Shown in pieces: positions 1 to 48,043 of a stretch of DNA of 48,043 nt. Under the pieces are notes generated by a model. It was not told where the DNA came from and ran no database searches. It was given only the letters and a program-made list of their open reading frames with translations. Location of the stretch: contig JAUWOS010000001.1 in the NCBI GenBank assembly GCA_030611985.1, positions 1 to 48,043 of the forward strand, given 5' to 3'. Positions within the stretch are counted from its first letter, which is position 1, and each line of letters starts with the position of its first letter. Both the position numbers and the translations under genes were made by a program. Source of the DNA: Desulfobacterales bacterium (lineage in GTDB: Bacteria > Desulfobacterota > Desulfobacteria > Desulfobacterales > ETH-SRB1).

Positions 1-153
1 GCGTTCACAGGCACTGCATATGCACGTTTTCAGGGCAACCAACATAGCAACACTATAGTTGATTACCCTGAAAACGCACATCTACAGCACCTGTAAAAGC
101 TTACATGTTGGGAAGCAGCCTTGTTTACTACCAGTTCTCCCGTGAACGGTTAC
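1..153 (+). mobile_element. MITE-A copy (IS66-like ends); left end cut by the window edge
   Basis: Starts GCGTTCACAGGCACTGCATATGCACG and ends CCCGTGAACGGTTAC. Near-identical to the copies at 7225, 46185 and 47796. Confidence 0.8.
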
Positions 154-230
154 AATTAATAGAATATCCGGAATCTTTCACAGCAGGCCGAAAGTAGTTT
201 ACACTTTTGATGGTAATATACCTCAAAAAA

Positions 231-292
231 TATGACTTACGCCATTAGCTTAACAATCCGTTTTTATGCAAAGTTTTACCCCAATACCCAAT
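231..292 (-). repeat. About 62-bp repeat homologous to the sequence directly upstream of thrH (46354-46418)
   Basis: The reverse complement reads GGGTATTGGGGTAAAACTTTGCATAAAAACGGATTGTTAAGCTAATGGCGTAAGTCATA, against GGGATTGGGTTAAACTTTGTATAAAAACGGACTGTTAGGCTAAAAGCTAATAGCACAGGTCATA. Confidence 0.6.
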
Positions 293-294
293 AC

Positions 295-1080
295 CTACAT
301 CCTAACATGCTCAAGACAAACATTTCTTTTAAGCGTAGCTTTTGCCGTCTTTTCAAACTGGTCTGTTATATCTGATGCAAAGAATTTGCACTTTCCATTT
401 TTACCCAGCAAATTGTCGACTTCGGCATGACTTTTCAGGAAACTTCCTATCTTTTCTGCGACGGACACAGAAGAATCTATAATATTTACTCTCTTCCCGA
501 TTTTTCTTTGTATAACCTCTTTTAAGAGCGGATAATGTGTGCATCCAAGAATGAGCGTATCTATCTGTCTGACCTTTAAATAGTGCAGATATTTTTTAAC
601 TATCATTGCTGTTTCAGGCTTCTTGAGCCACCCCTCTTCCACTAATGGAACAAGAAGTGGACAGGCTGCCGAATAAACCTTCGCTTTACGATTAATTTTC
701 ATGATTTTTTTTTCGTAAATGCCGCTATTTATTGTAGCGCGTGTTCCAATAACCCCGATTCTGAATTTTTTGGAAGTTTTAATCGAAAGTTCTACAGCCG
801 GAGTTATAACTTCAAATATCGGAATATCAAATCGTTTGACCATGCTTTCGGTTGCAACGCTTGAAGCTGTATTGCACGCCATTACAATAATTTTTGCGCC
901 CTTGCTTAAAAGAAAATCCGTATTCTGAAGAGCATACTTAACAACTGTTTCAGAACTTTTATTTCCATAGGGAGTACGAGCCGTATCGCCAAAGTATATG
1001 ATATCATAACCTGGGAGCTGATCTATAATAGCTCGCACAACAGTAAGCCCACCTATTCCTGAATCAAATATTCCTATCAT
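295..1080 (-). CDS. murI: glutamate racemase
   Basis: 261-aa ORF with N-terminal IGIFDSGIGGLTV and the two catalytic Cys regions ACNTAS and GCTHYPLL. Confidence 0.9.
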   Translation of the reverse strand: MIGIFDSGIGGLTVVRAIIDQLPGYDIIYFGDTARTPYGNKSSETVVKYALQNTDFLLSKGAKIIVMACNTASSVATESMVKRFDIPIFEVITPAVELSIKTSKKFRIGVIGTRATINSGIYEKKIMKINRKAKVYSAACPLLVPLVEEGWLKKPETAMIVKKYLHYLKVRQIDTLILGCTHYPLLKEVIQRKIGKRVNIIDSSVSVAEKIGSFLKSHAEVDNLLGKNGKCKFFASDITDQFEKTAKATLKRNVCLEHVRM

Positions 1081-1140
1081 GGCATAATAACTTTATAGTG
1101 TTCACAAAAAAGATTTTCCATTCCCTGCATCCTTTTTTTT

Positions 1141-1297
1141 GTAACCGTTCACCGAAGAACCAGTAGCACAACAAGACTACTTCTCAACATGTAAGCTTTT
1201 ACAGGTGCTGTAGATGTGCGTTTTCAGAGCAATCAACTATAGTCTGCTATGTTGATTGCTCTGAAAACGTGCATATGCAGTGCCTGTGAACGCTTAC
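1141..1297 (-). mobile_element. MITE-A copy, full length
   Basis: GTAACCGTTCACCGAAGAAC...CCTGTGAACGCTTAC. Flanked by the near-identical 10-mers CCTTTTTTTT and CCTTTTTTTC. Contains the prmC stop codon. Confidence 0.8.
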
Positions 1298-2199
1298 CCT
1301 TTTTTTCTCATTCGAACTACACGATAGTAACCGCTGTAATCTTTTGTAAAAACAACATGTTCATAATTACCGCTTTTGTCGATAATCTTTTGAACATCAT
1401 CTTTCTGATCATGGCCTATTTCCAATAGCAGACATCCATCTTGTGTTAGATAAATATGTGCGTTGCAAATAATATATCTCAGGCTGCAAAGACCATCTTC
1501 ACCACCATCAAGAGCCATGCGGGGTTCATATCTGTAAATTTCAGGCTCAAGCTTATCTATAGTTCGGGTTTGAATATAAGGAGGATTCGATATAATCATA
1601 TCGAATAAATGTGTTTTATTCTTTAACGGTGTAAGCCAATCACCGGAAAAGAAATTGATTGTTTCATCAAGATTATGACATTTTGCATTAAGTAAAGCCA
1701 GTTTGACGGCTTTTATTGAACGATCAGATGCAAAAAAAATATTTCCTTTGCGCTTTGATGCAAGAGCAAGAATTATAGCTCCGGATCCTGTGCCAAGTTC
1801 CAATATGCGTTTTAGCTTGAAGCCACTGCTTGAATCATCCGGAAAAAGAGAAATTGCCGCCTCAATCAGGCATTCAGTCTCAGGTCGCGGGATCAGAACA
1901 TCTTTTGTAACAGCAAGATCCAATGACCAAAATTCCTTTATGCCAACAATATATGCAACGGGCTCCCTTGCCAGCCTCCTTTTTATCAGTGTCTTGAACA
2001 GCGACAGCTCATTGCTGTAAAGCGGCTGATCGTACCGTAGATAGAGATCTATTCTTCTTGATTTTAAGGTATGCGCAAGAAGTATTTCAGCTGTGGCTCT
2101 CGGGCTGTCTATGTTATGTGATTTGAAATAAGAAGTTGTCCACTTGAGAAGCTTAAGAATAGTCCATTCAGGACTTTTAGGCTTTAATTGATTCTGCAT
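1294..2199 (-). CDS. prmC: peptide chain release factor N5-glutamine methyltransferase
   Basis: SAM-binding motif LELGTGSGAI and NPPY motif (ISNPPYI). Lies directly downstream of prfA. Confidence 0.9.
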   Translation of the reverse strand: MQNQLKPKSPEWTILKLLKWTTSYFKSHNIDSPRATAEILLAHTLKSRRIDLYLRYDQPLYSNELSLFKTLIKRRLAREPVAYIVGIKEFWSLDLAVTKDVLIPRPETECLIEAAISLFPDDSSSGFKLKRILELGTGSGAIILALASKRKGNIFFASDRSIKAVKLALLNAKCHNLDETINFFSGDWLTPLKNKTHLFDMIISNPPYIQTRTIDKLEPEIYRYEPRMALDGGEDGLCSLRYIICNAHIYLTQDGCLLLEIGHDQKDDVQKIIDKSGNYEHVVFTKDYSGYYRVVRMRKKG

Positions 2200-2265
2200 T
2201 TTTATAACATATATAATTTTTGGAGCAACACGGAAAACGGGCCAAAAGACAAGCGAAACAGGAAA

Positions 2266-3333
2266 TTATTTATTTTCATGCCCTAATGCCTGAGTCTGAT
2301 AAAATGTCGTAAGCTCGTCTATTATGTGATCTATATCACCTTGCAAAATACTTTCCAGTTTATAAAGGGTAAGTCCGATCCGGTGGTCGGAAACCCTTCC
2401 CTGCGGAAAATTATAAGTCCTTATCCTTCCGCTCCTGTCTCCACTTCCTATCTGGCTTTTCCGTTCTTGCGATCTTTTCTCATTCTCCTCCATAACCATT
2501 TTATCAAAAAGACGAGCTCGCAGCACTTTCATGGCCTTATTTTTGTTTTTAAGCTGTGATTTTTCATCCTGACATGTAACCACAAGACCTGTAGGAAAAT
2601 GAGTAACGCGCACTGCTGAATCGGTTGTATTTACGCTTTGTCCTCCCGGACCGCTTGAGCGATATACATCAACTTTAATATCAATCGGGTCAATACGAAT
2701 TTCAACATCCTCGGCCTCCGGCAGGACTGCTACAGTTACAGCGGAAGTATGTATTCTTCCCTGAGCCTCGGTTTCCGGAACGCGCTGAACACGATGAATA
2801 CCGCTTTCATATTTAAAGCGACTATATGCCCCCTTGCCATGAATCATCGCAATAATCTCTTTTAAACCACCAACACCAGTTGCATGATGACTCATTACTT
2901 CCACTTTCCAGTTTTTGCTTTCTGCATATCTGGTGTACATCCTGAAAAGATCACTTGTAAACAAGCCAGCTTCCTCACCGCCCGTACCGGCCCGTATTTC
3001 AACTATAACATTCTTGTCGTCAAGTGGATCCTTGGGCACAAGAAGCCTCTTGAGATCGTTTTCAAGGTGTTCTTTTTGAGTGGTAAGAGAATTAATATCA
3101 TCTCTGGCTAAATCTATTATATCAGGGTCTCCATCCTTTAACAACTCCTCGCTGTCGTCAAGATCTTTCAGTATCTGCTCGTATGTCCTGAAAACCGTTA
3201 CAATCTTGTCAAGGTCGGCATGTTCCTTGCTGAGCTTCTGGTATGCATCCCTATCAGCAACGATCTTTGGATCACTCAAAAGCCTTTCAACTTCTAAAAA
3301 ACGCTTTTCAACTCCTTTTAGTTTATTAAACAT
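2266..3333 (-). CDS. prfA: peptide chain release factor 1
   Basis: GGQ motif ([11 protein letters not shown]) and an RF-1 type domain layout, 355 aa. Confidence 0.95.
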
Positions 3334-3353
3334 GAATCATATTACCTGTTTTT

Positions 3354-3572
3354 AGGAACGTGGACGAATTAACTTCATCAAGTAGGCACACAGATTTGGG
3401 TCGGATTTGCCCAATCTCAAATCCGATCTTGAATCACAAAAGTTGAAGGAATAGCTTAGCTATTTTGATGCTTTTGGGATTTGAGCCCTGCTTTGAGCCC
3501 TGATTTGAGATAGGAGCAAAAGCGGCCTGAAGCTGTGATGCATAGTTGGGGAAGTTATTTCGTTTAGCGCCT
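3354..3572. mobile_element. MITE-B full copy (beta arm at left, alpha arm at right, right inverted repeat decayed)
   Basis: AGGAACGTGGACGAATTAACTTC...central AATAGCTTAGCTATT...GGCCTGAAGCTGTGATGCATAGTTGGGGAAGTTATTTCGTTTAGCGCCT. Confidence 0.75.
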
Positions 3573-3580
3573 TTCATATG

Positions 3581-3650
3581 AAAAAACGGGGATGGAATAA
3601 CTTTCACAACTATGATGTATAGTTGTGAAAATTGTTTCGTCCCCGTTTCT
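3581..3650 (-). terminator. intrinsic terminator downstream of rpmE, built from a palindromised MITE-B alpha-arm-like sequence
   Basis: The minus strand reads AAACGGGGACGAAACAATTTTCACAACTAT-loop-ATAGTTGTGAAAGTTATTCCATCCCCGTTT followed by TTTTTT. It lies about 60 nt after the rpmE stop. Confidence 0.6.
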
Positions 3651-3711
3651 TACTTTATTTTTGGACGAAGCTGGAGCCTTCCTGAAAAAGTGTAAATCGG
3701 CAAATGAAGAA

Positions 3712-3927
3712 TTACTTTGCTACGTTCTGAAATTTTGCATACTTCCTGCGAAAACGCTCAATTCGACCGGCAGTATCTATAAGTTTCTGCTTGCCTGTAA
3801 AAAAAGGATGGCATTTTGAACAGATTTCAACTCGAATATCCGATTTTGTCGAACCAACTTCAACAACATTTCCACATGCACATTTTATAGATGTCTCAAA
3901 ATACTCTGGATGAATGTCGGCTTTCAT
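3712..3927 (-). CDS. rpmE: 50S ribosomal protein L31
   Basis: 71 aa, MKADIHPEY..., with Zn-ribbon Cys pairs ([15 protein letters not shown]). Confidence 0.95.
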
Positions 3928-3954
3928 ATTTTTTCAATCTCCTGTTTGTTTACG

Positions 3955-3977
3955 AATAAAAATTTCCCAAACGATTT
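3955..3977 (+). repeat. MITE-C terminal fragment
   Basis: AATAAAAATTTCCCAAACGATTT matches the MITE-C inverted repeat (25679-25699). It abuts the MITE-B solo terminus. Confidence 0.55.
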
Positions 3978-4023
3978 AGGAACGTGGACGAATTAACTTT
4001 CACAAGTAGGCGCATAGATTTGG
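3978..4023 (+). repeat. MITE-B solo terminus (beta type)
   Basis: AGGAACGTGGACGAATTAACTTTCACAAGTAGGCGCATAGATTTGG. Confidence 0.8.
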
Positions 4024-4169
4024 AAATAAAAAATATACCAGAATTGCGCAGGATTTTTGTTCATCTTCAAGACATAGCTGAAAACACATAGCAAGGGCTA
4101 TGTAACGAAAACAGAAACGTCGAAGAAAGGCAAAAAGACAAGCAAGATGATATATTCTTTATTTCCAGA

Positions 4170-5417
4170 TTATGCGTTCATAGATTCTAAAAAGCTTTTA
4201 TTATCTTTTGTTTTACCTATTTTTTCAAGCAAAAATTCTATACTGTCAGCAGGATTTAATGAAAAAAGAAGTTTTCTTAATATCCATACACGATTAAGGG
4301 TTTCAGCATCCAGAAGCAGATCTTCTTTCCTGGTGCCTGATTTCTTAATATCAAATGCAGGAAACAATCGTCTATCTGCAAGCCTGCGATCTAACTGAAT
4401 CTCCATGTTGCCCGTACCCTTAAATTCTTCAAAGATAACTTCGTCCATACGACTTCCCGTATCAACAAGAGCAGTTGCAATAATAGTCAGACTTCCTCCC
4501 TCTTCAATATTTCTGGCAGCTCCAAAAAAACGTTTTGGACGCTGAAGCGCATTTGAATCAACTCCTCCGGAAAGAATTTTTCCACTGGGAGGCATAACGG
4601 AATTATAGGCACGCGCAAGCCTGGTTACACTATCCAGAAGAACAACGACATCTTTTTTATGTTCCACTAGCCTTTTTGCCTTTTCAATAACCATTTCAGC
4701 TACTTGAATATGTCTTTCAGAAGGTTCATCAAATGTAGAACTTATAACTTCCGCCTTGACCGAACGCTCCATATCCGTAACTTCTTCCGGTCGCTCATCA
4801 ATAAGCAGAACAAAAGGAATAATATCTTTATGATTCCTGATAATGCTGTTGGCAATATTTTGCAGCAGCATCGTCTTTCCTGACCTGGGAGGCGAAACTA
4901 TTAATCCTCTCTGACCAAAACCGATTGGAATCATAAGATCCATTATTCGTGTAGAATAATTATCAGGATCCGTTTCAAGATTCACTTTCCTGTTGGGATA
5001 AAGCGCCGTCAGGTTATCAAAGAGTATCTTGTCTCTGGCCAGTTCCGGATCTTCATAGTTGACAGCCTCAACCTTTAACAGAGCAAAATATCGTTCAGAT
5101 TCCTTTGGCTTGCGAATCTGTCCTGATACCGTATCTCCGGTTCCCAGATTAAAACGACGTATCTGCGAAGGCGACACATAAATATCGTCTGGGCCAGGCA
5201 GGTAATTATAACTGGGAGATCTTAAAAATCCAAATCCATCAGGTAGTATTTCCAGCGTGCCTTCTCCGAATATCAAACCATTTTTCTCAATCTGTGCCTG
5301 GAGCAAAGCAAAAATAAGTTCCTGTTTTCTCATCCCGGCAGCTCCGTCAATTTTGAAATCTTTTGCCATTTGGGCCAGGTCGCTTATATTCATGTTTTTA
5401 AATTCAACTATGTTCAT
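4170..5417 (-). CDS. rho: transcription termination factor Rho
   Basis: Rho N-terminal and cold-shock-like RNA-binding region, Walker A PPRSGKT, 415 aa. Confidence 0.95.
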
Positions 5418-5524
5418 TAAACAATTACCTCACTTAACTTAACTTTATTTTTTGATTTTTTTATTGCATGTGAAATTATAAAATTATATTTTGCTTTGTT
5501 TCGCTATGGCTTACAAGAATTATC

Positions 5525-5716
5525 AGGAACGTGGACGAAATAACTTTCCCGAACAGATGCATGGATTTTGGTTGGATTTGTTTGATCTCAGATCACAAAA
5601 GTTGAAGGGATAGCAAGATTTTGATACTTTTGGGATTTGAAATCGGATTTTAGATTGGGCAAATGTGGCCTAAAGCTATGATGTATGGTTAGTGAAGTTA
5701 TTTCATCAACGTTCCT
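5525..5716. mobile_element. MITE-B full copy (beta arm left, alpha arm right)
   Basis: AGGAACGTGGACGAAATAACTTTCC...GGGATAGC...GTGAAGTTATTTCATCAACGTTCCT. Confidence 0.8.
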
Positions 5717-6034
5717 TAATCAGATTAACCAAACCGGACTCAAAAACAAGTGCAAAAACGCGAACTTAAAGGGCTCAGAAAAAATAAATTGCTCAAGATA
5801 ACGCTCATATTTAGTATTTGAACGAAAACTCCGTTCAAACACATTTTTGAATTTTTGGTAAGGAACAAGCTTCGCCCCCCCCAGAAAAACAGGCTTCGCA
5901 TTTCACGCGGTAAACATTCCACGGGGCGCGGGAATAGTCGTTCTATTTCGAGGACTTTTCGATTGAGGATCGGATTAAATACGGCCTGAAGAGGAGATGC
6001 TGAATTGGGTAATTTATTTTTTTCCAAGTTTCTC

Positions 6035-6228
6035 AGAAACGTGAACGAAATAATTTCATCAACTATGCATCATAGATTCAGGCCGCCTTTGCTCAATCTA
6101 AAATCCGATTTCAAATCCCAAAAGTATCAAAATAGCTCGCTATTCCTTCAACTTTTGTGATTCAAGATCGGGCAAATTCGACCTGAATCTATGCGCTTAC
6201 TTGTTGAAGTTAATTCATCCACGTTCCT
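6035..6228. mobile_element. MITE-B full copy (alpha arm left, beta arm right)
   Basis: AGAAACGTGAACGAAATAATTTCATCAACTATGCATCATAG...AATAGCTCGCTATT...TTGTTGAAGTTAATTCATCCACGTTCCT. Confidence 0.8.
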
Positions 6229-6522
6229 TAATTTTGAGCAAGTCCATATCCTGTCAAAAAAGAAATTTTTATACAATCAATCACATGATACAGTTGATCT
6301 TATTTGTGCCTTCATACGGGTAATTAACGGACCGGATACATGTTGAATTATGAAGAAATATGATTCTCAAAGGTCTCTATGTGGATTGAGTCCGCCAGAG
6401 ATATTCAGCGGAGGCAAAGAAGAAGAAAGCGTTTTTCAAGGATCTCACTTTTACAAGCAGGCAGGCTTAACACCTCAGTTAACACATAAATGTTGCACAT
6501 TATACTATGTTTTTTTTGCGTG

Positions 6523-7188
6523 TCAAGTACTTTTGATTCTTTTTGCATATTCTTGAAAAAATTTTTCGCAAACAGAGTCAACGGAGTTTATTAGATACTC
6601 AATTGAACCATCATTTTTTATCACAAAATCGGCGCGTTTAACTTTTTCTTTATCAGACATTTGAATATTCAAAAGAGCTTTGGCATCATTGCAGGAAACC
6701 CCGTCACGTTCCATAAGTCTTTTAACCTTTAATTCATAGTCAGCGCTTATCACTACAACCACATCAAACATATCCTCCATGTCAAGTTCAAAAAGAAGCG
6801 GAACCTCCACAGCCACAACAGGGGTGCCGGCATTTTCCGCTTTAGTTATCTTCAACTGCATGATATGTATTATTTCAGAGTGTACAAACCGTTCCAGATA
6901 TCTTCGCGCAACTTCATCTCTTATAATAATGTGGCGCAACATTCGACGATTCAAAAAACCATCATCTTCTAATACTTTTTTTCCAAAATAATTAACAATA
7001 TTTTTGTAAGCAGGCGAACCCTGTCTAACGGCTTCTCTTGCCAGAACATCGGAGCTGATAACCCTTACTCCCAACTCTTTTAACCGGTTGCAAACAGAAG
7101 TTTTTCCTGAACAGGCGCCTCCTGCAATCGCAACCTTCACAGATGGTGATGCAGGTTTTGCCTGCCGGTTTTCCTTAGCAAAGTTCAT
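6523..7188 (-). CDS. coaE: dephospho-CoA kinase
   Basis: P-loop IAGGACSGKTS and CoaE-like length. The start was trimmed to ATG 7188 because the longer ORF runs into MITE-A. Confidence 0.85.
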   Translation of the reverse strand: MNFAKENRQAKPASPSVKVAIAGGACSGKTSVCNRLKELGVRVISSDVLAREAVRQGSPAYKNIVNYFGKKVLEDDGFLNRRMLRHIIIRDEVARRYLERFVHSEIIHIMQLKITKAENAGTPVVAVEVPLLFELDMEDMFDVVVVISADYELKVKRLMERDGVSCNDAKALLNIQMSDKEKVKRADFVIKNDGSIEYLINSVDSVCEKFFQEYAKRIKST

Positions 7189-7224
7189 TGTAAAAATTCC
7201 TGCTTTAAAAGGATTAATCTCATC

Positions 7225-7383
7225 GTAAGCATTCACAGGCACTGCATATGCACGTTTTCAGGGCAACCAACATAGCAAATCTATAGTTGATTGTCTAAGA
7301 AAACGTGCATCTACAGCACCTGTAAAAGCTTACATGTTGGGAAGTAGCCTTGTTGTGCTACCGATTCTCCCGTGAACGGTTAC
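7225..7383 (+). mobile_element. MITE-A copy, full length, with an exact 8-bp target duplication
   Basis: GTAAGCATTCACAGG...CCCGTGAACGGTTAC. ATCTCATC is present at 7217-7224 and again at 7384-7391. Confidence 0.85.
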
Positions 7384-7435
7384 ATCTCATCAGGATTAAT
7401 CGCATAATGAGTTTTCAAATTTCTGTTATAAAAAA

Positions 7436-8821
7436 ATGATTCAAATACCAAAAAATATTAATATCATTCCAAAAACAAAAGGCGCATATATTGTCGGAGG
7501 TTCAATCAGAGACCTTGTTCTCGGTCGATCTCCAACTGACTATGATATCACTGTTCTGGGAAATCCGGAAGAATTTGCAAAAAAGATAGCCGCAAACACA
7601 TCGGGGCATCTTGTTGAAATAGGAAAACCGGAACAGATGGTAATACGGGTGGTCTCGGATGACAACATCTTTGATATATCATCTGCAAATAGCCAATCTA
7701 TCGAAGACAACCTTAATAAAAGAGATTTTACAATAAACGCCATAGCTTACTCCTTATATTCAGGAAAAATTATCGACTGTCTGGACGGCATGCAGGATCT
7801 TGCCGATAAAAAAATTCGCATGGTTTCAAAAGAAATTTTCAGGAAAGACCCGATCCGCCTGATGAGAGCTTTCAGAATGGAAGCATCTTTAAACTTCGAA
7901 ATCGAACCACAAACAGTTTCCGCTATAAAAAATGATGCAAATCTTATACAAAATTCGGCTGGAGAACGAATCAGAACAGAACTTTTCAAGATACTTCCAA
8001 CGTCGAAATCACATTATTGTATTTCCGGAATGGCCGATACAGGTCTTTTAACTGCTATTTTCCCTGAACTTGGCAAGTTGCAAGGATGCTCTCAAAACAG
8101 ATACCATCTCTACGATATTTTTGAACATACGATGAAAGCTTATTATCATCTTGAAACAATGCTTAATAATAAATTTCCACCGGAAATTTATCAAGATATC
8201 AATAAAAACAAAGCAGCTCTTCTTAAATATGCAATACTGCTGCATGATATCGGAAAAGCTTCAGCAAAAACAGTTGATAGCAGGGGAAACATTCATTTCT
8301 ATGGTCATGGCCAAAAAGGCGCCGACATGGCAAAAGAGATAAATAAAAGACTGAAGCTTTCAACCCGTGAAACATGTTATGTTGATTTTATTATCCGCAA
8401 CCATATAAGAGCATTATTTCTTTTTACGGCCCACAAGAAAAAGACATTAACGCGAAAAAGTTTAACGCGTTTTTTTATAAAATGCGGCGACAATACCTCT
8501 GATTTGCTGCTTCATACTATTGCAGACATTAAAGGAAAAGGAAATAAAGAAAATGAAAGGAATAAAGCATTCATAGAGTTTGCAAAAGAGATTCTTCATG
8601 ATTTTTTTTCAGGCTTTAAGCCGATAGCCAAAAAATCTCCTTTTATAACGGGATATGATCTTATTGATAAATTCGGGCTAACCCCATCACCCACGTTTAA
8701 GACAATTCTCAGCTATGTAAAAGAAGCAAGGCTATCTGGAAAAATCAAAAACAGGCAAGAAGCCTTAAAGCTGGTAGAAAAAATAATAAAAAACTGTAAT
8801 CGTTCACAGAAGAACCGGTAG
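7436..8821 (+). CDS. cca: CCA-adding tRNA nucleotidyltransferase (poly(A) polymerase family head plus HD domain)
   Basis: Nucleotidyltransferase motif GGSIRDLVLGRSPTDYDI, RDFTINA, and an HD region LLHDIGK. The last 8 or so codons and the stop lie in a MITE-A copy. Confidence 0.8.
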   Translation: MIQIPKNINIIPKTKGAYIVGGSIRDLVLGRSPTDYDITVLGNPEEFAKKIAANTSGHLVEIGKPEQMVIRVVSDDNIFDISSANSQSIEDNLNKRDFTINAIAYSLYSGKIIDCLDGMQDLADKKIRMVSKEIFRKDPIRLMRAFRMEASLNFEIEPQTVSAIKNDANLIQNSAGERIRTELFKILPTSKSHYCISGMADTGLLTAIFPELGKLQGCSQNRYHLYDIFEHTMKAYYHLETMLNNKFPPEIYQDINKNKAALLKYAILLHDIGKASAKTVDSRGNIHFYGHGQKGADMAKEINKRLKLSTRETCYVDFIIRNHIRALFLFTAHKKKTLTRKSLTRFFIKCGDNTSDLLLHTIADIKGKGNKENERNKAFIEFAKEILHDFFSGFKPIAKKSPFITGYDLIDKFGLTPSPTFKTILSYVKEARLSGKIKNRQEALKLVEKIIKNCNRSQKNR

Positions 8822-8899
8822 TATAACAAGGCTACTTCCCAACATGTAAGCGTTCACAGGCGCTGAAAACGTGCATATGCAGCGCCTGTGAACGCTTAC
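8796..8899 (-). mobile_element. MITE-A deletion derivative (short perfect hairpin version)
   Basis: GTAATCGTTCACAGAAGAACCGGTAG...GTAAGCGTTCACAGGCGCTG-N14-CAGCGCCTGTGAACGCTTAC. No target duplication visible. Confidence 0.7.
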
Positions 8900-8913
8900 G
8901 TTTAAACAAAGTA

Positions 8914-8958
8914 AGGAACGTGGACGAAATAACTTCCGCAACTATGCATCACAGCTTA
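8914..8958 (+). repeat. MITE-B solo terminus (alpha type)
   Basis: AGGAACGTGGACGAAATAACTTCCGCAACTATGCATCACAGCTT. Confidence 0.8.
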
Positions 8959-9143
8959 CAATATATTGCAATTATTTTTAAATAGCGAAAGTCAGGCTAA
9001 GCGGTTATTATAACGGCTAATTGCAGTAAACCGAATTAAACAGTTGGGCGTGCAGGTGGTTTGTTTGCGAGTTCTTGTATCAAATATTCAGATAATAAGG
9101 AACATATTGACAATACACATAAAACGTGTTTTGTACAATATTT

Positions 9144-10091
9144 ATGAATCAGGATATTGTGAAACCGAATGTTATTGTGATCTGTGGACCAACAGCGCTG
9201 GGAAAAACATCTGCTGCACTTGAACTCGCCAGTATTTTTAACGGAGAGATTATTGGCGCTGATTCAATGCAGGTATACAGATATATGGATATAGGCACCG
9301 CCAAGCCGACTGCTTGTGAACAGGCTTCTATCCCTCATCATATGATAGATATCGTCGATCCGGATGAATCTTTCAGCGCTATGCAGTACGCAAAAATGGC
9401 TCACAAAGAGATAGCGAAGCTTTATGCGCAGGATATTACACCCTTTGTTGTTGGAGGGACAGGATTTTACATAAAAGCGTTGGCACATGGCCTGTTTATG
9501 TCCAAACCGGTGGATATGGATATTCGAATGCGCTTAAAAGGGGAAGCAGCGATCCATGGAGCAGTCTTTCTTTACGAACGGCTAAGCAAATGCGATCCGG
9601 ATGCAGCGGAAAAAATGCATCCGAATGATACCTATAGAATAATAAGAGCTCTTGAAATATATGAAGCGACTGGAAAGAGTATCTCAAAATATCAAAATGA
9701 ACACGGATTTGCGGACAAGCGATTAAATATTTTGAAAATCGGATTGCATATAAACAGAGACCTTCTTTATAATCGCATTAACCGCAGAGTCGATGCTATG
9801 ATAGAGGCTGGACTTCCTGATGAGGTTAAAGGGCTTCTTGGCATGGGTTATTCTGAAAATCTCAAATCAATGCAGTCCATTGGTTATCGCCACATGGTTA
9901 ATTTTATCACGGGACGTCTTTCGTGGGACGAAGCTTTGCAAACCTTGAAACGAGATACAAGAAGATATGCAAAACGTCAAATGACGTGGTTCAAGGCTGA
10001 TTCAGAAATTGTATGGAAAGAGCCAGACCAATTAAGCGACATTTGCAGTTTAATAAGAAATTTTTGTGAGGAGCATTCAGAAACGAATTGA
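9144..10091 (+). CDS. miaA: tRNA dimethylallyltransferase
   Basis: P-loop ICGPTALGKTS and IPP-transferase-like sequence throughout. Start placed at ATG 9144. Confidence 0.9.
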   Translation: MNQDIVKPNVIVICGPTALGKTSAALELASIFNGEIIGADSMQVYRYMDIGTAKPTACEQASIPHHMIDIVDPDESFSAMQYAKMAHKEIAKLYAQDITPFVVGGTGFYIKALAHGLFMSKPVDMDIRMRLKGEAAIHGAVFLYERLSKCDPDAAEKMHPNDTYRIIRALEIYEATGKSISKYQNEHGFADKRLNILKIGLHINRDLLYNRINRRVDAMIEAGLPDEVKGLLGMGYSENLKSMQSIGYRHMVNFITGRLSWDEALQTLKRDTRRYAKRQMTWFKADSEIVWKEPDQLSDICSLIRNFCEEHSETN

Positions 10092-10111
10092 GTGTAACCA
10101 AAATGAAACAT
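10079..10111 (+). repeat. degenerate MITE-B terminus variant (shares GAGTGTAACCAAAAT with the 23602 copy)
   Basis: AGAAACGAATTGAGTGTAACCAAAATGAAACAT, against AGAAACGTGGACGAAATAACTTGAGTGTAACCAAAATAGAACAT at 23602. Contains the miaA stop. Confidence 0.5.
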
Positions 10112-10216
10112 ACCGTATTAAGCAGCCATTTTTTCCTGTACATTCATAAGGTTATATTCATCAGGAAAGAATATATAAAAAATGCCACAAATCAGACCAG
10201 AGAGACCGGATAGTTT

Positions 10217-10279
10217 AGGAATGTGGACGAAATAACTTCAACAAGCAGGCGCATAGATTCAGGTAGGATTTGCTTGACC
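10217..10279 (+). repeat. MITE-B solo terminus (beta type)
   Basis: AGGAATGTGGACGAAATAACTTCAACAAGCAGGCGCATAGATTCAGGTAGGATTTGCTTGACC. Confidence 0.75.
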
Positions 10280-10298
10280 TACCTGCAATGCCTGGCCG

Positions 10299-10769
10299 TT
10301 ATTCTACCACCCAGACTGTACAGTTGCGCGCATGGTTGACGATCTTGCTGGAAACACTGCCAAAGAGGAATTCCTCACTCCGCGAAAGTCCATGCCTTCC
10401 TACCACAATAGTTCCATATTCGGCCTCATCTCGTTCTGCAAGAATGCACTGTGCCATGGAAGGGCAATGGCGCAAGACTGAACTGGCTGATACATTATTT
10501 GAATCAAAGCCTTCCCTGATCAATATTTGACGGCACTCCTCCAACATTGTGTCGACTTTTTGTTTGTATCTGTCAAACCATTTCTCTTTTTCATCAGATG
10601 TTGCAAAATAGTCTTCCTCGGGTTGAGGAATTACGTGCAGTATTGCAACCTTAAAGCCTTTCGCATTTCCCAAAAGTTGAGCCACATAGGAAACAGCTCG
10701 ACAGGCATTTTCTGAGTCATCCACCGCAATCAGGATATTCTTGTTAACAATCTTCTTTTTATCATGCAT
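10299..10769 (-). CDS. universal stress protein family protein
   Basis: USP-like sequence (ILIAVDDSENA ... VVGRHGLSRSEEFLFGSVSSKIVNHA). Start trimmed to ATG 10769, which has GGAGG upstream. Confidence 0.8.
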   Translation of the reverse strand: MHDKKKIVNKNILIAVDDSENACRAVSYVAQLLGNAKGFKVAILHVIPQPEEDYFATSDEKEKWFDRYKQKVDTMLEECRQILIREGFDSNNVSASSVLRHCPSMAQCILAERDEAEYGTIVVGRHGLSRSEEFLFGSVSSKIVNHARNCTVWVVE

Positions 10770-10800
10770 AATTTTTGCCTCCTTGGAGGGAAGAATCCTG

Positions 10801-11766
10801 CTAAGCATTTTTGAATTTTTCCAGGTCTTCCAGCAATTGTGCTGTATTTTCATAAAACCAGTTGGCGCCTTTTGAAAAATGCATAAGCACATAGTTAAGG
10901 GATTCAGGTATGTAAGGATAAATTTTTTTCAGATTGGCCACCCGATTGTTAAAAACGATATTTACATCCTCTTTTTTAAGTTTGCTCAGACCGGGATGGT
11001 TTTGTTTCTCAAGATCCTGCAACAGCACATCTCCCATGCCTGTCAAAAATACTAAAATGTTGCCCAGCCCAAAGAGATCGTAGCCGTATATATTTTCTCT
11101 GTGGCGATAATTATAGTCAAAATCAATCCAGCGATACTGCCCGCTTTCCCTGTCCATTAGAATATGATCGCGTCGTATATCTCCGTGCTTTTCTCCATGT
11201 TCATGCAAAAATCCAATAGCCTGAATGCATTCCATAAATTGATCCAGAATTTCTGGAAATTGATTGTAAAAATATGTCTCATGATCCAGGTTTATATTTT
11301 TTATATAGCTATGAACAGATTTTCCATATATAAAATCAAGTACGCGGACAAGGTTGCCGCTGTCATCTTCGATCGAATATCCGTGCATGAAGTTTTTGTG
11401 TTCGCTTGCAAGATCCAGAATCCTGGCCTCTTTTTTTGGACTTCGAAAACATTCATACTTGATTCCACCGATGCTGGACATAAACTTTTCATGAAAAACC
11501 AGCTTGATAATCTTTTTGCTTCCATTCTTCAAGTCGGTGGCACGTTTCACCCAAAACTTGACTTCATCTTCAAGACCAAATCGCCCTTCTTTGGCATCAT
11601 GATGAATAAGATAGGGTTTTTCGCCAAGCACAACTATGTCCCCATATTCCACACGAAAAAAATCCGTAGTATCAGTATGAATTCGAAAAGGACGTGAAGA
11701 CCGTCTGATAGGAAGGTGGCGGGAAACCATTTTGCGCAGGTCTTCTTGAGATAGTGATTTTGTCAT
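10801..11766 (-). CDS. protein-kinase-like / APH-fold protein
   Basis: Catalytic-loop-like HGDIRRDHILMD followed by IDFDY (DFG-like). 321 aa. Specific function unknown. Confidence 0.55.
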   Translation of the reverse strand: MTKSLSQEDLRKMVSRHLPIRRSSRPFRIHTDTTDFFRVEYGDIVVLGEKPYLIHHDAKEGRFGLEDEVKFWVKRATDLKNGSKKIIKLVFHEKFMSSIGGIKYECFRSPKKEARILDLASEHKNFMHGYSIEDDSGNLVRVLDFIYGKSVHSYIKNINLDHETYFYNQFPEILDQFMECIQAIGFLHEHGEKHGDIRRDHILMDRESGQYRWIDFDYNYRHRENIYGYDLFGLGNILVFLTGMGDVLLQDLEKQNHPGLSKLKKEDVNIVFNNRVANLKKIYPYIPESLNYVLMHFSKGANWFYENTAQLLEDLEKFKNA

Positions 11767-11932
11767 AATGGCTTATCCTTAGATAGTTTAAGGGACTCGG
11801 AAAAATATCGAACTACCTTTCAGCAACATTTTAGCTATTTGAACTGCAAAAGCAAGTATATTCTTCGGATCTCTCAATTCCTTCCATTACCAAATTACAC
11901 GAAATGATGGAACAACTTGTTTGGTAGTCATT

Positions 11933-11945
11933 AGGAACGTGGATA
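11933..11945 (+). repeat. MITE-B terminus stub
   Basis: AGGAACGTGGATA, only the first 11-13 nt of the inverted repeat. Confidence 0.4.
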
Positions 11946-12020
11946 TTTATAGTTCTTGGTCAAGCCCAATCTACTTCATTTCAATTTGTGTAATTGGATT
12001 CCATGCTAAACGACCTTCAA

Positions 12021-12980
12021 TCAATTGTTTTGTTCCCCGACTGTTCCCAGCATCATCATGCCTGTGTTGATCCCGATCCCAATTTGAATGGGAATCCATC
12101 CTCTCTGTTTCCGTTCTTCATTGTACTTTTCCAGGAGTTGCAACATAGCGATAGCAGCCTGGACGGAATGGTCGGCTTCTTTATCAAAAAGCGCCATGAT
12201 GGCATCGCCCATATATTTGTCGATAAATCCTTGATGATAATGTACCAGAGGACCCATTTTGCTCAAATAGGAGTTAATAAAACGGAAGTTGTCTTCAGGT
12301 GTCATCTGTTCGGAAAGGGTGGTGAAAGAACGGATGTCTGAGAAGAGAATGGACATTTCACGTTGTATTTGATCCCCTAACGCTATATCAAGAATGCTTT
12401 TTTTATCCAATAAATTTAAAAGCTCAGGAGGAACAAAACGCTGATAGGCTGCTGTAAGCTGCTGCTGCTGTTTTAAAGCTAGTTGTTGTGCCTGATATTT
12501 TTCCTTTTTTAAAGTATTGAATCGATCTGCCAATCCTAGTGAAAACAATACAACTTCCATTACTGAACCGATTCTCCACATCCAAATGATTAAAAAAATA
12601 TTAGGCAACAGACCTATTTGTTTCAACATGAATATAAATAATCCGGTCAACCAGATAAACCATGCAATTAAATAGTAGTATGCAGGACGATAACCTTGCC
12701 TGAGACAAACAAAACCGCATGTAATAACTATGGGAATTTCAATGATTCCCATTACTATCACTCCTGTAAAACCAATGGTATACATTCCAGTTAGAGAGAA
12801 CAGCATTCCCGATAGACCCATAAAGAGCATAAAAATGAGTATCTTATCTAATCGTGGAATAGTTGTGTATGAGTTCAAGTATGATCGTGAAAACTGAGTA
12901 ATCCACACTCCTCCAATAGCAAGTCTATTTGACAAAGCTCCAAACCATTTTTGGCCGATCTTAAATTGAAAAACACTCAA
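12021..12980 (-). pseudogene. remnant of a 7TM-receptor (7TMR-DISM-like) class III adenylate/guanylate cyclase, truncated at both ends
   Basis: 4-5 TM helices followed by a cyclase core (ILFSDIRSFTTLSE...KYMGDAIMALF...GINTGMMMLGTVGEQNN) that stops before the second catalytic half. Both ends abut repeat fragments. Confidence 0.6.
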
Positions 12981-13091
12981 AATAGCTTGCTATTACTTGG
13001 GCTTTGCTTTAACATATCAAGATCAAATAGATAGGCGGGAGACAACGGTCTCTAAACTGAAATGAATCATAAAACTAACTGACGGAGTCCT

Positions 13092-13982
13092 ATGCTTATC
13101 AAAAACATCCTGAGCAAAACGAAGATATCTTTTAGTTTCGAGTTTTTTCCTCCAAAAACAGACGTCGGCTGGAAAAAACTCTTTCTTGCTATTTCAGATT
13201 TGATGCCGCTTAAACCATCCTATGTAAGCGCTACTTATGGCGCAGGAGGAACTACTCGCGATCGAACGCACAATCTTGTTTTTCAGGTCAGGAAAGAAAC
13301 AGATCTGACCGTTGTGCCTCATTTGACATGTGTTAATTCTACCAGAGATGAAATCAAGTCAATTCTTAAAAAATATACCGAAAACTGCATTGAAAATATT
13401 CTTGCATTGCGCGGTGATCCACCAAAAGACCAAACAGAATACGCCTGGGCTGAAAATGATTTTGCGCATGCCGCAGAGCTGGTATCGCTTATTAAAAAAC
13501 ATTTTCCGCACATAAGCATTGGCGTTGCAGGTTTTCCTGAAGGCCATCCTGAAACCTCAAACAGACTCAAGGAAATCGAATACCTTAAAGCAAAAGTTGA
13601 TGCCGGGGCCGATTATATAGTTACCCAACTCTTTTTTGATAATCGAGACTTCTATGATTTTTGCGAACGATGTGAATTAGCCGGAATCCATGTTCCAATT
13701 CTTGCGGGAATCATGCCGATTACTACCCGCAACGGAATGATTCGCATGGCGGAACTGGCTGCAGGTGCCCGTCTGCCCGCCAGTCTTTTAAAATTGATTG
13801 GCCGGGCTGAAAGTGACGAATATGTAGAAAAAGCAGGTATTCACTGGGCAGCAGGACAAGTGCGTGATCTTATTGATAATAATGTTCGAGGAATTCACTT
13901 TTACACTCTTAACAATTCTCGAGCAACTTTGAAAATTTACGAATCTCTCGGTGTTACAGACTCAGTACAATTATCGGCTTAA
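13092..13982 (+). CDS. metF: 5,10-methylenetetrahydrofolate reductase
   Basis: 296 aa with a MetF-like sequence (SFEFFPPKT, ATYGAGG, ALRGDPP). Confidence 0.9.
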   Translation: MLIKNILSKTKISFSFEFFPPKTDVGWKKLFLAISDLMPLKPSYVSATYGAGGTTRDRTHNLVFQVRKETDLTVVPHLTCVNSTRDEIKSILKKYTENCIENILALRGDPPKDQTEYAWAENDFAHAAELVSLIKKHFPHISIGVAGFPEGHPETSNRLKEIEYLKAKVDAGADYIVTQLFFDNRDFYDFCERCELAGIHVPILAGIMPITTRNGMIRMAELAAGARLPASLLKLIGRAESDEYVEKAGIHWAAGQVRDLIDNNVRGIHFYTLNNSRATLKIYESLGVTDSVQLSA

Positions 13983-13990
13983 TACCTGCA

Positions 13991-14845
13991 TTACATGCGG
14001 TCGCCGCTCCATCGTAATTTGGTTTTCAGAACATCAAAATAATTCTGGTCCGGCATAGTTATCATATTAACGAAATATCGCCCTTTCCTGATAATGATTG
14101 TATCTCTTTCGCTTATTTCAAGACCTGTTTGACCGTCAAAAGTCAGCATGATGTCTGAAGACTCTTTCGTAAGCCTGATTTTTATTAATGCAGAGTCAGG
14201 AAGGATTAGCGGGCGGTTTGCAAGGGTAAAAGGACAAATGGGGGTCATTATAATAGCCGGTACGGCAGGATGGATAATCGGACCGCCGGCGGAAAGCGAA
14301 TAAGCTGTTGAACCGGTTGGGGTTGAGATAATAAGACCGTCAGCCCTGTATGTAGTCAGGTAGCGATCGTTTATATATGTTTCTACATGCGCAAGCCTTG
14401 CAAGAGTACGTTTGTTTATTACTACATCGTTCAGTACCGTTTCACGAACGAGTTCTTTTTTATCCCGAATCACTTTGACCTGAAGGCGCATCCTGGGTTC
14501 TGTAATAAACTTGTTATTCAAAACGGTTTCGGCAGTAGAAAAGAGGCTTTCTTCTGATACTTCAGCCAGAAAACCGACTTCGCCAAATTTGGCTCCAAGA
14601 ATCGGGATATTTTGGTCGCCTATCCAGCGAACAGCGTTTAAAAAAGTTCCGTCTCCTCCTAATACAAAAATGCAATACAGGTCCGAAGGCGCGCAGGTTT
14701 TCCTTTTTCCGGAATGCATGCGACCGGGAAACGAGCTTTCTTTTCTTACAACGTTTATATCTTTCGACTGCAGCCACTTTTCAAATTCATCAGCCCTTAC
14801 GGTTGTCTTTTTATCCGGTTTTACTACCAATCCTATTTTTTTCAA
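13991..14845 (-). CDS. nadK: NAD(+) kinase
   Basis: GGDGT motif (VLGGDGTFL) and NAD kinase C-terminal region. Start proposed at TTG 14845 (AAGGAG upstream) because the longer ORF translates a MITE-B terminus. Confidence 0.85.
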
Positions 14846-14864
14846 AATATAGATTAACTCCTTA

Positions 14865-14884
14865 AGGAATGTGGATGAAAAAAC
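14865..14884 (+). repeat. degenerate MITE-B terminus
   Basis: AGGAATGTGGATGAAAAAAC. Confidence 0.5.
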
Positions 14885-15159
14885 GATTTTACAAATCGAC
14901 AATCATCAGTCATCAGTTAAAACAAGCCTGCTTTTTGAGAAGTTACAAAACATTCTCTTAGCATTCATAGTTATATATGATATTTAGTTCAAGAAAATTT
15001 TTTAAATTGTTTAAAAAACATACAGACTTTCGGCATCCTTCATTTTCCGGTTTACACTTTTGAACAATCTTGCGCAAAGGCGCCAAGGCGCAAAAAAAAG
15101 CGTAAACTGCTCAGGCTATTAATTTCATGGTTCAAAATCTTCAATTTTTAAGGAGGTTT

Positions 15160-16077
15160 ATGTTTGTGAAAATAAAAATGTTTTTTCGCTCCATTTTTAT
15201 ATTACTTCTTTTTTTGACTATCCAGCTACATACATCTACATGCCTGGGAGAAAAGATTCCTGTGGTCGCCAGCATATTTCCGATTACCGATATGGTAAGA
15301 CAGATTGGAGGTAAATATGTTGATGTCGTCACAGTCATTCCAACAGGCGCAGGCCCACATACATTTGAGCCTAAGCCCAGTCTGATAAAAAAAATTTCCC
15401 GGGCACGGATTTTCTTTATGGTAGGAACCGGTCTGGAATTCTGGGCAGAAAAATTTATTAAACTGTCAGAAAATCATTTAACCGCAGTTGTATTATCGGA
15501 AGGCGTTTCTCTCATATATAATACAGCAGAACATCATCGTGGTGACTCAGATCATCATTATGATCATGCCAATCCTCATATATGGCTTGATCCTGAAATT
15601 GCAAGATCAATGATCGATAAAATTACAATTGGTCTTTGCAAAATTGATGATAAACATTCAGAATATTATAAACAAAGAAGTAGAGCGTATTTAGATGACT
15701 TATATGAGTTGCATCTTCTTATAAGCAGAACGGTTGAAAAATTCAGAATCAGAAAATATGTTGCATTGCACCCTGCATGGGATTATTTTGCCAGACGCTA
15801 TGGTCTTGAGTGTGCAGGCGTCATAGAAACTGCTCCCGGTAGAAACCCGACGCCAAAACAGATCAAGAAAATTGTCTCAAATATAAAGAAGCACAAAATT
15901 CGTGCAGTATTTGCCGAGCCCCAGCTCAATCCAAAAGTTGCGGAAGTGATTGCCAGAGAGGCGAAGATTAAAGTCCTTCTGCTTGATCCAATAGGAGGGC
16001 CGAAGATTAAAGGACGCGACACTTATATTGATCTCATGAAGTATAATCTGAATATCTTGCAGGGAGCCATGCTTTGA
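15160..16077 (+). CDS. znuA: zinc/metal ABC transporter substrate-binding protein
   Basis: Signal peptide, cluster-9 SBP-like sequence, His-rich loop AEHHRGDSDHHYDH. AAGGAGG lies before ATG 15160. Confidence 0.8.
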   Translation: MFVKIKMFFRSIFILLLFLTIQLHTSTCLGEKIPVVASIFPITDMVRQIGGKYVDVVTVIPTGAGPHTFEPKPSLIKKISRARIFFMVGTGLEFWAEKFIKLSENHLTAVVLSEGVSLIYNTAEHHRGDSDHHYDHANPHIWLDPEIARSMIDKITIGLCKIDDKHSEYYKQRSRAYLDDLYELHLLISRTVEKFRIRKYVALHPAWDYFARRYGLECAGVIETAPGRNPTPKQIKKIVSNIKKHKIRAVFAEPQLNPKVAEVIAREAKIKVLLLDPIGGPKIKGRDTYIDLMKYNLNILQGAML

Positions 16078-16088
16078 AAGATCGGGCA

Positions 16089-16886
16089 ATGAATATCGGA
16101 GAGAAAAAGGACGTTTTTGCAGAACTTCATGATGTCTGGGTCAGGTATAATGTGAAATGGATTCTGAAATCAATATACTTGAAATGTTATGAAGGTGAAA
16201 TTCTTGGTATTGTCGGTCCGAATGGGGGTGGAAAATCGACTCTGCTTAAGGTTATTTTAGGTCTTGTGCGTCCTGAAAAGGGTAGCGTGCAATTATTCGG
16301 ACGCATGCCGGACAAGCGCGGCGGATTAGAGGTCGGATACCTTCCTCAGATTTCTCATGCTGATCGATCATTTCCTGTAACCGTACTTGATGTTGTTCTT
16401 ATGGGACTTTATGGCAGAACAGGCTTTTTTAAAAGGCCGGGGCGCAGCGCTAAAGAGATTGCAATGAACATGCTTTCCAGGATAAACATGGCTGACCATG
16501 CAAAAGAGTCCTTTGGAACTCTGTCCGGCGGGCAGCAGCAAAGGGTTAATGTTGCACGAGCATTAGTATCAAAGCCAAAACTTTTAGTCCTGGATGAACC
16601 TTCAACCGGAATAGACACTGTCGCTCAGGAAGAGTTTTATGAATTACTGGCAGAATTTCGTGATGAGCTGGGTATATCAGTGATCATGGTGTCACATGAT
16701 ATAGGGGTTATTACAGCACATGCGGACAGCGTTGCATGTCTGAATACACAACTGCACTATCATGGTGAACCTGATTTATGTTTTAAACCGGAAGTAATGG
16801 AAAAAATTTATGGAAAGAATTTGAAAGTTATGATTCACGATTCAAGGTGTGTGACCTGTTACAAGAGACATGAAGACCATGATTGA
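16089..16886 (+). CDS. znuC: zinc/metal ABC transporter ATP-binding protein
   Basis: Walker A GPNGGGKST, signature LSGGQQQR, Walker B LLVLDEP. The start could also be TTG 16074. Confidence 0.8.
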   Translation: MNIGEKKDVFAELHDVWVRYNVKWILKSIYLKCYEGEILGIVGPNGGGKSTLLKVILGLVRPEKGSVQLFGRMPDKRGGLEVGYLPQISHADRSFPVTVLDVVLMGLYGRTGFFKRPGRSAKEIAMNMLSRINMADHAKESFGTLSGGQQQRVNVARALVSKPKLLVLDEPSTGIDTVAQEEFYELLAEFRDELGISVIMVSHDIGVITAHADSVACLNTQLHYHGEPDLCFKPEVMEKIYGKNLKVMIHDSRCVTCYKRHEDHD

Positions 16887-17694
16887 AATACTTAATCTTG
16901 AATTTATGCGAAACGCATTTATGGCTGGAATAATGCTCAGTCCTGTGCTTGCTGTGGTTTCATTTTTTGTTGTGCTTCGCCGCTTCTCATTTATTGGTGT
17001 TGGTGTGGCGCACTCGGCATTCGGAGGTGTAGCTTTAGGATCACTTCTCGGCATATCTCCGACGCTCACAGCGTTGGGCTTTTCAGTGGCTGTTGCCAAT
17101 GGCATAAGTTATATAGGAAGACAAGGAAAATTGAGTACAGATACAGCCATCGGAATCTTTTTTGCTCTCGCAATGGCTCTTGGTGTCATTTTTATCGGAA
17201 TGTCAGATCAGTACAACGTGGATCTTTTCGGGTATCTTTTCGGTAATATTCTTGCAATTACCAATCAGGATTTGATTACTATCGCCGTATTGGGAGGCAT
17301 GGTTCTTGTTTCTATTTTTTTATTTTTCAAGGAATTGCTTTTTGTTGCGTTTGACAGTGAGGTTGCATCTGTAAGCGGAATGCCTGTGGCTTTTCTTGAT
17401 CATTTTTTCATGACACTTCTTGCCCTGTCTGTAGTGATCAGTATAAAGATTGTCGGTATAGTCCTTGTGTCATCTCTTCTGGTTATCCCCGGAGCAACAG
17501 CTTTTCAGATAACTAATCGTTATATTTCAATGATTGTAGTTTCTATTGCAGTATCCCTGGCAGCAACCATCGGAGGTTTGTTGATCTCATATTATGCAGA
17601 CCTGGCATCAGGCGCAACCATTGTTATACTGGCATCTATTATTTTTTTTATAGCATTTACAGTCGGCCGATTTCGCAAAGGTCGGAAAATTTAA
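16870..17694 (+). CDS. znuB: zinc/metal ABC transporter permease
   Basis: 274 aa, polytopic ABC-3 type permease, overlapping the znuC end. Confidence 0.8.
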   Translation: MKTMIEILNLEFMRNAFMAGIMLSPVLAVVSFFVVLRRFSFIGVGVAHSAFGGVALGSLLGISPTLTALGFSVAVANGISYIGRQGKLSTDTAIGIFFALAMALGVIFIGMSDQYNVDLFGYLFGNILAITNQDLITIAVLGGMVLVSIFLFFKELLFVAFDSEVASVSGMPVAFLDHFFMTLLALSVVISIKIVGIVLVSSLLVIPGATAFQITNRYISMIVVSIAVSLAATIGGLLISYYADLASGATIVILASIIFFIAFTVGRFRKGRKI

Positions 17695-17850
17695 GGCAGG
17701 GAACGTATTGAAATAAAAGTAGTTGACACTTTTATTGGAAATTGTAAGGAACATGGTATGAGTATGGTGGAATTATCAAAACGTTTAAAAATATCCCAGC
17801 CCACAGTAAGCCAATCAGCAAACCGTGGTAAAAAGATTGCAAAGGAAAAT
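17695..17850 (+). pseudogene. 3'-terminal remnant of an IS200-like (COG1943, Y1) transposase-family gene: the HTH tail only
   Basis: The in-frame stretch FIGNCKEHGMSMVELSKRLKISQPTVSQSANRGKKIAKEN resembles, from memory, the C-terminal HTH of Y1 transposase paralogs common in Desulfobacterota. No catalytic part is present. Confidence 0.45.
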
Positions 17851-17975
17851 AGACATCCTTCATTTTGTAGTTTACACTTTTCGGAAAAGAGCAAACTCTC
17901 AATAATTTTCTGAGCCCTCTGAAACGCCTTATTTTCAGGCATTCTACATGGCATGAAAAAAATTAAGCTTTTTTT

Positions 17976-18009
17976 GCAAAAACCCCAAAAGTGTAAACTA
18001 CTTTTGGGG
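17976..18009 (-). terminator. intrinsic terminator downstream of cobO
   Basis: The minus strand reads CCCCAAAAGT-AGTTTAC-ACTTTTGGGG (perfect 10-bp stem) followed by TTTTTGC. It lies 25 nt after the cobO stop. Confidence 0.7.
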
Positions 18010-18034
18010 TGTTATGAAAGATGCCGACATTTGA

Positions 18035-18559
18035 CTACTTTTCGATTCCAGCTCTTGCCTGCACTCCTTTCCGGAAATAATGTTTTACTTCCTTCATTTC
18101 TGTAACCAGATCTGCTTTGTCAATAATTCCTGGGTCTGCATAACGTCCTGTTATGACGAGTTCTACGTTTTTTGGTTTTGCGGCAATTATATCAAGAATG
18201 TCTTGCGCTGAAAAAAGCTTTAGCTCTACAGCAACATTTGCTTCTTCCAGTATGACGACATTATATCTATCTGAAGAAAATATGGATATCACCCTTTCAA
18301 GTCCTCTTTTGGCGACTTCAATATCAGCCGGCGCCGGCCTGCCTTTTATAAAGTGACCAGTTCCAAACTGTTCTACGACGATAAGATTGGAAAATCTTTT
18401 TAGCGCTTTTATTTCATTGTAATCTCCCATTTTGATGAACTGGGCTATAAAAACCCTCAGTCCGGCACCGGCAGCTCTTATTGCCAGACCCAAAGCGGCT
18501 GTAGTCTTTCCCTTCCCATTGCCTGTATAAACCTGTACATATCCCTTCACAATCTGCAA
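18035..18559 (-). CDS. cobO: cob(I)yrinic acid a,c-diamide adenosyltransferase
   Basis: P-loop TGNGKGKTTAALG and CobA/CobO/BtuR length (174 aa). Confidence 0.85.
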   Translation of the reverse strand: MQIVKGYVQVYTGNGKGKTTAALGLAIRAAGAGLRVFIAQFIKMGDYNEIKALKRFSNLIVVEQFGTGHFIKGRPAPADIEVAKRGLERVISIFSSDRYNVVILEEANVAVELKLFSAQDILDIIAAKPKNVELVITGRYADPGIIDKADLVTEMKEVKHYFRKGVQARAGIEK

Positions 18560-18601
18560 CCTTTGAAAAATGCTCCATTTTGCCCAATTTTTTGCGTTTC
18601 C

Positions 18602-18871
18602 TCAAGGATGGTTTCGTATTTCCAGAACCTTGCCCAATGCCAGGGCATAAACAGGTTTACCTTCCAGAACAGTCTTGTGCCAACCCTTGTACTCTACCCG
18701 CATAAATGGCGCCTCTTTTCGATACCCGTTACAAAAATGGATTTCCGTATGTTTATGACCTTCAATCCGTCTTTGCCAGTAAAGGGTTCGATCTCGATAT
18801 TCCTTCAGCTTTTCTCCTGAAGCGATAGCGTCAAACCATTTCCTGTGCAATATCAGATATAAAGCCTTCAT
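18602..18871 (-). CDS. ASCH (PUA-like) domain protein
   Basis: MKALYLILHRKWFDAIASGEKLKEYR... is typical of an ASCH N-terminus. An alternative start is ATG 18892. The longer ORF translates a MITE-B terminus. Confidence 0.6.
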   Translation of the reverse strand: MKALYLILHRKWFDAIASGEKLKEYRDRTLYWQRRIEGHKHTEIHFCNGYRKEAPFMRVEYKGWHKTVLEGKPVYALALGKVLEIRNHP

Positions 18872-18911
18872 AATCACAGCATTCCTATCCATACGCCTGC
18901 CCGGTAAAGTT

Positions 18912-18935
18912 AGGAACGTGGACGAAATAGCTTCC
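18912..18935 (+). repeat. MITE-B solo terminus
   Basis: AGGAACGTGGACGAAATAGCTTCC. Confidence 0.75.
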
Positions 18936-18985
18936 CTGTTCTTAAGGATGCAGATACACATTCCCTGAGCAAAAAAATATCCAAT

Positions 18986-20263
18986 TTAAAACATAGCACT
19001 CAAACTCACTGATAAAATATTTGTATCATATTCTGAGTTCAAATAAGGGTTACCACTATTATCAGCGCCATCACTCGCCTTCTTGCTCTTATATTCATAT
19101 TTCAGTCCTGCTGTCAGCCAATCCTGTATTTTGTAACCAAGACCGCCTCTGGCGACATAAGTATTGAAATACTTTTTATCGCTGCCGGATCTTTCATTTA
19201 AATAATCATTATTAATCCACTCAACTCCCAGGTTGAAAGAAAGCCTGTTTGCAAGGTCTTGATTAAGACTCAATCCCACCAGAGTATCCAGATACGATGA
19301 AGCATCATTATCAGGAGAACCTTTGTGAGATCTTTGCAGGCTCAAAGAGAGCCGGGTCCTTTGCGCTGGTTGATAATTCACCACGGTCTCAGCCACCCAG
19401 GAGCTATCATCTTTGTATTTTTGATCATTATTATCAAACTCGTTATCGAACTTCTTGTCACCATAACCAAGTTTGACTTCCCCGCTCAATTTTCCACCAG
19501 GCTCAAATCTTGCGCCGATAAAATAATCATTAAGTCTGTAATCCTGAGAATTTATGCTGTTCCAGTCAGGAGCGATGGAAATTCCATCGTTCTGACTGTC
19601 ATATTCGGCATTGGTCCGGCGGTACTGAGCAAACACAGAGGTCTTGCCTGTTAATTTTACAAAAAAAGAGGCTCCATATGCATTATCAGTCCGATCTTGC
19701 CATTCATCATTGATCAGATCAAAACGCTCCACATAATTTTTATACATTAATTCCAGAGTATATTTTTCAAAAAAACTATAGCCGGCAGCTACCTCAGCCA
19801 TGTTATTCCATCTTTCGGTTTTGACGCCTACATTATAGTTATTAGCTGTTCCATACGGATCTTTGGTACGCACAAAATTATCGCTTGCGCGAAGATAAAG
19901 CCCGAAAGGTGTTTTCAGACCCATTGCCATATAAGGTTTGTGAGCCTGATAATTATTTTTATTATTATCCGAATATGCCACCATGTCGACACCATACCCC
20001 GCGTTAAAAAAATTACCTGGAGCGCCACCTGCATAACTCAAACCTATGGATGGAGTTATGGTATTGATATAGTCACCTTCTTCGCCTGTTTTTGCAGAGT
20101 AAATATTGTCATTATATTCACCCTTATATGTTATCTCCGGCGCCACTTTTAACCTGCCGAAATGAATATTTCCCTGAGCAAAAACATGAGGCGCCAAAAA
20201 GAAAAACACGATACACATCACAGACAAACCATACTTTATTGAATGGTATCTTCTCCTGATCAT
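18986..20263 (-). CDS. outer-membrane beta-barrel protein (exopolysaccharide-locus type)
   Basis: Signal peptide ...APHVFAQG, alternating beta-strand pattern rich in Y/G/N/D, C-terminal ...LSAMF. Adjacent to an O-antigen-ligase-like gene. Confidence 0.6.
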   Translation of the reverse strand: MIRRRYHSIKYGLSVMCIVFFFLAPHVFAQGNIHFGRLKVAPEITYKGEYNDNIYSAKTGEEGDYINTITPSIGLSYAGGAPGNFFNAGYGVDMVAYSDNNKNNYQAHKPYMAMGLKTPFGLYLRASDNFVRTKDPYGTANNYNVGVKTERWNNMAEVAAGYSFFEKYTLELMYKNYVERFDLINDEWQDRTDNAYGASFFVKLTGKTSVFAQYRRTNAEYDSQNDGISIAPDWNSINSQDYRLNDYFIGARFEPGGKLSGEVKLGYGDKKFDNEFDNNDQKYKDDSSWVAETVVNYQPAQRTRLSLSLQRSHKGSPDNDASSYLDTLVGLSLNQDLANRLSFNLGVEWINNDYLNERSGSDKKYFNTYVARGGLGYKIQDWLTAGLKYEYKSKKASDGADNSGNPYLNSEYDTNILSVSLSAMF

Positions 20264-20472
20264 TTTATCACCCACCCTTTTTTTTACTTTAATTTTTATT
20301 TTGCAAAAGAATGTACCATAGTTATTTGCAATTTATTTTACCACGAAATTTGAATAGGATACAAAAGAATCTTATTCTCTTTGCACAAAATCTTATTTCA
20401 CATACTACAGACCTTCAAATTAAGTCATTTCACAAGGCTAAAGTCAAGTATTTTTATATGAAATTTGAGTTC

Positions 20473-22932
20473 TTATCCTTTCTTTGCCAAAAATCGCATA
20501 ACCAAACTCTTCAACTCTTCGTTATTTTCCGGAACAATTCCAATCACAACCGCATCATCAGGATAATATTTCCAGACCCGATCCACAGCCTTTTTCCAAC
20601 GCTTTGGGTCAAGATCCAGAGATCGCTGAAACAATCTTTGAAACTTTCTAATCCCATCTTCCCGAAACAAAATTGCGCCCTTCCCTTCCCTCCCACTTCC
20701 CACTTCCAGCTTTAAGCTTTCATCAACATTTATTTTCATCCCTTCCAAAGAAAGTCGTCCACTTATCCAGCCATCCCTTCCCACAAGGAAAGTCATCCCT
20801 CCATCCTCTAATTCCGACCTCCGTCCTGCAACATCCGTCCCATTGCCTTCTTCTCCTGCGTCCTTCAGCCTTGAACCTTGAACCTTAAACCTTAAACCTT
20901 CTTCTTTCAACATACTCGCCCGCCATACCCAATACCATGCCACATCAAAAAGCATGTCAGAATCATTTGGAGCGCAATAAATTCCGACATCAAAGCATTC
21001 TTCCGCCAATGGAAGCCATTTGTTCACATATCTGTATGGATCGTAACTCTTAAACGAATAGCATTTGCCTGAATTATACCAGTATATTCCATTCGCCGGA
21101 TTAAGCCGCACAGCCTCTTTCAAACTTGCAATCGCCAGTTCGTTATACTCCGATCTCCGTTCTCCGACTCCCGACACCCGATCCTTGATCTCCGTACTCA
21201 TATAGTATTCGGCCAGCTTAAAGTGATACTCTGCGTTGCCCGGATTGTGATCAATGGCTTCCTGAATTTCGGCAAGATATGGTTTCCGGTTCAAATTCAT
21301 AGCGGAGTTCCACTCTGCAGCGTATTTTGTCTCTGCAAAAAGATGACGGCCTGTTGTGAAAACAGAGGCTGCAAAGGCGAAAAATACCATGCAGAACATT
21401 ACGATTCGCACAGTCCTCGTCAATGAAATTTTTCGAACTTTGTAAAAAAAAGACTCGCTGTACCCACGACCCTGCCTGTGAAGCGCAGCATAACCGATCC
21501 CCAGCAATGCAGCCAGGGTTAAAGGATTTGCCGGTATGTGCATGTTGAACTCAAAGTAGCTGTTAAATCCTGCAGAAAGAAGCCCGGCCATCGCCCCGCA
21601 ACCTATTCCCAGGGCATAATAATTTTTTCTTTTTTTCCAGATGCGGACCATTTTAATGAGATAAACCGCAAAGGCAATAAAAATCAGAAAACCTCCAGCG
21701 ATTCCGATCTCGGCGCCTGCCTTAATCCAGTCGTTATGGGCACGCCCACAGCCTGACACTCTATCATCATAATTCTGGATATATCTCGGATAGAGATAAC
21801 GGAAATTTCCCCATCCCACGCCCATGACCGGATAATCCCGAAGCATCGGCATTATTGAGCGGGTGGTCATAAGGTGGCTATCCATACCTTTGGTTTGTTT
21901 AAATTGATCAAAGGTCTTGTCAATCCCGACGTTAAGCCCCCAGATAAAAAAAATCAGGCAAAAAACCATGGCAGCTACGCCGTACTTACAAAACCGCTTT
22001 TTTGTAAAAAACAACACAGACATCAGGAACATGGAGCCCGCAAAAGACAGGATGCCTCCACGGGAACCTGACAACAAAAGGGACAACGCCATAATAGTGC
22101 CCGCAAAAAACAAGAAGATGATTTTCGGTTGTACCGACTCAGGAGAAAACCAGCTCACTGCACGTTGTACAATTGATCCATGCCCGCCAGACTGACCTCC
22201 GAATCCTGATATCCGACCTCTGACATCCAATCCTCGCTTCTTCATGGCTATCATAAACCCGAATGTCAACGGAACAAGCATTCCCATATAAGCGGCAAAA
22301 TGATTCGATCTGATAAAAGTACCGCCGGCAAAACGACCGCCGCCGTTAAGGCTCTTCCACCACCACTCCCCGGGCGTGATGCTGAAAACCTGAAAAATAG
22401 CATAAACCGCCTCAAAAATGCCCACAAAAACAAGGACACCAATAAGAATATTGATTCGCTTTTCGGATCCGGCAGTATTAAGTACAAGGAAGAACATCCC
22501 CATATAAGCAGCTAATTTGAGCCATTCAACGATGGCGGAATGGAGATAATAAGCAAGACATGTCCATCTGCTTCCGTCCAAACCGGAATCTTTGACATTT
22601 GCCGCAACTTCAAAAATTTGCATCTTGTCGACAAATGTTCGAGGTGAAAGAAATGCTATCCAGGAAGACGGAAGAGGCGCCATCTGTAGTCCGATAATAA
22701 GAAGAATCAGAATCAAAAACAGGTTCACAGGAGTCTTTACCCACTCCAGAGTATCGGTTCTTGAAAATATCAGCTTATCCACAAACCAGATAGCCAGAAA
22801 AAAGAAAACTCCGAATTCTATCAGACTATATGCCCATACATGAACAGACCCGAAAGCAAAAGGAGCAAATATAAGGAGAAAAATAACTCCCACAAAAATA
22901 ACTCGGTCACATATGCTTTGATTTTTAATCAT
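20473..22932 (-). CDS. O-antigen ligase (Wzy_C)-like polytopic membrane protein with a C-terminal TPR region
   Basis: More than 10 TM segments, a Wzy_C-like loop (GSRGG...HNDW), and TPR-like helices. Carries a repeat-like in-frame insert near the 3' end. Confidence 0.75.
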   Translation of the reverse strand: MIKNQSICDRVIFVGVIFLLIFAPFAFGSVHVWAYSLIEFGVFFFLAIWFVDKLIFSRTDTLEWVKTPVNLFLILILLIIGLQMAPLPSSWIAFLSPRTFVDKMQIFEVAANVKDSGLDGSRWTCLAYYLHSAIVEWLKLAAYMGMFFLVLNTAGSEKRINILIGVLVFVGIFEAVYAIFQVFSITPGEWWWKSLNGGGRFAGGTFIRSNHFAAYMGMLVPLTFGFMIAMKKRGLDVRGRISGFGGQSGGHGSIVQRAVSWFSPESVQPKIIFLFFAGTIMALSLLLSGSRGGILSFAGSMFLMSVLFFTKKRFCKYGVAAMVFCLIFFIWGLNVGIDKTFDQFKQTKGMDSHLMTTRSIMPMLRDYPVMGVGWGNFRYLYPRYIQNYDDRVSGCGRAHNDWIKAGAEIGIAGGFLIFIAFAVYLIKMVRIWKKRKNYYALGIGCGAMAGLLSAGFNSYFEFNMHIPANPLTLAALLGIGYAALHRQGRGYSESFFYKVRKISLTRTVRIVMFCMVFFAFAASVFTTGRHLFAETKYAAEWNSAMNLNRKPYLAEIQEAIDHNPGNAEYHFKLAEYYMSTEIKDRVSGVGERRSEYNELAIASLKEAVRLNPANGIYWYNSGKCYSFKSYDPYRYVNKWLPLAEECFDVGIYCAPNDSDMLFDVAWYWVWRASMLKEEGLRFKVQGSRLKDAGEEGNGTDVAGRRSELEDGGMTFLVGRDGWISGRLSLEGMKINVDESLKLEVGSGREGKGAILFREDGIRKFQRLFQRSLDLDPKRWKKAVDRVWKYYPDDAVVIGIVPENNEELKSLVMRFLAKKG

Positions 22933-22979
22933 ACCTTATTAAAAGCTCATCAGCTTCGCTCTTTGCGCAATGTATATGC

Positions 22980-23582
22980 TCAACTTGTCTCAATAATCTC
23001 ATATCCGTTTTTCTGAAGTGAGTTTATAATCGGTTCCACCTGACATGGCTTCAACCTGAAATAATAAATATTTTCATCTGTTCTGTGTGATGCCATCCCT
23101 ACACTTATTATCTGTCCTCTATTATCTTGTATAATACGAGAAACATCTTGAAATGCATCCGGTTTTTTGCCAAGCGCTACATCTATACGAGAACTATTGG
23201 TCAAGAGCCCCATCATGCTGATAAATGCTCCCAGAATATCTGTTGTTGTGATAATGCCAACCAGTTTCCGGTCTTTAACTACAGGGATTCCACCAATTTT
23301 GTGTTTGTAGATAATTCGAGCAGCAGTTTCAATATCAGAGTCAGGGTGAAGCAAAACAGGCTCCTTTATCATAATATCTTTCAGTGTCAGATCCGATACC
23401 ATTGATGGAATAAATGCCTGCTTCAAATCTGTCAGGGTAACAAAACCTATAAAATTATTCTCATCATTTACTACCGGAAGATGTCGTATGGAATGAGAAT
23501 TTACAAGATCAAAAGCATCCTGTACGGAAGCGTTTTCAGAAATAGTAATAGGATTTTTGATCATTATTGATCTGATTCGCAT
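22980..23582 (-). CDS. CBS-pair plus ACT-like domain protein (AcuB-like)
   Basis: Two CBS motifs (IRHLPVV..., IGGIPVV...). Start trimmed to ATG 23582, which has AGGAG upstream. Confidence 0.75.
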   Translation of the reverse strand: MRIRSIMIKNPITISENASVQDAFDLVNSHSIRHLPVVNDENNFIGFVTLTDLKQAFIPSMVSDLTLKDIMIKEPVLLHPDSDIETAARIIYKHKIGGIPVVKDRKLVGIITTTDILGAFISMMGLLTNSSRIDVALGKKPDAFQDVSRIIQDNRGQIISVGMASHRTDENIYYFRLKPCQVEPIINSLQKNGYEIIETS

Positions 23583-23601
23583 GGATAGTATTCTCCTGTT
23601 A

Positions 23602-23623
23602 AGAAACGTGGACGAAATAACTT
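23602..23623 (+). repeat. MITE-B solo terminus
   Basis: AGAAACGTGGACGAAATAACTT. Confidence 0.7.
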
Positions 23624-23783
23624 GAGTGTAACCAAAATAGAACATTTATCTGTTCAATTTGCAGCTTCATCATTTGCAGCTTCTCAATAAATGGAGGCTT
23701 TAAGGTGATGAAATTGATGATCCCGGATTGTTGATTTATGATTGAAGGTTGTTTCTAAATCGACAATCTTTGGAAATCTACCA

Positions 23784-25676
23784 CTACATCCCTGTAAAAT
23801 CAAAACTTAATTTTGTTTGAAACTTTTCTATCCTTTTGAATATCTCTTTTAACATTGTCTGCTCTATGATGGAAAGCTTCTTCGGATTAACATAATTATT
23901 CGGCTTTTTATTTTCATCAATAACCGATGCGATCTGCCGTATAAATCTTAACTGCATCAGGAAGCTGTACGACTGTTCTATTTCATTATACTCCTGCCAG
24001 TGCAAAACTTTTTTCAAATAAAGTTGATGCAGCCTTTCCTGAGTATTAGTTTCTTCAATTTTGTTTTTTAGCGCATATATCCTTGCAAAATCAACAATTG
24101 GCGTCATGGCGCTCTTTATATCAAAAGAGTTCTGGTGTTCACCTTTTGACTCAACTAAAAAACTCCTGAAAAAACCTATCGGAGGTTTAAAGTGGAGGGC
24201 ATTTTCAGTTAAATGGCGAAAAAAACCCGCCCACCCGACAAGAGAATCAAAAAGATATTTGCGAAGCTCGGTTATAAGGTTCATATCTCCATACGCGCCG
24301 CGAAAATCAAAGAAAATACTTGATTTAAGCAAATCTTCAGGTTCCGCAGCATGAATCCATGCTGAAAAATATTTTTTCCAGGTGGATAACGGCCGGCACC
24401 ATTTGGGGTTTTTCGCCATTACATCCCCCTTGCAAAAACTATATCCTGCCTGATCAAGCCAGGAGCAAACCTTTTCTCCAAGTTTTAAAAAATAGCGCCC
24501 TGCCCTCTCTTCCGATTCCTTTGATACGTCTTCAAATATTATTGCATTATCTTGATCCGTCTTAAGTGTTTGCTCTTTTCTCCCCTCGCTTCCTATAATT
24601 ACAAATACAAATCCAGCCGGTGGCTGGCCCAATTCATCAATTGCAAACCCAATCAGTTTATTTAAAATAGCATCTGAAATTGTTGTTAAGAGCCTTGTCA
24701 CATTTTTTGCTTTAGCCCCGCTATTGATAAGTCCCTGGATTAATTCAGGCAACTGTCCGTGTTTGTCTGTGATTTTCTCAATGCTGTCTGCTGTGCTGAT
24801 CTCGCGAATAAGAAATAGCGGTGACTTTCCCTGAGCTGCAACCAGATCACTATTGGTCACAACGCCTACAACTTTTTTATCTGAATCTGTGACGGCAAGA
24901 TGTTTTATATTTCTCTTCATCATTGCTATAAGAGCTTCGAAAACAAGGGCATTGTCTGAAATTGTGCCTGAAAGATAAGACATTATATCGGAAACGGGCT
25001 TTTTAATATCAAGCCCTTTTGCAACAACTTTCTTTCTCAAATCAGTATCAGTAACTACGCCCACAAAATCTCCACCAGGTTTTTTTATAAAAATGGAACT
25101 GCATCTATTACTGCTCATGATTGCTGCTGCCTTCCGGATCGGAAAATCCGTGTCACAGAAAACCAGATCTCCAGTAAAAATACTTGCGACAGACCGGCTG
25201 AAAAATTGCGAAGATTCCTCCTTTGACCGGATACTCTTTGCAACAATTTCAGCATAAGACCTGTTAAGCATCCGCTTGCCGAAAGCATCGGTAAAATATT
25301 CGGAAAAAATCCCATGTTGTGAGCAAGTATGCAGAAAACTCTTTTTAGGCAGAATATAAAAATCCGAATCTTTATTTATTTTCAGCGTCCGAACAGCAAT
25401 TCCATCATTTAAAAGCATGGAAATTCCGCCATAGATATTTCCTTTGTTTAAGAATACATGAAGTGTTTTTTTACCGTTCTGTTCATAATACCGTTCAGCA
25501 GCGCCTTTTTGAATTATATAAAGACATTCAATCCTTGATCGCTCCTGAACAAACAAGATTGTATTTTCAGGATAATGAACCATAGAAACTTCAGAAGCTA
25601 TTTTCTTGAGTTCCTCTTCAGGAAGAAAAGAAAACGGAACCACACCAGACAAGAATTTAAAAGCCTTTTCGTTCAT
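23784..25676 (-). CDS. cyclic-nucleotide-binding plus CBS-pair plus DUF294 nucleotidyltransferase signal-transduction protein (COG2905 type)
   Basis: N-terminal cNMP-binding fold, CBS pair, pol-beta-type NTase motif IIGSEGRKEQTLKTDQDNAI, and a DUF294_C-like tail. 630 aa. Confidence 0.85.
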   Translation of the reverse strand: MNEKAFKFLSGVVPFSFLPEEELKKIASEVSMVHYPENTILFVQERSRIECLYIIQKGAAERYYEQNGKKTLHVFLNKGNIYGGISMLLNDGIAVRTLKINKDSDFYILPKKSFLHTCSQHGIFSEYFTDAFGKRMLNRSYAEIVAKSIRSKEESSQFFSRSVASIFTGDLVFCDTDFPIRKAAAIMSSNRCSSIFIKKPGGDFVGVVTDTDLRKKVVAKGLDIKKPVSDIMSYLSGTISDNALVFEALIAMMKRNIKHLAVTDSDKKVVGVVTNSDLVAAQGKSPLFLIREISTADSIEKITDKHGQLPELIQGLINSGAKAKNVTRLLTTISDAILNKLIGFAIDELGQPPAGFVFVIIGSEGRKEQTLKTDQDNAIIFEDVSKESEERAGRYFLKLGEKVCSWLDQAGYSFCKGDVMAKNPKWCRPLSTWKKYFSAWIHAAEPEDLLKSSIFFDFRGAYGDMNLITELRKYLFDSLVGWAGFFRHLTENALHFKPPIGFFRSFLVESKGEHQNSFDIKSAMTPIVDFARIYALKNKIEETNTQERLHQLYLKKVLHWQEYNEIEQSYSFLMQLRFIRQIASVIDENKKPNNYVNPKKLSIIEQTMLKEIFKRIEKFQTKLSFDFTGM

Positions 25677-25678
25677 TA

Positions 25679-25973
25679 ATAAAAGTTTCCCAAATGATTC
25701 GTTATGCTATAATGTTAATAGCTTAGAATTAAAAGTGAAAACTGACTATTGAAGATTGAAGATTGGTGGTACGCCTTCGGCGTGCTAATTGATAAACCAA
25801 AGTTTTTTAAAGATTATCCTCTTGTATATTAATGTTTTAAAGGGAATATAAATATATAAAAATAGCAGCATTCCTTAAATCTTAAATCTTAAATCTTAAA
25901 TCTTATATACCATACGCCTTCTGTGATTAATTCAAATAATTACAAGATGTTAAATCATTTGGGAAACTTTTAT
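25679..25973. mobile_element. MITE-C, full copy with a 5-bp target duplication (CATTA)
   Basis: Inverted repeats ATAAAAGTTTCCCAAATGATT (25679-25699) and AATCATTTGGGAAACTTTTAT (25953-25973). CATTA is at 25674-25678 and again at 25974-25978. Contains internal 7/8-mer tandem repeats and a CGCC-TTCG-GCG hairpin. Confidence 0.75.
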
Positions 25974-25981
25974 CATTAACT

Positions 25982-26097
25982 TTCCTTTCGCTCAATCCCT
26001 AAATCCCTAAATTCCTAAATCCCTAAATTCCTCAATTCCTCAATTCCTCAATTCCTAAATTCCTCAATTCCTAAATTTGTTTTAATTCCTAAATTCT
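25982..26097 (-). repeat. 8-nt phased GGA-rich array (12 GGA motifs on the minus strand)
   Basis: Minus strand reads ...TTTAGGAATTGAGGAATTTAGGAATTGAGGAATTGAGGAATTGAGGAATTTAGGGATTTAGG... Almost C-free. Starts right after the exonuclease-gene stop. Confidence 0.85.
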
Positions 26098-28269
26098 TCA
26101 ATATTCAGTACGACTATAATAAGTCTTTTGAGAAGCATTTCTTGCTTCTTTTAGAGTATAAATACCTTTTTTTGCCAGAAGCGGAATCAATTTTAGAAAT
26201 ATTTCACCTGTCGCAATAGCATCGCCAAGAGCAGTATGCCTGCCGACAACACTTATACCCAAACGTCCGGCAATTGCTTCCAGGTTGTGATTATTATGGG
26301 CTGGATGCACAACTGCTGAAATAAGCATGGTATCTATCACAGGATTTATAAATTTTACACCTGTTTTTGCTTCTTTTATTTGCAGCATACGCATATCAAA
26401 AGCTGCATTATGGGCAACAAGAACGGTATCCTCAACAAATCGATAAAACATTGGCAATACATTATCAATAGTTGGCTGGCCTTCGAGCATTTCAGACCGA
26501 ATCCCATGAACCCGTATTGATTCATATGGTAAAGAACGCTGCGGATCAATAAACTGATTAAAGAGTTCATCACGCAACAGACGGCAATTTACAATCCGAA
26601 CGGCTCCGATGGAAATGATTTCGTCCCCTCCTCCTGGATTCAATCCTGTTGTTTCAGTATCAAAAACTGTAAACGTCAGTTCGGTTAACGGGCGACTGTC
26701 AAGTTCAGGAATCTGACCGGGCTGGCTGAACAGGTCAAAATCATAAAACTCCGGACGGCTTTCAGGTAAAATCGTTATACTTCTTGTGCTAACATGTTCA
26801 GGAGTTTCAGCAACGGGCAACAATAAGCGAAGATATGATTTATCTTTTGATTTTTTGTGCGAATAAGACCATATTTCCGCTTTATGATAATCAATCACTT
26901 CTTTCAATGTTAATGAAATCCGCTCCTTTTCAACAATTAAAACCTGTTCATTCCACTTTCGTAAGGTTTCGGTTTTTATCGGCATGCCCTTCCAGACAAG
27001 ATCAATATTTACAAATTTTCCCTTTCTCTCCGGTTCACATGTAAATTCAGATTCTCCTGTTTCATTCTTTAATTCATTCAGTACAAAGAGCATAGATAGA
27101 ATTATGGAATAGCTGTCAACCTTAATCCATATCTCCTCATCACAATTTTCAAAATTAATAAGGATGTTCAGCTTCTCTCCGGCCTTTCTTATGATCGATT
27201 CGACAATATCCTTGCCTGGCATCGGAACAAGAGGCCAATATGTTTTAATACGGCTGGAATAATCTGAAACAGTTTTGTCAAGAACATTACCTATACTTAT
27301 GGATTCCTTATTTATAATTTTACCAAATGAGTTCAGTTGTTTCTTGTCCATATCAGGATGCTCAAGCATAACTTCATTAGCGGCCTTGATACCGGCCAGG
27401 GAAGAACGAATACCAACTGCAAGAGATTGCAATATAAAATCCACATTACCATCTTTTTCAAGTTGTTGTGTAATATCGTAAAATATAAGTATAAATCCTG
27501 TAAACCGATTCAGATGGCTTAAAATTGGCGCGGCTTCGACGCGTAAAAACATGTTTCCCTTATCTATAATAACAAAATGCGAAACTATATTCTGCTCCTT
27601 TCGCTTTAATTTTTCAGCTATTTCATCAAGTGCATGCACAATAAGATTTTTGTCAATTACGCCGAATACACTGCGGCCAAGACCTATAAATCGTCCTGAT
27701 TCGGATAGAGGTTCAGAGTCAATGGAATTGTTATTATTACTTGCAAGGAATTGCTTGACACGCTTGTTATATAAAAGAATCCGTCCTTCTGCATTACAAA
27801 CAAGCACACCTTCAGGCAGCTCGGACATAATGGCCGCCAGTATGTTTTTCTCCTCTTCAGATTCCGCTCTTGCAAAATAAATCTTTTTCTCCACATTGTT
27901 CTGCAAATCTTCATAACGATCTGCCGCCTCATTTACAATTTGAGCAAGGCGTATAATATCTTTGCTTCCTTCAATCTTAATACGGTGTGACGGATTTACC
28001 GAATTTATTAAAGTAGCCTCTTCCGCAAGTCTGCCCATCGGAAGAATACAGGTGTGGAAAATTCCATCTAATGCAAATCCCAATCCGGCCAACAGGAGAA
28101 AAACAGCGCTGAAAATATATACGAAATGTTGTTTGATGATATTGATTAAAAGAGACTTTTCTTCCGGCGACAGATGATGCCAGAACAAAACAGCAAGGAT
28201 GGAAATAATAATTAAGGTGATTGAAACAGAAACGGCTGCAAACCACCAGAATTTATTTTTTGGATTCAT
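26098..28269 (-). CDS. membrane sensor-like protein (2 TM, HAMP, PAS, degenerate histidine-kinase-like module) fused to a DnaQ/DEDDh 3'-5' exonuclease domain
   Basis: Exo motifs FDTETTG, HNAAFDMRML, HTALGDAIATGE. N-terminal TM pair, HAMP-like and PAS-like (AIMSELPEGVLVCNAEGRILLYN) segments. H-box-like LAVGIRSSLAGIK has no His. Confidence 0.8.
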   Translation of the reverse strand: MNPKNKFWWFAAVSVSITLIIISILAVLFWHHLSPEEKSLLINIIKQHFVYIFSAVFLLLAGLGFALDGIFHTCILPMGRLAEEATLINSVNPSHRIKIEGSKDIIRLAQIVNEAADRYEDLQNNVEKKIYFARAESEEEKNILAAIMSELPEGVLVCNAEGRILLYNKRVKQFLASNNNNSIDSEPLSESGRFIGLGRSVFGVIDKNLIVHALDEIAEKLKRKEQNIVSHFVIIDKGNMFLRVEAAPILSHLNRFTGFILIFYDITQQLEKDGNVDFILQSLAVGIRSSLAGIKAANEVMLEHPDMDKKQLNSFGKIINKESISIGNVLDKTVSDYSSRIKTYWPLVPMPGKDIVESIIRKAGEKLNILINFENCDEEIWIKVDSYSIILSMLFVLNELKNETGESEFTCEPERKGKFVNIDLVWKGMPIKTETLRKWNEQVLIVEKERISLTLKEVIDYHKAEIWSYSHKKSKDKSYLRLLLPVAETPEHVSTRSITILPESRPEFYDFDLFSQPGQIPELDSRPLTELTFTVFDTETTGLNPGGGDEIISIGAVRIVNCRLLRDELFNQFIDPQRSLPYESIRVHGIRSEMLEGQPTIDNVLPMFYRFVEDTVLVAHNAAFDMRMLQIKEAKTGVKFINPVIDTMLISAVVHPAHNNHNLEAIAGRLGISVVGRHTALGDAIATGEIFLKLIPLLAKKGIYTLKEARNASQKTYYSRTEY

Positions 28270-28298
28270 TCAGGATATCTTCAGGTAATTCTTGTTGA

Positions 28299-28370
28299 GG
28301 AAGTTATTTCGTCCACGTTCCTAACCGCACAGCTCGCAAAGCCGTGGAAGTTATTTCGTCCACGTTCCCT
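28299..28370 (-). repeat. two tandem MITE-B termini separated by 23 bp
   Basis: GGAAGTTATTTCGTCCACGTTCCT (28299-28322) and GGAAGTTATTTCGTCCACGTTCCCT (28346-28370). Both are translated as the tail of the PASTA ORF. Confidence 0.8.
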
Positions 28371-29362
28371 ATCAGTTTATTATCTTCATAAAGAAAAACA
28401 GTTGAATTATTGTTGGGTATTAAAAGCCGGATTTCTTTGCCCGGATTCACAAAATCATCAAAAAGATCTATTGAGAACCCAAAGCTGTTTAACTGTACAC
28501 GAATATGTCTTTTTAAAAACCCCTCTTTAAGTCTATAGCTGAAAAGACTGACTCTTTTTGCGCCACGTAAATATTTCAGGCCTTTTTCGCCAGGCTCTCT
28601 GTTTATTGTAATATTAACCTGTGTTCCCTCAATTGTTCGATGGCCGGATAGCGGCTTTTGAATTATAATGACATTTTTTGGTTTATCTTTATGAAAAGAA
28701 GATTTTATCTCCCCAAGCAACAGATCGCTCCTTTCGATTAAGAGTATTGCATCATCAAGAAAAAGCCCTTCAAGATCAGGCATCTTATATGCTTTTGGCT
28801 GAACCCCAATGCTCACAAGAAGATCCACACTCTCTTCCCGCTTTATCATAGCGCCTGATGAAGGAGTCTGGGTAATAATTACCTCTTTTTTGATATCCTT
28901 GCTGTATGTGCTGGATAGTATACCCTGGCGCAAATCGTTTTCTTCCAGGATTATACGTGCCTGTCGGACCGAAAGTCCTTTTAGATTGGGCGTCAAAATA
29001 GTTCTGGCGCCTTTTGAAATGATTATCCTGACATCACGTCCCTTTTTTATTTCTGCGCCAGGTCCCGGTTCCTGAAAAATTATGTGGTCTGCTGGAATGT
29101 CGGAGCTGTATTCAGATCTCTTAATCTTTGTATTAAGCCCAAGATCCGACAGGATTTCAAGAACATATACTATGTCTTTTCCTGCAAGATCAGGAACGAC
29201 AATGGTATCTTCACTCTTTATTATAAAAGTGAGCGTGAGATAGGTACTAATCCCGACAATTGCAATAAATGCAATAAATAAAATAGCTATTTTTACAACA
29301 CGTGCAATCACTTCAGCAACACCGTTTAAAACATACTGAAAAGAAACCGTCCATATTGTCAA
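28304..29362 (-). CDS. PASTA-domain membrane protein (three PASTA repeats)
   Basis: N-terminal TM and three repeats of the type VPDLxGxxxxxAxxxLxxxGL...G. The last 22 or so codons and the stop are encoded by MITE-B termini. Confidence 0.75.
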   Translation of the reverse strand: MTIWTVSFQYVLNGVAEVIARVVKIAILFIAFIAIVGISTYLTLTFIIKSEDTIVVPDLAGKDIVYVLEILSDLGLNTKIKRSEYSSDIPADHIIFQEPGPGAEIKKGRDVRIIISKGARTILTPNLKGLSVRQARIILEENDLRQGILSSTYSKDIKKEVIITQTPSSGAMIKREESVDLLVSIGVQPKAYKMPDLEGLFLDDAILLIERSDLLLGEIKSSFHKDKPKNVIIIQKPLSGHRTIEGTQVNITINREPGEKGLKYLRGAKRVSLFSYRLKEGFLKRHIRVQLNSFGFSIDLFDDFVNPGKEIRLLIPNNNSTVFLYEDNKLIGNVDEITSTALRAVRLGTWTK

Positions 29363-30671
29363 GATGGGGAAATGTCATTAAATATCCGTTTTTGGTAACA
29401 AGACAGCGAGCATTAAAAGGCAGTCCTGCAAGCTTGTTATCTATAACAAATTCAGGATGCTTATTCAAAAAACATTTTACTACTTCTTCATTTTCCTCCG
29501 GTTCTGTGCTGCACACAGAATAAACCAGGGTTCCCGACGGTTTGACAAGATGCGCCAGTCTGTCAAGAAATGCTATCTGCCTCTTTTTGTAAAATATCAG
29601 GTTTTTTTTTAACAGCAGCCATTTTGTATCCGGATTTCTTCGCAGAACACCCAGCCCTGAGCATGGTGCATCTAAAAGAATGTGATCGAACATAATGAAA
29701 CATTTTTTGCTTAAGGGCTTGTTCAAATCGTGAGAGCAGGTTTCAACAATTGAAATTCCAAGTCGATTCATTTCGGATTCCAAGAGTAAAAGCTTCTCTT
29801 TGTTTTTGTCAACAGCGAAAATTTTGCCGCTATTTTTCATCATCTGAGCAATATGCCCTGTTTTTCCGCCAAGACCAGCGCATGCATCTAAAACAATATC
29901 ACCTGGCCGAGGATTCAAAAGAAGGGTGACAATCTGCGATGCCTCATCCTGAACCTGAAACCATCCATCTTTAAAGGCTTTTATTTCCGGAATAGATCTC
30001 TCTGGTCTGAAAAAAGAAACTCCATCAGGCGCATAATTCGTTTGCTTGATCTTTTCAACATCATCTTCAATGGATTTAATCAGTTTTTCGCGGGTAGTTT
30101 TGAGTCTATTTGTGCGTATGGTAATAGGAGGAATTTTATTTATTGCATTGCAAACCGCTTCGGTTTCTTCAAAGCCAAAGCGGTTCAGCCATCTTTTTAT
30201 CAGCCATTTTGGAAATGACTTTTTTGCTGCCAATGCACCTGCGGGGTCTTTATCAGCGTCCGGAAAGGGAACTTTTTTATATCCCCTCACAGCATTGCGC
30301 AAGAGCGCATTTACAAACTTAGCAATCCAGGGCGCAGATAGTGACTTGGCCATTTCAACAGATGTATTAACTGCGGCAAAGACAGGTATCTTATTTAAAT
30401 ATATTATTTGAAAAAGTCCTAATCGCAGGATGTTTAAAATTCTGGGATCAATCTTGTTTAAACGAGTTTTAGAAAAATAGGCTATTATCCAGTCGAGAGC
30501 GCCACGCCATCTCAGAACACCATAGGTCAGAGCATAAAGCAAAGACCTGTCTCTTCGTGAAAAATGAGGATTTCCCGCAAAAACATCTTCTAATATTCTA
30601 TCCAAAGTTTTGTGTTGTTTATCCAGACTATTTAAGATAAACAACGCTGTTTTACGTGCATCACTTGCCAA
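29313..30671 (-). CDS. rsmB: 16S rRNA (cytosine967-C5)-methyltransferase
   Basis: NusB-like N-terminal domain, SAM motif DACAGLGGKT, catalytic Cys regions DAPCSG and YSVCS. TTG start with GAGG upstream. Confidence 0.9.
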   Translation of the reverse strand: MASDARKTALFILNSLDKQHKTLDRILEDVFAGNPHFSRRDRSLLYALTYGVLRWRGALDWIIAYFSKTRLNKIDPRILNILRLGLFQIIYLNKIPVFAAVNTSVEMAKSLSAPWIAKFVNALLRNAVRGYKKVPFPDADKDPAGALAAKKSFPKWLIKRWLNRFGFEETEAVCNAINKIPPITIRTNRLKTTREKLIKSIEDDVEKIKQTNYAPDGVSFFRPERSIPEIKAFKDGWFQVQDEASQIVTLLLNPRPGDIVLDACAGLGGKTGHIAQMMKNSGKIFAVDKNKEKLLLLESEMNRLGISIVETCSHDLNKPLSKKCFIMFDHILLDAPCSGLGVLRRNPDTKWLLLKKNLIFYKKRQIAFLDRLAHLVKPSGTLVYSVCSTEPEENEEVVKCFLNKHPEFVIDNKLAGLPFNARCLVTKNGYLMTFPHLDNMDGFFSVCFKRCC

Positions 30672-30774
30672 GAACTTAACCTCACTTCGCGATTAGTTGA
30701 GTGGTTGAGTGGTTGTTTCAATGGCGACTGTAAATCTCGGATTTGTTTTAATGTTTCTTTTGCCCGGGATGTTT

Positions 30775-30968
30775 AGGGACGTGGACGAAATAACTTCCGC
30801 AACTATGCATCACAGCTTCAGGCCACCTTCAACCAATCTCAAATCACAAAAGTATTAAAATAGCTCGCTATTCCTTCAACTTTTGTGATCTGAGGCCGGA
30901 TTTGAGATTGGGCAAATCTGACCCAAATCTATGCGCCTACTTGCGGAAGTTAATTCGTCCACGTTCCT
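30775..30968. mobile_element. MITE-B full copy (alpha arm left, beta arm right), best-preserved reference copy
   Basis: AGGGACGTGGACGAAATAACTTCCGCAACTATGCATCACAGCTTCAGGCC...AATAGCTCGCTATT...GCGCCTACTTGCGGAAGTTAATTCGTCCACGTTCCT. TTA flanks both sides. Confidence 0.85.
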
Positions 30969-32731
30969 TATTTCGTGCTTTCTGCAAGTTTTTCGACTGC
31001 CAGATTCTTTAATTCATAGAAGATGTCAGTAATTTCTACATTCTGTGGACAGTGTTCCTGACATTGATAGCAGGTCAGACAATCCCAAATCATCTTTGAA
31101 CCTGAAGCCATTTCAATAAGGTCCAAACCGAGACAACACATAATTTGATGCGGCAACAGGCCGAGGATTTCTTCAGGCTTGTCGTAGTTGCCCACCACAG
31201 GGCATACGGTAGTGCAATTCTGACAGCCAAAACAACAGGCAAAGGTATTGTCTGTGAGCCGGTGTTCCAAATCTTTGCTTTCTTCACTTTTGAAAGATAG
31301 AGGCATATCCGGATCCATAAGTAAATCGAATTTACCTGCTACAGCTTGCTTGGCCAGCTTCATGGGTTTAGGGTAGTCGTGCTTTGACAGATAGACTTGA
31401 TTTAAGCCCCTGAAAAAAGAAAGAGGAGAAAGAACCATAGGTTCCGGATACGCCCTTTGAACCAGATCCTCACGTACGTTAAACCACAATTCTTTCAGAT
31501 TGATTCCGGCAGGGCAGACTACTGTGCATCGATCACAGTTTGTGCAAAGGTAAATCCCTTCCTGAATAGCTTTCAACTCTTTCAAACTGAGGTTTTTTCC
31601 AGCGGCCAGACTCTTTAGAAAATCCATCTTTTCTGAAGGTAGAATATATTCATTGCGAAAAACCTCAAATGCCATTATGACGGAACACCGCAGGCTGCAA
31701 GTTCCGCAGTGCATACAGGCATCCAGCTCCATTGCTTGCCTTGTTGCGATATTTGCCGGGTTCGATTTATCCCTTTCCATGACAGCATTGGCAAGTAAAG
31801 ATATGGGAGTGACTATGATATGGAACATTTTACTGAAAGGAAGATAGGCCAGGCCAAAAAAGCAGGCAAAAATATGGATATACCACAATGAGTTAGAGAT
31901 TTTTGCCCGATCCAACGTTGTGGCAATCGGACCGGCAATTTTGGCCAGAGTATATCCTGCAAAGGCCCATTTCGCAGAGGAATGACAGCCGGCGCAATTC
32001 ATCTCGTGAATTTCCCTGCCTTGTTCCAAAATTTTCCGATCAAATGGTTTTTTCAAATTTGGGGAAACCACGCCAAAATCTTGAATCCAGAAGCTTTCAA
32101 GGGCTCGTATTTCCTCTTTGTCATCTATATTGCTCCAAGCATCTACCATGCTTTGAAACTCAGAGTGAGATGTAATTTTTGTCCCTTCCAGAAGTATGCC
32201 GGAAATCATAATGACAGCAAGAATAATAATAGCGTAGCGATCCATGGCATTGGTCTTGAGACGAGGCGCCTTTAACATAAATCGTCGATATATTGCGATC
32301 CCCAGTCCTGCGATTACCATGATAGCAAAGAGATCTCTTAGGAAAAGAAAAGGATTTAGCGTGGAATAATACTCTCCGAACACAGGCTCGGTTATAAATC
32401 TATGAAGAGCATGCATCAAAAGCAGCAGCGTAAAACCGCTATATATGAGCATGTGCATCAACCAACGGAGAAAACTTTCTCCGGCAATCCTTTTCTGTAA
32501 TACCACATCAAGTATAAAAACCTTGATAAGAATCAGTATCTTTAGGCTGAAAATAACTCCGAACAAGCCTTTGATAGCCGCAGACAATCTTCCGGAAGTT
32601 GTGATATCGTCAGATAGTATGCCTATTTTTTGTGAGAACCATGTGGAAATCTTGTAGAGCAACCCGATGGTGAAAATAAAAAGAGAGGTATAAAGAAGGA
32701 TGGTAAATATCATGTCATACATTTCTTTCAT
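30968..32731 (-). CDS. membrane-anchored iron-sulfur oxidoreductase (NarI/DsrM-like TM domain fused to ferredoxin-type 4Fe-4S domains, Hdr/DsrK-related)
   Basis: Several TM helices with conserved His, four CxxCxxCxxxCP-type clusters (CMHCGTCSLRC, CTNCDRCTVVCP, CCFGCQNCTTVCP, CLTCYQCQEHCP), and one CAGCH motif. Start set at ATG 32731. Confidence 0.55.
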   Translation of the reverse strand: MKEMYDMIFTILLYTSLFIFTIGLLYKISTWFSQKIGILSDDITTSGRLSAAIKGLFGVIFSLKILILIKVFILDVVLQKRIAGESFLRWLMHMLIYSGFTLLLLMHALHRFITEPVFGEYYSTLNPFLFLRDLFAIMVIAGLGIAIYRRFMLKAPRLKTNAMDRYAIIILAVIMISGILLEGTKITSHSEFQSMVDAWSNIDDKEEIRALESFWIQDFGVVSPNLKKPFDRKILEQGREIHEMNCAGCHSSAKWAFAGYTLAKIAGPIATTLDRAKISNSLWYIHIFACFFGLAYLPFSKMFHIIVTPISLLANAVMERDKSNPANIATRQAMELDACMHCGTCSLRCSVIMAFEVFRNEYILPSEKMDFLKSLAAGKNLSLKELKAIQEGIYLCTNCDRCTVVCPAGINLKELWFNVREDLVQRAYPEPMVLSPLSFFRGLNQVYLSKHDYPKPMKLAKQAVAGKFDLLMDPDMPLSFKSEESKDLEHRLTDNTFACCFGCQNCTTVCPVVGNYDKPEEILGLLPHQIMCCLGLDLIEMASGSKMIWDCLTCYQCQEHCPQNVEITDIFYELKNLAVEKLAESTK

Positions 32732-32747
32732 TTGTGAAAAAAAACGC

Positions 32748-33491
32748 TTATTTAGATACTCGCTGTCTGAATGCCTCATACATAACAACCGCACTTGCCA
32801 CAGAGGCATTCAGAGAATTTACCTGCCCTTTTTGAGGGATGGAAATCAAAAGATCGCAATGTTTTTTAACAAGAGGACGTATTCCTTTTTCCTCGCCGCC
32901 AATAACAATGGCCATCGAATCTGAAAAATCACAGGAAAAAACGGATTTTTTTGCAACTCTATCCATACCTGCAATCCACAGCTTTTTTTTCTTCAAAGCC
33001 TTGATCGTATTTACCAGGTTTGTAACCCGTGATAGAAAGATATGTTCAAGAGCTCCTGCAGATGTTCTTGACACAGCAGGAGTAGGGGGCGCTGATCGAT
33101 CTTTTGGAATAATGACGCCGTCGATTCCAACGCAAAGCCCTGTTCTGATTATAGCTCCAAGGTTGTGAGGATCAAGTATATTATCCAGCAACAACAAAAA
33201 GTGCCCGTTATCATTAAGTCCGGGCCTATCAACAATATCATTAAGTTCGACTAAAGGATATGGGCTTGCACTGGCCGCTATCCCCTGATGCAAATCACTT
33301 CCTGCTATTGATTTAATCTGCGCATATTTTATCCTTCTTACAGGAATCCTTTTAGATTCGGCAAGCGCTATTATTCCTCCAAGACGCTTTGAAGTTTTAT
33401 CTTTTGCAATATAAAGCTCAAAGAAATCCCTTCTGTCTGCTTTAAGAGCTTCAAAAACAGGATGAATTCCATAAAGTATTTCTGTTTTCAT
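32748..33491 (-). CDS. rlmB: 23S rRNA (guanosine-2'-O)-methyltransferase, SpoU/TrmH family
   Basis: SpoU substrate-binding N-terminal part and SPOUT motifs (LDNILDPHNLGAIIRT, IVIGGEEKGI, SLNASVASAV). Start trimmed to ATG 33491. Confidence 0.8.
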   Translation of the reverse strand: MKTEILYGIHPVFEALKADRRDFFELYIAKDKTSKRLGGIIALAESKRIPVRRIKYAQIKSIAGSDLHQGIAASASPYPLVELNDIVDRPGLNDNGHFLLLLDNILDPHNLGAIIRTGLCVGIDGVIIPKDRSAPPTPAVSRTSAGALEHIFLSRVTNLVNTIKALKKKKLWIAGMDRVAKKSVFSCDFSDSMAIVIGGEEKGIRPLVKKHCDLLISIPQKGQVNSLNASVASAVVMYEAFRQRVSK

Positions 33492-33528
33492 ATTCAAAGT
33501 ATAAATCACCTGAAATTTTAAACAAGCC

Positions 33529-33548
33529 AGGAACATGGACGAAATAAC
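33529..33548 (+). repeat. MITE-B terminus cut by a MITE-A insertion
   Basis: AGGAACATGGACGAAATAAC is immediately followed by GTAAGCGTTCAC. Confidence 0.7.
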
Positions 33549-33629
33549 GTAAGCGTTCACGGAAGAACCGGTAGTATAAGACTATCTCCCAGCACGTAAG
33601 CGTTCACAGGTGCTGTAGATGTGCGTTTT
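33549..33629 (-). mobile_element. MITE-A partial copy (about 81 bp)
   Basis: GTAAGCGTTCACGGAAGAACCGGTAG...GTAAGCGTTCACAGGTGCTGTAGATGTGCGTTTT. Encodes the last 8 or so codons and the stop of gmk. Confidence 0.75.
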
Positions 33630-34233
33630 TATGATATTTTTCTATAATTGATACAAGCTCTGTAATAGCTTCTGATAACCGATCATTTACAACAACGTGA
33701 CGATAAATATCTTTCTTTGCTATCTCTTTCCGGGCATTTGCAAGACGTTTTGCAATTACATCCCTGTTGTCGGTGCCTCTTGATTTCAGACGGGCTCTAA
33801 GAGTGTCTAATGACGGAGGCATAATAAAAACGGTAATGCTGTCAGGGTATTGCTTTAATATCCGAATAGTGCCCTGAACATCTATGTCAAGAAGCACATC
33901 GTTACCGCACGTTAAACAATTGTTTATAAATTTGGCGGAAGTGCCATAAAAATTGCCATGAACCTCTGCCCACTCCGCCCATTTGCAACTTCTTATTCCT
34001 TTTTCAAAATCCTCTTGTGAAATAAAATAGTAGTCAACTCCATTCTGTTCTCTCCCGCGTGGCTTCCTTGTTGTGTGCGATACCGAATAAACCATATTCT
34101 TGAATCGGTCAAGCAGAGCCTTGCAAAGAGTTGTCTTGCCCGCTCCCGACGGTGCGGAAATAATAAAAAGATGACCTTTGCTGCAAAAGCGCTTTTTTAT
34201 TAATTTTTTGTTCTTAATTTTTTGTTCATCCAA
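33604..34233 (-). CDS. gmk: guanylate kinase
   Basis: P-loop SAPSGAGKTT and GMP-binding region SHTTRKPRGREQNGVDYYF. Confidence 0.9.
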   Translation of the reverse strand: MDEQKIKNKKLIKKRFCSKGHLFIISAPSGAGKTTLCKALLDRFKNMVYSVSHTTRKPRGREQNGVDYYFISQEDFEKGIRSCKWAEWAEVHGNFYGTSAKFINNCLTCGNDVLLDIDVQGTIRILKQYPDSITVFIMPPSLDTLRARLKSRGTDNRDVIAKRLANARKEIAKKDIYRHVVVNDRLSEAITELVSIIEKYHKNAHLQHL

Positions 34234-34239
34234 AACAGT

Positions 34240-34560
34240 TCATTCTGATGCGTTAAGAGTGAGGTACCGCTGGGATATTGTTTCCGGATGTAATGCCGAG
34301 AGAATAATATGATTGCTGTCCGTAATAATTATAGACCTGGTTTTACGGCCATGCGTTGCATCTACAAGTCGTTTATCATCTTTTGCTTCGTCTTTAAGAC
34401 GCTTCATCGGAGCGGAATTTGGAGACACAATGGCTATAACCCGATCAGCAACAACATTACTTCCATGACCTATATTCAACAAACTTTGTTCCATGTTGCC
34501 TGCGGATTGATTCCCTGGCTGCTTTCTCTTCTTTTGGGTATTCAACAAATCTTGTTCCAT
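34240..34560 (-). CDS. remA: RemA/DUF370 family regulator
   Basis: [64 protein letters not shown] is RemA-like. Two candidate starts (34560 with GGGAGG upstream; 34494) arise from a duplicated start region. Confidence 0.75.
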
Positions 34561-34576
34561 GTTACCTCCCTGCATT

Positions 34577-35458
34577 CTATTCCACATTCTGTACTTGCTC
34601 CCGTATCTTTTCAAGCTCAGACTTAACAGCAACAATCATATGTGACATATCTGCATTTCCGGCTTTGGAACCTATGGTGTTGAATTCACGATTAAGTTCC
34701 TGCAATAAAAAATTAAGCTTACGGCCGGAAGGATCTTCTGAGTCCATAATAGCATAAAACTGTTTTATGTGGCTTTCAGCTCTTATAATCTCTTCGGAGA
34801 TATCACTTCTGTCAACAAGAAAAGCAACTTCCTGCGCAATCCGTACAGGATCTATCTCTACGGCATCTCTGGTTAAAATGGCAATACGTTCCTTTAAACG
34901 TTCCTGATAATAATATAAAAGACCGCTTGATTCCTTTTTGATTTGATTGATAGACTTTTCTATAAAATCAAGCCGCTTATTAAAATCTTTGACAAGAAAA
35001 TCTCCTTCTTTTTTCCGCATTGCAACAAGATCGCTTAAAGCTTTGCTGATGCAATCTTCAACAACAGGTCTGCAAGCCTCCACATCTCTATCAATTTGAA
35101 CAGGTTGTATGATTCCCTCAACATCGGCCAGAAGATTCAGAGGTATTTCAGTATCAATATTAAATTGCTCTTTCAACCGGACAAGAACTTTATAGTATGC
35201 TGCTGCTTTGCGCTCATCTATCTCAAAAGCAAACGGAACGTCGGAATTATCTCTAATCTGTATATTAATCTCTATGCGACCTCTATCCACTCTGGATGAT
35301 ATAATGTCCTTTATCTTATTTTCCAGAACAAGATATTTCTGGGGAATTCGTAAGGCAATATCAAGATATCTGCTGTTGTATGAGCGTATTTCAATTAAAA
35401 GAGTAAAATCTCCTTCCACCCTTTCCGCTCTGGCAAATGCGGTCATGCTATTTATCAT
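34577..35458 (-). CDS. yicC: YicC family stress-induced protein
   Basis: MTAFARAE... N-terminus and C-terminal DUF1732-like [13 protein letters not shown]. 293 aa. Confidence 0.85.
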
Positions 35459-35465
35459 TTTATGT

Positions 35466-35527
35466 TTCCCCGTTCCCTAAATTCCTAAATTTGCTTTAAT
35501 CCTTTAATTCCTAAATTCCTAAATTCT
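35466..35527 (-). repeat. short GGA-rich 8-nt phased array homologous to 26060-26097
   Basis: Minus strand reads AGAATTTAGGAATTTAGGAATTAAAGGATTAAAGCAAATTTAGGAATTTAGGGAACGGGG. Lies between the pilC stop and the yicC start. Confidence 0.8.
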
Positions 35528-35540
35528 TTTCTTTTCTTTA

Positions 35541-36749
35541 TCACTCCACTATGGAAGCCATCTTGAATATTGGAAGATACATCGCAATAACCAGGCCACC
35601 GATGGTTACGCCCAGGAATACCAGCATAAACGGCTCAATCAATGCTGTCATATTTTCCACTGCCTGGTCCACTTCCTGGTCATAAAAATCAGCAATCTTA
35701 CCCAGCATTGAATCAAGAGCGCCGGTTGATTCACCTACTGCAATCATCTGGCATACCATTGAGGGGAAAATACCGCTTTCAGAAAGGGGGTCGGACATTG
35801 TGCGACCTTCTGAAATGCCGGAACGAACATCATATACAGCTTCTTCAATTATTTTGTTGCCTGCTGTCTTGGCAACAATATCAAGTGCATCTAAAATAGA
35901 AACCCCACTTGTAAGCATTGTGCCCATGGTACGTGTAAACTTGGCCACAGCAGCCTTGCGTAATAGCATCCCGAATACCGGCAGCTTAAGAGAGAGGTCA
36001 TCCAGTAAAATTTGTCCTTTTTCGGTTTTATAAATCCTCTTGAAAGCAAATATAAACAAAGCAATGCCGCCTACGATATATAATATATTTCCTTTTACAA
36101 AGTCGCTCATGGCACATACAATCAGGGTTGGAAGTGGAAGCGCTCCTCCCATGCCTTCGAACATATCCTTAAATACAGGAATAACAAAAACCATTATTAC
36201 AGCTATCACTACTACTGCTATGATAATAGTTATTAATGGGTATATCATAGCGCCTTTTATCTGACTTTTAAGTTTTGCGGCTTTTTCCATGTAAGCAGAA
36301 AGCCTTTGCAAAATCGTATCAAGGATACCCCCTGCTTCACCGGCTGCAATCATATTTACAAAAAGATTATCGAATTGATCAGGATACTTTTGCAAAGCCT
36401 CAGCCAGAGTTGCCCCACCCTCTACCGACTCTTTTATATCTTTTAATACCTTCTTAAACGTTGCATTCTCTTGCTGGGTATGGAGTATATCAAGGCATTG
36501 TATTATGGGAAGACCTGCATCTATCATTGTAGAGAATTGTCTGCAAAAAAGTATTATATCGGATTGTTGTACTTTTGGTTGAAGAAAGGAAATATTTTCA
36601 AAAAGATCCTTTGGTTTTGCTTTAACCTTGGCAGAAGTAATCCCAAGCTTGCTTAATTTGGATCGTACAGCCTGTTCGTTCGGGGCTTCTATTTCCCCTT
36701 TCCTCCCCCTATTTTTTTTGTTCTTTCCTGACCACTGAAAAACCGGCAT
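35541..36749 (-). CDS. pilC: type IV pilus assembly platform protein PilC / T2SS protein F family
   Basis: 402 aa with two GspF repeats and three TM segments (e.g. FSTMIDAGLPI, FTRTMGTMLTSGVSI). Confidence 0.85.
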   Translation of the reverse strand: MPVFQWSGKNKKNRGRKGEIEAPNEQAVRSKLSKLGITSAKVKAKPKDLFENISFLQPKVQQSDIILFCRQFSTMIDAGLPIIQCLDILHTQQENATFKKVLKDIKESVEGGATLAEALQKYPDQFDNLFVNMIAAGEAGGILDTILQRLSAYMEKAAKLKSQIKGAMIYPLITIIIAVVVIAVIMVFVIPVFKDMFEGMGGALPLPTLIVCAMSDFVKGNILYIVGGIALFIFAFKRIYKTEKGQILLDDLSLKLPVFGMLLRKAAVAKFTRTMGTMLTSGVSILDALDIVAKTAGNKIIEEAVYDVRSGISEGRTMSDPLSESGIFPSMVCQMIAVGESTGALDSMLGKIADFYDQEVDQAVENMTALIEPFMLVFLGVTIGGLVIAMYLPIFKMASIVE

Positions 36750-36751
36750 GA

Positions 36752-37768
36752 TTAATTTTCCTTGTAAAAGATACCTCTCAGCATCTTGATTTTTTTGACA
36801 TCTCCATTTTTAAGAAGAGTGTCAAGACATCTGTGTACATCGTCTGCCTGAATATTCAAGATTTGTGAAACATCCTCGGCTGTACAAGGTCTGCGTTTTA
36901 AGGTAAGCAAGATATCATTATAATCATCCATCTTAAATGCTTTGTTGTTTTGCTTTGAATTAAAACACTCAATAATCTCGGCTCTACCCAGATATGCCAA
37001 TGCATCTGCTAAAGCTTTTTTGTCAACAGGCTTTACCCAATCGTCAGCTCCAGGTCTATCGAGTGTATTTACTTGAATTTTATCAGGATTTATTGAATAT
37101 ATAACTTTGCTTATCTTTTTAAGCTCAATTTCGCTGTCATTAAAACCTTGCACTAAAAAAACTTCTACCCAAAGCTGCTTTGTAAATTTTTTCCTTAAGT
37201 GAATTAAACCGTCAACAATTTGTGGAAGTTCCAGCCCTGAATGCGGCCGGTTAATACTAATAAAATTTTTATGAGACGCGGCATCAAATGACACTTTTAC
37301 GATATCCACATCAAGTATCTCTTCTATAACATGGGGCTGATAAAAAAGTGTGCCATTTGTAAGCAAGGCGATTTTATATTGAGGATAATTTGATTTTAAA
37401 AAGGTGACAATTTTCCCGATACCGCTGTGAAGCGTAGGTTCGCCTGAACCTGAAAAGGTTATAAAATCTAGCTTTGGATTACTAGACAAAAAGGCTTTCA
37501 GCTCTTTCTTTACCAGTTCTATAGAAACATATTCTTTTCTCTTTAGCGTCAGATTTGTAGTTTTTCCGCACTCGCAGTAAACACAATTGAGCGTACATGT
37601 TTTGTGAGGCACAAGATCCACACCAAGTGATATGCCGAGTCTCCTTGATGGAACAGGCCCAAAAATATATTTGTAACTCAATTGAATAGGAGTTTCCTTT
37701 TTATGCTTAATGAATTCAATATGATAGGATAAATGAGTGTTTACTGTTGCGTTATTAACAAGTTGCAC
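36752..37768 (-). CDS. radical SAM protein with a C-terminal winged-helix-like domain
   Basis: CxxxCxxC motif CTLNCVYCEC preceded by FGPVPSRRLGISLGVDL. GTG start. Exact function unknown. Confidence 0.7.
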   Translation of the reverse strand: MQLVNNATVNTHLSYHIEFIKHKKETPIQLSYKYIFGPVPSRRLGISLGVDLVPHKTCTLNCVYCECGKTTNLTLKRKEYVSIELVKKELKAFLSSNPKLDFITFSGSGEPTLHSGIGKIVTFLKSNYPQYKIALLTNGTLFYQPHVIEEILDVDIVKVSFDAASHKNFISINRPHSGLELPQIVDGLIHLRKKFTKQLWVEVFLVQGFNDSEIELKKISKVIYSINPDKIQVNTLDRPGADDWVKPVDKKALADALAYLGRAEIIECFNSKQNNKAFKMDDYNDILLTLKRRPCTAEDVSQILNIQADDVHRCLDTLLKNGDVKKIKMLRGIFYKEN

Positions 37769-37796
37769 CAGGGTTAGGTTTCAGGCACTTTAAAAG

Positions 37797-37860
37797 CCCG
37801 CACCGAAGGTGCGCTAATTTAAATAATTATAAAATGTTAAGTCGTTTGGGAAACTTTTAT
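37797..37860. repeat. MITE-C half copy (hairpin plus right terminus)
   Basis: GCACCGAAGGTGCGCTAATTTAAATAATTATAAAATGTTAAGTCGTTTGGGAAACTTTTAT aligns with 25912-25973. Confidence 0.65.
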
Positions 37861-37915
37861 TTGCTATGTTGGTTGCCTAAGAAAACGTGCATATGCAGTA
37901 CCTGTGAAAACTTAC
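37861..37915 (-). mobile_element. MITE-A half copy
   Basis: TTGCTATGTTGGTTGCCTAAGAAAACGTGCATATGCAGTACCTGTGAAAACTTAC. Contains the holB stop codon. Confidence 0.7.
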
Positions 37916-38937
37916 GTTATTTCATCGATGCTCCTGAGTTGCATCATCATTGCTTCTAACGTCATTCTGATATTAGCGTTCGTCTCAATATCTTTTTGTG
38001 TTCTCCGAACAGCTTCTATTTTTGAAAGAAGCGACTGCACGGCAATCTTTTGCGAAGCATATTGTATATTGTCAGCCAGATCTTTATTTATTATTTTTTC
38101 AGGACAATATTTGCAGATAACAAGGTCGCGCAGATAGGATTTAATCACCTCTAGAGAATCGGAAAGAATTTCTTTGTTTTTTGATAATTTTGCCGCAAAT
38201 GCCAGGAGTAAGCCGATTGGTTTTAAAGGTAGAGATTCGGACCGATCCAGGAAATTTTGGCTAATAATATTTATAAGCCAGTTTCTCCGGTTTATCCAGT
38301 TTACCTTGTTCACAGATTTGACCATAGAAAGGGCTTTGGAAAAACTCCCGTTAGCCATAGTCACCATTATTGCTGCATCGCCAGGATCAACTCCATGTTT
38401 TTTAACCAGCATTTTCACGATTTCTTTTTGGGAAATCGGATTAAACCTGATATGCTGACAACGTGACACAATTGTAGGAAGAAGATCAGACGTCTGTATA
38501 GCGGTTAGTATCAGAATAGTGCGATCCGGAGGTTCCTCAAGCAACTTGAGAAGGGCATTGCCTGCCTCAGGATTCATTGCCTGAGCGTTGGATATTACAA
38601 CTATGCGCAACCTTGCTCCATATGGCTTCATGGTAATGACGTGAGAAAGAGCGCGAATTTGGGCAATCCTGATAAGGGAGCCATCCGGTTCGATAAAAAT
38701 AATATCCGGGTGGCTGCCTGATTGGATTTTTCTGCACGATCTACAATAACCACATGGATCAACTGGATTTTGGGCAGTACAGTTGCATGCCATGGCAAAA
38801 GTCATGGCTGTGGTCCGTTTGCCTATGCCTTCAATCCCTGTGAAAAGAAGGGCATGCGGGATGGTTCCATTTCGAAGGATAGCGGTTAAAAGTCGCAAGG
38901 GCCTCTGCTGGCCTGATATCAATTCAAATCCGGACAC
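37912..38937 (-). CDS. holB: DNA polymerase III subunit delta'
   Basis: AAA+ clamp-loader fold, HALLFTGIEGIGKRT, Zn-module CxxC...CxxC, SRC motif (VSRCQ). The C-terminal residues ...SIDEIT* are repeat-derived. Confidence 0.85.
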   Translation of the reverse strand: MSGFELISGQQRPLRLLTAILRNGTIPHALLFTGIEGIGKRTTAMTFAMACNCTAQNPVDPCGYCRSCRKIQSGSHPDIIFIEPDGSLIRIAQIRALSHVITMKPYGARLRIVVISNAQAMNPEAGNALLKLLEEPPDRTILILTAIQTSDLLPTIVSRCQHIRFNPISQKEIVKMLVKKHGVDPGDAAIMVTMANGSFSKALSMVKSVNKVNWINRRNWLINIISQNFLDRSESLPLKPIGLLLAFAAKLSKNKEILSDSLEVIKSYLRDLVICKYCPEKIINKDLADNIQYASQKIAVQSLLSKIEAVRRTQKDIETNANIRMTLEAMMMQLRSIDEIT

Positions 38938-38941
38938 AGAT

Positions 38942-39217
38942 TTAATAATCTACGCGTTCTTTTAGTTCTTTTCCGGATTTGAAAAACGGGAGCTTCTTGG
39001 GCTTGATGGTAACCCTGTCTCCCGTTTTTGGATTTCTGCCTGTGTAGCTTTTGTACTCTTTGACAAAAAAACTGCACAGACCGCGAATTTCAACACGCTC
39101 TCCATGCGCCATGGTATCTGTCATGGAATCAAAAAACATTTGAACAACTTGCGCTGCTTCTGCTTTTGATATATTTGCTTCGGTTTTTAATGCAGAGATA
39201 AGCTCCAGCTTATTCAT
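38942..39217 (-). CDS. HU/IHF family DNA-binding protein (IHF-beta-like)
   Basis: GERVEIRGLCSFFVKEYKSYTGRNPKTGDRVTIKPKKLPFFKSGKELKERV. 91 aa. Confidence 0.85.
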   Translation of the reverse strand: MNKLELISALKTEANISKAEAAQVVQMFFDSMTDTMAHGERVEIRGLCSFFVKEYKSYTGRNPKTGDRVTIKPKKLPFFKSGKELKERVDY

Positions 39218-39318
39218 ATATACTCCTTTATACGGTAATGCAGTGAAATTATTTATCTAAAAATTTATAAACTGATATAAACATAATCCGACAAGAAGTC
39301 AAGAAGTTATGATAATAT

Positions 39319-39834
39319 TCAGGATAGTATTTCAACATCTTTTTTGCTCACGTTCACTCCGGCAAACTGTCCCAAAGCTTCGATATAAACCAGAACGCGC
39401 CCTTTCTTCTCGTATCTGTCAAAGATTCCGGTAACACCCGCAAATGGGCCATATACCACTATAACCCTGTCCCCTCTTTTAAAGCGTATGCCGGTTATAA
39501 TTGGATTATTCTGCGCCACTATGATCTTAAGTGATTCTATGGATTCCGATGAAATAGAAACAGGGCTGTCTTTGTTGCCAATTAAGCGAACAGCTCCAAC
39601 CGTTCTTATAATTTCAATATATTCACATGGATTAAGATCGGTTTTTATAAACATGTATCCAGGAAAAAGCGGAACATTGAGCATAACTTTTCTATCGCGG
39701 CGTTTGCTCCTGACTTGAACCTTTGGGAAAAATACCTCCATTGATTTTTTTATAAGGGCATCATAGACTTTATTTTCAAATTTGCTCCTGGTATGCAAAG
39801 CATACCAAGAGCAAATGAGTTTATTCATTATCAT
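39319..39834 (-). CDS. NusG-family paralog (RfaH/UpxY/LoaP-like specialised antiterminator)
   Basis: NGN domain WYALHTRSKFENKV...VPLFPGYMFI and KOW motif FKRGDRVIVVYGPFAGVTGIF. 171 aa. Not in the secE-nusG-rplK context. Confidence 0.7.
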   Translation of the reverse strand: MIMNKLICSWYALHTRSKFENKVYDALIKKSMEVFFPKVQVRSKRRDRKVMLNVPLFPGYMFIKTDLNPCEYIEIIRTVGAVRLIGNKDSPVSISSESIESLKIIVAQNNPIITGIRFKRGDRVIVVYGPFAGVTGIFDRYEKKGRVLVYIEALGQFAGVNVSKKDVEILS

Positions 39835-39851
39835 ATTATTGTCAATATTTT

Positions 39852-42173
39852 TTAGTTTTCTTCAAAGGGTTTTTCAATTCTGCCGCCTGCCATACTTTTG
39901 CCGAATTCTCCAAGGCCATAAAGGTTGACCATAAATGTATACTGTCGGTCGCCACCCTCATCTTCATAACTGCAGTCTATCGACCAGCACTGGGCTTTAT
40001 ACAAAAAGCCCGCGCCGGTTCTTATATTTTTTCCGTCATACATATTACGTTCGTAATCAGTGTATACGGAAAGCCCGTCTGAAATTTTTAAAAGAAGATT
40101 TGTGTAAATAGACTCAACCAAATCACGTGTATACCTATACTCAACAAGGAGTCTGTCTTCTCTGTTATCCAATATTGTTACGGCAATATTATGAGAGAGA
40201 AAATCGGTTTCATATGGAGACCATGTTGCGTCAGCATCTATGGAAAAGTATCTGCCCGGAACAAATTCGAGTTCACCATTTACTGAAGAAAACGGCTCAG
40301 GGTCATTTTCTTTTGCTTTATTAATGTCATAAGTCTGTTCAAGTTTGAAGCGGCAGAACTGGTAGTAGTTATAACTGACACGTTCATCATTTTCGTCGTC
40401 ACGGGATTTCTCTCCTTTCCCGCTATCTCCTTTTCTGCTATCTATTAATTTTGATATAAGTGTATTTGTAATTGAATAAGTAAGCAAATTTTGTTTTTCT
40501 ATACGGTCTATTAAATCAAACGAAGGATATTTATCCTGATTCTGTTCAGGTATGTAATCATAGATAATCTGTGGTGTTACTATGTGTTTGATCCCGTCAA
40601 TTTTTTTTCCTTTTATGTGATATGCTTTGAATATTTCTGAAGAAAGATCCAGTTTTATGTCGTAAATTTCCCTGCTTAATGTTCTGTCTGCTTTGGTAGA
40701 ATCATCCTCATATTTATCAATATACCAGGCTGTTTCCCGCAGTCCGAAAGATGGTTCAAAGCTGAAATAGTTTTTAAATCTCAGCGGTAGATAGAATCTT
40801 GGATGCAAATCTACCCGATGGCCTGTTGTCTGGTCTGTTGCAATATCTTTCCTGAAAAAATATGTGTACTCAGAATCAAGATCAAAATAAAATGGAGTTA
40901 TTGGAAGCTGCTGCCTGGATCCATCAAACTCGATAAGAGGCAGTTTCTGCAAAGTTGTATCCTGATCTTTCCAGCGCCGGTTTATAACATTGTCATACCA
41001 ACGCACCTCAGCGTTCAGGCTGTACTTGGACCAGCTTCTATTTAAATTTAACTTGTTAACCCTTACCGGATCATCATAGTCGTCAAGTTCTCTACCGAAG
41101 TTATTGCTAAAATATTTTTCTGTTTCGTCAAATCCTGTATATCCATCCCTGAATTCATGAAGGTAATCCTGATCGCTGACAAAATCCAGATCTATCTTTG
41201 CAAAGAAGTCAAAAGGCATTGACTGGTCATGTTTCATTCTGAACCAGTAGCGGTCGGAATTGGGCCGCAATTCGTTATCATCTTCATAACCCCAGTCACT
41301 ATTTGAATTCAGTGCAGCATCATCTACTTTTCTATCGTTAAAAAAATCGTACATCAATGCGCCTTTTGACTTATCGTCCAAAACATAACGGTATTCAAGA
41401 CCTGTTTTGTCTCCACGGCGCCCCATGTGGTGTGCATAGAAAGTCATATCTGAACTTTCATTTATAGCCCAGTAAAAAGGCTGGATATATTCTTCCCATT
41501 TTCGATCCGAATATCCTATCTGTGGCGGCAGTAAACCGGACTGACGTTTTAGTTTTGCAGGAAAAACAAGAAAAGGGGTGTATAGCACAGGCACTTTTTT
41601 TGCCCAGAGAGCTGCATGATTTACAAAAGCATATCCTTCTATGGTAACTTTTAGATTTTTTCCGGTAATTTTCCATGCCGGACTGTCTCCGTCACATGTT
41701 GTAATACTCACTTTGTCGGCAGCATAGGAGTTTTTGCCGAGCTTTTGTATTTTATCGCCTTTTATATAAACATTGTTTGCCTTAAGAAATATGGTTCCGT
41801 TATATATGGTTCCGATCTCGGCTCCAAGGTCCATTTCCATGCTGCTGCTGATCAGGATATCTTCGCCTGCCGTCATCACCACATGGCCCATTGCGAATGC
41901 CTCCATGGTTTTATAATTGAAACGGACAAAATCAGCAGTAAGCTTCTTGCCTTCTCTGGTTATAGTTGCATTGCCTTTTGCAATATATTGATCAGTTTTT
42001 TGGTCATAGATTATCTCATCTGCAACAATATGCCAGGGTTGAGCATGGTCATCACCCGGCAACGAATCGTAAGTCTCTGCTGAAGCAGTAGCTGCTACTG
42101 TAATTAAAATAACAAGAGCTATAATTGGAGTTCTTTTGTTATCAATTATTTTAAACCCATTTAATTTGCTCAT
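39852..42173 (-). CDS. lptD: LPS-assembly protein LptD
   Basis: Signal peptide, OstA_N-like domain, and a large C-terminal beta-barrel rich in Y/D/N. Confidence 0.8.
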   Translation of the reverse strand: MSKLNGFKIIDNKRTPIIALVILITVAATASAETYDSLPGDDHAQPWHIVADEIIYDQKTDQYIAKGNATITREGKKLTADFVRFNYKTMEAFAMGHVVMTAGEDILISSSMEMDLGAEIGTIYNGTIFLKANNVYIKGDKIQKLGKNSYAADKVSITTCDGDSPAWKITGKNLKVTIEGYAFVNHAALWAKKVPVLYTPFLVFPAKLKRQSGLLPPQIGYSDRKWEEYIQPFYWAINESSDMTFYAHHMGRRGDKTGLEYRYVLDDKSKGALMYDFFNDRKVDDAALNSNSDWGYEDDNELRPNSDRYWFRMKHDQSMPFDFFAKIDLDFVSDQDYLHEFRDGYTGFDETEKYFSNNFGRELDDYDDPVRVNKLNLNRSWSKYSLNAEVRWYDNVINRRWKDQDTTLQKLPLIEFDGSRQQLPITPFYFDLDSEYTYFFRKDIATDQTTGHRVDLHPRFYLPLRFKNYFSFEPSFGLRETAWYIDKYEDDSTKADRTLSREIYDIKLDLSSEIFKAYHIKGKKIDGIKHIVTPQIIYDYIPEQNQDKYPSFDLIDRIEKQNLLTYSITNTLISKLIDSRKGDSGKGEKSRDDENDERVSYNYYQFCRFKLEQTYDINKAKENDPEPFSSVNGELEFVPGRYFSIDADATWSPYETDFLSHNIAVTILDNREDRLLVEYRYTRDLVESIYTNLLLKISDGLSVYTDYERNMYDGKNIRTGAGFLYKAQCWSIDCSYEDEGGDRQYTFMVNLYGLGEFGKSMAGGRIEKPFEEN

Positions 42174-43194
42174 CTGAATTTTTTCTTTCAACTACTTCGC
42201 CTATGACAAAGCCTTTTTCGTTCACAGCATTGAGTCGTTCAAGAATTTCCTGAGCAAATTTTTCAGACACAACAGCAATCAAACCGATTCCGTTGTTAAA
42301 AGTACGTGCCATTTCTTTATCTGATACATTGCCGGCCTGTTGCAGAAAATTAAAAACAGGAGGCACATCCCAGCTTTTATTTTGCAGCACAACCTTACAC
42401 GCTTTTGGAATAACACGAAGGATGTTATCTTCGATGCCCCCACCTGTTATATGAGCAAGTCCAAGAACGGGCAGTTCTCTTATAATGCGGTGAATAGTTT
42501 GTGAATATATCTTTGTCGGCGTAAGTAACTCTTCACCTATTGTTTTGCCAAGTTCCGGTATATGTGTGTCAATTTTCAGCTTCAAAACATCAAAACAAAT
42601 CTTGCGCGCAAGAGAATATCCATTGCTGTGAAGTCCGCTTGATGCAATTCCTATAAGTTTATTACCCACATGAATTTCCGAACCATCGACAATTTTGCTG
42701 TTATCAACTATGCCAACCGCAAACCCGGCCAGGTCATATTCATTATTTTTATAAAACCCTGGCATTTCGGCTGTTTCACCGCCTATGAGAGCACACGGGG
42801 CCTGCCCGCATCCATTTGCAATTCCTTTTATAACATCAGTAGCGAGTTCCGTTTCCAACTTTCCCATTGAAAGGTAATCGAGAAAAAAGAGCGGTTTTGC
42901 CCCCTGAACCGCAATATCATTAATACACATGGCAACAAGATCGATACCGACAGTATCATGTTTGTTCATCATAGAAGCAATTTTGAGTTTGGTTCCAACA
43001 CCATCTGTTGAACTCACAAGAACAGGTCTTTCCAAATTGGTAAGATTAAGCGAAAAAAGACCTCCAAAACCGCCTATTTCACCCATAACACCAGTTCTAG
43101 GCGTTTGTTTTGCTATATTTTTTATAATGCCTACCAGGTCATTTGCCTTGTCAATGTTTACGCCTGCATCTGTATAAGTCAAAGATTTCGCCAT
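42151..43194 (-). CDS. purM: phosphoribosylformylglycinamidine cyclo-ligase (AIR synthetase)
   Basis: YTDAGVNID, GGFGGLF, STDGVGTK and a PurM C-terminal domain. Confidence 0.95.
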   Translation of the reverse strand: MAKSLTYTDAGVNIDKANDLVGIIKNIAKQTPRTGVMGEIGGFGGLFSLNLTNLERPVLVSSTDGVGTKLKIASMMNKHDTVGIDLVAMCINDIAVQGAKPLFFLDYLSMGKLETELATDVIKGIANGCGQAPCALIGGETAEMPGFYKNNEYDLAGFAVGIVDNSKIVDGSEIHVGNKLIGIASSGLHSNGYSLARKICFDVLKLKIDTHIPELGKTIGEELLTPTKIYSQTIHRIIRELPVLGLAHITGGGIEDNILRVIPKACKVVLQNKSWDVPPVFNFLQQAGNVSDKEMARTFNNGIGLIAVVSEKFAQEILERLNAVNEKGFVIGEVVERKNSDEQIKWV

Positions 43195-43306
43195 ATTAAT
43201 CCCCTATAGAAATATCATTAAGATCTAAAAAAGTTTTAAAAACTAAACTGGTTTGGATTGAAAGTCAAAACAATTTTTTGACATTAAATACTTTGTATTG
43301 TAATTA

Positions 43307-43330
43307 AGAAACGTAGATGAATTAACTTCA
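43307..43330 (+). repeat. degenerate MITE-B solo terminus
   Basis: AGAAACGTAGATGAATTAACTTCA. Confidence 0.6.
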
Positions 43331-43400
43331 CTATTTTGTTACCGTTTTTCTAAAAAGGAAATTTTAATTTTTATGGTTTTAATTTTATGAGGGTATTTCT

Positions 43401-44567
43401 ATGAAGAATTTTGCAAGGCTTGACCGTCTGCCGCCGTATGTATTTACAACCGTTAACAAGATAAAGATGAATGCAAGACATGCCGGAAAAGATATTGTAG
43501 ACCTTGGAATGGGTAATCCTGATCTTAGCACTCCAAAACATATTGTTGATAAACTTATAGATGCTGTCCAAAAACCACAAAACCACCGGTATTCGGCATC
43601 CATGGGTATTACAAAGCTGAGAATGGCTATTTCAAGCTGGTACAAGCGAAGATTTGATGTGGATATAGATCCTGACGAAGAAGCAATAGTTACAATAGGC
43701 GCCAAGGAAGGAATATCTCATCTGATCCTTGTGACGATCAGACCCGGAGACGTGGTGTTTACACCAAACCCAACCTATCCGATTCATCCATTTTCGGCAA
43801 TAATTGCCGGAGGTGATGTGCGCGGAATACCTGTTGGTCCGGATTCGGATTTCTTTGAAAATCTTATGGATGCCACAAGGCAGACATGGCCGAAACCAAA
43901 GGTTTTAATTCTAAGTTACCCTCATAATCCAACAACAGAAGTTGTGGATATTGAATTTTTTGAAAAGATTGTGGATTATGCAAAAGAACATAATATAATG
44001 GTAATCCATGATTTTGCTTATGCAGATCTTGTATTTGACGACTATAAAGCCCCCAGCTTTCTTCAGGTAAAAGGCGCCAAAGATGTGGGAGTAGAGTTTT
44101 TTTCTCTTTCCAAAAGCTACAGTATGCCTGGCTGGAGAGTCGGTTTTTGCGTTGGAAATAAAGAGACGATAGGTGCTTTACGCAGGATAAAAAGTTACCT
44201 TGATTATGGAATATTCCAGCCGATTCAAATTGCATCTATTATCGCTTTAAACGGTCCTCAGGATTGTGTCAAAGATATACGGGAAACCTACAGGACAAGA
44301 AGAGACGCTCTTATATCCGGTCTGAATCGTATTGGCTGGAACATAAAGAGTCCAAAAGGAACCATGTTTGTATGGGCAAAAATTCCCGACAAATATATGA
44401 AGATGGGTTCAGTTGAATTTTCCAAGTTTCTGATTAAAGAGGCCCAGGTTGCTGTTTCGCCAGGTCTGGGATTTGGCGAGTATGGCGATGATTACGTAAG
44501 ATTCGCACTTATAGAAAACAACATGCGCATCAATCAGGCTGTAAGGGGAATCAAAAAGGTGTTGTAG
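43401..44567 (+). CDS. class I/II PLP-dependent aminotransferase (aspartate/alanine aminotransferase-like)
   Basis: LGMGNPD..., NPTYP, YPHNPT, and the PLP-Lys region [14 protein letters not shown]. Confidence 0.85.
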
Positions 44568-44603
44568 CCTCAAAAAAAAAGCGCCTGAAGTGTTGTGATG
44601 AAG

Positions 44604-48043: not shown

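Follow-up and report, generated by a model that had tools for sequence, protein, structure and literature searches.

The locus under study lies in a 48,043-nucleotide stretch of Desulfobacterales DNA (the window) and comprises two intact minus-strand genes, of which the exonuclease gene is the 5′ (upstream) one and the DUF294 gene follows downstream across a gap of 421 bp (25677-26097; Table 1). Pfam and motif inspection found the full set of predicted domains and catalytic motifs in both open reading frames. What the first-pass annotation had observed here, namely two same-strand frames at these coordinates with these domains and motifs, is thereby confirmed, its assignments of a DUF294 nucleotidyltransferase (E 3e-48) and a DEDDh exonuclease (RNase_T, E 2e-34) having held in the HMM search.

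Table 1. Features of the DUF294/exonuclease locus and its downstream neighbour (window coordinates).
Feature	Position	Strand	Basis
HK-like/DEDDh exonuclease fusion gene, 723 aa	26098..28269	-	ORF; Pfam RNase_T; homologues
aa 1-150: two predicted TM helices and short loop, then helix-loop-long-helix (HAMP-like/signalling helix)	27820..28269	-	AF2 and structural match
aa 151-266: cytoplasmic PAS domain	27472..27819	-	sub-threshold Pfam PAS_9/PAS_4; PAS fold in model
aa 267-340: DHp-like helical hairpin without phospho-acceptor His	27250..27471	-	Foldseek matches to histidine kinases
aa 341-490: CA (HATPase)-like alpha/beta domain, ATP-binding motifs degenerate	26800..27249	-	model pLDDT ~85-92
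aa 526-723: DEDDh (DnaQ/PolC-type) 3'-5' exonuclease domain, catalytic residues complete	26101..26694	-	Pfam RNase_T; PDB 2p1j
Tandem array, 8-bp unit AGGAATTK (minus strand), ~13 copies	25994..26102	.	TRF; pattern search
Original Shine-Dalgarno (AGGA) of DUF294 gene	25983..25986	-	sequence; now ~300 bp from ORF
Target-site duplication TAATG, distal copy	25974..25978	-	sequence
MITE-like insertion, 295 bp	25679..25973	.	perfect 21-nt terminal inverted repeats, 100% complementary
Target-site duplication TAATG, proximal copy, with DUF294 start codon (25676..25674)	25674..25678	-	sequence
CAP_ED-CBS-CBS-DUF294-DUF294_C gene (COG2905 architecture), 630 aa	23784..25676	-	ORF; Pfam
aa 33-121: CAP_ED (cNMP_binding-type) sensor domain, single copy	25314..25580	-	Pfam E 2e-10
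aa 162-281: CBS pair (Bateman module)	24834..25193	-	Pfam CBS, two stretches; PDB CBS matches
aa 308-627: DUF294 nucleotidyltransferase domain and DUF294_C helical domain	23796..24755	-	Pfam, AF2, Foldseek
AcuB-like CBS-pair and ACT protein gene, downstream, same strand	22980..23645	-	structural match to 9s4v/9qs7

The 630-aa protein belongs to a family of 2038 clusters (50% identity, E<=1e-30), and its Pfam matches run from cNMP_binding through two CBS domains (E 4e-18) to DUF294 (308-447) and DUF294_C (485-627, E 3e-43). The nucleotidyltransferase motifs (G362-S...D374-Q-D376 and D457) are conserved, the catalytic motif invariantly so. The domain on which gating by cyclic nucleotides had been proposed is present, but such gating is putative: the canonical Glu of the phosphate-binding cassette, a cNMP contact, is replaced by Gly84, just 3 of 42 family members having it. 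CAP_ED occurs twice in most Desulfobacterales relatives (duplicated in the 776-aa relatives), compared to the single copy found here.

In the 723-aa protein, RNase_T is matched at aa 535-691 with catalytic motifs D537-x-E539, D625 and H678-x4-D683; the domain aligns to the PolC exonuclease domain (PDB 2p1j) at E 2e-30 and is closest in sequence to the DNA-proofreading domains of PolC and DnaQ. Ahead of it, AF2 places N-terminal helices at 3-32, 35-47, 49-90 and 103-149. The PAS domain gives sub-threshold Pfam matches (aa 150-269), many relatives passing the threshold, and the top Foldseek match to the protein, among many other kinases, is WalK (9a5d), full-length at E 7e-22. The H-box position is V285, and none of 45 relatives has His in this column (R in 33, T in 6, K in 5, V in 1); R288, E299 and P305 of the hairpin are invariant. 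The CA-like domain keeps D423xxW426xG428, while its N-box Asn is unconserved, its G2 box (LPLTLKEV) has lost the ATP-lid glycines, and Pfam HATPase_c has no match in the protein. The extension is a full TM-HAMP-like-PAS-DHp-CA histidine-kinase fold of the WalK kind from which phospho-acceptor His and G2 glycines are both lost; the first-pass annotation was right about a sensor extension but not in taking it for a generic membrane module. Nor is the expansion special to the window, since 975 homologues match at E<=1e-5, the best 120 of which measure 683-750 aa at 55-100% identity. The extension is also present in a Paracoccus protein, and fusion of the exonuclease to a catalytically degenerate histidine-kinase scaffold marks the Desulfobacterales/Paracoccus form of the cassette.

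The spacer had been described as 420 bp of repeats made up of a GGA array and a MITE. The MITE is there, the gap measures 421 bp, and the array is built of an 8-bp unit, starting at the stop codon of the exonuclease gene (11 pattern matches compared to 0.05 expected). In the 86%-identical relative L093, whose corresponding intergenic region holds a similar array at the matching position, the MITE site is empty and the Shine-Dalgarno/start arrangement uninterrupted (cgaaaggaaagtCAATGaacgaaaa). The MITE contains a 7-bp CTTAAAT repeat (4.6 copies), is identical in the independent assembly L092 and has related ends elsewhere in the window (37842-37860, 3956-3974); the ATG of the distal TAATG now opens an 8-codon mini-ORF (25976..25950). 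The fixed MITE at the start codon has split the DUF294 frame from its ribosome-binding site. Its position at the start codon had escaped the first-pass annotation. The gap before MITE entry was ~121 bp and is 0-25 bp in many relatives, which bears out the suggestion of a once-compact arrangement.

Linkage of COG2905 genes to a DnaQ-like exonuclease, stated for proteobacteria in the first-pass annotation, was assessed in a census of 80 species-representative loci, 59 with cNMP-type DUF294 and 43 of these assessable by having 3 kb or more of flank on each side. A DEDDh gene adjoins the cNMP-type DUF294 gene at 44 of the 59 loci and at 34 of the 43, on the same strand in every case and within 650 bp in 31. 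Loci annotated as plasmid or chromid, from four phyla or classes, have the same-strand exonuclease in 7/7. The linkage is confirmed, far exceeds chance and reaches past the proteobacteria. The two genes constitute a genuine conserved functional pair, here a local copy of a widespread cassette that combines a sensor-coupled DUF294 nucleotidyltransferase with a DEDDh 3'-5' phosphodiesterase. Earlier papers already mention the pair, any function of which is putative; Bacillales, mostly without glnK, carry amtB-DUF294-dnaQ operons (PMC3412718). An adjacent exonuclease is missing for about one-fifth of the cNMP-type genes and for all ~12 sCache/PAS-type genes sampled. A consistent substitute phosphoesterase was not found at exonuclease-less DUF294 loci; in some DUF294 proteins with no exonuclease neighbour, a PHP phosphoesterase domain is present at the N terminus.

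In other genomes the cassette sits in loci for acetate-type carboxylate uptake and activation. An SSF symporter is present at 37 of the 80 loci, and the 97 nearest neighbours of the pair, an unbiased set, include 19 SSF, 10 AMP-binding/Acs (7 with ACAS_N) and 7 Response_reg genes, all other families contributing <=3 each. The carboxylate loci hold acetyl-CoA synthetases and SSF/ActP symporters whose small subunits are of the DUF485 or DUF4212 type; at 85-86% identity, the closest relatives show the gene order SSF-REC-exo-DUF294-TetR-Acs(-Acs). The single-domain response regulator accompanies the HK-like exonuclease form and not the short one, a REC gene lying directly upstream in 10/15 of the former as opposed to 0/39 of the latter. 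PA3232-PA3235 of P. aeruginosa are co-induced with ActP (PMC9765439), and transposon-fitness data tie the pair to a DUF4212/SSS symporter phenotype (bioRxiv 10.1101/072470). Phenocopy of the transporter by a pair gene fits a requirement for expression equally with one for activity. This dominant context of symporters, synthetases and response regulator was missed by the first-pass annotation.

The symporter, response regulator and Acs genes, though present in the closest relatives, are all absent near the window copy, a relocated, partly eroded cassette with a single CAP_ED domain. With its usual partners absent, this copy may serve a different function or one in decay. A possible functional neighbour, and at most a possible member of the module, is the AcuB-like gene, whose product matches AcuB structures 9s4v/9qs7 over its full length (E ~2e-27); AcuB is an adenine-nucleotide/Ap4A sensor controlling acetyl-CoA synthetase deacetylation (PMC13121692, PMC13039410).

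The collective evidence is best, if tentatively, read as a reversible protein-nucleotidylylation switch governing carboxylate uptake or activation. In a single AF2 model of the nucleotidyltransferase module, built on a shallow alignment (32 sequences; pLDDT 79.9, pTM 0.79), Foldseek found just four PDB matches at E<=1e-3, all of them to DrrA (TM 0.67) or to the C-terminal adenylylation domain (both chains) and N-terminal domain of GlnE (TM 0.62-0.70). A nucleotidyltransferase of this type would transfer NMP from NTP to a hydroxyl of a protein target, for which the symporter, the symporter's small subunit, Acs and a partner protein are candidates, and would be controlled by its own sensor domains, CAP_ED and CBS (adenylate/energy-state). 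The DEDDh domain would serve as the antagonistic remover, hydrolytically releasing a terminal 5'-NMP from an -OH leaving group. Its activity might be set via the dimeric PAS-DHp-CA scaffold, in which phosphorylation would be lost and docking of the (phospho-)response regulator retained, with the effect that carboxylate uptake or activation could be tuned post-translationally to cell energy and carbon state. PHP-domain DUF294 proteins lacking an exonuclease neighbour count in favour of the eraser logic; the proofreading-type likeness of the exonuclease and the DUF294 genes without an adjacent one count against the switch. We know of no precedent for the removal of NMP from a protein by a DEDDh domain; the folds of known de-AMPylases and UMP-removers are PP2C-like, Fic, HD or NTase. 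The make-and-degrade proposal of the first-pass annotation is partly supported overall: an oligonucleotide product is not favoured, given that only DrrA and GlnE matched significantly, whereas its wording of a nucleotidylated signal is compatible.

Alternatively, the nucleotidyltransferase might extend a specific RNA, such as a symporter/acs mRNA or a small RNA, at its 3' end with non-templated nucleotides that the exonuclease would trim, the two enzymes thereby controlling expression of the adjacent transporter through transcript stability or translation. Poly(A) polymerases, CCA-adding enzymes and TUTases do belong to the Pol-beta nucleotidyltransferases, DEDDh enzymes genuinely degrade nucleic acids from the 3' end, and the pair shares operons with its presumed targets; but RNA tailing is rendered unlikely by the GlnE/DrrA fit of the module with its helical part, compared to TUTase/Tailor matches at probability <=0.13 and TM <0.2, by the absence of a Pfam-detectable RNA-binding domain from both proteins, and by exonuclease relatives that are proofreading domains rather than RNase T or Orn. 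Somewhat less probable still is a free (oligo)nucleotide messenger, linear or cyclic, made upon sensor occupancy, destroyed by the exonuclease and acting on the transporter or other effectors. A sensor-gated synthase working with a phosphodiesterase that is likewise under sensor control is a scheme that fits both architectures, and oligoribonuclease, a DEDDh enzyme, degrades dinucleotides. HalB of Hailong, a nucleotidyltransferase making oligodeoxyadenylate, is a weak structural match (probability 0.72, TM 0.25), and the CBS domains of the AcuB-like neighbour's family bind Ap4A (PMC13039410). Against a messenger, Foldseek showed no significant likeness of the module to polymerases or to cGAS/DncV-type or GGDEF-type synthases, the best structural matches to it are protein-modifying enzymes, no domain that recurs among the 97 nearest neighbours is a receptor or effector for such a messenger, and PADLOC gave no defence-system signature.

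Adenylylation of a metabolite or xenobiotic, as by aminoglycoside nucleotidyltransferases, with the exonuclease-like enzyme recycling the adduct, we consider improbable. DUF294_C and KNTase_C are united in one Pfam clan (PMC3710099), and ANT(4'), kanamycin NTase and AadA appear as secondary Foldseek matches (E ~1e-2); however, their TM of ~0.32 falls well below that of GlnE and DrrA, and a multi-sensor architecture together with linkage to transporter and Acs genes is usual for regulators rather than for detoxifying enzymes. That the adjacency is incidental, the exonuclease belonging to housekeeping DNA repair/proofreading or an anti-phage defence island apart from DUF294 function, can nearly be dismissed. 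PolC/DnaQ/DinG-type models do score best for the exonuclease domain, which also matches a CRISPR-associated DEDDh model in PADLOC. Yet the census contradicts this reading: 46 same-strand exonuclease matches, from many phyla, fall in the 471 kb of flank within 3.5 kb of DUF294 and 0 in the 658 kb beyond. DUF294 has no PADLOC match, defence genes do not recur nearby, and replication/repair genes are absent among the 97 nearest neighbours.

The protein AMPylators GlnE and DrrA are structurally closest to the DUF294 nucleotidyltransferase module, a likeness taken from one AF2 model. WalK shares its fold with the exonuclease extension, which differs from the kinase in having neither the phospho-acceptor His nor the G2 glycines.

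Both genes that the first-pass annotation had placed at 23784-28269 on the minus strand are intact open reading frames, and its assignment of one to the DUF294 nucleotidyltransferases (NTases) and of the other to the DEDDh exonucleases is borne out by the Pfam matches collected in the table and by the catalytic motifs. The NTase motif is intact in the window protein (G362-S...D374-Q-D376, plus D457), with G362, S363, D374, D376 and D457 conserved across 47 diverse DUF294 members. The partner protein keeps all five DEDDh catalytic residues (Exo I D537-x-E539, Exo II D625, Exo III H678-x4-D683), motifs that point to a putative hydrolysis of nucleic-acid 3' termini. The nearest relatives of both proteins are found in Desulfobacterales. 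The DUF294/COG2905 family comprises 2038 clusters (50% identity) at E<=1e-30 and extends to model pathogens such as Vibrio and P. aeruginosa (PA3233). Databases already know the gene pair and three papers mention it in passing, so it is not a new kind; searches of the literature by locus tags or keywords found no functional study of it.

Features of the gene pair, its intergenic region and its downstream neighbour (nucleotide positions in the window, or residue positions where marked aa)
Feature	Position	Strand	Details
Exonuclease gene, 723 aa	26098..28269	-	Intact ORF; upstream member of the pair
PAS	aa 150-269 of 723-aa protein		Sub-threshold Pfam matches
RNase_T	aa 535-691 of 723-aa protein		Pfam E 2e-34
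AGGAATTK 8-bp tandem array, ~13 copies	25994-26102		Starts at exonuclease stop codon
MITE, 295 bp	25679-25973		Perfect 21-nt terminal inverted repeats
MITE target-site duplication TAATG, 5 bp	25974-25978 and 25674-25678		Proximal copy holds DUF294 start codon
DUF294 gene, 630 aa	23784..25676	-	Intact ORF; downstream member of the pair
cNMP_binding (PF00027)	aa 33-121 of 630-aa protein		Pfam E 2e-10, 40.7 bits, cutoff 27.5
CBS pair (PF00571), two stretches	630-aa protein		Pfam E 4e-18
DUF294 (PF03445)	aa 308-447 of 630-aa protein		Pfam E 3e-48
DUF294_C (PF10335), helical	aa 485-627 of 630-aa protein		Pfam E 3e-43
AcuB-like gene (CBS pair + ACT)	22980-23645	-	138 bp downstream of DUF294

The recurrent linkage of the two families, noted in the first-pass annotation, is confirmed by a census of 80 loci from one-genome-per-species contigs, in which all ORFs were searched with an iteratively built DEDDh HMM. 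An exonuclease gene was present in the locus for 44 of 59 CAP_ED-bearing DUF294 genes and, where at least 3 kb of flank was available on both sides, in 34 of 43 loci (79%), 31 of those at a distance of no more than 650 bp; all matches lay on the same strand as DUF294. The outer flanks provide a built-in control, with 46 matches at up to 3.5 kb from DUF294 (471 kb in total) compared to none in the 658 kb beyond, and the linkage is therefore clearly better than chance. Seven annotated plasmid or chromid loci (Hymenobacter, Vibrio, Ruegeria, Paracoccus, Cytobacillus, P. aeruginosa, Methylocella) all have a co-oriented 3'-5' exonuclease gene adjoining DUF294 or at most two genes away. Direct fusions of DUF294 to a DEDDh domain were absent among 316 DUF294 proteins.

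The pairing is specific to the CAP_ED-type architecture, since about 12 sampled sCache_2/PAS-CBS-DUF294 genes have no exonuclease neighbour. Long DUF294 variants carry a PHP phosphoesterase domain, above the Pfam threshold, ahead of sCache_2-PAS-CBS-DUF294, and others have sCache_2-PAS-CBS-DUF294 alone (examples of these types are P0280, P0291, P0305 and P0310); both types have no DEDDh neighbour and often adjoin sodium:solute symporter (SSF) genes (loci L052, L055, L057). Replacement of the exonuclease neighbour by a PHP domain in some DUF294 proteins fits an NTase that needs some phosphoesterase partner. Beside exonuclease-less DUF294 genes, a consistent substitute phosphoesterase was not found as a general pattern; one such cyanobacterial locus has a GAF-HD protein nearby. 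Two Desulfobacterota loci (L015, 8135-8683; L032, 8357-8875) encode a stand-alone cNMP_binding protein upstream of a two-CAP_ED DUF294 gene, with no exonuclease within 10 kb. In a PADLOC scan the DUF294 protein had no match and the exonuclease matched only generic DEDDh and PDC-S48 domain models, so that no defence system was recognized. Altogether, we regard the pair with high confidence as a functional module, a genuine sensor-controlled system for adding and removing a nucleotide.

What the nucleotide is added to is a matter on which structure prediction can be brought to bear. A further deep search, started from a diverse profile, brought up close Desulfobacterales proteins that were already in the set and no new diversity, and the model of residues 290-630 (pLDDT 79.9, pTM 0.79) thus derives from a shallow alignment. 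Searched with Foldseek against the PDB, it gave just four matches at E<=1e-3, all to DrrA or GlnE: DrrA/SidM in complex with Rab8a (6yx5_B; E 6e-9, query-normalised TM 0.67 over 342 columns), the C-terminal adenylylation domain of GlnE (3k7d_A and 3k7d_B; E 5e-7 and 1e-6, TM 0.64 and 0.62) and the GlnE N-terminal domain (1v4a; E 7e-6, TM 0.70). Aminoglycoside nucleotidyltransferases rank next, at a TM of ~0.32. The DUF294 protein has the GlnE/GlnD/DrrA-type fold of an NTase with a helical C-domain, and the G-x-G-R-x-E...D-x-D active site that goes with it; the structure match agrees with an earlier grouping of DUF294_C by sequence with the C-terminal domains of GlnD and GlnE (PMC3710099).

These results separate two parts of the make-and-degrade logic that had been proposed for an oligonucleotide or nucleotidylated signal. 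The sensor-controlled add/remove module stands. The oligonucleotide as its product fares less well, because the structure matches are to protein AMPylators, while RNA-tailing TUTase/Tailor enzymes match the NTase model at background level and the Hailong oligonucleotide synthase HalB gives a weak match (probability 0.72, TM 0.25). The modelled fold thus speaks for an enzyme that attaches one NMP to a protein hydroxyl rather than for a polymerase. DEDDh enzymes free a terminal 5'-NMP from an -OH leaving group, and NMP removal from a Tyr, Ser or Thr hydroxyl would be the same type of reaction, which makes the writer/eraser reading chemically coherent. To our knowledge, there is no precedent for the DEDDh/DnaQ fold in the role of an NMP eraser. 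Between the two readings, protein nucleotidylylation controlling carboxylate uptake or activation is the one we tentatively put before an oligonucleotide signal, at a likelihood somewhat short of even.

The sensory inputs likewise require some revision. The DUF294 protein had been described as gated by cyclic nucleotides, and the CAP_ED and CBS domains on which that description was based are present, the CBS pair being typical. The window protein has G84 where a cNMP-contact Glu is canonical, a Glu retained by only 3 of 42 family members, and the contact Arg (R96 in the window) is kept in 15 of 42, both counts being dependent on the alignment; with these residues so poorly conserved, the domain is better read as a CAP_ED-fold sensor. 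Most Desulfobacterales relatives are 776 aa long with two tandem CAP_ED domains, the first of which was lost in the window clade (630-648 aa); no relic of it was detected in the intergenic DNA.

The N-terminal extension of the exonuclease had been taken for a membrane sensor module expanded in this window. It is a sensor extension, of a more particular kind than a generic membrane module, and the expansion is shared: fusion homologues number 975 proteins at E<=1e-5, and the best 120 of these are 683-750 aa long with 55-100% identity. The AlphaFold2 model of residues 1-525 (mean pLDDT 77.5) runs from two TM helices joined by a short loop through a helix-loop-long-helix element, a PAS domain and a helical hairpin to an alpha/beta domain. 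As a whole it retrieves sensor histidine kinases (HKs) from the PDB by Foldseek, including WalK (E 7e-22), 4i5s, YF1 chimeras, ThkA and HK853, consistent with a predicted PAS-DHp-CA fold in the extension. Kinase kinship is visible only through this fold and one NCBIfam match to PnpS; Pfam HisKA and HATPase_c were not detected in the window exonuclease, and phmmer searches of the DHp-CA region against the PDB gave chance matches only and no kinase.

The residues of kinase chemistry are largely gone from this fold. The H-box phospho-acceptor column is Val in the window and is occupied by R33/T6/K5/V1 over 45 aligned relatives, never by His, with R288 next to it invariant; HK-like sequences derived from the sampled loci likewise lack His at this column. 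The N-box Asn is poorly kept (24/45 and 14/45 sequences at two candidate positions), the G2 region (LPLTLKEV) is free of Gly, and G1 survives only as a conserved D-x-x-W-x-G remnant. Given the loss of H-box His, N-box and G2 chemistry, the extension is understood as a pseudo-histidine-kinase scaffold. N320 (nt 27310-27312), which lies in helix 2 of the DHp and not at the canonical phospho-acceptor site, aligns with His in 40 of 45 relatives; this His was considered as a marker of response regulator (RR) gene presence and did not track it cleanly. Of 15 assessable genes for HK-like exonucleases, 10 are directly preceded by a single-domain RR gene, compared to none of the 39 genes for short exonucleases. 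We infer that the DHp-CA scaffold still docks an RR and passes RR and PAS inputs to the exonuclease domain. Between the window protein and the exonuclease of the canonical locus, the DHp-CA region is the most diverged (54% identity), followed by PAS (65%) and the TM-HAMP, linker and exonuclease parts (73-80%).

The genomic company of the pair gives the module its probable context. SSF symporters occur in 37 of the 80 sampled loci, some of them exonuclease-less. In an unbiased count of the pair's immediate neighbours, one per side (97 proteins, Pfam-scanned), SSF accounted for 19, AMP-binding (acyl/acetyl-CoA synthetase) for 10, seven of these with the Acs-specific ACAS_N, and Response_reg for 7, with every other family at 3 or fewer. 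The window's closest relatives (DUF294 at 85-86% identity) have the order SSF, single-domain RR, exonuclease (729 aa), DUF294, TetR and acetyl-CoA synthetase (Acs), one of them with a second Acs. Paracoccus denitrificans PD1222 presents acs, DUF4212, SSF, DUF294, a hypothetical gene, a response regulator and a 659-aa exonuclease, the last aligning with the window protein over the CA-like region and the start of HAMP/PAS. Between the DUF294 and RR/exonuclease genes of Ruegeria (L005, 7802-8320) and Paracoccus (L006, 7802-8299) lies a conserved protein of 165-172 aa with no Pfam match, possibly another part of the cassette in alphaproteobacteria.

Published observations run in the same direction. 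In P. aeruginosa, PA3232-PA3235 (including ActP) are induced ~16-fold on propionate (PMC9765439), and earlier work cited there places PA3234 (ActP) under MxtR/ErdR regulation. Transposon fitness data revealed a member of the pair as cofit with the DUF4212/SSS symporter, for which the authors speculated on a role in symporter expression (bioRxiv 10.1101/072470). Operons that combine amtB with dnaQ and a DUF294 gene are reported from Anoxybacillus, Geobacillus, Paenibacillus and Brevibacillus (PMC3412718, Table 1, footnote d). For most of the genomes having such operons glnK is unlisted (PMC3412718, Table 1), which suggests that DUF294 and its exonuclease can stand in for PII-type control, there of another family of transporters. 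Our sampled loci, mostly from Desulfobacterota and Bacteroidota, showed no recurrent AmtB neighbour, and PII and glutamine synthetase genes were absent from the sampled pair neighbourhoods. The recurring theme is that of a regulatory accessory of solute uptake, chiefly of the acetate type.

The window copy stands apart from this company. Neither an SSF nor a REC ORF was detected across the 48-kb window, and no Acs gene adjoins the pair, which is flanked upstream by rsmB and a PASTA-domain gene and downstream by an AcuB-like gene and an O-antigen-ligase-like gene. The PASTA protein (352 aa, 28304-29362, minus strand) has three PASTA domains and no kinase or transpeptidase domain, matching only the C-terminal part of a PknB-type kinase model; its gene has 50 nt in common with the 3' end of the rsmB-like methyltransferase gene (29313-30671, minus strand) and stops 34 nt short of the exonuclease start. 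The AcuB-like protein can be aligned from end to end with AcuB structures (E ~2e-27). In Bacilli, AcuB senses adenine nucleotides (AMP) and Ap4A, and exerts control over acetyl-CoA synthetase by inhibiting the deacetylase AcuC (PMC13121692, PMC13039410). The adjacency of AcuB and DUF294 was seen only in the window's lineage, where the AcuB-like neighbour takes up the acetate theme again.

The separation of the two genes by a repeat array and a MITE, as first described, is confirmed, at a gap of 421 bp. L093, an 86%-identical relative with the canonical locus, has a similar AGGAATTK array at the corresponding place between the two genes (4818-4960), there with repeats in either orientation, and the array is thus ancestral to both; a protein-binding site and a REP-like element are possibilities for it. 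A mini-array of the same repeat lies elsewhere in the window, at 35506-35528. L093 carries the uninterrupted site cgaaAGGAaagtCAATGaacgaaaa, from which it follows that the MITE entered between the Shine-Dalgarno sequence and the DUF294 ORF, duplicating the start codon; the gap before insertion was ~121 bp. The native Shine-Dalgarno now precedes an 8-codon mini-ORF and the DUF294 ORF is preceded by MITE-end sequence alone, and this parting of the gene from its ribosome-binding site may have altered expression. The insertion is identical in L092, an independent metagenome assembly, and hence is fixed in this population. The element combines all the marks of a MITE: it is short, ends in inverted repeats, has duplicated its target site, is missing from that site in a relative and has further terminal copies. 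Its terminal sequence TCRTTTGGGAAAYTTTTAT recurs at 3956-3974 and at 37815-37860, the latter a 46-bp stretch 89% identical to the MITE end. The intergenic region contains no terminator-like structure, and its promoter-like matches are at background. The window copy, together with its array, seems to derive from the canonical locus by displacement.

A fuller mechanistic scenario can be drawn from these elements, which as a whole we consider unlikely. The pair would form a reversible protein-nucleotidylylation switch, with a GlnE/DrrA-like writer under the control of energy and metabolite sensors and a DnaQ-fold 'exonuclease' repurposed as the eraser that removes NMP. Writer and eraser would directly gate carboxylate (acetate) transporters, and in Bacillales ammonium ones, in analogy to GlnD/GlnK/AmtB. 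In the Desulfobacterales/Paracoccus form, the eraser would be tied to two-component signalling through a pseudo-HK that senses the (phospho-)RR instead of phosphorylating it. The evidence as a whole narrows the question to a protein-AMPylase-like writer with an obligate phosphodiesterase partner in acetate-type uptake and activation, one subtype being RR-coupled via a pseudo-kinase. If true, the scenario would add a new layer of post-translational control to the bacterial acetate switch, a new substrate type and a new biochemical role for the DnaQ fold, and a clear case of a pseudo-histidine kinase serving as regulatory scaffold for an enzyme. For the window genome the message is modest, that of a copy away from its usual partners.

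Among known systems, the closest are PA3232/PA3233 of the P. aeruginosa actP operon and the Shewanella/Pseudomonas stutzeri loci Sama_1525 and Psest_0349, which have the same co-oriented, adjacent pair of cNMP-CBS-DUF294 and DnaQ-like genes. These are encoded with a cation/acetate or DUF4212-type SSF symporter, are co-regulated with growth on acetate or propionate and are cofit with the symporter, whereas the window locus is without one; the PA3232-type exonuclease is a stand-alone protein of ~210-250 aa encoded after DUF294, and that of the window is a 723-aa HK-like fusion encoded before it. The fusion shares the order and fold of WalK (YycG)-type PAS HKs (TM-TM, HAMP-like, PAS, DHp, CA); a single-domain RR gene adjoins the fusion gene in most relatives, and none was detected in the window. 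The fusion differs from these kinases in the lack of the phospho-acceptor His (45/45) and the G2 glycines and in having a C-terminal DEDDh domain as its output. That domain has the same catalytic residues as the DnaQ/PolC proofreading domains (2p1j, E 2e-30; DnaQ, E 1e-16), yet comes without a polymerase, on an N-terminal signalling scaffold, and is tied to DUF294 and carboxylate-utilisation genes. For the writer, DrrA/SidM of Legionella is the best structural neighbour and is likewise paired with a separately encoded, dedicated eraser (SidD). It differs in being a secreted effector, in carrying GEF and lipid-binding domains and in targeting Rab1/Rab8 of the host; its eraser is PP2C-like, and sequence identity is only 15%. 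With GlnE/GlnD the DUF294 protein shares a Pol-beta NTase followed by a helical substrate-binding domain and the G-S/G...D-x-D motif (TM 0.62-0.70); unlike them, it has no PII or glutamine synthetase gene in its company and senses through CAP_ED and CBS domains rather than ACT, and the putative remover is a DEDDh enzyme instead of an HD or second NTase domain. By analogy, the GlnD-GlnK-AmtB system would offer a parallel in logic, with metabolite-sensor control, a writer/eraser principle and a transporter (AmtB) as the end target; in several Bacillales, it is the place of glnK beside amtB that DUF294 and dnaQ take (PMC3412718).

What the first reader, a model, noticed from the sequence alone, without database searches (positions are those of the whole stretch)
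25674..25978. MITE-C inserted exactly between the Shine-Dalgarno sequence and the ATG of the DUF294 gene, duplicating TAATG
A 295-bp element with 21-bp inverted repeats (ATAAAAGTTTCCCAAATGATT / AATCATTTGGGAAACTTTTAT) is flanked by the direct repeat CATTA at 25674-25678 and 25974-25978.

On the coding strand this repeat is TAATG, which includes the start codon. Removing the element and one repeat restores GCGAAAGGAAAGTTAATGAACGAAAAG, a canonical AGGA-N6-ATG initiation region.

After insertion the real ATG (25676) sits behind the element's own terminus, TTTGGGAAACTTTTATTAATG. The GGGAAA in that terminus may substitute as an SD. The orphaned SD plus ATG copy now heads an 8-codon ORF (MIKVSQMI*).

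This is a clean example of a MITE rewiring translation initiation. It is also direct proof that this family is mobile and makes a 5-bp target duplication.
Basis: seen in the sequence. Interest (0 to 1): 0.6.

Follow-up and report, generated by a model that had tools for sequence, protein, structure and literature searches.

The report
Small transposon splits ribosome site from start
A 293-base non-coding jumping element landed between the ribosome-binding site and the start codon of a gene in an uncultured cold-seep sulfate reducer; this is an ordinary kind of element in an unusually precise and instructive position.

Summary
Window 25679-25973 carries perfect inverted ends, flanked by CATTA repeats, and abuts the ATG of a cNMP-CBS-DUF294 gene.

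The element belongs to a multi-copy family: 63 end matches in this 2.2-Mb genome, and more in some sister genomes.

Closely related cold-seep populations and one sister genome carry the same site uninterrupted (…AAAGGAAAATCAATGAACG… and …GAGGGAATTAATGAACG…). It is therefore a true insertion.

One correction is needed. The outermost base of each "inverted repeat" varies together with the flank. The duplication is therefore 7 bp (TCATTAA; TTAATGA on the coding strand), the element is 293 bp, and its inverted ends are 20 nt. Thirteen copies have exact 7-bp duplications and three have 8 bp.

The ends, the 7-8-bp duplication and the AT-rich targets fit the ISPepr1 subgroup of the IS4 family. A 2.45-kb element with an identical 19-nt end and a YREK-type DDE transposase was found elsewhere. 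Deleted derivatives of it sit in sister genomes. No copy is present in this genome.

The effect on expression is inferred only. Predicted Shine-Dalgarno pairing falls from -9.8 to -4.2 kcal/mol. In a read-through mRNA the 20 nt before the AUG are locked in the inverted-end stem.

Verdict: a new member of a known kind (a bacterial MITE), of modest interest.

The parts
25680..25972 (.). MITE-C element proper (293 bp, non-coding). Its orientation is such that element position 1 abuts the DUF294 start.
   Evidence: Inverted ends. The family has 78 BLAST segments in the genome. Boundaries were set by the 7-bp duplications across copies.
25680..25699 (+). Left inverted end, TAAAAGTTTCCCAAATGATT. Its reverse complement forms the 3' arm of the stem in the DUF294 mRNA and contains GGGAAA (25686-25691).
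   Evidence: It fits 7 of the 8 conserved positions of the ISPepr1 end consensus YT-AA-YTT---A (PMC2266710).
25953..25972 (+). Right inverted end, AATCATTTGGGAAACTTTTA.
25673..25679 (.). Gene-proximal copy of the 7-bp target duplication, TCATTAA (coding strand TTAATGA). It holds the real ATG (25676-25674) and the first base of codon 2.
25973..25979 (.). Distal copy of the 7-bp target duplication. It holds the orphan ATG (25976-25974).
25980..25988 (-). Orphaned Shine-Dalgarno sequence AAAGGAAAG (AGGA at 25983-25986). It now lies 300 nt upstream of the real ATG.
   Evidence: Predicted pairing with the canonical anti-SD is -9.8 kcal/mol. It is conserved in the uninterrupted alleles X10/X19 and G007.
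25950..25976 (-). 8-codon upstream ORF MIKVSQMI*, headed by the orphan SD and ATG. It covers exactly the 5' arm of the inverted-end stem.
   Evidence: Read. Stem position.
23784..25676 (-). Intact cNMP-binding/CBS/DUF294/DUF294_C gene (630 aa).
   Evidence: It aligns over residues 1-630 to relatives at up to 86% identity.
26098..28269 (-). Upstream gene with a C-terminal RNase_T (DEDDh) exonuclease domain. It is syntenic with DUF294 in relatives, so the two are probably co-transcribed.
25990..26097 (.). Array of 8-base repeats (coding strand GGAATTGA / GGAATTTA) between the upstream stop codon and the orphan SD.
   Evidence: An earlier finding, e1-3319149, covers it.
25764..25806 (+). Internal hairpin module TTGGTGGTACGCCTTCGGCGTGCTAATTGATAAACCAAAGTTTTTT, preceded by GATTGAA heptamers. 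It is a separate dispersed repeat embedded in the element.
   Evidence: 28 copies in the genome. It is 95-97% identical in genera that lack the element's ends. Fold.
25705..25713 (+). TGCTATAAT, an extended -10-like motif that points into the element and away from DUF294.
   Evidence: Read. The consensus scan did not list it, and the scan's promoter-like sites in this region are not more frequent than in shuffled sequence.

Best explanation
**Shown.** A 293-bp non-autonomous transposon (a MITE) inserted into the AT-rich 7-mer TTAATGA. This 7-mer spans the last three spacer bases, the ATG and the first base of codon 2 of the DUF294 gene. The element is mobilised in trans by an IS4-family, ISPepr1-like DDE transposase. 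Staggered cutting 7 bp apart followed by gap repair duplicated that 7-mer. As a result the gene keeps its own ATG directly behind the element, while its Shine-Dalgarno sequence and a second ATG are stranded 300 nt upstream. The insertion is recent on the scale of this lineage. Strains that carry it are at least 99.4% identical in the gene. Lineages about 97% and 95% identical have the site uninterrupted.

**Inferred.**
- On the exonuclease-DUF294 operon transcript, the stranded SD and ATG drive an 8-codon upstream ORF.
- The two inverted ends pair into a stem of about 23 bp that buries the 20 nt before the real AUG.
- SD-dependent initiation of DUF294 is therefore probably strongly reduced.
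- Any remaining expression would depend on one of three things: opening of the stem by ribosomes translating the upstream ORF, RNase III-type cleavage of the stem, or a transcription start inside the element.
For: **Anatomy.**

**Family.**
- 63 end matches in the genome.
- The exact 15-mer of the end occurs 43 times here and 30, 10, 5 and 3 times in four sister genomes. It occurs 0 times in 17 other genomes of the family, and 0 times for the reversed control.

**Target duplication.**
- 13 of 31 copies have perfect duplications, against 9 of 930 mismatched-flank controls.
- All 13 are exact 7-mers next to the core TAAAAG…CTTTTA, and 3 further copies have 8-mers.
- The oriented target consensus is TTWATAA.

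**Uninterrupted alleles.**
- Contigs from runs X10 and X19 (5 differences in 171 nt) continue …CATT|GATTTTCCTTTCGC.
- Contigs from runs X8 and X9 (9 differences in 301 nt) read …CATTAATTCCCTCAAATC, which has TTAATGA once.
- Sister genome G007 reads GGAAAATCAATGTACGAAAAGGC.

**Both junctions seen independently.** Contigs from four runs in three studies span each junction.

**Transposase link.**
- L151:1714-4166 has an end identical over 19 of 19 nt. It carries a DDE_Tnp_1 transposase with the motif YKLRWTIECFFRTGK.
- Deletion derivatives lie next to the same ends in G002 and G033.
- The ISPepr1 subgroup has 7-8-bp duplications, ends YT-AA-YTT---A and AT-rich targets (PMC2266710).

**Translation.**
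- Predicted SD pairing is -9.8 kcal/mol at spacing 5 before the insertion and -4.2 at spacing 10 after it.
- P(unpaired) for positions -20 to -1 falls from 0.61 to 0.01.
- The stem appears in the MFE and centroid folds.
Against: - No transcript or ribosome data exist for this locus. The single RNA run touches only the gene's 3' end and repeats.
- The genome has no 16S rRNA gene, so the anti-SD sequence is assumed to be canonical.
- The ORF is intact, so either it is still expressed or too little time has passed for it to decay. The substitution counts cannot distinguish these.
- No transposase of this type is in the 90%-complete genome.
- The L151 element has an in-frame stop and no clean duplication. 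It is 2.45 kb, larger than the 1.5-1.6 kb typical of ISPepr1.
- The nearest other copy of the element is only about 90-93% identical, so the source copy is unknown.
- No single public contig spans the whole element. Each junction is seen on a separate contig.
Confidence: 0.85

Rival explanations
1. The insertion is functionally neutral or even activating. Transcription starts inside the element, or the stem is processed. The AUG is then used efficiently with the weak GGGAAA site, or with no Shine-Dalgarno at all.
For: - The gene is intact in all strains that carry the element.
- With a 5' end inside the element, the AUG is predicted to be largely open: P(unpaired) 0.38-0.89.
- A TTTAAA-17-GATAAT site on the gene's strand lies at 25841-25813.
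- MITE-borne promoters and RNase III cleavage at inverted ends are documented for Correia elements (PMC10969869).
Against: - Promoter-like sites in the region are no more frequent than in shuffled sequence: 5 found against 4.3 expected.
- GGGAAA pairs weakly (-4.2 kcal/mol) and lies 10 nt from the AUG.
- There are no expression data.
Confidence: 0.25
2. The element has been co-opted as a translational switch. Translation of the 8-codon upstream ORF melts the inverted-end stem and so licenses initiation at the real AUG. DUF294 output would then be coupled to ribosome availability.
For: - The upstream ORF covers exactly the 5' arm of the stem and has an optimal SD.
- Both inverted ends are perfectly complementary in this copy, whereas other copies differ at 2-3 inner positions.
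Against: - This geometry follows automatically from any insertion that duplicates a start codon.
- No other locus conserves such an arrangement. The rtcA copy has a different reading frame into the element.
- The insertion is young, so there has been no time for selection to be visible.
Confidence: 0.08
3. The 293 bp are ancestral at this site, and the uninterrupted alleles arose by precise deletion between the 7-bp repeats.
For: Short direct repeats can mediate precise deletions. Only 30 nt of each uninterrupted allele beyond the junction could be read.
Against: - Three different uninterrupted alleles exist in lineages that are more divergent than the carriers.
- Two of them read CATTG rather than the duplicated CATTA.
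- The element family is absent from genus g4, which includes G007.
- The same family shows 7-bp duplications at 12 other unrelated sites.
Confidence: 0.03
4. The arrangement is an assembly artefact. A repeat was wrongly joined into the contig at this point.
For: The genome is a 184-contig metagenome bin that is rich in repeats. Public contigs break inside the element.
Against: - Contigs from four runs cross the gene-to-element junction: 25575-25728 with 0 differences in X1 and X4, and 25522-25737 in X2.
- Contigs also cross the element-to-upstream-flank junction, 25924-26023.
- Both junctions carry the same 7-mer, as expected from one simple insertion.
Confidence: 0.02

Closest known systems
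IS4 family, subgroup ISPepr1 (De Palmenaer, Siguier and Mahillon 2008, PMC2266710)
   Same: - Target duplications of 7-8 bp.
- Preference for AT-rich targets.
- End consensus YT-AA-YTT---A, matched at 7 of 8 conserved positions by TAAAAGTTTCCCA.
- The candidate partner's transposase has the full Y-(2)-R-(3)-E-(6)-K motif that separates IS4 proper from IS701, ISH3 and IS1634.
   Different: - The element here is a 293-bp non-coding derivative or hitch-hiker that shares only the terminal 19-20 nt with the candidate partner.
- That partner is 2.45 kb, not 1.5-1.6 kb.
- Its transposase scores below NCBIfam's IS4 cut-offs.
- Position 2 of the end is A, not T.
Correia elements (CREE) of Neisseria
   Same: Both are small multi-copy inverted-repeat elements found mostly just upstream of genes. 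Both are co-transcribed into mRNAs, where their inverted ends form a stem. For Correia elements, RNase III cleavage at that stem and element-borne promoters are documented (PMC10969869).
   Different: - Correia elements are 100-155 bp, duplicate TA and occur in Neisseria (from my own knowledge).
- There is no sequence similarity to this element.
- None of the expression effects has been tested for this element.
Other bacterial MITEs: MITEAba12, RUP/BOX/SPRITE, ERIC, Coxiella QMITEs
   Same: They share the same general make-up: inverted ends, a target duplication, no transposase, many copies and a modular interior.
   Different: - The parent IS families and duplication lengths differ.
- The 2024 review of prokaryotic MITE effects lists promoters, IHF sites, RNase cleavage, gene disruption, sRNAs and terminators.
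- A term search of that review for 'Shine-Dalgarno', 'ribosome binding' and 'start codon' gave no occurrence.
IS701 family (for example ISAba11)
   Same: Its transposase is a related DDE fold; DDE_5 and IS701 models give weak hits.
   Different: - Once the boundaries are corrected, the duplication is 7-8 bp.
[quoted passage not shown]
- This element is therefore not filed under IS701.

Membership tests
Prokaryotic MITE | Small size and no transposase-coding capacity | tested here: met
   The element is 293 bp. No ORF of 60 aa or more lies within it. There is no Rfam match.
Prokaryotic MITE | Terminal inverted repeats | tested here: met
Prokaryotic MITE | Target-site duplication of constant length across copies | tested here: met
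   13 exact 7-mers and 3 exact 8-mers among 32 elements (31 short paired copies plus the 2.45-kb L151 element). Mismatched-flank control rate 1%, P about 1e-18.
Prokaryotic MITE | Multiple dispersed copies | tested here: met
   63 end matches and 14 paired copies of 130-437 bp in this genome. Copies also occur in four sister genomes.
Prokaryotic MITE | Filled and empty alleles of the same site (evidence of movement) | tested here: met
   Filled in X1-X4. Uninterrupted in X8, X9, X10, X19 and G007. A second locus, rtcA, is filled here and uninterrupted in 6 sister genomes.
Prokaryotic MITE | Ends shared with an autonomous IS that can supply the transposase | tested here: inconclusive
   L151 has a 19/19 identical left end and a 16/19 right end around a DDE transposase. 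However, that copy has an in-frame stop, lies in another bin, and has no counterpart in this genome. Deleted derivatives are present in G002 and G033.
IS4 family, ISPepr1 subgroup (mobilising enzyme) | Direct repeats of 7-8 bp | tested here: met
   compared with Table 1 of PMC2266710.
IS4 family, ISPepr1 subgroup (mobilising enzyme) | End consensus YT-AA-YTT---A | tested here: met
   TAAAAGTTTCCCA matches 7 of the 8 conserved positions; position 2 is A.
IS4 family, ISPepr1 subgroup (mobilising enzyme) | DDE transposase with a complete YREK motif | tested here: met
   L151 ORF2 contains YKLRWTIECFFRTGK, which is Y-(2)-R-(3)-E-(6)-K. Pfam DDE_Tnp_1 E = 4e-12.
IS4 family, ISPepr1 subgroup (mobilising enzyme) | Curated family model score above cut-off; typical size 1500-1600 bp | tested here: not met
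   The best NCBIfam hit, transpos_IS4_4, scores 96.5 bits against a cut-off of 250. The element is 2453 bp. It is therefore IS4-family-like, and subgroup membership is not proven.
IS701 family | 4-bp duplication (5 bp for ISAba11); YREK tyrosine mostly absent | tested here: not met
   The duplication is 7-8 bp and the YREK motif is complete. Definitions from PMC2266710 and PMC7885321.

The most novel reading that the evidence does not exclude
Insertions of this family at gene 5' ends are tolerated specifically when the 7-bp duplication regenerates an ATG. This is seen twice in 14 full copies: DUF294 and rtcA. The resulting architecture is orphan SD, short upstream ORF, 20-bp stem, then the real AUG. 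It could act as a ready-made translational switch in which ribosomes on the upstream ORF open the stem. This would be a MITE-generated regulator of translation initiation, a mode not listed among known MITE effects.
Probability: 0.08. Interest if true: 0.55.

Novelty: new member of a known kind. Interest (0 to 1): 0.33.

Why it matters
**A natural experiment on initiation.** The locus offers filled and empty alleles of one ribosome-binding site in near-identical wild strains of an uncultured syntrophic sulfate reducer. Both forms are available in public data. This allows a direct test of how much a bacterial start codon depends on its Shine-Dalgarno sequence when 293 structured bases are placed between them.

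**Genome annotation.** The finding defines a MITE family and its probable IS4-type parent in the Eth-SRB1/SEEP-SRB-like family. This helps annotation of these repeat-laden genomes.

**A method point.** A target-duplication length, and therefore the inferred transposase family, should be set from many copies. From a single copy the outer duplicated bases were mistaken for part of the inverted repeat.

**Limits.** The kind of element and its likely effects are already well known, so the general significance is modest.

Tried and rejected
1. **IS1595-family transposase as the partner.** The transposase at C38:29656-30624, beside an element end, looked like the autonomous partner. It has its own ends (AATGCCTATTGA…) and an 8-bp duplication, TATAACAA. 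It is nested inside a copy of the element and is not the partner.

2. **Partner search in this genome.** I examined ORFs next to solo ends and ran an all-against-all search for multi-copy proteins. Only housekeeping paralogues turned up, plus gatB sitting behind a truncated element end. tblastn with the L151 transposase found nothing.

3. **IS701 or IS1634 as the parent.** This was suggested by the 5-bp and 5-6-bp readings. I dropped it after the boundary correction and the YREK check.

4. **Exact-pattern scans for the empty site.** Scans of genome contigs and metagenome contigs gave no match.

5. **Rfam on 25550-26150.** No match at E up to 1.

6. **Promoter and terminator scan.** Nothing above the shuffle expectation.

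7. **RNA evidence.** One RNA run touches only the gene's 3' end and repeat parts.

8. **Synonymous versus non-synonymous changes.** Carrier strain X2 shows 3 synonymous and 7 non-synonymous changes, 8 of the 10 changed codons in one 28-nt tract. The listed sites of the non-carrier X8 show 12 and 13. These are too few and too clustered to say anything about selection after the insertion.

9. **Orientation of the internal hairpin module relative to neighbouring genes.** No clear bias: 13 against 12 for upstream genes, 9 against 16 for downstream genes.
Full report
**What is in the sequence**

Window 25679-25973 has two perfectly complementary 21-nt arms, flanked by CATTA at 25674-25678 and 25974-25978.

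To the left lies a 630-aa ORF, 23784-25676 on the minus strand. It has cNMP-binding, tandem CBS, DUF294 and DUF294_C domains, and its ATG is 2 nt from the element.

To the right come an array of 8-base repeats and then the stop codon of a 723-aa gene with a C-terminal RNase_T exonuclease domain.

On the coding strand the sequence reads …GCGAAAGGAAAGTTAATG[ATAAAAGTTTCCC…GGGAAACTTTTAT]TAATGAACGAAAAG….

The end motif has 4 matches in the window against 0.03 expected by chance.

**Organism and family of repeats**

The window is contig C82 of a 2.2-Mb, 184-contig, 40.7% G+C genome bin that is 90% complete. Its relatives are cold-seep and marine-sediment Desulfobacterales, in the family that holds 'Eth-SRB1'.

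BLAST of the element against the genome gives 78 segments on about 50 contigs. There are 63 matches to the 19-nt end with up to 3 mismatches, and 14 short paired copies of 130-437 bp.

The copies share the ends and about 50-80 nt next to them, but differ in internal modules.

The exact 15-mer of the end occurs:
- 43 times in this genome;
- 30, 10, 5 and 3 times in four sister genomes of one other genus;
- once in three further genomes;
- never in the other 17 genomes of the family;
- never for the reversed control pattern.

**Target duplication and the boundary correction**

Pairing left and right flanks of different copies gives 9 matches in 930 (1%), so P is about 1e-18.

However, the outermost base of each 'inverted repeat' is not constant. 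It is G in C97, T in C36 and L131, and A at the right end of C149, C151, C157 and L104. In every such case it equals the base just beyond the 5-mer on the other side.

I therefore re-cut the element as TAAAAG…CTTTTA. With that cut, all 13 copies have an exact 7-bp direct repeat. Three copies that looked imperfect have exact 8-bp repeats.

At this locus the duplication is TCATTAA (25673-25679 and 25973-25979; TTAATGA on the coding strand). The element is 25680-25972 (293 bp) and the inverted ends are 20 nt. Oriented on the element, the targets give T-T-W-A-T-A-A.

**Proof of insertion: uninterrupted alleles**

Filled alleles:
- Public contigs from four cold-seep runs in three studies cross the gene-to-element junction. 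These are 25575-25728 with 0 differences in X1 and X4, and 25522-25737 with 3 differences in X2.
- Contigs also cross the element-to-flank junction, 25924-26023.

Uninterrupted alleles:
- In runs X10 and X19, a contig with 5 differences in 171 nt of the gene's 5' end leaves the window at 25677. It continues GATTTTCCTTTCGCTTAATTGCG, which on the coding strand is …AAGCGAAAGGAAAATCAATGAACG….
- In runs X8 and X9, a contig with 9 differences in 301 nt continues after 25680 with TCCCTCAAATCATCC, which is …TTTGAGGGAATTAATGAACG…. This allele has the 7-mer TTAATGA once.
- The sister genome G007 (86% amino-acid identity) reads GATTGAAAAAAGGAAAATCAATGTACGAAAAGGC.

Carrier strains are at least 99.4% identical over the gene: X2 has 10 differences in 1763 nt. 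The X8 non-carrier is 94.6% identical. The insertion is therefore younger than these splits.

Other relatives have a different 5' end, with a conserved 21-codon N-terminal extension (MDKLMTDNN…). They are not informative for this site.

**The enzyme behind the element**

The genome holds no plausible partner. An IS1595-type IS beside one element end turned out to be nested in a copy of the element. It has its own ends and an 8-bp duplication.

A scan of one genome per species for the 18-nt end found, besides the sister genomes and scattered single hits of the number expected by chance, one informative contig:
- It is a contig binned as Dehalococcoidales (L151).
- There, a 19/19 identical end and a 16/19 inverted end lie 2453 bp apart.
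- They enclose one reading frame, broken by a single TAG, that matches DDE_Tnp_1 at E = 4e-12.
- The frame also gives below-cut-off matches to IS4 and IS701 models.

Its sequence YKLRWTIECFFRTGK is a complete Y-(2)-R-(3)-E-(6)-K motif.

Supporting traces of this IS type:
- An 809-bp element in sister genome G002 has the same ends. It is 79% identical to 425 nt of the L151 interior, so it is a deletion derivative.
- Sister genome G033 holds the 3' part of the IS, ending in the same inverted end.
- Fragments about 86% identical to the transposase gene occur in seep runs X3 and X8.

Table 1 of De Palmenaer et al. 2008 gives for the ISPepr1 subgroup of the IS4 family: ends YT-AA-YTT---A, YREK present, direct repeats of 7-8 bp, and AT-rich targets (PMC2266710). 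The core end TAAAAGTTTCCCA fits 7 of the 8 conserved positions.

I conclude that the element is mobilised by an IS4-family, ISPepr1-like transposase. Subgroup membership is not proven, because the size and the model scores do not fit. My earlier idea of an IS701-type enzyme rested on the 5-bp reading and is withdrawn.

**Consequence for the gene (inferred)**

- Shine-Dalgarno pairing. Using a canonical anti-SD tail, the upstream 20-25 nt pair at -9.8 kcal/mol with 5-nt spacing before the insertion, and at -4.2 kcal/mol with 10-nt spacing after it. The genome has no 16S gene to check the tail.
- Operon context. The exonuclease and DUF294 genes are adjacent in relatives, so a read-through operon transcript is likely.
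- Structure. Folded from the upstream stop codon, the inverted ends form a stem of about 23 bp. The mean probability of being unpaired at -20 to -1 drops from 0.61 to 0.01, while the AUG itself stays about half open.
- Upstream ORF. The 8-codon ORF sits exactly on the 5' arm of the stem. Ribosomes translating it would open the stem.
- Possible cleavage. A 20-bp RNA duplex is also a plausible RNase III substrate, as shown for Correia elements (PMC10969869).
- Promoters. Promoter-like sites are no more frequent than in shuffled sequence.
- RNA data. The only RNA run is uninformative.

My best estimate is a marked drop in DUF294 translation with some residual expression. I hold this functional part at roughly even odds. 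The structural part (what the element is and how it got there) I hold at about 0.9.

**A second case**

Copy C157:1600-1959 lies in the same orientation directly before an ATG of rtcA, and its duplication (TTATGAT on the coding strand) also contains that ATG.

Six sister genomes have the site uninterrupted. They start rtcA seven codons further upstream (MRDKRGVLVLIDG…). That insertion is therefore inside the 5' end of the coding sequence, and the duplicated ATG supplies a new start for a protein shortened by seven residues.

Two of 14 full copies thus survive at a gene's 5' end with a regenerated ATG. This may reflect the AT-rich target preference together with selection against other insertions. 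The sample is too small to say more.

**Novelty**

This is a newly described MITE family in an uncultured lineage, with a probable IS4-type parent. It is a new member of a known kind.

A term search of a 2024 review of prokaryotic MITE effects found no mention of 'Shine-Dalgarno', 'ribosome binding' or 'start codon', so separation of an SD from its start codon is not among the effects it lists. It is nonetheless an expected outcome of random insertion into AT-rich DNA. Interest is modest.

Noticed in passing
G000 contig C157:1600-1959 (not in the window): A second copy of the element sits directly before an ATG of rtcA, and its 7-bp duplication (TTATGAT) contains that ATG. Six sister genomes are uninterrupted at this site and start rtcA seven codons upstream. 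This insertion therefore truncates the N-terminus and supplies a new start.
   Followed up: yes
G000 contig C29:3192-3254 (not in the window): A truncated 63-nt left end of the element abuts the ATG of gatB. The gene's whole ribosome-binding region is therefore element-derived (…TTAGGATCAAGATTGAAAATG).
   Followed up: partly
G000 contig C38:29640-30680 (not in the window): An IS1595-family IS (322-aa transposase, ends AATGCCTATTGA…, 8-bp duplication TATAACAA) is nested inside a copy of the element. A 67%-identical second copy lies at C148:7620-8680.
   Followed up: yes
window 25741-25806 (+): The module consists of GATTGAA/GATTTAA heptamer runs (2-7 units), the hairpin GGTACGCC-TTC-GGCGTGC, then TAATTGATAAACCAAAGTTTTTT. 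It occurs 28 times in the genome and is 95-97% identical in genera that lack the element's ends. On the plus strand it looks terminator-like and lies about 50 nt after a TGCTATAAT motif, so it could mark a small RNA. It shows no orientation bias relative to genes.
   Followed up: partly
window 25677-25740 compared with loci L001, L002, L003, L060 (about 3935-4000): Most relatives encode a conserved 21-residue N-terminal extension (MDKLMTDNNYDHKPIKVSGES) before the MVSQAFKF… start. This genome, G007:C263 and the X10 and X8 alleles lack it and have a stop codon 5-6 codons upstream. G007 carries both gene versions (C263 and C432).
   Followed up: partly
window 25119-25146: Carrier strains in runs X2 and X4 differ from the window at 9 positions within 28 nt (7 changed codons, 5 of them amino-acid changes), but at almost no other place in the gene. 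This looks like a short recombination tract.
   Followed up: no
L151:1712-1769: The first 57 nt of the candidate parent IS (the end plus 38 subterminal nt) match several contigs in seep runs X1-X3 at about 86-91%, without the transposase. This suggests further short derivatives of the same IS in these communities.
   Followed up: no
window 3956-3976 and 37815-37860: Two further solo or partial ends of the same element family lie in the window, each with 2 mismatches to the end motif.
   Followed up: no
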